A stretch of 33,403 nt of DNA from Gemmatimonadota bacterium (GTDB lineage: Bacteria > Gemmatimonadota > Gemmatimonadetes > Gemmatimonadales > GWC2-71-9). The notes beneath the pieces were generated by a model. That model was not told the DNA's origin and searched no databases. It saw only the letters and a program-made list of their open reading frames with translations. A program made the position numbers and the translations under genes. The DNA lies in NCBI GenBank assembly GCA_003221005.1, contig QHTZ01000061.1, positions 1-33,403 of the forward strand, written 5' to 3'. Of this stretch, positions 1-33,403 are shown in pieces; the stretch's first letter is position 1, and each line of letters begins with the position of its first letter.

Positions 1-1260
1 GGGTTCAAGGGCGCCACGGTGCAGTGGACGGTGACGGCGGGCTCAGCCACGTTGACGGCACCGTTCTCCGTCTCGGATGACACAGGTTATGCAGTCATGG
101 CCGTCACGCCGACTGCGATCACGACGCCCGGAGGATTGGCCGTGCAGGCGGTGGTCGGCGGACTGCAGGGCTCGCCTGTCACGTTCACGGCGACCGCGAT
201 CGCCGGCACGATTCAAACGGTGACCGTCACCCCGAAGGTCGACACGATCGCGAACGGCGCCACGCTCCAGTACACGGCGATCGCCAAGGACGCAGTTGGA
301 AACGTCGTGAACACGACGTTCGGCTGGACCTCGACCGCCCCGTCGATCGCGACGGTGACCGCCACGACGGGTCAGGCGACGGCCTTGGCGGGAGATTCAA
401 CGCGGATCATCGCGACGGCGGGCGGCATCGCGGACACGGCCTGGCTGTACGTGCGCGCCCTGAAGACCCTCACCCTGAGCCCCGCGGACACCGTGATCAC
501 GGCGCTGGGCGACGTCATCCAGCTCCGGTACTCGGCGCTCGACAACTTCGGCGCCCCGATCACGAGCGGCCTGAACATCCGCTACCTCACGGCCACGCCG
601 AACCTTGCCGAGGTCGACCCGCTCAGCGGGCTCGTGACTGTCACGGGTCCCGGGAAGGCAGTGATCCTGGCTCGGGACGCGGTTGCCACGAGCGATTCGC
701 TGGTGATCGGATCGGCCACGCTGCAGGTGAATCAGGTGGTCGCTGGCGTCGTCAACACGCCCCGAGGCGATACACTTCTGCCCGTCGGCGTGTTGGGCCA
801 GAGCCAGATCGTGGCGAGGGCGTTCGACCGGAACGGCTACACGGTTCCCAACACCACGTTCGGATGGACGTCGCGCGACCTTCGCTTCGCCACGGTGAGC
901 CCTACGGGGGTTGTTACGGGCGTGGCCCTGGGCGCCGCATACGTTGTGGACTCTGTAGGCGACCTCAAGGACTCAACCCACGTATCGGTCGTGGCGGCGC
1001 CCGGGAGCGCTCTCGTCAAGATGGTGGCGCCGACTAGCTTCAGCCCCGCCAGCGTTACGATCGGCAGCGGAGAGTCTGTCACTTGGCAGAATAACGACGA
1101 CGTGAACCACACGACGACCTCAGCCACGAGCGTGTGGGACAGCGGCACGATGACGCCCGGCCAGACGTACACGGTCTACTTCCCCACGCCCGGGGTGTAT
1201 CTCTACCACTGCGCGATTCATGGCGCGCTGTTCATGAGCGGGACGATTATCGTCCAGTAG
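1..1260 (+). CDS. Surface/secreted protein with tandem Ig-like (Big_2-type) repeats and a C-terminal cupredoxin (plastocyanin-like) domain; 5'-truncated
   Basis: Frame 1 is open from base 1. Thr/Val-rich repeats (VTVTP...WTS...ATV...G.VT). C-terminal FSPASVTI..GESVTWQN...H...YHCAIH...M type-1 copper ligand pattern. Confidence 0.85.
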   Translation, partial: GFKGATVQWTVTAGSATLTAPFSVSDDTGYAVMAVTPTAITTPGGLAVQAVVGGLQGSPVTFTATAIAGTIQTVTVTPKVDTIANGATLQYTAIAKDAVGNVVNTTFGWTSTAPSIATVTATTGQATALAGDSTRIIATAGGIADTAWLYVRALKTLTLSPADTVITALGDVIQLRYSALDNFGAPITSGLNIRYLTATPNLAEVDPLSGLVTVTGPGKAVILARDAVATSDSLVIGSATLQVNQVVAGVVNTPRGDTLLPVGVLGQSQIVARAFDRNGYTVPNTTFGWTSRDLRFATVSPTGVVTGVALGAAYVVDSVGDLKDSTHVSVVAAPGSALVKMVAPTSFSPASVTIGSGESVTWQNNDDVNHTTTSATSVWDSGTMTPGQTYTVYFPTPGVYLYHCAIHGALFMSGTIIVQ

Positions 1261-1273
1261 CCTAGTTTGTCGC

Positions 1274-2968
1274 TCAGACCCTAAACCCCTTCACCAATCC
1301 CCGCAGCTTCTCGGCCGCCTGGACCAGTTGTCCGGCGGTCGCCGCCATCTCCTCGGTCGACGCCCCCTGCTGCTCCGCGGCGGCGCTCACCTGCTCCGCG
1401 CTCGAGGCGTGGGCGTCCGCCTGGCTAGTCGCCTGGTGCGCCCGCTCCTGGAGCCGCTCGGTGACCTCGCGGTTCTGCTGAGCGACTTGCGCGACGCGGG
1501 CAGCGGCCTGTTCGACCTGCTCCACGGCGGCCGCGATCTCCGCCAGGCCGCGGGCGGCCCCGCCCGCCACGTCCTCGATCCCCCGCACCTTCGCCGTGCC
1601 CGCCGCCATCGTGGCCGTGACGTCTTCGACCTGGTCCCGGATCGCGTTCGTGGTGTGGGTGACGTCCTCGGCGGCGCGAGCCGACTCGTCGGCGAGCTGC
1701 CGCACCTCTTCCGCGACCACCGCGAAGCCGCGCCCGTGCTCTCCCGCCCGCGCCGCCTCGATCGCCGCGTTCAGGGCGAGCAGGTTGGTCTGCGACGAGA
1801 TGCGCCGGATGAGGTCCACGAAGTCGTCGATCGCAGCCGTCTGCTGGGCGAGCTGCGCCACCTGCTTCGAAGTCGTCTGGACGACCTCGCGCACGTCGAG
1901 CAGCACGCTCGACGCCGAGGCCACGTCGCCCCGATGCCGGTTCGCCACGGTCCGGATCTGCTCCCCGAGCGACGCGACGCGCTCTGCCGCCTCCGCCATC
2001 TCGGCCGTGGCCTGCCGCAGGCGTTCGAGACCCGCGGCGACGGCGTCGAGCTCGCCGCGCTGGTCCTGGGCGCCCTTGGACATGTCGACCATGGCGGTCG
2101 CGACCTCGCTCGCCGAAGCGGCAAGCTGCTCGCTGATCGCTGAGAGGTCGGCCGCCGAAGCCGCGATCCGGTCCGATTCCCCGATCACGTCGGCGACGAT
2201 GCCGCGGAGCCGATCGCCCATCTGGCGCATGGCGTCCGCGAGAACCTGGATTTCGTGGGGCATGCGGCCGGTCGTGACGGGACGCAGGTCGGCTTCCCCG
2301 AACCGCTCCGCCGCGACGACGATCCGGCCGAGGGGGCCCTCCACAGCCTGGAGTGTCCAGTATCCCGCGAGCACCGTCGCGACGACGGCCACGACGAGGC
2401 CAAGGTACAGGTACACCTCCCAGCGCCCCGTCTGTGCCGCCAGGCCCTGCTCCGCTCGGCGCGCCTTCTGCGCGAGGTCGGCGGTCAGCGTGCGCACGAG
2501 CCGCGTGAGCTCCGCTGCCGGGTCGAGCACCGCGGCCGCGCGCCCGCGCGCCTCGGCCTCGCGTCCCAGGTCCCGCAACGCGTGAGCCATCGCGTACCCG
2601 ACCTCGATCGAGCCATGGAGCTGCCGGATGCGGTTGATCGCGAGCCGCTGCTCGAGAGTCAGCCCCGGGACGCGCTCGAGCTCTCGGGAGAAGTCGAAGC
2701 TGCGGTCGGCCGCGTCCTGAAACTGCGAGCGCAGCTCCGCCGAGGGTGTCGCCAGGTACTGCTGCCCTGCGTTGATCTCCTGGAACACGCCCGCCACGAG
2801 TCCGTTGCTGACGTCGCCGGAGCGCCGCACCGCCTCGAGCTGCGCCGCGTCCGAGCGCCGCACCGTCCGCAGGGCGTACGCGCTGAACACGGACATGCAG
2901 ACGACCGTGCCGCCGAGCAGCGTGAGGCCCCCCAGAATGCGAATGCGGATCGTGTCGAGTGGCCTCAC
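1274..2968 (-). CDS. Methyl-accepting chemotaxis protein
   Basis: Two TM helices around a helical periplasmic domain, HAMP-like segment, and signalling signature [40 protein letters not shown] start overlaps the upstream stop. Confidence 0.95.
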
Positions 2969-4083
2969 TGGCTCCCTTCGGTCACCAGCCGGCCACTCCG
3001 CACCACCCCGATGACCACGCTCTTCGACGGCACGTTCCCGGTCGTGTCGAAAGCGATCTTGCCGGTCACGCCGTCGAAGGCCGCGACCCCCCGGCCGACC
3101 TCCGCGAGGTAGTTTCGGACGGCTGCGCGGTCAGGGCCGACCGCGGCGATCGCCTGGGTGAGCAGGAGGACGGCGTCATAGGCCCCGGCGCCGCGATGAT
3201 CGGGGCGCTCCCCGGGATGCGCTCGGGCGTAATCAGCCACGAATGTCGCGTTGCGCTCCCCCGGCCGGTCCGGGAGATAGGCGGAGGCGAGGTACACGCC
3301 CTCCGCGAGGGGGCCCGCGGCTTCGATCCCGGTGAGGGCATCGCCGCCCACCAACTGCCAGCGGATGCCGAGCGCCTTCAGCTCGCGGAGCGCCAGCTCG
3401 GCGCCCGGCCGCTCGGCGGCGAGCATCAGCACATCGATCCCGGCGCGCCGCAGCCTCGCCAGGTAGGGCTCGAGCGACGGGGTGCTGGAGACGTAGGGAT
3501 CAGCCTCCACCACGGTCCCGCCAAGCCGCGCGAAATCGGCCCCGAAGGCGTTGCGCACCCCGCGCCCGTAATCGTTGTTCACGAAGATGACGCCGGCACG
3601 GCGCGCACCGAGCGCTCGCCAGGCGAACCGCGCCAGGGCCCCCCCGTAGCTCACGTCGGTGGGGCAAATGCGGAAGATGTAGGGGCTGATCCCGCTCAGC
3701 TCGGGACTGGAAGCGGAAGGGGAAATCATCACGAGGGGGTGGCCGGCAGCGCCGTACACCTGAGCCGCAGCGATCGACGCGCCCGACGTGAGGTGGCCGA
3801 CCACGGCCACGACGGCGGGGTCGTCGTAAAGCGCCTGCGCGACGCGTACCGCCGCGTCCTCGCTCGCGCTGTCGTCGGCAATGCGGAGCTTGAGGCGACG
3901 GCCCCGCACGCCGCCGCGGGCGTTGATCTGGCTGACGGCGAGCTGCGCGGCCCGCTGCATCGCGGTCCCCCGAGACTGGGAGAACGGGCCTGCGAGACCG
4001 ATCTCGATCGGCTCGCGGGACGTCGAGCAAGCCACGAGCCACAGCGCGGCGCCGAAAGCGGCGAGTCTGTGTGGAGCGATCAC
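2965..4083 (-). CDS. LivK/LivJ-like branched-chain amino acid substrate-binding lipoprotein
   Basis: Lipobox LVAC; [51 protein letters not shown] motifs. Start placed at GTG 4083. Confidence 0.9.
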
Positions 4084-4254
4084 AGTGGTGGAATAACTTA
4101 ACCTTGGCGCGCGCAACAGCTTGGGCCTGCGGTGCGCGATGCACGTCCGCCCACAAGATTTCCACCTGGTTTTCCAGGGCGGTGTGGACAAGTGGGACGG
4201 CATGCCCTGGCATCACCCCTCGCCGCGAGCCCTTCGGGCGGTAGTTTTTCGTAC

Positions 4255-5124
4255 ATGGGTACGATGACAGAGGTAGGGGCAAGGCACGCCGTACCGCTGC
4301 TGTGTCGCTTCGTCGGGGCGCTGGAGAGGTTGCTCAGCGCCCGCGATGCGGCGGCCTTTGAGGCCGTGTGGTCGGCGCACGACCTCGACCAGCTAGGATG
4401 GGAGGCGCTGGCGCTCGCCCGCCGCGCGGACGCGGAACGGCTGGAACTCCCTCTGGCGCAGCTTGACCGGCGGCTCCTCGCCGTACTGGAGCGCACGCGG
4501 GGGTTTCTCGAGCCCCACCTGGTGACGTTCCGTGTGCCCGAGGTGGAGCGGTGGCAGCACGCCGCGGCGGCGGCCCTGGTGGGCGCGCGCTGGGGCGTGG
4601 CGGGTCTACGCACCGTCGTGGCCGATACGCAGGCGCCGCTCGCCCGGCGCTACTTCGCGTTCCTGGGACTCGCCGAGCGACATCCCGCAGGCGCGTGGCC
4701 GCTGTTCGAGCGGTATCTCCTCACGCCGGGTGCGCACCACGCCTTCGTGGCGGCGGCGGTGGAAGCGGCGCGCTACTACCCCGGTCGGGCGAACGTGCTG
4801 GTCCGGCTGTTCGAACGCATCCGGGGCGACCAGATGTTGCGGCGTTTCCTGGGCCCGAAGATCCTCGCGTCGCTCTACGTCCTCAGCGAGCCCGGGAGCC
4901 TGCCGTTGCTCGAAGGGCTCCTGGTGACGGGCCACACCGACGCCGACGTGGATCGCTGCGAGGTGACCCGCGCGCTGGTCGCAGTGCGCAAGCTGACCGG
5001 CCGCGTGGCGCCGAGCACGAAGTTCGGCGAGGCCGACGTGCCGGCGGTCCGCCGTGCGCTCGACGATGCCGAGCGTCTGTTCGACGCCGAGCGCGACAGC
5101 ATCATGCCGGTGACGGTGATCTAG
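4255..5124 (+). CDS. Hypothetical alpha-helical protein (possibly HEAT-like)
   Basis: 289-aa ORF with normal GC3 bias and amphipathic helices. TAGTTT -10-like hexamer 7 nt upstream of ATG 4255. Confidence 0.75.
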   Translation: MGTMTEVGARHAVPLLCRFVGALERLLSARDAAAFEAVWSAHDLDQLGWEALALARRADAERLELPLAQLDRRLLAVLERTRGFLEPHLVTFRVPEVERWQHAAAAALVGARWGVAGLRTVVADTQAPLARRYFAFLGLAERHPAGAWPLFERYLLTPGAHHAFVAAAVEAARYYPGRANVLVRLFERIRGDQMLRRFLGPKILASLYVLSEPGSLPLLEGLLVTGHTDADVDRCEVTRALVAVRKLTGRVAPSTKFGEADVPAVRRALDDAERLFDAERDSIMPVTVI

Positions 5125-5841
5125 GGTCGGACGCCCTTCAGCACAAACGCCCACACTTTGTCCCGGTACACCGTCCCCCCCACGTCGTACGTATCGTTGT
5201 GGCCGGCGCCCGCGATCGCGACGAGCTCCGCTGGTCCGGGCGCGGCAGCGGCGACGCGCCTGCCCATCTCGATCGGCGCCAAGCGGTCGGCGGTGCCGTG
5301 GAACACCAGCACTGGACAGCGGACGCGGCGGATCTCGGTCTCGTTGTCGAGACGGAGGTGCAGCAAGAGGCGGGGGAAGATCCGGTAATGGAGGCGCGCC
5401 ATGTCCCGCGCGCTCGTGAACGGCGATTCGAGGATGAGTCCCGCGACCGGGTGACGCGCCGCCGTGTGGACGGCGACGGCCTTCGCTCCCGCCGTATCCG
5501 GGGTAGTCGACGACCAGCAGCGCGGTCCCCGGGGGCTGGAAGTGCCGCACGACGGGCCAGATCGTCGCGATGTTCTCGCCATTGCCGTAGAACCACAACA
5601 AGCCAGGCGAGGGCGCTGGTGGTCGGTGGAGGACAGTCGGACCTAGGTACCAGCCCGCCAGCTTCGTTCCGTCGGACAGCGCGACTTCGACGCGTTCCCC
5701 GTTCCCCACCCCGAGGGTCCGCGGATCCGGCACGGCGCCACGCGGCGCCGGGAACGCGAGGCGGTCCTGGAGCAGCCAGCCGAGCAACACCAGGACGACG
5801 TACGCCAGAGCGAGCCCCGCGCCGAAACGCACCGCGAGCAT
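5121..5841 (-). pseudogene. Alpha/beta hydrolase (ABHD13/17-like) with internal deletion and frameshift
   Basis: N-half (TM; LLWFYGNGEN; VDYPGYGGSEG) and C-half (AVAV..AGLILESPFTS; PVLVFHGTAD; GAGHND) are in different frames, joined at ~5480. The G-x-S-x-G segment is absent. Confidence 0.85.
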
Positions 5842-5910
5842 GGCCCAAGATAACTCCCGCGTCGTCGCGACTGTTGCTCTTTGGGGCATGCGCAGCGAAT
5901 CTTTGGAGCC

Positions 5911-7581
5911 GTGACGACGCCGCTCCACTGTCCCGCGTGCCGCGCCGAGCTACCGCTCGGCTCCGCGTTCTGCCCGGCGTGCGGCAATCCGTCGCCCACG
6001 GTGATCTCGAGCGAGCGGGCGGCGGCGGCCCCGACCCCAACGGCGCCCCCGACTGCCCAGCCGACGGTCGAGCGCCTTGCCCGGGCGCTGGGGCCCAAAT
6101 ACCAGGTCAAGAAGCTGGTCGGCCGCGGCGGGTTCGCGGAGGTATACGAGCTGTGGGACGTAGACCTCGACCGGCGCCTCGCTTGTAAGGTCCTGCATCC
6201 CGAGATCGCGTGGACGCCGGGGATGATCGCGCGCTTCCGCCAGGAAGCGAAGGCGCTGGCGCGGCTCCAACATCCCGCCATCCTCGCGATTCATTTCGCC
6301 GGCGACGGCGAAGGCCTGGTCTACTACGTCATGCCGTTCGTCGAGGGCGAGTCGCTCGCCGACGCGCTGCGGCGCCGTGGCATGGTTTCCGCCGACGACG
6401 CCTTCAAGATCTGCGAGCCGATTCTCCAGGCGCTCGCGCACGCCCACGCGCAAGGGTTGGTGCACCGCGACATCAAGCCGGACAACGTGATGCTCGAAGG
6501 CAAGACCGGACGCGCCCTGCTCGTCGACTTCGGGATCGCGAAGCTGCTCGACCCGAACGCCGGCGGCGCCAAGACCGCGACCGGGTTCACCGTTGGCACC
6601 GTCCAGTACATGAGTCCGGAGCAGGCCCTCGGGCAAGCGGACTTGGACGGGCGGAGCGACCTGTACGCCTTCGGGGCGATGCTGTTCCAGATGGTGACCG
6701 GCGCGCCTCCCTACGATGGCAAGTCGAGCGCCGAGATCGTCGGCAAGCACTTGGCCGACCCGATTCCGGTCGCGAGCGACGTGAACACCAAGATCCCTCG
6801 CTGGTTGTCGGACGTGGTGCTCCGCTGCCTGGCCAAGAAGCCGGAGGACCGCTTTCAGACGGCGGACGAGGTGCTTGCGGCCCTCCAGGAGGGCCGGGCG
6901 TCGGGTTCCACGCGGGTCGTGGGCGCGGGGAGTCTGGAGCGGAAAGTGCGGCGGTCCCGGGAGACACGTTTGCAGGTGCGCGCGTGGGGGTGGGGCGGGC
7001 TTGCGGGGGTCGTGGTCGGGGCGCTCGGGCTGTGGTACGCGGGGCGCCAGGGGTACGTCGGGCCGCCGGTCGTGTGGGCGCACAACGGACTCGTGGAGCC
7101 GGCGGAGATCCTGCGCAACGGCAGGCCGGTGGACACGCTGGCTCCGGACGCCATGGCCCGGCTGCGTGTCCGGCCTGGCGCCGTGGCCCAGGTTCGCTGG
7201 CGGCTCGTGCGGCCCGGAAACCCACCGTTGGGAGAGCCGATGGAGGGATCGATGACGCTGCCGCCGCGTACCGTAGGGCGCCGCGTGTGGCACCTCACGG
7301 CAGAGGCGGAGGGCCAGCGGTACTTCGCGCCCCTCATCACAAACACTACGCCGTCGGATATCACGCTGGAGGTGAATCCCGGCACCGCGGCCGCTGTCCG
7401 GTGCAACTGTCTGGTGCCTCGCGGTGCCGTGCGGTCCCACATCGGCTATTACCGCCTCTTTGCCAACTCGGGGCTGGCCGCCTACAACGCCGCCCACCCG
7501 TACGCAGGTCCGCACGCCGACCGGAGCGACTTCGCGACCCGGGTAGCGCCGCGGAGCGGCGTGGTCGTGCTGACCTACTGA
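5911..7581 (+). CDS. Hanks-type Ser/Thr protein kinase with N-terminal zinc ribbon, TM helix and extracellular C-terminal domain
   Basis: CPAC..CPAC; GRGGFAEVY; ACKVL; HRDIKPDN; DFGIAK; GTVQYMSPEQ; DLYAFG. GGAG precedes GTG 5911. Confidence 0.95.
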   Translation: MTTPLHCPACRAELPLGSAFCPACGNPSPTVISSERAAAAPTPTAPPTAQPTVERLARALGPKYQVKKLVGRGGFAEVYELWDVDLDRRLACKVLHPEIAWTPGMIARFRQEAKALARLQHPAILAIHFAGDGEGLVYYVMPFVEGESLADALRRRGMVSADDAFKICEPILQALAHAHAQGLVHRDIKPDNVMLEGKTGRALLVDFGIAKLLDPNAGGAKTATGFTVGTVQYMSPEQALGQADLDGRSDLYAFGAMLFQMVTGAPPYDGKSSAEIVGKHLADPIPVASDVNTKIPRWLSDVVLRCLAKKPEDRFQTADEVLAALQEGRASGSTRVVGAGSLERKVRRSRETRLQVRAWGWGGLAGVVVGALGLWYAGRQGYVGPPVVWAHNGLVEPAEILRNGRPVDTLAPDAMARLRVRPGAVAQVRWRLVRPGNPPLGEPMEGSMTLPPRTVGRRVWHLTAEAEGQRYFAPLITNTTPSDITLEVNPGTAAAVRCNCLVPRGAVRSHIGYYRLFANSGLAAYNAAHPYAGPHADRSDFATRVAPRSGVVVLTY

Positions 7582-7584
7582 GCA

Positions 7585-8529
7585 GTGACCACGGCCTCCG
7601 AGGCGCGCGACGCGGACCTCGTGACTCGGGCCCGGGCGGCGCTACTCGGGCTCGTGGCCGGCAACCAGCTCGGTGTGCCCACGGAGGGTATGGGCACGCC
7701 GGAGGCGATCCGCGAGGCGTTCCCCGGCGGCGTGCGCGACCTCGCCCCCCCGCCCGCGGGTTCCCCATTCGACGACGACGCGGCCATGACGCTCGACCTG
7801 GCGGAGTCCCTGCTGGCGCAGGGGGATTTCGACGCCACCGACGTCGCCGCGCGCTGGGTGCGCTGGATGAACGCGGGCGGTCGCGGGATCGGGTCGACCA
7901 CGCGGAGCGCGCTGCGATTGATCGAGCAGGGCAGCGAGCCGTTCGAGGCCGGCCGCCTCGCTCGCGCTGCAAACCCCCACGGCTCGGCAGGCAACGGCGC
8001 CGTGATGCGCTGCATTCCGGTGGCGCTGCGCTACCACGGCAACGTCGAAAAGCTGATCCGCGTGTCGACCCAGCAGGCCGCCATCACGCATGCGGACGAG
8101 CGTTGTACGTGGGGGGCCGCGGCCGTGAACCTCGCCGCCCGTGAGCTGCTGCACGGCAACCGCTATTTCGTGGAAGAGGTCCTGCACCGCCTCGCGGACC
8201 GCGCGCCGCGGGCGCTCCTCGAAGCCATCCGCCGCGTCCCGTGGGAGGAGGAGGGCGCGCTGCCGATCACTGTGGCGCGAGAGGCCGGGTACGTCGTGCA
8301 CTGCGTTGAAATCGCGTTCTGGTGCGCCGTGCACCGGCCCTCGCTCGAAGACGCGCTGATATCCCTCGCCGAAGCCGGCGGTGACACGGACACGAATGCG
8401 GCGGTGGCGGGTGCGTTGCTGGGTGCTCGAGATGGCGAAACGGCGATACCGCCGCGGTGGCGGGATCAGCTGGTGAACGGTGCGGGGATCGCGGAGCTGG
8501 CCGAGCGGTTGGCCCGGGCGGGGCTATGA
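7585..8529 (+). CDS. ADP-ribosylglycohydrolase (DraG/ARH family)
   Basis: LLGLVAGNQLG..E; FDDD; GRGIG.TT; SAGNGAVMR..P; AAITHAD; GGDTDTNAAVAGALLGA..G..AIP..W. Confidence 0.92.
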   Translation: MTTASEARDADLVTRARAALLGLVAGNQLGVPTEGMGTPEAIREAFPGGVRDLAPPPAGSPFDDDAAMTLDLAESLLAQGDFDATDVAARWVRWMNAGGRGIGSTTRSALRLIEQGSEPFEAGRLARAANPHGSAGNGAVMRCIPVALRYHGNVEKLIRVSTQQAAITHADERCTWGAAAVNLAARELLHGNRYFVEEVLHRLADRAPRALLEAIRRVPWEEEGALPITVAREAGYVVHCVEIAFWCAVHRPSLEDALISLAEAGGDTDTNAAVAGALLGARDGETAIPPRWRDQLVNGAGIAELAERLARAGL

Positions 8530-9060
8530 CTTGCGGCGCGCGCCCGGCGTCACGAACCGGCTGATCCGGTCCATCACAGTGTAGTCGGTGAGCGTGATCG
8601 ACACCCAACGCGCGCTGGCGCGGCCCCGCCAGCTGAAGCGCACCGCCTGCCGTCCGTAGCGCCACTCCCACATGCCCCTCTTGACGACCCGAGGCCGCCC
8701 GTACACGCGGGTCAGGTGCCGCCTGGTGGCATCCACCAACCGAACGCCCCGATTGTCGCCGAATCCCGCGGAATCGTACAGCGCCACGACGTCCGCGTTG
8801 CCGTCGATGAAATGAGCGCTCAGGTAGAAGCGTGCGCTGTCGGCCGGGTCGCGCATCGCGACGCCGCACTCCATGATGCGAGCAGTGTTAGTCGATGTGT
8901 TGCACCGCAGCATGTCCCGGTCGGACAGCGCGCGCGCCCGCGCGGCGAACTCACGATACCCCATCCCCGGCGCGAACCCGCGGTACAGGGGGGCCGGGGC
9001 TTGAGCCGCCAGCGCGACCGTGTGGAGCAGCGCGAGCAGGCCCAGAGCCGTGCGAGTCAT
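8524..9060 (-). CDS. Hypothetical exported protein
   Basis: Signal peptide MTRTALGLLALLHTVALAAQ, two Cys, TATATT 5 nt upstream of the ATG. Confidence 0.75.
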   Translation of the reverse strand: MTRTALGLLALLHTVALAAQAPAPLYRGFAPGMGYREFAARARALSDRDMLRCNTSTNTARIMECGVAMRDPADSARFYLSAHFIDGNADVVALYDSAGFGDNRGVRLVDATRRHLTRVYGRPRVVKRGMWEWRYGRQAVRFSWRGRASARWVSITLTDYTVMDRISRFVTPGARRKS

Positions 9061-9076
9061 GTTGAAATATAGGAAC

Positions 9077-9115
9077 CGAAAACGAAATGGGCCCGGTGCG
9101 CCCGGGCCCGCTTCG
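9077..9115 (-). terminator. Intrinsic terminator of the cold-shock gene
   Basis: GGGCCCGG-5 nt-CCGGGCCC stem followed by ATTTCGTTTTC on the minus strand, just after the csp stop. Confidence 0.75.
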
Positions 9116-9133
9116 ACCGACGGAAGGGACTGC

Positions 9134-9334
9134 TCAAACCTTGCGAACGTTTTGCGCCTGCAAACCCTTGGGACCCTGGGCGACCTCGAACTCCACCGTA
9201 TCGCCCTCGGCGAGGCTGCGGAAGCCTTCCGCCTGGATCGCAGTGAAGTGGACGAACACATCCGGACCCGACTCCTGCGCGATAAAGCCAAAGCCCTTCG
9301 CGTCGTTGAACCACTTCACCTTGCCCTTTGCCAT
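9134..9334 (-). CDS. csp: Cold-shock protein (CspA family)
   Basis: [18 protein letters not shown]...DVFVHFTAI...GFRSL.EG..VEFEV..GPKG.QA.NV (66 aa). Confidence 0.98.
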
Positions 9335-9492
9335 ACTGTGCCAAACTCCGAACTGAGGGGCACTGCCCCGGAATAGAACGTCGCTGGTCACCGCGACCAG
9401 AGACGGGCTCAAACAAAAACCGCGAGACCAGTGGTCCTCGCGGTGCGCAGACAAACCGGTGACGGTGCCACGTATTGCTTGAACCGGGGGCA

Positions 9493-9521
9493 AAAGTAGG
9501 GTTCTGTGGCGGCCCTGTCAA
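9493..9521 (-). promoter_or_regulatory. Sigma70 promoter of csp
   Basis: TTGACA (9521-9516), 17-nt spacer, TACTTT (9498-9493). Implies a ~150-nt 5' UTR. Confidence 0.75.
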
Positions 9522-9594
9522 TACCGCTCGCGGCCTAAACGGTCGCCCCTCAGGAGCTTGCGGGCGACACCGCCAACATGCCAGCATCGAAGCA

Positions 9595-10134
9595 TCATTG
9601 CGACACCGTGGGAGATGCCGCCTTGTTGGGCAGGCCGATCGCCGTTCGGAAGTCGCGCAGGGCCGCCTCATAGGCGCGGAGATCGTACAGCAGGCGGGCC
9701 AAGGTAGAGTCGGGTTGCTTCACCGCATCGGCCTCACACTTCGGCGTGAAGCGAATGAGGGTGTCGACCTGCGCGGCGAGGCGGCGCGCCCGGAGCGCGG
9801 TTGAATCCTCGTATGCGGTGGCCTGCATTCTTCCTCTGCCCCTTATCATGAAGCCGCGGGCGGCGCCGCACAGGCCGCCGAGGAGGTGGTCCGCCCGGCG
9901 CCGCCGCAGCGAGTCGCGGCCGGCCATCGTCACGCGGTTCGCAGCGTCCTTTAGCTGGTTGATTCCCCGCCCCACTGTGCGGAGCCCATTCATGAACAGG
10001 GCCTGGGCAGGAGTAGGCACCGTATACAACGGTATCGACTCGGCGCGCGCTGATTCGGGGAGCAGCGGTGGCGCCGGCTGCTGCGCAGCGGCCGAGCCGG
10101 CGATCACGCAGAGCAGCAGGGCGAGGCATCGCAT
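9595..10134 (-). CDS. Hypothetical exported helical protein
   Basis: Signal peptide ending AAA-Q; helical mature region with two Cys. Confidence 0.75.
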   Translation of the reverse strand: MRCLALLLCVIAGSAAAQQPAPPLLPESARAESIPLYTVPTPAQALFMNGLRTVGRGINQLKDAANRVTMAGRDSLRRRRADHLLGGLCGAARGFMIRGRGRMQATAYEDSTALRARRLAAQVDTLIRFTPKCEADAVKQPDSTLARLLYDLRAYEAALRDFRTAIGLPNKAASPTVSQ

Positions 10135-10153
10135 AACATGTTATACTCTCACT
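10133..10153. promoter_or_regulatory. Compact bidirectional -10 element between divergent, probably leaderless genes
   Basis: Palindrome ATAACATGTTAT (10133-10144). TGtTATACT on + is 6 nt before ATG 10154; TATAAC on - is 5 nt before ATG 10134. Confidence 0.55.
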
Positions 10154-10774
10154 ATGACGGTTCCCGCAACGTCGCGCCAGACCCGCACTTTTGAAGATCG
10201 CGCCGACGCCCTGGCGCATTTCTTCCTCCGCGCCGGCGAGGCGCCGCGGCTCGTCGCGTACGACGATGCGGCCGGATGTCCCCTCGACCAGGGCCTGGCC
10301 GCGATCGAGTGGACTGCGGCCGTCGGCATCCTCGCGGAGGGCGACCTCATCCACGCCGCCCGCCTCGGCCCCGACGCTGCGGCCGCCGTCATCGAGCGCA
10401 AGGAGGGGGACCAGCGGGTGTACATGTATTTCGGCCCGCGCATGGACGCCCCGCCCGCCGATCCGTACGAGGGCACGCTGCTGTACGATCAGCCCGGCGT
10501 GCGCGCATACATCTTCGCTCAGCGCGTTCACGCCATCGCCCATTTCCTACGCGCCACCCAGGGCGTCGGGGCGGTCATCGCCATGCTGGGGCGGCGCGCG
10601 CCCGAGCTGCGGCACATCCGGCGCTGGCTGCGCGCCCTCTTCAGCGAGCCGATGGAGTCCGGCTCCACGCAGCTTGCGGCGGCGTGGTTCGCCGCTGGAG
10701 GCGCCGGCTACCTGTTTCTCCCGTCGCACGCTGACGAGCCCTACCGCTACGACGAAGTCGGCATAGACGCCTGA
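10154..10774 (+). CDS. Hypothetical protein with internal duplication
   Basis: 206-aa ORF with typical codon bias; repeated F..R..A[LI]AHF motif. Confidence 0.8.
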   Translation: MTVPATSRQTRTFEDRADALAHFFLRAGEAPRLVAYDDAAGCPLDQGLAAIEWTAAVGILAEGDLIHAARLGPDAAAAVIERKEGDQRVYMYFGPRMDAPPADPYEGTLLYDQPGVRAYIFAQRVHAIAHFLRATQGVGAVIAMLGRRAPELRHIRRWLRALFSEPMESGSTQLAAAWFAAGGAGYLFLPSHADEPYRYDEVGIDA

Positions 10775-10775
10775 C

Positions 10776-11231
10776 ATGGTGCACTCGCTGCTGGTGCTGT
10801 GGGCGGCTCTCGCCGCCCAGGCGCCGGATTCGGCGACGCGCGCTCGCTACGCGACGGCGCTGCGAGCCCTGAGCGACTCCCTGAGCGCCGTGGAGGCAGC
10901 CGCCGCGCAGTTTCGCGCGGATCTGGTCACCGCCTCGCGCGACCTCGTCATCTCTCGCGCGTCGCGGCTGACCCAGCGGTGCGCTGGCGCCCTCGCTGGT
11001 ACCCCACCGGTCGACTCCCTGGCCGCGGCCCGGACTGGGCTGCGCCGCGACCTCGCGACGCTGCGCGCCGCATTGGTACGCTGCGGCCGAGATTTCGACG
11101 CCGGCCCGTGGGGTGCGCGCGTCGATTCACTGAAGGCCTGGGCGCCCTACCGCTTGGCGCGCCTCGGCGAGGCGGTGCAGCGCTATCGCCTCGCGGCGCG
11201 CGCGTTCGGGCGCCGCGCCGGCATCAAGTGA
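10776..11231 (+). CDS. Hypothetical exported helical protein (probable distant paralog of 9595-10134)
   Basis: Signal peptide ending ALAAQ, two Cys, starts 1 nt after the upstream stop. Confidence 0.75.
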   Translation: MVHSLLVLWAALAAQAPDSATRARYATALRALSDSLSAVEAAAAQFRADLVTASRDLVISRASRLTQRCAGALAGTPPVDSLAAARTGLRRDLATLRAALVRCGRDFDAGPWGARVDSLKAWAPYRLARLGEAVQRYRLAARAFGRRAGIK

Positions 11232-11364
11232 TGTTGGAACGTGCACGGTGTGGATACACAACTCCACATCGTGTGGACGGCCACCGCAACGGCCAGTCCG
11301 GGCGCGGGTTAGCGTCCACAGCCGATGCACACGAAAGTGAGCTAACCCGAAGAAATATCGGCAC

Positions 11365-11392
11365 TTGCGCGTTTTGGGCCGGCTCCTATATT
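11365..11392 (+). promoter_or_regulatory. Sigma70-like promoter upstream of the candidate ncRNA
   Basis: TTGCGC (11365-11370), 16 nt, TATATT (11387-11392). No credible CDS follows on +. Confidence 0.6.
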
Positions 11393-11399
11393 CACCCCA

Positions 11400-11830
11400 C
11401 GCGCTTTGAAGGGAAGGGTCGAGACCTCGTGTCTTGACTACGCCTCCAAGGCGGGTCCGAGCGGAAATTCCGGGGAGGCCGCCGACGCAAACAAGGGCTC
11501 AGGCGGCCGGCGATCCGGGAGCGGCTCTCCGGCTCGGATTGACGGGGCCAGTCGCGTGTCCCGTCCTCGCCGACGCGGTGCCTCGGCGAGCAGTGCGGAG
11601 GGTCGGTCCGCGACCCGATCTGACCCGTAGCACCCATACCGGTGAACCTTGCGGCCCGGCCAGGCTGCTTGGGGATCGAAGCCGGAGCTCCTGTTCGCCC
11701 TACCGAGCGACGCATCAGTCAACCGGCGGCGACAGGACGAAGAACGGAGGGAGCAATCCCCCGGCTCCGGGTAGCCGGTATGCAGAGCCCCCGGGCGGCC
11801 TATCGCGCCGTCCCGGGGGCTTTGGCTTTC
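11400..11830 (+). ncRNA. Candidate large structured non-coding RNA, family not recognised
   Basis: More than 10 nested helices with G-U pairs on the + strand, a GGGA-GCAA-TCCC tetraloop, possible loop-loop pseudoknots, an upstream promoter and a 3' hairpin. Confidence 0.7.
11784..11830 (+). terminator. Strong hairpin ending the candidate ncRNA; may also terminate the convergent rtcB
   Basis: AGAGCCCCCGGG (11784-11795) / CCCGGGGGCTTT (11812-11823), then GGCTTT. The U-tract is weak. Confidence 0.6.
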
Positions 11831-11832
11831 CC

Positions 11833-13284
11833 TCAACCCTTGATCACGCCGACCGGTTTGATCTGCGCCACCTTCCGGCCGATGCCGGCGGCGTGCACCA
11901 CATCGACCACGCGCGCCACGTCCTTGTATGCCTCAGGGATCTCCTCGTCCACCGTGGCCCGCGTCGCCGCGCGTACGAGAATACCCTGCGCTTCGAGCTC
12001 CTTCGGCACGTTGCGCTGTCGAGCGAGCTGTTTCGCCTTGTGGCGGCTGAGGCGGCGGCCGGCACCGTGGCAGCTGGATCCGAAGGTCTCGCGAAACGCG
12101 CCTTCGGTGCCCAAGAGCACGTACGAGTAGCGACCCATGTCGCCCGGGATCAGGACCGGCTGGCCGAGGTCGCGGAACCGAGGCGCGAGCTCGGGATGCC
12201 CCGGGGGGAACGCCCGGGTAGCGCCCTTGCGGTGCACACACAGCCGCCGCGCTTCCCCGCCCACCTCGTGCGTCTCGTGTTTCGCGATGTTGTGGCACAC
12301 GTCGTACACGAGGTGCGTCCGATCACCGGCCTCGCCGAATACGCGGACCAGCGCGCGGCGCGCGTAGTGCGCCATGATTTGGCGGTTGGCAAACGCGTAG
12401 TTCGCCGCCGCGTTCATCGCCCCCCAGTAGCGGCGGCCCTCCGGCGAGCCGATCGGCGCGCAGCAGAGCTGTGGGTCGGGCAGGGCGATGCCGTAAGTGT
12501 CCGCGGCGGCGAGCATGGTGTCGAGATAATCGTCGCACACCTGATAGCCGAGCCCACGGGAGCCCGAGTGGATCAAGACCGTGACGATGCCTGCGTCGAG
12601 CCCGAGCCGCTCGGCTGCGGGCTCGTCAAATCGCTCCGCCACGTACCCGACCTCGACAAAGTGGTTGCCGCTTCCCACCGTGCCCAGCTGGTCCTTGCCG
12701 CGCTCCTTGGCCCGCTCGGACACGCACTCGGGGTCGGCGCCGGGGAGTGTGCCGTTGGCCTCGATCGCGTCGAGGTCCGCCTCCCGTCCGTACCCTTGCG
12801 CCACCGCCCAGCGAGCGCCCTCGCGCAACACCTGGTTCAGCTCGCGACGCTGGAGCCGTAGATCGGACCGCGACGCGCCCACGCCGGAGGGAATGGTTGC
12901 GTACAAGGCATCCACGAGCTCCTTGAGCCGCGGCCGGACGTCGCCGATCCCGAGCGAGGTGGCGAGCAGCCGGACGCCGCAGTTGATGTCGTAGCCCACG
13001 CCCCCCGGTGACACTACCCCCTCATCCTCGTCGAACGCGGCCACCCCCCCGATCGGAAACCCGTACCCCCAGTGGATGTCGGGCATGGCGATCGCCGGGC
13101 CCACAATCCCCGGGAGGTGTGCCACGTTCGCCACCTGCCGCACCGCCTGGTCCCCCTCGAGATCGCGCATCAGACCTTCGTCGGCGAAGATCAGCCCCTC
13201 GGTGCGCATCCCGCCCTGGCGGGGCACGCGCCAGCGGTACCGGTCGGCGCGCTCGACGCGCGGGATCGCCCCCGCCCCACTCAT
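11833..13284 (-). CDS. rtcB: RNA 3'-phosphate/5'-OH ligase RtcB
   Basis: MPDIHWGYGFPIGGV; PGGVGYDINCGVR; QLGTVGSGNHFVE; HSGSRGLG; CHNIAK; HRKGATRA; PGDMG; SCHGAGR; EEIPEAYK; C-terminal IKG. Confidence 0.97.
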   Translation of the reverse strand: MSGAGAIPRVERADRYRWRVPRQGGMRTEGLIFADEGLMRDLEGDQAVRQVANVAHLPGIVGPAIAMPDIHWGYGFPIGGVAAFDEDEGVVSPGGVGYDINCGVRLLATSLGIGDVRPRLKELVDALYATIPSGVGASRSDLRLQRRELNQVLREGARWAVAQGYGREADLDAIEANGTLPGADPECVSERAKERGKDQLGTVGSGNHFVEVGYVAERFDEPAAERLGLDAGIVTVLIHSGSRGLGYQVCDDYLDTMLAAADTYGIALPDPQLCCAPIGSPEGRRYWGAMNAAANYAFANRQIMAHYARRALVRVFGEAGDRTHLVYDVCHNIAKHETHEVGGEARRLCVHRKGATRAFPPGHPELAPRFRDLGQPVLIPGDMGRYSYVLLGTEGAFRETFGSSCHGAGRRLSRHKAKQLARQRNVPKELEAQGILVRAATRATVDEEIPEAYKDVARVVDVVHAAGIGRKVAQIKPVGVIKG

Positions 13285-13676
13285 ACGTCGAACACGAGCG
13301 TCGCGCGCAGGCCCCCCCCTTGGTCGTCCCGCTGGACCGTCGCGTCGTGGTGCGTCACTGCCTTGACCTCGCGCGCGGCGGTGTGCCGGGTGGGATCGAA
13401 CTGCTCGCCCAGCACCCCCGCCGGTCCGGCGCGTGCCGGGACAAACCGCTCCGCGTCGTACAGGTACAGGGCGCCGGCGAGGAAACGCACCAGCCGCTCG
13501 CCGGCGTCCTTCCCGCGTGACTCGATGGGCCGCTCTTGCTGCGCCCGGACTGCGCTCGAGCCCACGAGCAGCTCGCGCAGGGCGTCGATCCCCGCCGCGC
13601 GCAGGCCGGCTTCGTCGGGCGCCACGAGCTCGACCGCGATGTCGGCGGTGTGGGGCACGAAACGGTAAGGCGTCAT
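13281..13676 (-). CDS. Archease
   Basis: N-terminal PHTAD, EVKAVTHH and C-terminal FDV; ATGA overlap with rtcB. Confidence 0.93.
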   Translation of the reverse strand: MTPYRFVPHTADIAVELVAPDEAGLRAAGIDALRELLVGSSAVRAQQERPIESRGKDAGERLVRFLAGALYLYDAERFVPARAGPAGVLGEQFDPTRHTAAREVKAVTHHDATVQRDDQGGGLRATLVFDV

Positions 13677-13688
13677 GGAGCGGCGTGA

Positions 13689-13862
13689 GAGAGGTGGCAC
13701 CGGGAGGCGACCCTGGCCGAGGTGAATGACGCCCTGTGTGGCGCCCGCTGCTCTGCGCAGCTTGCGGGCTCGGAGACAGACGAGTTCGTGGTGCGTGAGC
13801 TGCTGCTGACGGTGATCCAACAGATCGACCGCGCGGCGGCAGCCGTGCGAAGGCTCTCTTAG
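13689..13862 (+). CDS. Possible small protein or remnant (ERWHREATLAEVNDALCGARCSAQLAGSETDEFVVRELLLTVIQQIDRAAAAVRRLS); start uncertain
   Basis: 57 sense codons with protein-like amphipathic sequence; TAG overlaps the convergent TAA. In-frame GTG at 13722, or GGAG+GTG at 13685 one frame off. Confidence 0.45.
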   Translation, partial: ERWHREATLAEVNDALCGARCSAQLAGSETDEFVVRELLLTVIQQIDRAAAAVRRLS

Positions 13863-15253
13863 GCACCGTCCCTCGACGTCTTTCGCAGCTGCGGCAGCTC
13901 CGTCTCCAGCTCGTGCGTCTTGTGGAACGGTACTCGCGGCCCGCGGATGGGGAGGAGGTGCGCGATCGAATTGGCGTAGTACTCGAGCAGCGGCCGTGCG
14001 CGCGGCAGCACGACGACGCTGTCTCCGTCGGATACCACCAGGCGGCGCAGCCGCAGCATGCGCCAGGCGCGGTCCCACACGTCCTCGATGCGGGCGCCCC
14101 CCCGCACGACCTTGGCGTTCACCTCGAGCAGCCGGTCGCGCAGCTGGTCCATGCGCTCGAGCAGGGCAGGGCGGGGGATCATCGTCTGTCCGAACGACAG
14201 CAGGGCCGCCGCCGCGAGCGGGACGGGGGTGACGGGAATGACCGCGCCGATCCGGGTCATGGCTTCCTGGGCAAGGCGTTCGAGCTCGGGGAGGCGCCGC
14301 TCCTTGGGCCACGCCAGCACACCCGGGGGCGCCGTGGCGAGCCAGGCGCGGGCGGAGCGCGGGGTCCCGAAGTTGACCGCCGCGCGGCCGTAGCGCTTGA
14401 GGCGGCCAGTGACGAGCCGCGCGAGGTTGCGCGTGATGTATCCGGTCACGGTGGCGAGCTGCGCGATGCGCCCGGGCCGGCGTCCCTGGTCGACCAGCTC
14501 GCGGATGAGGGAACGGTCTTCCAGCACCCGATCGTAGTTGATGGCGACCGGGACGAGCCAGATGTCGCGGGTGAACGTGGGATCGTTCAGCGTAGTGAGG
14601 ATGTAGTCGAGCAAGCCGAGCTTCGGCGATCGCAGTCGTCCGTCGCGCGTCAGGCCGCCCTCGGGGAAGATTCCCTGGGTCACGCCGTTCCGGGTAATGA
14701 GCCGCACGTAGCGCTCCAGCACGGCGTGATAGAGCGGCTCCCGGAACCGTCGCCGCACGAAGTAGGCGCCGAACGACTTGAACACGTACTCGAGCGGCCA
14801 CGCCCGCGCCCACTCGCCCACTGCGTAGCTCACGTGCACGCCGTACGCCAGGACGTACGCGACCACCACGTAGTCGGCGTTCGAGCGGTGATTGATCAGG
14901 TAGACCACGACGTCCTGCTTGGGGATGCGCTCGAGGGCGGCCTCGTCCTGGTAGTCCACGCTCACCTTGTAGAGCAGGTTGATCAGGAGCTTGGCGAGGT
15001 TGTACCCGATCTGGTAATACGACAGGACGTTGAAGTGCGGGACGATCTCGGCGATATACGCGTCGACCTGGAGTCGCACGCGGTCTTCGGGAAGACCGGT
15101 GGTGCGGGCGTGCGCCGCGATGGCGGCGGTGACCACGGGGTCTTGGAGCAGCGCCGCTCGGACGTGGCCGCGCTGCTGGAGCTGATAGCGGGCGAGGCGC
15201 GTGCGGAATTGGTGGACCGTGCGGAGGGCGCGGCGGCGGAACCACCCTCTCAC
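13859..15253 (-). CDS. PlsB-like glycerol-3-phosphate/lysophospholipid acyltransferase
   Basis: NHRSNAD (HX4D), GAYFVRR, IFPEGGLTRDGRL..PKLG, VPVAINYDRVLE; GTGA overlap with the htpX stop. Confidence 0.88.
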   Translation of the reverse strand: MRGWFRRRALRTVHQFRTRLARYQLQQRGHVRAALLQDPVVTAAIAAHARTTGLPEDRVRLQVDAYIAEIVPHFNVLSYYQIGYNLAKLLINLLYKVSVDYQDEAALERIPKQDVVVYLINHRSNADYVVVAYVLAYGVHVSYAVGEWARAWPLEYVFKSFGAYFVRRRFREPLYHAVLERYVRLITRNGVTQGIFPEGGLTRDGRLRSPKLGLLDYILTTLNDPTFTRDIWLVPVAINYDRVLEDRSLIRELVDQGRRPGRIAQLATVTGYITRNLARLVTGRLKRYGRAAVNFGTPRSARAWLATAPPGVLAWPKERRLPELERLAQEAMTRIGAVIPVTPVPLAAAALLSFGQTMIPRPALLERMDQLRDRLLEVNAKVVRGGARIEDVWDRAWRMLRLRRLVVSDGDSVVVLPRARPLLEYYANSIAHLLPIRGPRVPFHKTHELETELPQLRKTSRDGA

Positions 15254-16278
15254 GAGACGGCGCCTCCCTCCTTTTTTAGCTGGGCGTATCCCATGCCCTT
15301 GAGGATCGCGATGCGCTTGACCATCGGCGGATGGGTCGCGAGCACGTCGGCGACGAACCCTTCGTGCGCGGTGAGGCGGCGGCCGAGGGGGTCTGCGATG
15401 CACATGTGCGCGGCGCCGCCCTTGATGTGCGTGGTGGGCATGTCCGCGGCCTCGATTTTTTGCAGCGCGCTGGCGAGCGCGAGCGGGTTGCGCGTAAACT
15501 GCGCGCCCATGGCGTCCGCGAGGTACTCCCGCTTGCGGCTCACGGCCATGGCCAGGAGCTGCGTGATGATCGGGGCGAGGATCCAGGAGAGGATCCACAC
15601 CACGAGCAGCACCACGACGAGCGGGCCGAGCTCGCCCTTCCTGCCCCCGCCTCCGCGCGAGCCGCCTCCGGAGCTGCGTCCCCAAAAGATGCGGTTCGTG
15701 CCGTCGCGCATCAGCACCACCGCGCCGACCAGCGCCGCGAGCGTGGTCATCAGCCGCACGTCTAGGTTCTTAACGTGGCCCAGCTCATGGCCGATCACTC
15801 CCTGCAATTCGTCCCGGTTGCAGAGATCGAGCAGCCCCTGGGTCACCGCGACGTGAGCGTGCAGCGGATCGGTGCCCGTGGCAAAGGCGTTGGGATCGGC
15901 GTCGGGGACGATCCAGATGCGGGGGCGCGGCACGCCCGCGGCGATGGCCATCTCTTCGACCACGTTCACGAGCTGCCGCTGCTTGTCGTCGCTGGGGTCC
16001 ACGACCTCCTCGGCCCCCGTTGCCCAGAGCACCTTCTCCGAGCCGGTCCGGTAGGCGTACGCGGCGAGGCCGGCGCCCACCGCCAGCATCACGAAGCCGA
16101 ACCACCACACGTGATGCTGGGCCGCCGGGGGGGCGTGGGCCGTGTACAGCGAGTAGATGTAATCGCCGCCGAAGCCGAGCCAGGCGAAGAAGAGCACGAA
16201 CACGACAAGCAGCCAGGTGGTCCGGCGGCGGTTCAGCTCCTGCTGCTGGAACAGGTTGAGGGAGGTCTCGTCGCTCAC
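15250..16278 (-). CDS. htpX: HtpX-like M48 membrane zinc protease
   Basis: NVVEEMAIAAG..P; PNAFATG; ELQGVIGHELGH; SRKREYLAD; THPP..KRI; GTGA overlap with lemA. Confidence 0.92.
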   Translation of the reverse strand: MSDETSLNLFQQQELNRRRTTWLLVVFVLFFAWLGFGGDYIYSLYTAHAPPAAQHHVWWFGFVMLAVGAGLAAYAYRTGSEKVLWATGAEEVVDPSDDKQRQLVNVVEEMAIAAGVPRPRIWIVPDADPNAFATGTDPLHAHVAVTQGLLDLCNRDELQGVIGHELGHVKNLDVRLMTTLAALVGAVVLMRDGTNRIFWGRSSGGGSRGGGGRKGELGPLVVVLLVVWILSWILAPIITQLLAMAVSRKREYLADAMGAQFTRNPLALASALQKIEAADMPTTHIKGGAAHMCIADPLGRRLTAHEGFVADVLATHPPMVKRIAILKGMGYAQLKKEGGAVS

Positions 16279-16859
16279 GTCTTCGGTTTCATCGAGAGAT
16301 CGACCTGCGGCACGCCACGCTCCGCCTTGTCCTCGATCTCCCACAGATCGGCGGGCTGCGCCTTGGCCAGGCCCGCCACGAGCGTCGTCGGGAACTGCTG
16401 TTGCTTCGTGTTGTACTGCGTGGCCGTGTCGTTGTAGAGCTGGCGCGCGAACGCGACCTTGTTCTCCGTCGAGGTGAGCTCTTCCTGCAACTGGCCGATG
16501 TTGCCCGTGGCTTTGAGCTGCGGGTACTGCTCCACCACGACCATGAGCCGTGAGAGCGCGCTCGAGAGGGCGTTCTCGGCCTGGCTGATCTGCTTCACAG
16601 CCTCGGGACCGGCGGCGTTGATCTTCACCGCCTGGTTGCGCGCCTGGATGACGGCCTCCAGCGTGTCCTTCTCGAAGCTCATCGCGCCCCGCACGGCGTT
16701 CACGAGATTGGGGATCAGGTCGTGGCGGCGCTTGAGCTGTACGTCGATCTGCTTGAAGGCGTTCACGGTTTGGTTCTTGAGCGATACGAGGCCGTTGTAG
16801 GCGCCGATCACCCACAGCGTCACGACCACGAGCAGGACCAGCAGTATCGAGGACGCCAT
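16275..16859 (-). CDS. lemA: LemA family protein
   Basis: N-terminal TM; YNGLV; IDVQLKRRHDLIPNLV; EQYPQLKA; LQEELTSTENKVAFARQLYND. Confidence 0.96.
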   Translation of the reverse strand: MASSILLVLLVVVTLWVIGAYNGLVSLKNQTVNAFKQIDVQLKRRHDLIPNLVNAVRGAMSFEKDTLEAVIQARNQAVKINAAGPEAVKQISQAENALSSALSRLMVVVEQYPQLKATGNIGQLQEELTSTENKVAFARQLYNDTATQYNTKQQQFPTTLVAGLAKAQPADLWEIEDKAERGVPQVDLSMKPKT

Positions 16860-16891
16860 CGGTCACTCCCGGTTGGAGAGGTGTGCGCTCC

Positions 16892-17530
16892 CTACGCCGG
16901 CGTGTGCGGCAGGAGTTTCGTGATCACCTGCCGGAGCGCCTCGGCGAGACTGGCGTCGCCCGGCCCGACGCGCGCGAGCGGGTGCGCGGCATCGACGTGC
17001 AGCTCGAGGCCGCGTCCCAGCGGAATCCGCCGCCAGGTGCTCGGCTCCCCGGAGTCGCGGACCGCGTCGCGCGCGATCCACGCGGTGAGCGCGCGGCCCG
17101 ATCGCCCGCGCGGCGGGCCTCCCGGGCTGCGCAGCGGCAAACGGTCCGGGGCGGGCAGCGAGGGTCCCAGGACCTGCGCCGCCCGTCGCTCCAGCACGTC
17201 CCCGGTTTGGTCCCGCATCTCCTTCGTGATCTGGGCGAGCGTCGCCCCTTCCATCTGCCGCAGCTTGATGCACAGCAGCTGCAGGAAGTGCCGGTACGAG
17301 TAGGTGGCGGCAGTGCCCCGTCCCTCCGGAGGGCTCACCAGCTCCTTCGTCACGTAGAACCGGATCGTGCGCTCGCTCGGCTGCGCGCGGGCGGCAGCGT
17401 TGATCGGGGTGATGGCGGACGCGTCCAGGATGGCGCCGACGAGGGCGGCGAGGTCGCGCAGGTTCCAGGGGGCGAGGTTGCGGTACTCGCGGAGCACGTG
17501 CAACGGATCCTGCTGGGGAGCCCCGGTCAT
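16892..17530 (-). CDS. MerR-type HTH transcriptional regulator
   Basis: SERTIRFYVTKELVSPPEGRGTAATY..RH.LQL..IK..Q.EG.TLAQI; C-terminal WRRIPLGRGLELHV. Confidence 0.85.
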   Translation of the reverse strand: MTGAPQQDPLHVLREYRNLAPWNLRDLAALVGAILDASAITPINAAARAQPSERTIRFYVTKELVSPPEGRGTAATYSYRHFLQLLCIKLRQMEGATLAQITKEMRDQTGDVLERRAAQVLGPSLPAPDRLPLRSPGGPPRGRSGRALTAWIARDAVRDSGEPSTWRRIPLGRGLELHVDAAHPLARVGPGDASLAEALRQVITKLLPHTPA

Positions 17531-17533
17531 GGC

Positions 17534-17935
17534 TCAGCCGTTGCCCGTTTCCCGCTCCCGCACCCGCCAGACACCTTCGAGCCAGACGGAGATTTCCCGG
17601 AGGTTGAACGGCTTCCGCAGGACGGTGCAGCGGTTCTGGTCTAGCCAGCTGCGCACTTCCTCGGCTTCCGCGTCGCCCGTCATGATGGCGATCCGCCCTT
17701 CCAGCTGCGGCCAGCGGTGCACCATGGCGAGGTAGAGGGCGAGCCCCGACATCGTCGGGAGGTGGATGTCGAGCAGCACCGCATCGGCGCGCTCGGATTC
17801 GAGCAGGGAGTAGGCGGCCTCCGCGCTCCCGGTGCTCAGGATGCGGTACCCCTCGCGCGTGAGCGACCGCTCCAGCACCCGCCGCAGCGGCGCCTCGTCG
17901 TCCACGATCAGGACGGTCCGTGCCCCGGGCGTCAT
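17534..17935 (-). CDS. Single-domain response regulator (receiver only)
   Basis: VLIVDDE; VLLDIHLP.MSG; IMTG; LRKPF; ATGA overlap with the AraC gene. Confidence 0.92.
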   Translation of the reverse strand: MTPGARTVLIVDDEAPLRRVLERSLTREGYRILSTGSAEAAYSLLESERADAVLLDIHLPTMSGLALYLAMVHRWPQLEGRIAIMTGDAEAEEVRSWLDQNRCTVLRKPFNLREISVWLEGVWRVRERETGNG

Positions 17936-18735
17936 GACGCCACGACCGACGCCCGAACTCGTTGCCGCGGAACGAAGCGTCGTACCACGCTGCTCAGCGC
18001 CTCGTCGGGCGTGAGCGAGAGGCGCATTTCTCCCGCGGTCAACCCGAGGTACGCGCGGGCGTGCTGCTGCAGGGTTTTCACCTGAGAGTAGCCGAGGCGT
18101 TGCGACACGTCTTCAACGGTGAACCCTGGGTCCTGGAGCAGGCGGTGGGCATAGAGCACCCGCGCTGCCGCCAGGAAGTGCCGCGGGCTTGGCAGCCCGA
18201 TGCGGGTGAACCAGCGCTCGCAGGTGCGCCGGTCCACGCGCGCGCGCGCCGCGACCTGGCCCACGGTCTGCACCGCCGTCGGGGCCTGCAGCGCCTCTTC
18301 CAGTACCCACCGCAGCTCCTTCGGCAGCGGCGCGAGCGCGCCGGCGAGCTGCTCGAGAAACAGCCGCGAGGCCGTGCGCGCCCCCTCCTGGCCCAGCACC
18401 TCGCGCAGCCGCAACGGGTGGTCGTCGTAGCGCGCGAAAACGACGTGACGGATGCCGCGCTGGCCCAACGTCAGCAACACGGCGGCGGTCTCGGGAGAGA
18501 GGCTCGTGTACAGGATGAGCGGGAGCGACGGAAACAGCACGCGCAGCCGCTCGATCTCCTGAGCGCTGGGCGCTCCGTTCAGGAGCGGGTCCACCACGGC
18601 GAGCTCCACCGGTCGGCCGCGGATCGTGGCGAGCGCTTCGCCCCAGTTGAGCGCGCGCGCCAGGGTGAACCGCGGCGCGGCGGCGCGGCGCAGCTTGTGG
18701 AGCTGGATGTCGGGAACGGCAGCGAGAATCAGCAT
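17932..18735 (-). CDS. AraC-family regulator with receiver-like N-terminal domain
   Basis: C-terminal double HTH (TVGQVAARARVDRRTCERWF..IGLPSP...; TVEDVSQRLGYS....LQQH). N-terminal LAVVDP...FPSLPLILYT resembles REC but lacks the beta1 acidic pair. Confidence 0.88.
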   Translation of the reverse strand: MLILAAVPDIQLHKLRRAAAPRFTLARALNWGEALATIRGRPVELAVVDPLLNGAPSAQEIERLRVLFPSLPLILYTSLSPETAAVLLTLGQRGIRHVVFARYDDHPLRLREVLGQEGARTASRLFLEQLAGALAPLPKELRWVLEEALQAPTAVQTVGQVAARARVDRRTCERWFTRIGLPSPRHFLAAARVLYAHRLLQDPGFTVEDVSQRLGYSQVKTLQQHARAYLGLTAGEMRLSLTPDEALSSVVRRFVPRQRVRASVVAS

Positions 18736-18737
18736 AG

Positions 18738-18775
18738 TGTCGCAAAAGCGCCCTTCAATGCCGCAAAAACACCCT
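18738..18775 (+). promoter_or_regulatory. Putative AraC-type tandem binding site
   Basis: TGTCGCAAAAGCGCCCT (18738-18754) and TGCCGCAAAAACACCCT (18759-18775): 14/17 identical, 4-bp spacer. Confidence 0.65.
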
Positions 18776-18855
18776 AAAAAAGGCTCTCCCGGCCGACCAA
18801 GTTGGAGCGAGACGTGCGCACACTCACCCTTCAAAACTGGTTCAGGGAGGCTCCC

Positions 18856-18993
18856 ATGTCCCGCAAGCTTCGCGTCCTCGTCGCTCTGCTCCTCGTTTCG
18901 CTCGCGTACACCGCCGCTGCGTGTGCCGACGCCGCCGGCCCGCAGGTTCCCCACGTCAACGCCTGCGACACGAACGGCTCCGACGTCTGCTGA
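18856..18993 (+). CDS. 45-aa secreted/lipo-peptide ending in CDTNGSDVC
   Basis: GGAGG RBS 5 nt before the ATG; basic N-region, hydrophobic core, AAAC lipobox-like site; GC3-rich codons. Confidence 0.8.
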   Translation: MSRKLRVLVALLLVSLAYTAAACADAAGPQVPHVNACDTNGSDVC

Positions 18994-19137
18994 GGTCGCC
19001 CTGACCGGCTAGGCAGCCTCACTCGCGAGGTGCGTCCGAGAGTGCGAACACCCTCTCGCGGCGCCCTCGCTCCGCAGCACCGACTCCGCGTCTGCCGGGG
19101 GCTCGTGACGGGCGCCCCGGCGGCCGCGAGTCTTGTA

Positions 19138-20349
19138 CTAAGCGGGCTCCGCAACTAATTGCGCGAGCGACGCTGAGACTTCCCGCACGGCGTCGAGTCC
19201 CTTCATGATCCGCTCGATCTTGAACACGAACGCGTGAAGGCCAGCGCCCTCGGCGATCGTGAGCGCCCGGCGGAGCGAGGCCTCTCCACGCCGGAATCGC
19301 CCAAAGCGCGCCTCTCCGATGCCGGCTTTCAGATAGTAGTCGGCCAGTATGTTCGGTGGCATCGTCCGCTCGCGCTTGTGACAGCGAGCACGCATGCGCT
19401 CAAACCCAACCTGGTCGCGCCGATACGAAGCGCAGTGCATCAATTCGATCATCGCGTTGGTGACAGGGCCCTGGGTCGTCGCCCGGCGGATTACTTCGTT
19501 TAGCGCGCGTTCCGCTGCGACGGCGTCCCCGAGCGTCAGCAGCATCACGCCGACGTCACCTAGGGCGCGTAGCCGCGCTTCGGCGTCTTCGAATAGCTCG
19601 AACGCTCGCCAGGCGTGCCGCAAGGCCATGTCTGGTGAGCCGCGGTGCTGCAACACGGCGGCGAGGTTGTGCTCGGCGTGCGCCTCGACTGCGCGCTCGC
19701 CGGCTTTCCGTGCGTCCCCGAGCAGCTCCACGAGACGCTGCTCCGCCTCCGGGAAGTTGCCGCGTCCCTGCACCGTGACCGCCCGGCCGATTCGGCTGAG
19801 CAGCTCAGAGTGGCGGTCCCCTACTACCTTTGCCCGCTCCTCCGCCTCTGCATACGCCGCGTCCGCCTCGTCGAACCGGTTCAGCTTGCGGTTCACGCGG
19901 CCGGCGCGGAGCGACAACGCCACCGCGTCGGCCCCCGAAGCGCGTCCGCCAGCAACGCGCCGCAGCGTGTCCAGCGCATCAAGCGCCTCTTCCAGGTGGA
20001 GCGCGTCTTCCAGGAAATGCGCGTACGCGAACAAGCCGGGGGTGAGGAGGCGGATGTCGCTCTGGCGGTGTGCGGCCGCCGCGCTCGCGACGAGGCCATG
20101 CAGATGACCCCCTTCCGTCGCGATCCCTCGCAGGTCGCGGCAGAAGCGATCCGTGGCGGCCCACTGATACTCGAAGGCATCGGGGGGCACCGGATCGCGT
20201 GCGGGCTCGAGCAAGTCGATGAGCCGCAACGCGAGAAACGCCCCTTGCCCGAGCCGCGACTCCCGCCGCTTGCTTCCCTCGGGCTCGGAGATGCGGTGCA
20301 GAAAGACGGCGTGGGGTAGTACCGACAGTTCAGCGCGCGCGATGGACAT
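19138..20349 (-). CDS. TPR-repeat protein without an obvious enzymatic domain
   Basis: GAGGAG RBS; repeated TPR-like helices (AGRVNRKLNRFDEADAAYAEA; GRGNFPEAEQRL; HNLAAVLQHRG; GDVGVMLLTLGDAVAAERAL); no signal peptide. Confidence 0.82.
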   Translation of the reverse strand: MSIARAELSVLPHAVFLHRISEPEGSKRRESRLGQGAFLALRLIDLLEPARDPVPPDAFEYQWAATDRFCRDLRGIATEGGHLHGLVASAAAAHRQSDIRLLTPGLFAYAHFLEDALHLEEALDALDTLRRVAGGRASGADAVALSLRAGRVNRKLNRFDEADAAYAEAEERAKVVGDRHSELLSRIGRAVTVQGRGNFPEAEQRLVELLGDARKAGERAVEAHAEHNLAAVLQHRGSPDMALRHAWRAFELFEDAEARLRALGDVGVMLLTLGDAVAAERALNEVIRRATTQGPVTNAMIELMHCASYRRDQVGFERMRARCHKRERTMPPNILADYYLKAGIGEARFGRFRRGEASLRRALTIAEGAGLHAFVFKIERIMKGLDAVREVSASLAQLVAEPA

Positions 20350-20547
20350 CGCCCAGAGCTCTCCTCAAGGTCAGCGACGGCAACCGGCCCCCCAAGTGCA
20401 GCCACCGTGCCGAATGTCCAAGCCGCTAACGGCACACAACATAGCGCTTTCCGTCTAGGCGCGTTAGACCGCATTCTCCGCGGTTTCTTGCCTTTCGCCG
20501 CGTGATTCCGGTGCCGCGGGTCCCGGGGAGAGCGCCTAATTGGCCCC

Positions 20548-20976
20548 ATGCAACGGGGCTATACGGTCGTGGAGTTGGTTGTGGCGCTGGCCATCGTCGC
20601 CCTCGTGACGGCCGTCACACTCCCCAGTTTTGGCGACCTGTTGGATCGGATCGCAGTGGAGCGGGCGGCGTCTGAAATGACCGCCGCCTTCGCAGTGGCT
20701 CGGAACCGCGCGGTGCTGCGGGCGACCCGGGCACGCCTATCCATTGCCGCCGACTCTCTCCGTTTGGACGAAGGGGGGGACCGCGCCTGGGTCTCGGCGA
20801 CCCGCTGGCCGGGGCCGGACCAGCATCGGGTGACGCTCACCGTGTCTAACCCCGTCGTGACCTTCGACCCCAGGGGACTCGGCTGGGGGCTTGCCAACAC
20901 ACGGGTTGTGTTGTCACGAGGGTCGCAATCCGCAACGATCACGATGTCGCGCGTGGGGCGGGTGAAACGGTGGTAA
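20548..20976 (+). CDS. Prepilin-type N-methylation domain protein (FimT/GspH-like minor pilin)
   Basis: MQRG|YTVVELVVALAIVALV class III signal; AR.RAV; VTFDPRG; ITMSRVGRV. Confidence 0.88.
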   Translation: MQRGYTVVELVVALAIVALVTAVTLPSFGDLLDRIAVERAASEMTAAFAVARNRAVLRATRARLSIAADSLRLDEGGDRAWVSATRWPGPDQHRVTLTVSNPVVTFDPRGLGWGLANTRVVLSRGSQSATITMSRVGRVKRW

Positions 20977-20996
20977 GGGCTCTTCTGGGTGGGGGC

Positions 20997-21025
20997 GCAA
21001 CCATTCGAGGCCGGTGCGCATCTAA
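20997..21025 (+). promoter_or_regulatory. ECF-sigma-type promoter
   Basis: GCAACC (20997-21002), 16 nt, CATCTAA (21019-21025); resembles RpoE-class AAC...TCTAA promoters. Confidence 0.55.
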
Positions 21026-21030
21026 CTACC

Positions 21031-21195
21031 GTCGAGGGGCTCATGCCACCGGCCCCGAAACACCGACAGGGCCTCAAACGTAGAGAACGTAGAGACTGTA
21101 GGAAACTGTCGCTGATAAAGGCCGCGGTCGGAGTGTGACGGCCACTTCGCCCGGCCGCCAACCCGGGGAGTCTTTGGCCCCGGGTTTGGTTTTTC
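21031..21195 (+). ncRNA. Candidate sRNA with 9-nt repeats in a loop
   Basis: Lies between an ECF-like promoter and an intrinsic terminator. Hairpins flank AACGTAGAG-AACGTAGAG-ACTGTAGGA-AACTGTCG. Confidence 0.55.
21158..21194 (+). terminator. Intrinsic terminator
   Basis: CCAACCCGGGG / CCCCGGGTTTGG stem followed by TTTTT. Confidence 0.8.
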
Positions 21196-21202
21196 TGAAA
21201 CC

Positions 21203-21281
21203 GGGAAGAGGGACGCGGGAAGAGGGAAGGGTTTCACCTTCCCCCTTTCCCCCTTCCCCCTTTCCCTAATCCCCCTTTCCC
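21203..21281. repeat. Heptamer GGGAAGA-type repeats facing a C-rich heptamer tract
   Basis: GGGAAGA GGGACGC GGGAAGA GGGAAGG (21203-21230), then CCTTCCC/CTTTCCC units (21237-21281). Confidence 0.7.
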
Positions 21282-22169
21282 TAAAAACCGCCTCAACCCG
21301 TCCTCGAACGATAGTGGCTTGATCCCGAAGACGGACTCGATCGCGTTCCCGGGCGTGGCGGTCCCTTCCACCAGCATCCGGAGCTGGTCGCTGGTGATCG
21401 GCGCTGCGCGGCCCAAGGGATTGCTCAGCCGGGCGGCCAGCCGCACCACTCCCAGGGGCACGTGAATCAGGGGTCGGGGGTGGCCCGATGCGCGGCCGAT
21501 CGCGCGCACGAATTCTTCGAACGTGAGCACATCCGGCCCGCCCAGCTCGAAGGTGCCGACGAGGTCCGGCCGCTCCACCGCGAGGGCGAACGCCAGCGCG
21601 ACGTCTTCGATCCAGACGGGTTGAGTGGGAAACCGCCCGTCGCCAAAGACGGGCACGACCGGTGACCAGCGATGCGCTCGAGCGAGCGTGCGAACCGGAG
21701 CGTTCTCGGGCCCGTTGATGAGGGACGGCCGGAAGATCGCCGCGCGGAGTCCGGAGCTGCGCACGAACTCTTCGGCCTGCCACTTGGTGCGATGATAGGG
21801 CGTGGCACTCGGGTCGGGTCTGGCCCCCACTGCGCTCATGTGAACCATCCGCCGCACGCCCGTGTCGCGTGCCGCCTCGAGCACGCGCCGGGTCCCGTCC
21901 GCGTGCACTGCCGCGAACGTGCCGCCGCTCCCGCCCGACTCCACGATGATCCCCACCAGATGCACCGCCGCGTCGGCACCGCGGAGGAGAGTGTGGAGCG
22001 CCGTGGAATCAGCGAGCTCGCCGGGCACGGCGTCTGCGCCGCGCGCCGCGAGCAGTCGTGCCCCGCGCGCCGTGCGCGCCAGGCCCCGAACGGTGTGCCC
22101 GCGGCGCGATAGCTGATCGACGACGTGTCGGCCCACGAACCCAGTGGCGCCTGTAACCGCGACGCGCAC
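21234..22169 (-). CDS. NAD(P)-binding atypical SDR (NDUFA9-like / epimerase family)
   Basis: VAVTGATGFVG; HLVGII; HMSAVGA; YHRTKWQAE; FRPSLI.G; QPVWIEDVA; ELGGP. Confidence 0.92.
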   Translation of the reverse strand: MRVAVTGATGFVGRHVVDQLSRRGHTVRGLARTARGARLLAARGADAVPGELADSTALHTLLRGADAAVHLVGIIVESGGSGGTFAAVHADGTRRVLEAARDTGVRRMVHMSAVGARPDPSATPYHRTKWQAEEFVRSSGLRAAIFRPSLINGPENAPVRTLARAHRWSPVVPVFGDGRFPTQPVWIEDVALAFALAVERPDLVGTFELGGPDVLTFEEFVRAIGRASGHPRPLIHVPLGVVRLAARLSNPLGRAAPITSDQLRMLVEGTATPGNAIESVFGIKPLSFEDGLRRFLGKGGLGKGGRGKGGR

Positions 22170-22181
22170 GAGCCGGAAGCG

Positions 22182-23255
22182 CTATTCGGAGGGGCTGCTG
22201 CCCTCGTCCAGGAAGACCAGGGTGCGTCGCCGCGCGACGACCGCGGAGAGCGCCTCGAAGACCTTGGGATCGAGTACGGTGCCGGCGAGGTCCGCCATGC
22301 GCTCGACGGTCTGCTCGGGGCTCATCTTGTCCTGGTAGGGCCGCGAGGTGCAAAGGGCATCGTAGACCTCGGCCGCGCCGATGATGCGACCGCCCAGGGG
22401 GACGTCCTCCCCGCGCAGGCCGTCGGGATAGCCCGTGCCGTCCCACCGCTCGTGGTGGCTGCGCACCATTGCGATGATGTGCTCCAGGTGCGGCAGCGGA
22501 GCCAGGATCTGCGAGCCGATCAGGACGTGCTGCTTGACGTGCTCAAACTCCTCGGGGGTGAGCGCGCCGTGCTTGTTCAGCACCACCTCCCGCGTTCCGA
22601 TCTTCCCGACGTCGTGCAGGCGCCCGGCCACACGGACGTGCTCGACCGCTTCCTCGCCCAGCCCCAGCTGGGCGGCGATCGTCGCCGAGAGGTCCGCGAC
22701 CCGCGCGGAATGCCCGCGCATGTACGGGTCCTTCGCCTCGAGCGCGTTCACCAGCGCCTCGAGCGTCGCGACGGAGATCTCCTCGAGCTTGCGGCGCTCG
22801 CGGTGCAGCTCGGCGGTGCGCGTGGTCACCTCTTCCTTGAGCCAGGTGTTCAGCTCGCGGCTCTCCAACAGCATGTCACGGCGCTTCAGGGCGCGCTGCA
22901 CCGCCCGGCCCAGGTCGGCGAGCTCGATCGGCTTGGTGAGGTAGTCCATGGCGCCGCGCTGCATGCAGAGGGCGGCGCTCGTCGCGTCGTTCACCGCGGT
23001 CAGCATCAGGATCGCGAGGTCGGGCTCGATTTCGAGCGCCTGGGGAACGAGGTCCACGCCGCTGGTGCCCGGCATGCGGATGTCGCAGAGCATCAGGCCG
23101 ATCTTGTGGCGTCTCAGCTGATTGAGCGCCTCGTCCCCCGACGCGGCAGCGTACACCTCGAACTGCTGCTGGGTCAGGAACTTCTTGAGGGCGTTGCGGA
23201 TCGGCTCTTCGTCGTCTACGACCAGCACGGCGACGGGACCAGCGCGTTCAGCCAC
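22182..23255 (-). CDS. Response regulator with HD-GYP phosphodiesterase domain (RpfG-like)
   Basis: REC (VVDDE, CDIRMP, KP) plus GHS.RVA, LHDVGKIG, HHERWDGTGYPDGL; AAGGAG RBS before GTG 23255. Confidence 0.95.
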   Translation of the reverse strand: MAERAGPVAVLVVDDEEPIRNALKKFLTQQQFEVYAAASGDEALNQLRRHKIGLMLCDIRMPGTSGVDLVPQALEIEPDLAILMLTAVNDATSAALCMQRGAMDYLTKPIELADLGRAVQRALKRRDMLLESRELNTWLKEEVTTRTAELHRERRKLEEISVATLEALVNALEAKDPYMRGHSARVADLSATIAAQLGLGEEAVEHVRVAGRLHDVGKIGTREVVLNKHGALTPEEFEHVKQHVLIGSQILAPLPHLEHIIAMVRSHHERWDGTGYPDGLRGEDVPLGGRIIGAAEVYDALCTSRPYQDKMSPEQTVERMADLAGTVLDPKVFEALSAVVARRRTLVFLDEGSSPSE

Positions 23256-23326
23256 GGGGGCTCCTTGCGAATCGGGCGGGCAGGTGGGGCCAAACATGGC
23301 GCTCCCCGCTGGGTCGCGCCAGCGTA

Positions 23327-24199
23327 TCAGCCATCGCCGCCCACGAACGTGAGATCGACGGGTCGGGGGAGGAACCCGGCCGCCGCGCCCCGGCGGAGCA
23401 GCTCGGCCACCGCGCGCCGGCCCACAGCTCCGTAGTCCACCGTGAAGGCGTTCACGTACATCTCCACGAACTGGTCCGTCCGCGCGGCGTCGAGCCCGCG
23501 GCTGAACTGGCGCGCGTGGGCGAGCGCTTCAGCCCGGTGCGCCAGGGCGTACTCGATGCTCGCCTTCAAGTCCCGCGCGATCTCCCGCATCAGCGGGGCC
23601 CCGAGATCCCTTCGCACCACGTTGCCGCCCAGGGGCAGCGGGAGGCCGGTCTCGCGGTGCCACCACTCGCCCAGGTCCACCCACAGCTCGAGCCCGCGGT
23701 CGGAATGGGTCAGTTGACCTTCGTGAATGAGCAGTCCGGCGTCGGCTTTTCCGGCGGCGACGTAATCCTCGATCTCGTCGAACGGGACGACCACGTACGC
23801 GACCGCAGGTTGCAGCAGGCGTAGCACGAGGAATGCGGTCGTCAGCTCTCCCGGGACCGCTACACGGCGGCCGGCGAGCGCGGCCCGCGGGTCCGCGGGC
23901 GGCCGCTCACGCGCGACGAGGCGTGGCCCGTACCGGTCCCCGATGCTCGCTCCGTGCGCCAGCAGCGCATAGCGCTCCGCGAGATAGGCGTAGGCGTGGA
24001 GCGAGACTGCACTCACTTCGAGCTCCCCGCGCAGGGCACGCCGGTTCAAGGTCTCGATGTCCGAGAGCTCGTGGACGTAGCGCCGGGAGCCCGTGTCGAT
24101 CTTCCCCGAGGCGAGCGGCCAGAACATGAAGGCGTCGTCGGCGTCGGGGCTGTGGGCCACGTGGATCGTGCGCTGCGCTGCCGGGGAGTGTGTCGCCAT
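23327..24199 (-). CDS. mqnD: MqnD-type 1,4-dihydroxy-6-naphthoate synthase (futalosine pathway; MqnA/MqnD family)
   Basis: HSPDADDAFMF; DIETLN; GYGP-like DRYGP; PGELTTA; GLLIHEGQLT; DLGEWW..ETGLPLPLGG; MYVN. Confidence 0.88.
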   Translation of the reverse strand: MATHSPAAQRTIHVAHSPDADDAFMFWPLASGKIDTGSRRYVHELSDIETLNRRALRGELEVSAVSLHAYAYLAERYALLAHGASIGDRYGPRLVARERPPADPRAALAGRRVAVPGELTTAFLVLRLLQPAVAYVVVPFDEIEDYVAAGKADAGLLIHEGQLTHSDRGLELWVDLGEWWHRETGLPLPLGGNVVRRDLGAPLMREIARDLKASIEYALAHRAEALAHARQFSRGLDAARTDQFVEMYVNAFTVDYGAVGRRAVAELLRRGAAAGFLPRPVDLTFVGGDG

Positions 24200-24297
24200 C
24201 GGTGCGGGAATCTAACTGGCAGGATTGTGGGCGGCAGCGTAGTGTATCGACTGATGCTGCGAACTCTCGCCAGTTGCGCCCCAAGCCGCCCGGTCCG

Positions 24298-24561
24298 ATG
24301 AGCGCCCCCTTTCCAGGTCAGGAGCGGGCCAAGCACATGGGCGAGCTGAAGCGAGGCGACCAGCGGTGGGAGGTGTTCGTCGAAACCCAGCCCGACGGGG
24401 AGCTGAACGCGGCGCGGGGGCGGGTGCATTTCGTCAGCGGCGACCGGCATCGGGTGACCTCGTGGATCTTCCTGGAGCCGACTGAGCGAGACATCCAGGA
24501 GCGGTTCGGCGAATTTTCGGCCGTGGAGTTGTGGCACTTCGTCGAGGCGCTCGACGGCTGA
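24298..24561 (+). CDS. Small hypothetical protein
   Basis: 87-aa ORF with good codon bias (GRVHF...TSWIFLE); alternative start at ATG 24337. Confidence 0.7.
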   Translation: MSAPFPGQERAKHMGELKRGDQRWEVFVETQPDGELNAARGRVHFVSGDRHRVTSWIFLEPTERDIQERFGEFSAVELWHFVEALDG

Positions 24562-25106
24562 CGCGCACGCGGACGCTGTGCCTCGTCGCCGGGTTGGGGC
24601 TGTGTGCGTGTGACGGAGTCTCTCGCGCCGGCGACACCACGGGCGTCCAGACGCTGGGGCGTTGGGAATGGCGCGGGCGTCTCGTCGTCGAGCTCGATCC
24701 CCGCGTCACGTTGGTCCGCCTGCGGATCGATACGGGCGGGGTGGGAGGGGTGGGGGGCGCGGGGGGTGATGTGGTGCTCGCCCGCTACGAGTTCAATCCG
24801 ACGGCGGCCGTCGGCGATGAGTACGCGCTCGCTCTAGGACTCGAGCTCGGGCGGGTGCGCGACCTCCGACCTGGCGTGTCATACGCGGTCGGCGCGCCGC
24901 CCGGGGTGATTCCCGCGCACGCGACGGTCACCTGCCTGTGCCGGCCCCTGCGGGAGGATTCGATCCGGGGCAGCTTCCGGCTGGCGACGCGAGGGTTGCG
25001 GCAGCTCACGGGCCGGATCGATGCGACGGTGTATCTTACGGAGTGGAACGATCCCGCACGCCACGCGACGTATTCGCTGCACCAACGCATTGACGCCATC
25101 AAGTAA
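24558..25106 (+). CDS. Hypothetical lipoprotein; start uncertain
   Basis: Lipobox-like LCAC after a hydrophobic stretch; beta-rich; CLC motif; overlaps both neighbours. Confidence 0.65.
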   Translation: MTRTRTLCLVAGLGLCACDGVSRAGDTTGVQTLGRWEWRGRLVVELDPRVTLVRLRIDTGGVGGVGGAGGDVVLARYEFNPTAAVGDEYALALGLELGRVRDLRPGVSYAVGAPPGVIPAHATVTCLCRPLREDSIRGSFRLATRGLRQLTGRIDATVYLTEWNDPARHATYSLHQRIDAIK

Positions 25107-26679
25107 CGCAGTCGGTCTCGTCCTCGGGGCGGTTGTCCTCGCGGCGTGGGCCGGGCGCCTCGCCGCCCAGTCTCACGCCCCGATCATCGACACCGTCGTG
25201 GTCATCAACCGCAACATCTTCGATGAGCCCGAGCGGCTGATCGGCCCGCTGACGCGCGTCGCCAACGCCATCCACGTGCGCACCCACGCTTCCGTCATCC
25301 GCCGCACGTTGTTCCTCAACCAGGGTGACCTCTTCGACTCGGCGCGTGCCGTGGAGAGCGGGCGCGCGTTGCGCAACCTGAACGTCTTCCGGGACGTGGC
25401 GGTGGACACGGTTCGCGTCGGCGGGCGCCTGGCGCTGCGGGTCGTCACGGCGGACGGATGGAGCACCAAGCCGCAGTTCAACTTCTCCAGCGTGGGCGGG
25501 GACGTAACCTGGTCAACGGGGATCGAGGAGGAGAATCTGCTCGGGACCGCGACGTCCCTCACGGCGCTGTACACCAAGACACCCGATCGCAGCACGTCAT
25601 CGTTCGCCTACCTCAACCCGCATTTCATCGGGCGGCGACCCCGCCTCTTCGGTCTGTACCAGGACTTCTCAGACGGCCAGCGCGGGTCGTGGTTCCTCGG
25701 CCTGCCCTTCTACGAGGCGTCGGCCCGGCGCTCGCTCACGACGGGCGGGGAGGCCGCGTCGAACCGGGTGCTCACCTTCCGCCACGGTGCGCTGGGCGAG
25801 CTGTTGGTCGACAGCACCGAGCGCCACGCGCTGCGCTTCACCGTGGGAGGCGGCATCGGGTTGGGGGCAACCAGCCACGGGTACGTGCGGCTGTGGGCGA
25901 ACGCGGTGTGGAGGCGCGAGGACTTCGCGCCCGAGTCGGCGACGGTGGTACCGCGATCCCTGTTCGGGGCGGTGGGCGCCGGCATCGAGATCGCCCACCC
26001 CCGCTTTCACGTGCTGCAGCGATTCAACACGTATGCACGGCGGGAGGACGTGAACCTCTCGCACGCGCTGCGCGTCGGGGTGTGGGCGGCGCCACGGGCG
26101 TGGGGGTATCCCGCGGGCCGGGCGGGCGTCGGGGCCGAGGCGTCAGCGCAGGTGAGCTCGCTGTGGCCGGGCGGGTTTGTCGTGCTGCGGGGGTTGGCGA
26201 ACGGTGTCTACAACGGTACGAGCATGGACTCCGCCCGGGCACGCGGTGGCGTGACGATCGCGAGCCAGAACTTCGCCTGGCAGACCCTCATCGTTCACCT
26301 CGAGGGAGGCGTGCTGCGGCGGCCCAAGCCCGGCGTCTATTTCGACCCCTGGGCCGACCAGACCGGCCCGCGACTGTTCGGCGCCCACGCCTTCACCGGG
26401 ACGCGGACCGTGTGGCTGGCGGTCGAAGATCGCGTGCTGGCCGTGGACGAGCTGGGGAGCCTCGTGGGGCTCGGCTTCGCGCCCTTCTTCGACTGGGGCG
26501 GCGCGTGGTATGATGACGAGCCGATGCGGACGGGCGGCGACGTCGGCATCGCGCTGCGGCTCGGGCCGACGCGGGCCGTGCGCGGCGACGTCGAGGAACT
26601 CGCCGTGGGATGGCGGTTCGGCGCGGGTTTTTCGGGGCGGCACTGGGCACTGTCGTTCCGTCGGGCAATCGCGTTCTGA
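25090..26679 (+). CDS. Omp85/BamA-TamA-like outer-membrane protein
   Basis: Signal peptide; POTRA-like IRRTL....GD.FD....ES.R.LRNL.VF; E.NLLG; amphipathic beta strands; FFDWGGAW; terminal Phe. Confidence 0.8.
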   Translation: MTPSSNAVGLVLGAVVLAAWAGRLAAQSHAPIIDTVVVINRNIFDEPERLIGPLTRVANAIHVRTHASVIRRTLFLNQGDLFDSARAVESGRALRNLNVFRDVAVDTVRVGGRLALRVVTADGWSTKPQFNFSSVGGDVTWSTGIEEENLLGTATSLTALYTKTPDRSTSSFAYLNPHFIGRRPRLFGLYQDFSDGQRGSWFLGLPFYEASARRSLTTGGEAASNRVLTFRHGALGELLVDSTERHALRFTVGGGIGLGATSHGYVRLWANAVWRREDFAPESATVVPRSLFGAVGAGIEIAHPRFHVLQRFNTYARREDVNLSHALRVGVWAAPRAWGYPAGRAGVGAEASAQVSSLWPGGFVVLRGLANGVYNGTSMDSARARGGVTIASQNFAWQTLIVHLEGGVLRRPKPGVYFDPWADQTGPRLFGAHAFTGTRTVWLAVEDRVLAVDELGSLVGLGFAPFFDWGGAWYDDEPMRTGGDVGIALRLGPTRAVRGDVEELAVGWRFGAGFSGRHWALSFRRAIAF

Positions 26680-26713
26680 GGCCTCTCAGCGCGAGGTGAG
26701 TCAGGAGGTACGC

Positions 26714-27490
26714 ATGGAGACGACGCCGCATGGGCGGGTTGCGATCGCAGCGGTCGCGTGGGCAGGCTGCGCGCTCGCCGTGACGGGACTGGTGATGGAA
26801 TTCCTCGCTGGGTTCGGATACGGCCATGGCTGGTGGGGGCTGCGGGTGGCGCTGCGTTATCTGTTCGCGTACGGGGGGATCGTCGCAGCGGTGGGGTGCG
26901 CGCTGGCACTTGTCGGCTTCCTGCTGGCGCGCGCGGGTCGCGCGCCGGGAGCCGTACCGGCGGGCTTGGGGATCGTCGTGGGGTTGGTGCCGGGGCTGCT
27001 GTTTCTGCACCAGTATCGGCTGGCACGCTCCGTCCCGCCCATCAATGACATCTCCACCGACCTCCAGCAGCCCCCCGCATTCGTCACGGCGGCGCAGAAC
27101 GAGTTCTGGAAAGGGAAGGACCTGACGTATCCCCCCGCCTTCGCGGATTCAGTGCGCCGGGGTTACCCGGATCTCGCCTCGCTGGTGCTCCCGGTCGGGG
27201 CGGGCCGCGCCTTTGCGCTCGCCCGCGAGACCGCCGCCGGGATGCCGGCGTGGGTCGTGACCGGCGCGGATAGCGCCGCCGGGCGCATCGAGGCGACCGC
27301 CACGACCCGCTGGTTCGGCTTCCAGGACGACGTGGTCATTCGCGTCACGGCGCGCGGGGGCGGGGGCGGGGCGGACAGCGCGACGGTGGATATGCGGTCC
27401 AAGTCCCGCGTGGGCAAGAGCGACGTGGGGGCGAACGCCGCTCGCATCCGGGCCTACTTCAAAGCGCTCGAACGGGCAAGCGGTCACTGA
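26714..27490 (+). CDS. DUF1499 domain membrane protein
   Basis: AGGAGG RBS; 3 TMs; PPINDISTD..PP.F; YPDL; IEATATT.WFGF.DDVVIRV; VDMRS.SRVG.SD.G.NA.RI. Confidence 0.9.
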   Translation: METTPHGRVAIAAVAWAGCALAVTGLVMEFLAGFGYGHGWWGLRVALRYLFAYGGIVAAVGCALALVGFLLARAGRAPGAVPAGLGIVVGLVPGLLFLHQYRLARSVPPINDISTDLQQPPAFVTAAQNEFWKGKDLTYPPAFADSVRRGYPDLASLVLPVGAGRAFALARETAAGMPAWVVTGADSAAGRIEATATTRWFGFQDDVVIRVTARGGGGGADSATVDMRSKSRVGKSDVGANAARIRAYFKALERASGH

Positions 27491-27529
27491 AGACCGGGCA
27501 AGGCCCTCGCTGAAACCTGCACCACCCCC

Positions 27530-27585
27530 TTGACGTATTAGAGTCAGTGCAATAATGTTCTCACTCCAAATATGACCAAAGTCAT
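27530..27585 (+). promoter_or_regulatory. Sigma70 promoter plus TetR-type operator of the efflux operon
   Basis: TTGACG (27530-27535), 17 nt, TAATGT (27553-27558); palindrome ATGAC-CAAA-GTCAT (27572-27585); TGAC-N8-GTCA over the -35. Confidence 0.7.
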
Positions 27586-27609
27586 TATTGTACCACATAC
27601 GGGTGTTAT

Positions 27610-28227
27610 ATGACCGCAGAGCCTGAAGTTTCCCGTCGCGAACGCAAGAAGGAAGAAACCAAGGAGCGGATCTTCAAGGCCGCGTTCGCCCTGTTCAAGC
27701 ACAAGGGGGTGGACGCGACCACAGTGGAGGAGATCTGCGACAAGGCGGACGTCGCGAAGGGCACGTTCTTCAACTACTTCCCCCACAAAGAAGCCGTTTT
27801 CGGCTACCTCGGCGAGGACTGGTTCGCTCAGGCCGAGGAGGACTCGACGGCCATCCTCGCAAAGCCCGGGCGCGTCGGTCCGCAGCTCATCGCGATGTTC
27901 TCGGAGCTCGCCGCCTTCTACGAAGATGAACCGGCGCTCGCTCGCTACGTCATGGACGAGTGGATGCGCAACCAACACACAGGCACGGACGAGATGTGTC
28001 AGCGGTGGGACGACTTAGCGATACGCCTCGTCGAGAAGCTGCAAGCGAACGGCGAACTGCGTGCCGACGAGGACGCCGAGCGGCTCGCGTGCGTGATTCA
28101 GTGTGTCCATCAGGGGACGATTCTCGAGTACGTCGCGTCTCCGAAGTCCCCCTTCCCTCTGAGAAAAGAACTGCGCCGGCGGCTGACTCTCGCGATCGAG
28201 GGTCTCGCGCCGCGCGGAGGCAAGTGA
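27610..28227 (+). CDS. TetR/AcrR family regulator
   Basis: RRERKKEETKERIFKAA..LF...G...TTVEEICDKADVAKGTFFNYFPHKE. Confidence 0.95.
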   Translation: MTAEPEVSRRERKKEETKERIFKAAFALFKHKGVDATTVEEICDKADVAKGTFFNYFPHKEAVFGYLGEDWFAQAEEDSTAILAKPGRVGPQLIAMFSELAAFYEDEPALARYVMDEWMRNQHTGTDEMCQRWDDLAIRLVEKLQANGELRADEDAERLACVIQCVHQGTILEYVASPKSPFPLRKELRRRLTLAIEGLAPRGGK

Positions 28228-28228
28228 C

Positions 28229-29629
28229 ATGCGCAGGTTGATGATGCCCATAGTCCTGGCGTTGGTCGCGCGTGGCGTGCAGGCACAGGCAGCCCCGACC
28301 ACCGACACCGTGCGGCTGACGCTGGATCAGGCGGTGCAGCGCGCCTTAGAGCAGAGCGTTGACATGCGGCTCGCCCGCGCGAGCGTGCTGGAGGCGAATG
28401 GCCAGGTACGCCAGGCCTTTTCAGGAGCGCTTCCCGAGGTCACGGGTTCGCTCGTGTACACACGGCAGTTCGCCTCGATCTACCAGGGGATCGGCGGGTC
28501 GGACTCGCTCGCCAAGCTGTTTCAGAACACCCCCTTCGGCGCGCCCAACGCCTGGAACGTGCAACTCCAGGCGACGCAGCTCCTCTGGTCCGGCGGCAAG
28601 GTGGGCGCCGGCGTCGCGGCCGCAAAGTCGTTCCGGCAGGCCGCCTCGTTACAGCAGGACGAAACGGCGGCGGACGTCACGTTCCGGGTGAAGCAGGCCT
28701 ACTGGAACGCGGCGCTGCAGAGCCGGCTGCTCGCGATCGCGGTTGAGAACCTTGCCCAGGCGCGCCAACACCTGCGCGAGGTGCAGCTGTACCGGCAGGC
28801 GGGTACGCGGGCCGAGTACGACCTGCTGCGCGCGCAGGTCGACGCGGCAAACCAGGAGCCCCCCGTCGTCCAGGCGCGGAACGGCTACGACGTGGCGCTG
28901 CTCGAGCTGAAGCGGCTCGTCAACATTCCCGCGGACCAGCCGCTCGTGCTCGCGAGCGCGCTCGACTCGCCGGGCGCCACGATACCGGTCCTCGCGGCCG
29001 ACTCGGTGGGCCCGCCCCAGCGACCGGGCCTTGCCGCCGCGGACGCCACCGTGCGGGAATACGAGCAGCTTCTGAAGGTGGCGCGGGCGGATCGCTGGCC
29101 CACGCTCTCAGTGACGACCACGTACAACGAGCAGGCGTTCCCCACCGACGTATCGCCGTTCGGTGCCCGCTTCCTGCGCGGGTGGAATGGCGAAGTGCGG
29201 CTGTCGTTCCCGATCTTCCTCGGCTTCAAGACCGCGGGAGCGATCGAGCAGGCGCGCGCGGTGCTGCTCAGGGCGGAGGCCCAGCGCGACGGGCTGCGGC
29301 GGCAGGTCGAGCTCGAGGTTGCTCAGGCGAGAGGAGAGGTCGAGCGGGCGCGAGCGCTGCTCGCGGCGCGGCGGGAGACGGTGCGACAGGCGCTCCGGGC
29401 GCAGTACCTCGCCGGCGTGCGCTACACCAACGGGATGGCCACGCAGCTCGACGTATCGGACGCGCGGGTGGCCGCGCAACAGTCGGAAGTGAACGAAGTG
29501 CAGGCGACGCGGGACTATCTCGTGGCGCTGGCGCAGCTCGAGCGCGCGCTGGGGCGGCCGGTCCCGGTCGTCCAGCAGCCGATCGAACGGGTGGCAGAGA
29601 TCTCCAACCTGAAGGAAGCACAGCCATGA
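28229..29629 (+). CDS. TolC-family outer-membrane efflux protein
   Basis: Signal peptide; LTLDQAVQRAL; V..AYW; G.....DLLRAQV; RY..G.ATQLDV.DA; LERALG. Confidence 0.93.
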   Translation: MRRLMMPIVLALVARGVQAQAAPTTDTVRLTLDQAVQRALEQSVDMRLARASVLEANGQVRQAFSGALPEVTGSLVYTRQFASIYQGIGGSDSLAKLFQNTPFGAPNAWNVQLQATQLLWSGGKVGAGVAAAKSFRQAASLQQDETAADVTFRVKQAYWNAALQSRLLAIAVENLAQARQHLREVQLYRQAGTRAEYDLLRAQVDAANQEPPVVQARNGYDVALLELKRLVNIPADQPLVLASALDSPGATIPVLAADSVGPPQRPGLAAADATVREYEQLLKVARADRWPTLSVTTTYNEQAFPTDVSPFGARFLRGWNGEVRLSFPIFLGFKTAGAIEQARAVLLRAEAQRDGLRRQVELEVAQARGEVERARALLAARRETVRQALRAQYLAGVRYTNGMATQLDVSDARVAAQQSEVNEVQATRDYLVALAQLERALGRPVPVVQQPIERVAEISNLKEAQP

Positions 29630-30705
29630 AGCGATATCTGATCGGAGGCGCGCTTGCGGGCGTCGTCCTCATCGGCCTGGTGGCGGCCCGGCACAGCCAG
29701 CGGGCCCGGGCGGCCACGCGCGCACCAGCGGACTCGGCCCACGTCGCCGTGCTCGGTACGAGCGACGTCGCCCGGGCGACCCGCACTGACCTGATCGCGG
29801 GCGTGCCGGTGTCCGGCACCCTCGAGCCCGCGCTCGTGATCCGCATTGCGTCGCCCATCCCCGAGGTGGTCGAGGAAGTGCTGGTCAAGGAAGGGCAGGC
29901 GGTGCGCCAGGGGCAGGCGCTGGCACGCTTCCGGACCAGCGCCGCCGAGCCGGCCGCGCTCTCCGCCGAGGCACAGCGACGCCTGGCGGCTTCGGACTAC
30001 GAGCGCATGCAGAGCCTGTTCAAGGAAGGCGCGGTGTCGCAGCGGGACGTCGAAAACGCCGAAGTGAGCCTGCGGGCCGCCGAGGCAGCCGAGGCCCAGG
30101 CAAGGAAGAAGCTCGACGAATCGACCGTACGAGCGCCCGCGAGCGGCGTGATCAGCCAGCGCGCGGTAGACTCGGGTGATCGCGTGAAGGACGGCGATCT
30201 GCTGTTCCAGCTCGTCAACACGTCCGAGCTCGAATTCGCAGCCACAGTCCCGAGCGAGTACGCCGCCGACGTGCGCGTGGGCGCTCCCGTGGTCCTGGTG
30301 GTCACCGGGGCAGCCGACGCCGGACTCGGCGGCCGGGTGTCGCGCGTGAACGCAACCGTGGATCCTGCGACGCGCCAGCTGAAGCTGTACGTCACGGTGC
30401 CGAACCACGGTGGGCGGCTCATGGGCGGGCTGTTCGCCTCCGGGCGCGTGGTGCTGCGGCAAGTGAAGGGTGGCGTGGCTGTGCCCCAGGCGGCGGTGCG
30501 CCGCGACGCGGCCGGCAAGGCATACGTGCTCGTCGTCGAGGGCGGGCGTTTCGCGCGCCGCGACGTTACGACCGGCGCGACGGACGAACAGGCGTCGCTC
30601 GTCGAGATCACGGCCGGCTTGCAGGGCGGGGAGACCGTCGTCCTCGGACCCGCGAGCGGGCTCGAGCCGGGACAAATGGTGACGATCGCCGGCGGGGAGG
30701 GCTGA
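29626..30705 (+). CDS. RND efflux periplasmic adaptor (MFP)
   Basis: VLVKEGQAVRQGQ.L; VRAP.SGVI....V..GD.V; VDPATR; G.FA; GL.GGE.VV; ATGA overlap with tolC. Confidence 0.93.
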   Translation: MKRYLIGGALAGVVLIGLVAARHSQRARAATRAPADSAHVAVLGTSDVARATRTDLIAGVPVSGTLEPALVIRIASPIPEVVEEVLVKEGQAVRQGQALARFRTSAAEPAALSAEAQRRLAASDYERMQSLFKEGAVSQRDVENAEVSLRAAEAAEAQARKKLDESTVRAPASGVISQRAVDSGDRVKDGDLLFQLVNTSELEFAATVPSEYAADVRVGAPVVLVVTGAADAGLGGRVSRVNATVDPATRQLKLYVTVPNHGGRLMGGLFASGRVVLRQVKGGVAVPQAAVRRDAAGKAYVLVVEGGRFARRDVTTGATDEQASLVEITAGLQGGETVVLGPASGLEPGQMVTIAGGEG

Positions 30706-30708
30706 GCC

Positions 30709-33403
30709 GTGTTCCTGAGCGACCTCTCTATCAAGCGCCCGGTGCTCGCCACGATGATGATTATGGCACTCGTGGTCCTCGGGCTGTTTTCCTACCGACG
30801 CCTGGGCATCGACCAGTTCCCGGACGTCGAGTTCCCGTTCCTCGTGATCCAGACGCGCTACATCGGGGCAAGCCCGGAGTCGGTGGAGCGCGAGGTCACC
30901 AAGAAGATCGAGGAGCAGGTCAATACGGTCGAAGGCCTGAAGCAGATCCAATCCACCTCGACCGAGGGGTTCTCAACCATCATCGTGCAGTTCAACCTCG
31001 GCACGAAGATCATGAACGCGCAGGCCGATGTGCGCGCCAAGATCGACGCGATCCGCCAGGATCTCCCGAAGGACATCGACCCGCCCGTGATCTCTCGGGC
31101 CAACCCGTCCGACCAGCCGATCTTCGTGCTCTCGGTGCGCGGCCAGGGGTGGGCGCTGCGTGATCTCACCCGCCTCGCCGACGAGGTGGTGAGCCGGCGC
31201 ATCGAGAATATTTCCGGCGTCGGGAGCGTGACGCTCGTGGGTGGCTTGAAGCGCGAGATCCACGTGCTGCTGCTCCCCGACCGCCTGCACGCGGTGGGCG
31301 TGTCGCCCGACATGGTCACGAGCGCAGTCGCGCGCGAGACGGGTGACGTCCCGGCGGGCCGCGTGGAGCAGGGCAACGCCGAGAACCTGGTGCGCGTCGC
31401 CGGCAAGCTGCGCGATCCGCAAGACTTCACGAGGCTCATCGTCACGACGCGGAACGGGATCCCCGTCCGGCTAGGGCAGGTCGCCCGGATCGAGGATGCG
31501 CAGGAAGAAGAGCGCGACGCCGCGTACGTGAACGGCGAGCGCGCGGTGGCGCTCGAGGTCCGGAAGACTTCGGGTGCGAACACCGTCGAGGTCACCGACG
31601 GCGTGAAGCGGGTCATCGGCGAGCTGAACCGCTCCCTCGCGAGCGGCGTGTCGCTCGTGACCGTCCAGGACAACTCGACCTGGATCCGCAACTCGGTGGA
31701 TGACGTCCAGAAGACGCTGCTCGAAGGAGCGGCGCTCACGGTGTTCATCGTCTTCCTGTTCCTGAACTCCTGGCGTTCGACGGTGATCACGGGGCTGACG
31801 CTCCCGGTGTCCGTGATCGCCGCGTTCCTGGCGATCTACGCGTTCGGGTTCACGCTCAACGTCATGACGCTGATGGCCCTGTCGCTCGCGATCGGCATCC
31901 TGATCGACGACGCGATCGTGGTACGGGAGAACATCGTGCGCCACGTGGAGCGGGGCGAAGATCACTACACGGCGGCCCGCAACGGGACCGCCGAGATCGG
32001 GTTCGCGGTGCTCGCGACGACGGCGTCCGTGATCGCGGTGTTCATCCCGGTGGCGTTCATGAAGGGCATCGTGGGCCGGTTCTTCTTCCCGTTCGGGATC
32101 ACGGTCGGATTCGCGGTGCTGGTGTCGCTGTTCGTCTCGTTCACGCTCGACCCGATGCTGTCGTCGCTGTGGTACGATCCCCAGGCCGAGGGCGGGGCGC
32201 CGCGCGGACGGATTGGGCGCGCGCTGGAGCGGTTCAACAACTCGTTCCACGGGCTGGGGCAGCGCTACCGCGGCGTGATCGCGTGGGCGCTCGACCATCG
32301 CCTCGCCACGATGGGCATTGCCGTCGCCGCATTCGTCGCGGCCATGAGCCTGTTCGGACTCGGACTCGTGGGCGGGCAGTTCATGCCGAACTCCGACAAC
32401 GAGCAGACGGCGTTGTCCCTGGAGACACCGGTGGGCTCCTCGGTCGCGTATACATCGGCCAAGGGCCTCGAGATCGCGCGCTACCTGAATTCGCAATCCG
32501 AGGTCGAGCTCACGTATACGACGATCGGCGGCGCGCAGCAGAACAACGCCGTCAACAAGGGTCAGATCTACGTGAAGCTCACGCCCAAGAGCGCGCGGCA
32601 GCGCAGCCAACAGCAGCTCGAGGCGGACCTGCGGAAGGTGCTGCCGCAGTTCCAGGGCGTGACCGCCCGGATCGTGCAGATCGGCGCGGCCGGCGGCAGC
32701 CGCGCGCCGATCGAGCTGAACCTCGAGGGACCAGAGCTGGTGCGCTTGCAGCAGATGTCCGACCGGGCCATCGCCGCCGTGCGGGACGTCCCGGGACTCG
32801 TCGAGCTGCACTCGTCGCTCGAGGGGCGGAAGCCTGAGCTCGTCGTGGACGTGAATCGCGACCTCGCAGCCCAGGTCGGGCTGTCCGTAGGCGCCGTGGG
32901 GGACGCCCTGCGCCCGGTACTCGCCGGCCAGAAGGCGGGCACATGGGAAGACGCAACGGGGCTCGCGCACGACGTCGTGGTGCGCCTCGCCCCCGAGGCG
33001 CGGCAAACCGAGACCAACGTCGCGGCCATCCCCCTCGCGTCGACTCAGACGGACCGGAAAACGGGGACGCCGGTGATGGTGCCCCTGGGGCAGGTGGCCG
33101 CGGTGCGGCTCTCGGGGGCCCCGAACGAGATCAAGCGGCTCGACTTGGAGCGGGTGGCGACGATCGAGGGGAACTATCAGGGCCGACCCCTCACGGACGT
33201 CACGCGCGACATCCAGACGCGCCTTGCGAAGCTGCAGCTGCCGCCGGGCTACCGGTTCGAGCAGGGGGGCGAGCAGAAGGACTTCGTCGAGACGGTGGGA
33301 TATATTCTCGAGTCGTTGACGCTGGCGGTCGTGTTCATCTACCTGATTCAGGCGTCGCAGTTCGGGAGCTTCCTGCAACCGCTCGCGATCATGCTGTCGC
33401 TCC
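30709..33403 (+). CDS. RND efflux permease (AcrB/MdtBC-like), 3'-truncated
   Basis: GTG start, [11 protein letters not shown]; FPDV.FP; GASPE.VE..VT; [27 protein letters not shown]; SFTLDPML; frame appears open to the window end. Confidence 0.95.

Follow-up and report, generated by a model that had tools for sequence, protein, structure and literature searches.

We find strong support for a functional peptide-TPR-AraC unit in a window of 33,403 nucleotides (the whole stretch of DNA analysed) from a soil MAG of Gemmatimonadales. Together with a co-transcribed single-domain response regulator (RR), these genes form a four-gene Gemmatimonadota cassette which, with a probability of roughly 0.5, works like Rap-Phr and the RRNPP type of peptide sensing, here in a diderm phylum. 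An earlier note on this DNA had put forward such a unit; the unit itself, the co-occurrence of its genes and the co-diversification of peptide and TPR protein are borne out. The Cys loop does not extend to the whole peptide family, and RRNPPA membership was not found by sequence.

The cassette and its prepeptide gene

In the window, the peptide ORF is divergent from the AraC gene and convergent with the TPR gene. The 45-codon prepeptide gene (18856–18993, + strand) is an intact ORF with a lipobox-type leader, preceded by the Shine-Dalgarno sequence GGGAGG (18845–18850, +), 5 nt before its ATG; the 45-aa product with strong ribosome-binding site, leader, linker and C-x7-C end that the earlier note had read from the letters is present. 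On one side, the − strand encodes an AraC/XylS-type regulator of 267 aa (17932–18735; HTH_18 E 6.9e-13, above cut-off) and a single-domain RR of 133 aa (17534–17935, −; Response_reg E 1.3e-19), whose start overlaps the AraC stop (ATGA). On the other side lies the gene for a TPR-only protein of 403 aa, predicted to be cytoplasmic and a candidate peptide receptor (19138–20349, −; TPR_12 E 4.3e-13). The canonical single-domain RR extends the earlier description, as it belongs to the module: of 80 related loci, 74 have a homologue, and both locus types are represented among them. RR-AraC-peptide-TPR is the unit common to paralogous copies, and type B loci share exactly these four genes; the conserved module holds no kinase, transporter, protease or modification enzyme. 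The other conserved neighbours are MerR-like, LemA, M48 and GspH-like genes. No type III secretion protein was found among the 6 window ORFs compared with Pfam.

In relatives, 20 of 20 loci have an ORF in the same place and orientation that is preceded by a GGAGG-type site and encodes a lipobox-type leader; among related public loci, 71 have enough upstream DNA, and 69 of these keep the peptide ORF intact. Further loci yielded it in 29/29 and 16/20 cases, many of these being the same genomes as in the earlier sets under other handles. Because it recurs at the matching position and orientation across loci, the small ORF is far beyond what chance would produce, and the co-occurrence of the three genes on which the earlier note had placed weight is positive. 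The adjacency of AraC, peptide and TPR holds across two Gemmatimonadales families, and some further families of the class show it too. Of the 301 Gemmatimonadota genomes sampled, 132 have the TPR family, which comprises at least 1,122 protein clusters in public metagenomes. Where a genome has 3–5 TPR paralogues, most are flanked by an AraC gene and a different peptide, each paralogous copy having a peptide of its own.

The prepeptide, MSRKLRVLVALLLVSLAYTAAACADAAGPQVPHVNACDTNGSDVC, is made up of a leader (residues 1–22), a lipobox-type C23, the tether ADAAGP (24–29), a linker (30–36) and the core C-DTNGSDV-C (37–45). Its frame is coding-like, since GC by codon position is 0.71/0.53/0.84 in a window of 69% GC, and the gene is single-copy in genome G000. 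In the leader, an n-region Arg is accompanied by a hydrophobic core and by a cleavage site of lipobox type; in a set of 40 peptides, C23 never varies, and at least 90% of them share A22 and R6. We regard it as lipoprotein-type because of the conserved +1 Cys, with the qualification that position −3 of the lipobox is mostly A/S/T, not L, and that AxA followed by Cys is compatible with SPase I too. In a clade of 19 peptides (41 aa), 29 of the 41 residues are invariant, and at 21 of these 29 at least two synonymous codons are used. Judged from the sequences, leader and tether are under purifying selection and amino-acid change is concentrated in the core. Upstream of the peptide gene, GGAGG is conserved (consensus digits 9 in the intergenic alignment). 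Finally, RNA-library contigs from two runs (18751–19066 and 18823–19080) cover the small ORF with 0 mismatches; both runs belong to one study, the evidence consists of contigs, and DNA carry-over is possible.

No family of Pfam or NCBIfam matches the prepeptide, and its weak matches are to lipoprotein families only (YgdI/YgdR, matched by 9 of 40 peptides with a best E of 0.058). These matches, the invariant lipobox Cys and the lipoprotein-like tether would suit an ordinary small envelope lipoprotein whose gene is a target of the divergent REC-AraC protein, the TPR protein being a co-regulator without contact to the peptide and the covariation described below being due to linkage or co-transfer. 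The same reading is favoured by the candidate operator adjoining the peptide gene and by the two exceptional loci in which the peptide is deleted (L062) or truncated (L068) and TPR and AraC are both retained. We consider it unlikely: repeated cores at the exact C-terminus (see below) would be unexpected in a structural lipoprotein, and the covariation data presented below bear on it further.

The AraC protein, the response regulator and a candidate operator

The divergent gene does encode an AraC-type protein with a receiver-like N-domain, as the earlier note had stated. Its true start is the ATG at 18735, which gives 267 aa as compared with 340 aa for the maximal ORF. The C-domain consists of two HTHs (HTH_18, 49.1 bits; cut-off 33.6) and is matched by the DNA-binding domain of AdpA both by profile (E 5.9e-16) and by Foldseek (TMt 0.78, rmsd 2.3). 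The N-domain, about residues 1–120, adopts a (beta-alpha)5 receiver topology in the AF2 model (pLDDT 87.8), with the elements E2-6, H9-19, E24-27, H31-40, E43-48, H59-67, E73-77, H81-92, E98-100 and H107-119 within residues 1–119. Foldseek matched this domain to Spo0F (TMt 0.79, rmsd 2.7), the NtrX receiver (TMt 0.80) and FixJ. The receiver is atypical: all 18 aligned sequences have the beta3 Asp (D49), but of the other canonical phospho-receiver residues they show neither a conserved beta1 acidic pair nor a Lys after beta5. After beta4 the residue varies, and DD-H-P follows beta5. The single-domain RR has all the canonical pocket residues (DD, D, T, K).

Between the AraC and peptide genes, a tandem direct repeat (18738–18776, +) is the best-conserved stretch across 66 aligned AraC-peptide intergenic regions. 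Its two copies of TG(T/C)CGCAAAA-N-CGCCCT(A), at 18738–18755 and 18759–18776, have a period of 21 bp and are oriented towards the peptide gene; elsewhere in the 2.79-Mb genome, the word occurs in 7 places only. We regard the repeat as a candidate operator for an AraC-type protein, probably the one encoded in the cassette.

The C-terminal core and the TPR protein

The core (18964–18990, +), our candidate ligand, is where the peptides vary: changes are focused on the C-terminal 7–8 residues, within which core positions 2 and 3 and the last residue stand out. Some precursors carry 2–6 tandem copies of the core that run to the exact C-terminus. For instance, L134 has one 8-mer six times, L154 a 7-mer three times, and L086, L012 and L079 two copies each; L131 also has a repeated core. 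As the tandem cores end at the C-terminus, the last 7–8 residues are suggested to be the functional unit. In two-module MAGs, the two cores differ at 2–5 positions in 10 of 11 cases. Cys pairs flank many of the cores, among them the single core of the window peptide, as the earlier note had read. The family as a whole can do without the Cys loop: several members lack the loop Cys or end in a Cys-free last copy.

A short precursor with a variable, sometimes repeated core rich in Gly/Ser/Thr/Asn and with Cys pairs in many members could also be that of a modified peptide (RiPP or bacteriocin-like), the TPR protein serving as recognition or immunity factor. We hold this to be highly improbable, given a conserved module that contains no gene for a modification enzyme, transporter or protease and a leader of Sec/lipoprotein type, unlike that of a RiPP.

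The convergent gene proved to encode a TPR-only protein, again as described earlier: besides the TPR_12 match, its AF2 model is all-helical, with about 20 helices and about 9 repeats (pLDDT 93.2), and a hydrophobic leader is absent from the first 30 residues. Conservation is highest in the N-terminal region 11–62 and at residues 299–350, the central repeats being more variable, and the protein as a whole diverges 1.7 times faster than AraC. In a profile search against the PDB, it was closest to generic TPR_12 proteins (LGN, E 1e-11) and only marginally similar to RapJ (E 0.004), and membership of RRNPPA was not found at the sequence level. Structure comparison placed LGN (Z 24.5) and the Rap proteins (Z 22–23.8) level, with NprR at Z 22.8; Rap structures align over residues 30–372 of the model and reach more of the N-terminus than LGN.

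The co-diversification of peptide and TPR protein expected by the earlier note was seen both overall and at single positions. The partial Mantel correlation between TPR and core with AraC held constant is 0.26 (p about 0.001), as compared with 0.004 for RR and −0.10 for GspH. By these sequence distances, TPR divergence tracks core divergence once AraC is controlled for, whereas RR and GspH divergence does not. The sister-pair test of overall TPR distance, with a p of 0.08 only, leans towards the ordinary-lipoprotein explanation; GspH, equally linked to TPR and fast-evolving, is not associated with the core and argues against it. So does the position-specific and chemically complementary nature of the covariation, N in the core lying opposite G in the TPR protein. 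Of the 25 loci with N at core position 3, 24 have G in TPR column 264, and no locus with another residue at that position has G in this column. Of the 38 loci with N at core position 4, 36 have G in column 228, which is D/E/N/S/A in loci with G at position 4. On the AraC tree, column 264 gives 9 independent pairs (about 8.8 concordant, 0 opposite; p 0.004) and column 228 gives 6 (about 4.5 concordant, 0 opposite). Normalised MI is 0.71–0.78, against 95th percentiles of 0.37–0.42 for TPR columns and maxima of 0.40–0.53 for AraC columns, the two columns having been chosen post hoc from 293. Co-transfer of the neighbouring peptide and TPR genes could inflate these associations.

Proposed mechanism and comparison with known systems

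In the peptide-sensing mechanism that we favour, Sec would export the prepeptide by way of its lipoprotein-type leader, to judge by the anatomy of that leader and its invariant +1 Cys. Proteolysis would free the C-terminal 7–8-residue core, which would get back into the cytoplasm and bind the central repeats of the TPR protein, a step to which co-diversification and residue covariation point. The conserved N-terminal part of the TPR protein may hold or modify the receiver-fold domain of AraC or the co-transcribed RR, and binding of the peptide would alter this hold; the earlier note's choice of AraC rather than the RR as the target is an inference. Finally, AraC would bind the 21-bp-spaced tandem repeat, with feedback on peptide production and possibly an effect at further sites bearing the same word. 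The lipoprotein-type leader counts against peptide sensing in that the product may stay lipid-anchored, and the mechanism requires a releasing protease and two crossings of the diderm envelope. Genome G000 encodes two Opp/Dpp-type binding proteins (SBP_bac_5), which speak for re-import capacity only.

Re-import through two membranes would be dispensable if the TPR protein bound the C-terminus of the unexported prepeptide, was freed on export and then acted on REC-AraC or the RR. Such a pre-export, secretion-coupled switch would account for the covariation and co-diversification of TPR and core, and the lipoprotein-type leader, which speaks against a freely diffusing product, is in its favour. 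The same cast of AraC regulator, TPR protein and small exported product encoded together is met in type III secretion, in which the AraC-type activators of the InvF-SicA and MxiE-IpgC pairs need a TPR chaperone and ExsA-ExsD-ExsC-ExsE form a cascade; a cytoplasmic TPR protein that changes partners would follow a comparable logic. However, the product of our cassette uses a Sec/lipoprotein leader, unlike in these systems, and no dedicated TPR chaperones are known for Sec substrates. A class II chaperone of the InvF-SicA type (about 165 aa, three repeats) is ruled out by the 403 aa and about 9 repeats of the cassette protein, which is Rap-like in shape. Moreover, fast diversification of the core, paralogue-specific cores and 2–6 tandem copies are typical of signal-receptor specificity and not needed by a housekeeping export sensor. 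All this makes the switch quite unlikely in our estimate.

If the cassette signals, it would carry peptide-TPR communication into a soil phylum that is diderm, abundant and poorly cultured. A genetically encoded Gemmatimonadota peptide pheromone with a cytoplasmic Rap-like TPR receptor, diversification resembling that of pherotypes, propeptides with tandem core copies and several orthogonal cassettes in a genome would then be the first RRNPP-type quorum sensing outside Gram-positives, a claim that we make tentatively and rate somewhat below even odds. One would then have to ask by what route a peptide leaves a lipoprotein-type precursor and passes through two membranes, and nature would have supplied a collection of orthogonal peptide-receptor pairs whose specificity residues are readable. 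The cassette could also be a remote outgroup helping to root the RRNPPA family; an excerpt of one study names a remote relative as an aid to finding the root of that tree (PMC12700828). In excerpts of the literature, RRNPPA systems are described for Bacillota and their mobile elements (PMC9765709, PMC10075063, PMC11343458), and the signals of Pseudomonadota and Actinomycetota are given as typically small molecules (PMC10075063).

The cassette resembles the Rap-Phr systems of Bacillus and of its phages and plasmids in its candidate receptor, a TPR-only protein in the range of about 380–420 aa that is built of repeats behind an N-terminal helical part; in its receiver-domain partners, Rap proteins targeting Spo0F and ComA (titles of PDB 3q15 and 3ulq); in an adjacent small ORF with a Sec leader and variability in the last few C-terminal residues; and in the presence of several paralogous cassettes per genome with differing peptides. 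As in relatives of the cassette, some RRNPPA propeptides have tandem core copies, according to excerpts of two studies (PMC11343458, PMC9765709). On the other hand, the host phylum is diderm, sequence homology is unconvincing (RapJ as compared with LGN, above), the peptide gene is convergent with TPR and divergent from the regulator instead of downstream in one operon, and the putative output is a cassette-encoded REC-AraC protein. Many cores are Cys-pair-flanked, and the leader is of lipobox type in all members, whereas a lipobox/SPII signal is predicted for a minority of RRNPPA propeptides, 211 of 2,734 in an excerpt of one study (PMC9765709). The cassette differs from AimR-AimP, PlcR-PapR and NprR-NprX in that DNA binding resides on a separate AraC-type protein and not on an HTH joined N-terminally to the TPR domain, and in that none of its relatives lies on a viral contig (0 among 168 pattern matches). 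With these three systems it shares a TPR protein, here the candidate cytoplasmic sensor, beside a propeptide predicted to be exported, whose mature C-terminal 5–8 residues would set specificity. NprR is itself among the structural matches, and in the core, too, the C-terminal part is conserved and the N-terminal residues vary.

Gene order and the duplicated unit

The data fit a cassette of the Rap-Phr kind, the Gram-negative analogue of RRNPP systems that the earlier note had proposed; homology to the RRNPPA family is putative. The genes concerned are a single-domain response regulator (RR; 17534-17935, minus strand; Response_reg E 1.3e-19), an AraC-type regulator (17932-18735, minus strand; HTH_18 E 6.9e-13), a 45-codon prepeptide gene (18856-18993, plus strand), and a 403-aa TPR protein (19138-20349, minus strand; TPR_12 E 4.3e-13). 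The translation of the small ORF is exactly the one read previously, with the ribosome-binding site GGGAGG 5 nt 5′ of the ATG, and its codon-position GC (0.71/0.53/0.84) is coding-like. That the ORF might not be a gene was ruled out by its conservation, its synonymous variation and this ribosome-binding site. In its source MAG (G000; 2.79 Mb, 94% complete) the window corresponds to contig C50. Public contigs related to it bear the labels Gemmatimonadales or Gemmatimonadota and come mostly from soil, and 18 DNA runs from 16 soil-metagenome studies hold at least half of the sampled words of this stretch.

We collected 80 public loci with an AraC alignment, out of 297 relatives, and two locus types could be distinguished among them. 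Type A is a long syntenic stretch with the order acyltransferase-like, M48, LemA, MerR-like, RR, AraC, peptide, TPR, GspH-like, epimerase and RR-HD-GYP. Type B (about 15 loci) has only the RR, AraC, peptide and TPR genes in common with type A, its neighbours being otherwise different; these four genes are therefore the duplicated unit. Downstream of the RR in the window lie a MerR-like gene (16892-17530, minus strand; MerR_1 E 6.6e-8) and, labelled from reading their translations, a LemA-like gene (16275-16859, minus strand) and an M48-type gene (15250-16200, minus strand). All three have syntenic homologues in 56-62 of the 80 loci; since type B loci have none of them, they are probably outside the module. 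At the position after the RR, where type A has the MerR-like gene, six type B loci (L082, L088, L091, L096, L100 and L105; at about 5200-5700) carry a conserved 160-aa ORF, and some a 208-aa lipoprotein-like ORF. On the other flank, a GspH/FimT-like pseudopilin gene (20548-20976, plus strand; GspH E 1.7e-6, N_methyl E 2.7e-5) stands as an orphan, divergent from the TPR gene and with no adjoining pilus gene. It is found in 41 of the 80 loci, in type A alone, and has a conserved C-terminal Ser-Arg-x-Gly-Arg-x-Lys-Arg-Trp.

The co-occurrence of the AraC, peptide and TPR genes holds up well. In all of the first 20 loci the AraC and TPR genes are adjacent, and between them lies a small ORF that runs away from AraC and towards TPR; it has a GGAGG-type site, and its leader is of the form Lys/Arg-hydrophobic-Cys. 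Nine public loci lack upstream DNA; among the 71 scored, the canonical peptide ORF is present in 68, and locus L038, whose ORF has an upstream GTG start, brings the intact ORFs to 69. The remaining two retain TPR and AraC: in L068 the peptide stops directly after the tether (the residues following the leader Cys), and in L062 it is deleted, leaving a TPR-AraC gap of about 80 nt. These two may be "eavesdropper" or decaying cassettes. Further loci reached through genomes gave the peptide ORF in 29/29 and 16/20 cases, counts that are not independent because many of these loci lie in genomes already represented among the public contigs. Loci L142, L143, L145 and L148 yielded no peptide; L143 contains a TPR fragment, and L148 stops at a contig end.

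The TPR protein was matched in 26 of 41 relatives. A profile (E <= 1e-15) run on 301 genomes from across the phylum matched it in 132 of them, the highest copy number in one genome being five. By family within this sample, it occurs in 71/124 (f1), 52/70 (f2), 3/6 (f4) and 3/47 (f7) genomes, and is absent at this threshold from f6 (0/23) and f10 (0/13). In f2 genomes with 3-5 TPR paralogues, an AraC gene and a distinct peptide adjoin most copies. Likewise, in 10 of the 11 MAGs with two loci of known peptide, the 7-residue cores, i.e., the C-terminal ends of the prepeptides, are 2-5 positions apart; the exception (L046/L048, both type A and possibly two strains in one bin) has identical cores, the last residue alone differing. 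Viral contigs yielded no relative of the AraC protein. In a protein atlas searched with language-model features, the nearest TPR clusters outside Gemmatimonadota (0.94) are labelled Bacteroidota and Ignavibacteriota.

The prepeptide and its C-terminal core

The peptide begins with an n-region and a hydrophobic core, which lead to small-x-Ala|Cys; after this come a tether, a linker (2-30 residues) and the C-terminal core. Among 40 aligned peptides, M1 and Cys23 are invariant and R6, A22 and P29 are shared by 90% or more; the tether reads Cys-Ala-Asp-Ala-Thr-Gly-Pro or Cys-x-Ser-Pro-Thr-Ala-Pro. The +1 Cys is retained even in members with no other Cys (L014, L016, L017 and L154), which favours a lipoprotein-type signal as the likely nature of the leader, although Ala-x-Ala would fit signal peptidase I too. 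In the proposed scheme, the propeptide would be exported and lipidated, and the core then released and re-imported. One of the two main rival readings is a cytoplasmic partner switch that would operate on the unexported precursor.

Comparison with small-lipoprotein families gave weak matches only, and there is no Pfam or NCBIfam family for the peptide. Searched as a profile against 5.8 billion proteins, the peptide had 69 matches, all unnamed or "hypothetical protein"; public sources give neither the peptide nor the TPR family a functional name beyond "hypothetical protein" or "tetratricopeptide repeat protein". A regular-expression screen of G000 for lipoproteins gave a noisy set of 82 candidates, many of them not in frame, and at least one other candidate starts with Cys-x-Asp-x-x-Gly-Pro.

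In the window's genus the core follows Cys-Asp-x-x-(Asn/Gly)-Ser-(Asn/Asp)-(Thr/Val)-Cys; the cores of other lineages terminate with Gly-Ser-Gly-Thr/Asn, Gly-Ser-Asp-x-Cys or Ile-Gly-Pro-His. Several precursors carry tandem cores whose last copy forms the protein end: the core occurs twice in L012, L079 and L086 and three times in L131/L013 and L154, and L134 has one 8-mer repeated six times. Because the repeated cores run to the protein end, the C-terminal 7-8 residues are marked as the probable functional unit of the peptide. The same precursors show that the family can do without the Cys pair, the ends of the C-x7-C loop described by the earlier note. Tandem cores are known too in the propeptides of Rap-Phr and other RRNPPA systems (PMC11343458; PMC9765709).

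The 41-aa peptides (n = 19) illustrate how selection is distributed. Twenty-nine of their 41 positions are invariant, 21 of these with at least two synonymous codons, and amino-acid changes fall mainly on positions 2 (T/Y/V/I) and 3 (N/Q/S) of the core and on the final residue (H/K/R).

Coupled divergence of the TPR protein and the core

Across the 57 loci with a C-x7-C core, the mean distance is 0.425 for the TPR protein vs 0.249 for AraC, and in close kin whose AraC proteins are 1-5% apart the TPR proteins are 7-16% apart. Partial Mantel tests were run on 55 loci after removal of two duplicates. TPR distance is associated with core distance given AraC (r = 0.26, p = 0.001), and the same test shows no association for the RR (n = 51, r = 0.004, p = 0.49) or for GspH (n = 39, r = -0.10, p = 0.79); with GspH as the control, the TPR association is r = 0.50 (n = 39, p = 0.0005). 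The co-diversification of peptide and TPR protein expected earlier is thus borne out. In 17 independent sister pairs, the TPR distance is 0.173 with differing cores (n = 12) vs 0.123 with equal cores (n = 5), at only p = 0.08. The second main rival is an ordinary regulated lipoprotein whose evolution would be linked with that of the TPR protein. In the Rap-Phr-like reading, the C-terminal core would be the ligand that binds the cytoplasmic TPR receptor.

We then looked for covariation of single core positions with the TPR protein (293 variable columns) and with AraC (119 columns). The clear outliers in normalised MI, for columns picked post hoc among non-independent kin and with a possible contribution from co-transfer of the adjacent peptide and TPR genes, are those of TPR column 228 with core position 4 (0.78; best AraC column 0.40), column 264 with position 3 (0.71 vs 0.53 for AraC), and columns 288, 235, 227 and 234 with position 2 (0.62-0.72 vs 0.59). 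The residue pattern is complementary: Asn at core position 4 goes with Gly228 in 36/38 cases and Gly there with Asp/Glu/Asn/Ser/Ala, while Asn at core position 3 goes with Gly264 in 24/25 and Gln/Ser with Asn/Ser and others. The window itself pairs Gly at core position 4 with Asn228. On the AraC tree, core position 3 and column 264 underwent 19 and 18 state changes, respectively, and of nine independent pairs 8.8 change the same way and none the opposite way (p = 0.004); for position 4 and column 228 (11 and 10 changes, six independent pairs) the figures are 4.5 and 0 (p = 0.06-0.125). Since residues 228 and 264 occupy equivalent positions of helices 219-235 and 256-272, they would be neighbours on one face of the modelled solenoid.

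Protein folds, known systems and regulatory DNA

The TPR protein is modelled (pLDDT 93.2) as an all-helical solenoid of 20 helices. Its sequence profile gives a generic TPR_12 likeness (LGN 1e-11), with RapJ at a marginal E of 0.004. In structural comparison, LGN (Z 24.5 over 293 aligned residues, model 89-393) is tied with the Rap proteins (RappLS20-Phr* Z 23.8 and RapH-Spo0F Z 23.3; 326-329 residues aligned, model 30-372), and Rap or NprR account for 12 of the first 30 matches. A complex prediction of the TPR protein with peptide residues 16-45 gave no answer (score 0.02, mark 0.32) and so speaks neither for nor against binding.

The receiver-like N-domain attributed to the AraC regulator was recovered in an AF2 model (pLDDT 87.8) with a (beta-alpha)5 N-domain followed by helices. 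Foldseek matched this domain to full-length FixJ (E 3e-5), Spo0F (TMt 0.79, rmsd 2.7) and the NtrX receiver (TMt 0.80), and the DNA-binding domain to AdpA (TMt 0.78). Among 18 aligned homologues, D49, the beta3 Asp, is invariant, no conserved acidic pair follows beta1 and no Lys follows beta5; the domain is therefore an atypical receiver. The adjoining RR has the canonical receiver residues. The TPR receptor would act on one of these two receiver-domain targets, AraC or the RR. For two further REC-AraC paralogues of G000 (C100:19850-20557 and C38:47441-48046; 33% and 29% identity), the genome contains no strong TPR paralogue.

No such system in Gemmatimonadota or other diderms came up in literature search listings. 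The RRNPPA papers frame the family as one of Bacillota (PMC9765709, PMC10075063, PMC11343458); any taxon lists that accompany them may bear on that confinement.

Expression of the small ORF is touched by two metatranscriptome runs of one study, each with one zero-mismatch contig over the whole ORF (18751-19066 and 18823-19080). Elsewhere on the 2.9-kb stretch, their contigs cover only 206 nt within AraC and 151 nt within TPR, the uncovered parts being uninformative. A short transcript is thereby weakly hinted at, as contigs of RNA libraries do not tell strand, ends or DNA carry-over. A promoter/terminator scan of 18600-20700 gave no sigma-70-like site and nothing above shuffles, and hairpins after the peptide stop were no better than shuffles (z -1.34).

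Across 66 loci, the AraC-peptide spacer contains a tandem direct repeat of 21-bp period that is very strongly conserved (18738-18755 and 18759-18776 in the window) and faces the peptide gene. Its layout presumably suits one AraC-type double-HTH domain per repeat, as in MarA-type sites, and the AraC output would bind this operator-like repeat beside the peptide gene. The 18-nt spacer word TGCCGCAAAAAC(G/A)CCCTA recurs at seven more sites of G000 (C11:7767, C38:28359, C40:25093, C81:1420, C112:11459, C126:1562 and C131:6666; in tandem on C112), always 5′ of an ORF, facing it, and 50-135 nt away. The word is a candidate regulon or shared promoter element; the ORFs that follow its other copies encode, among others, a REC-only protein, a 648-aa REC-containing protein, a TonB-receptor-like protein and a 146-aa protein.
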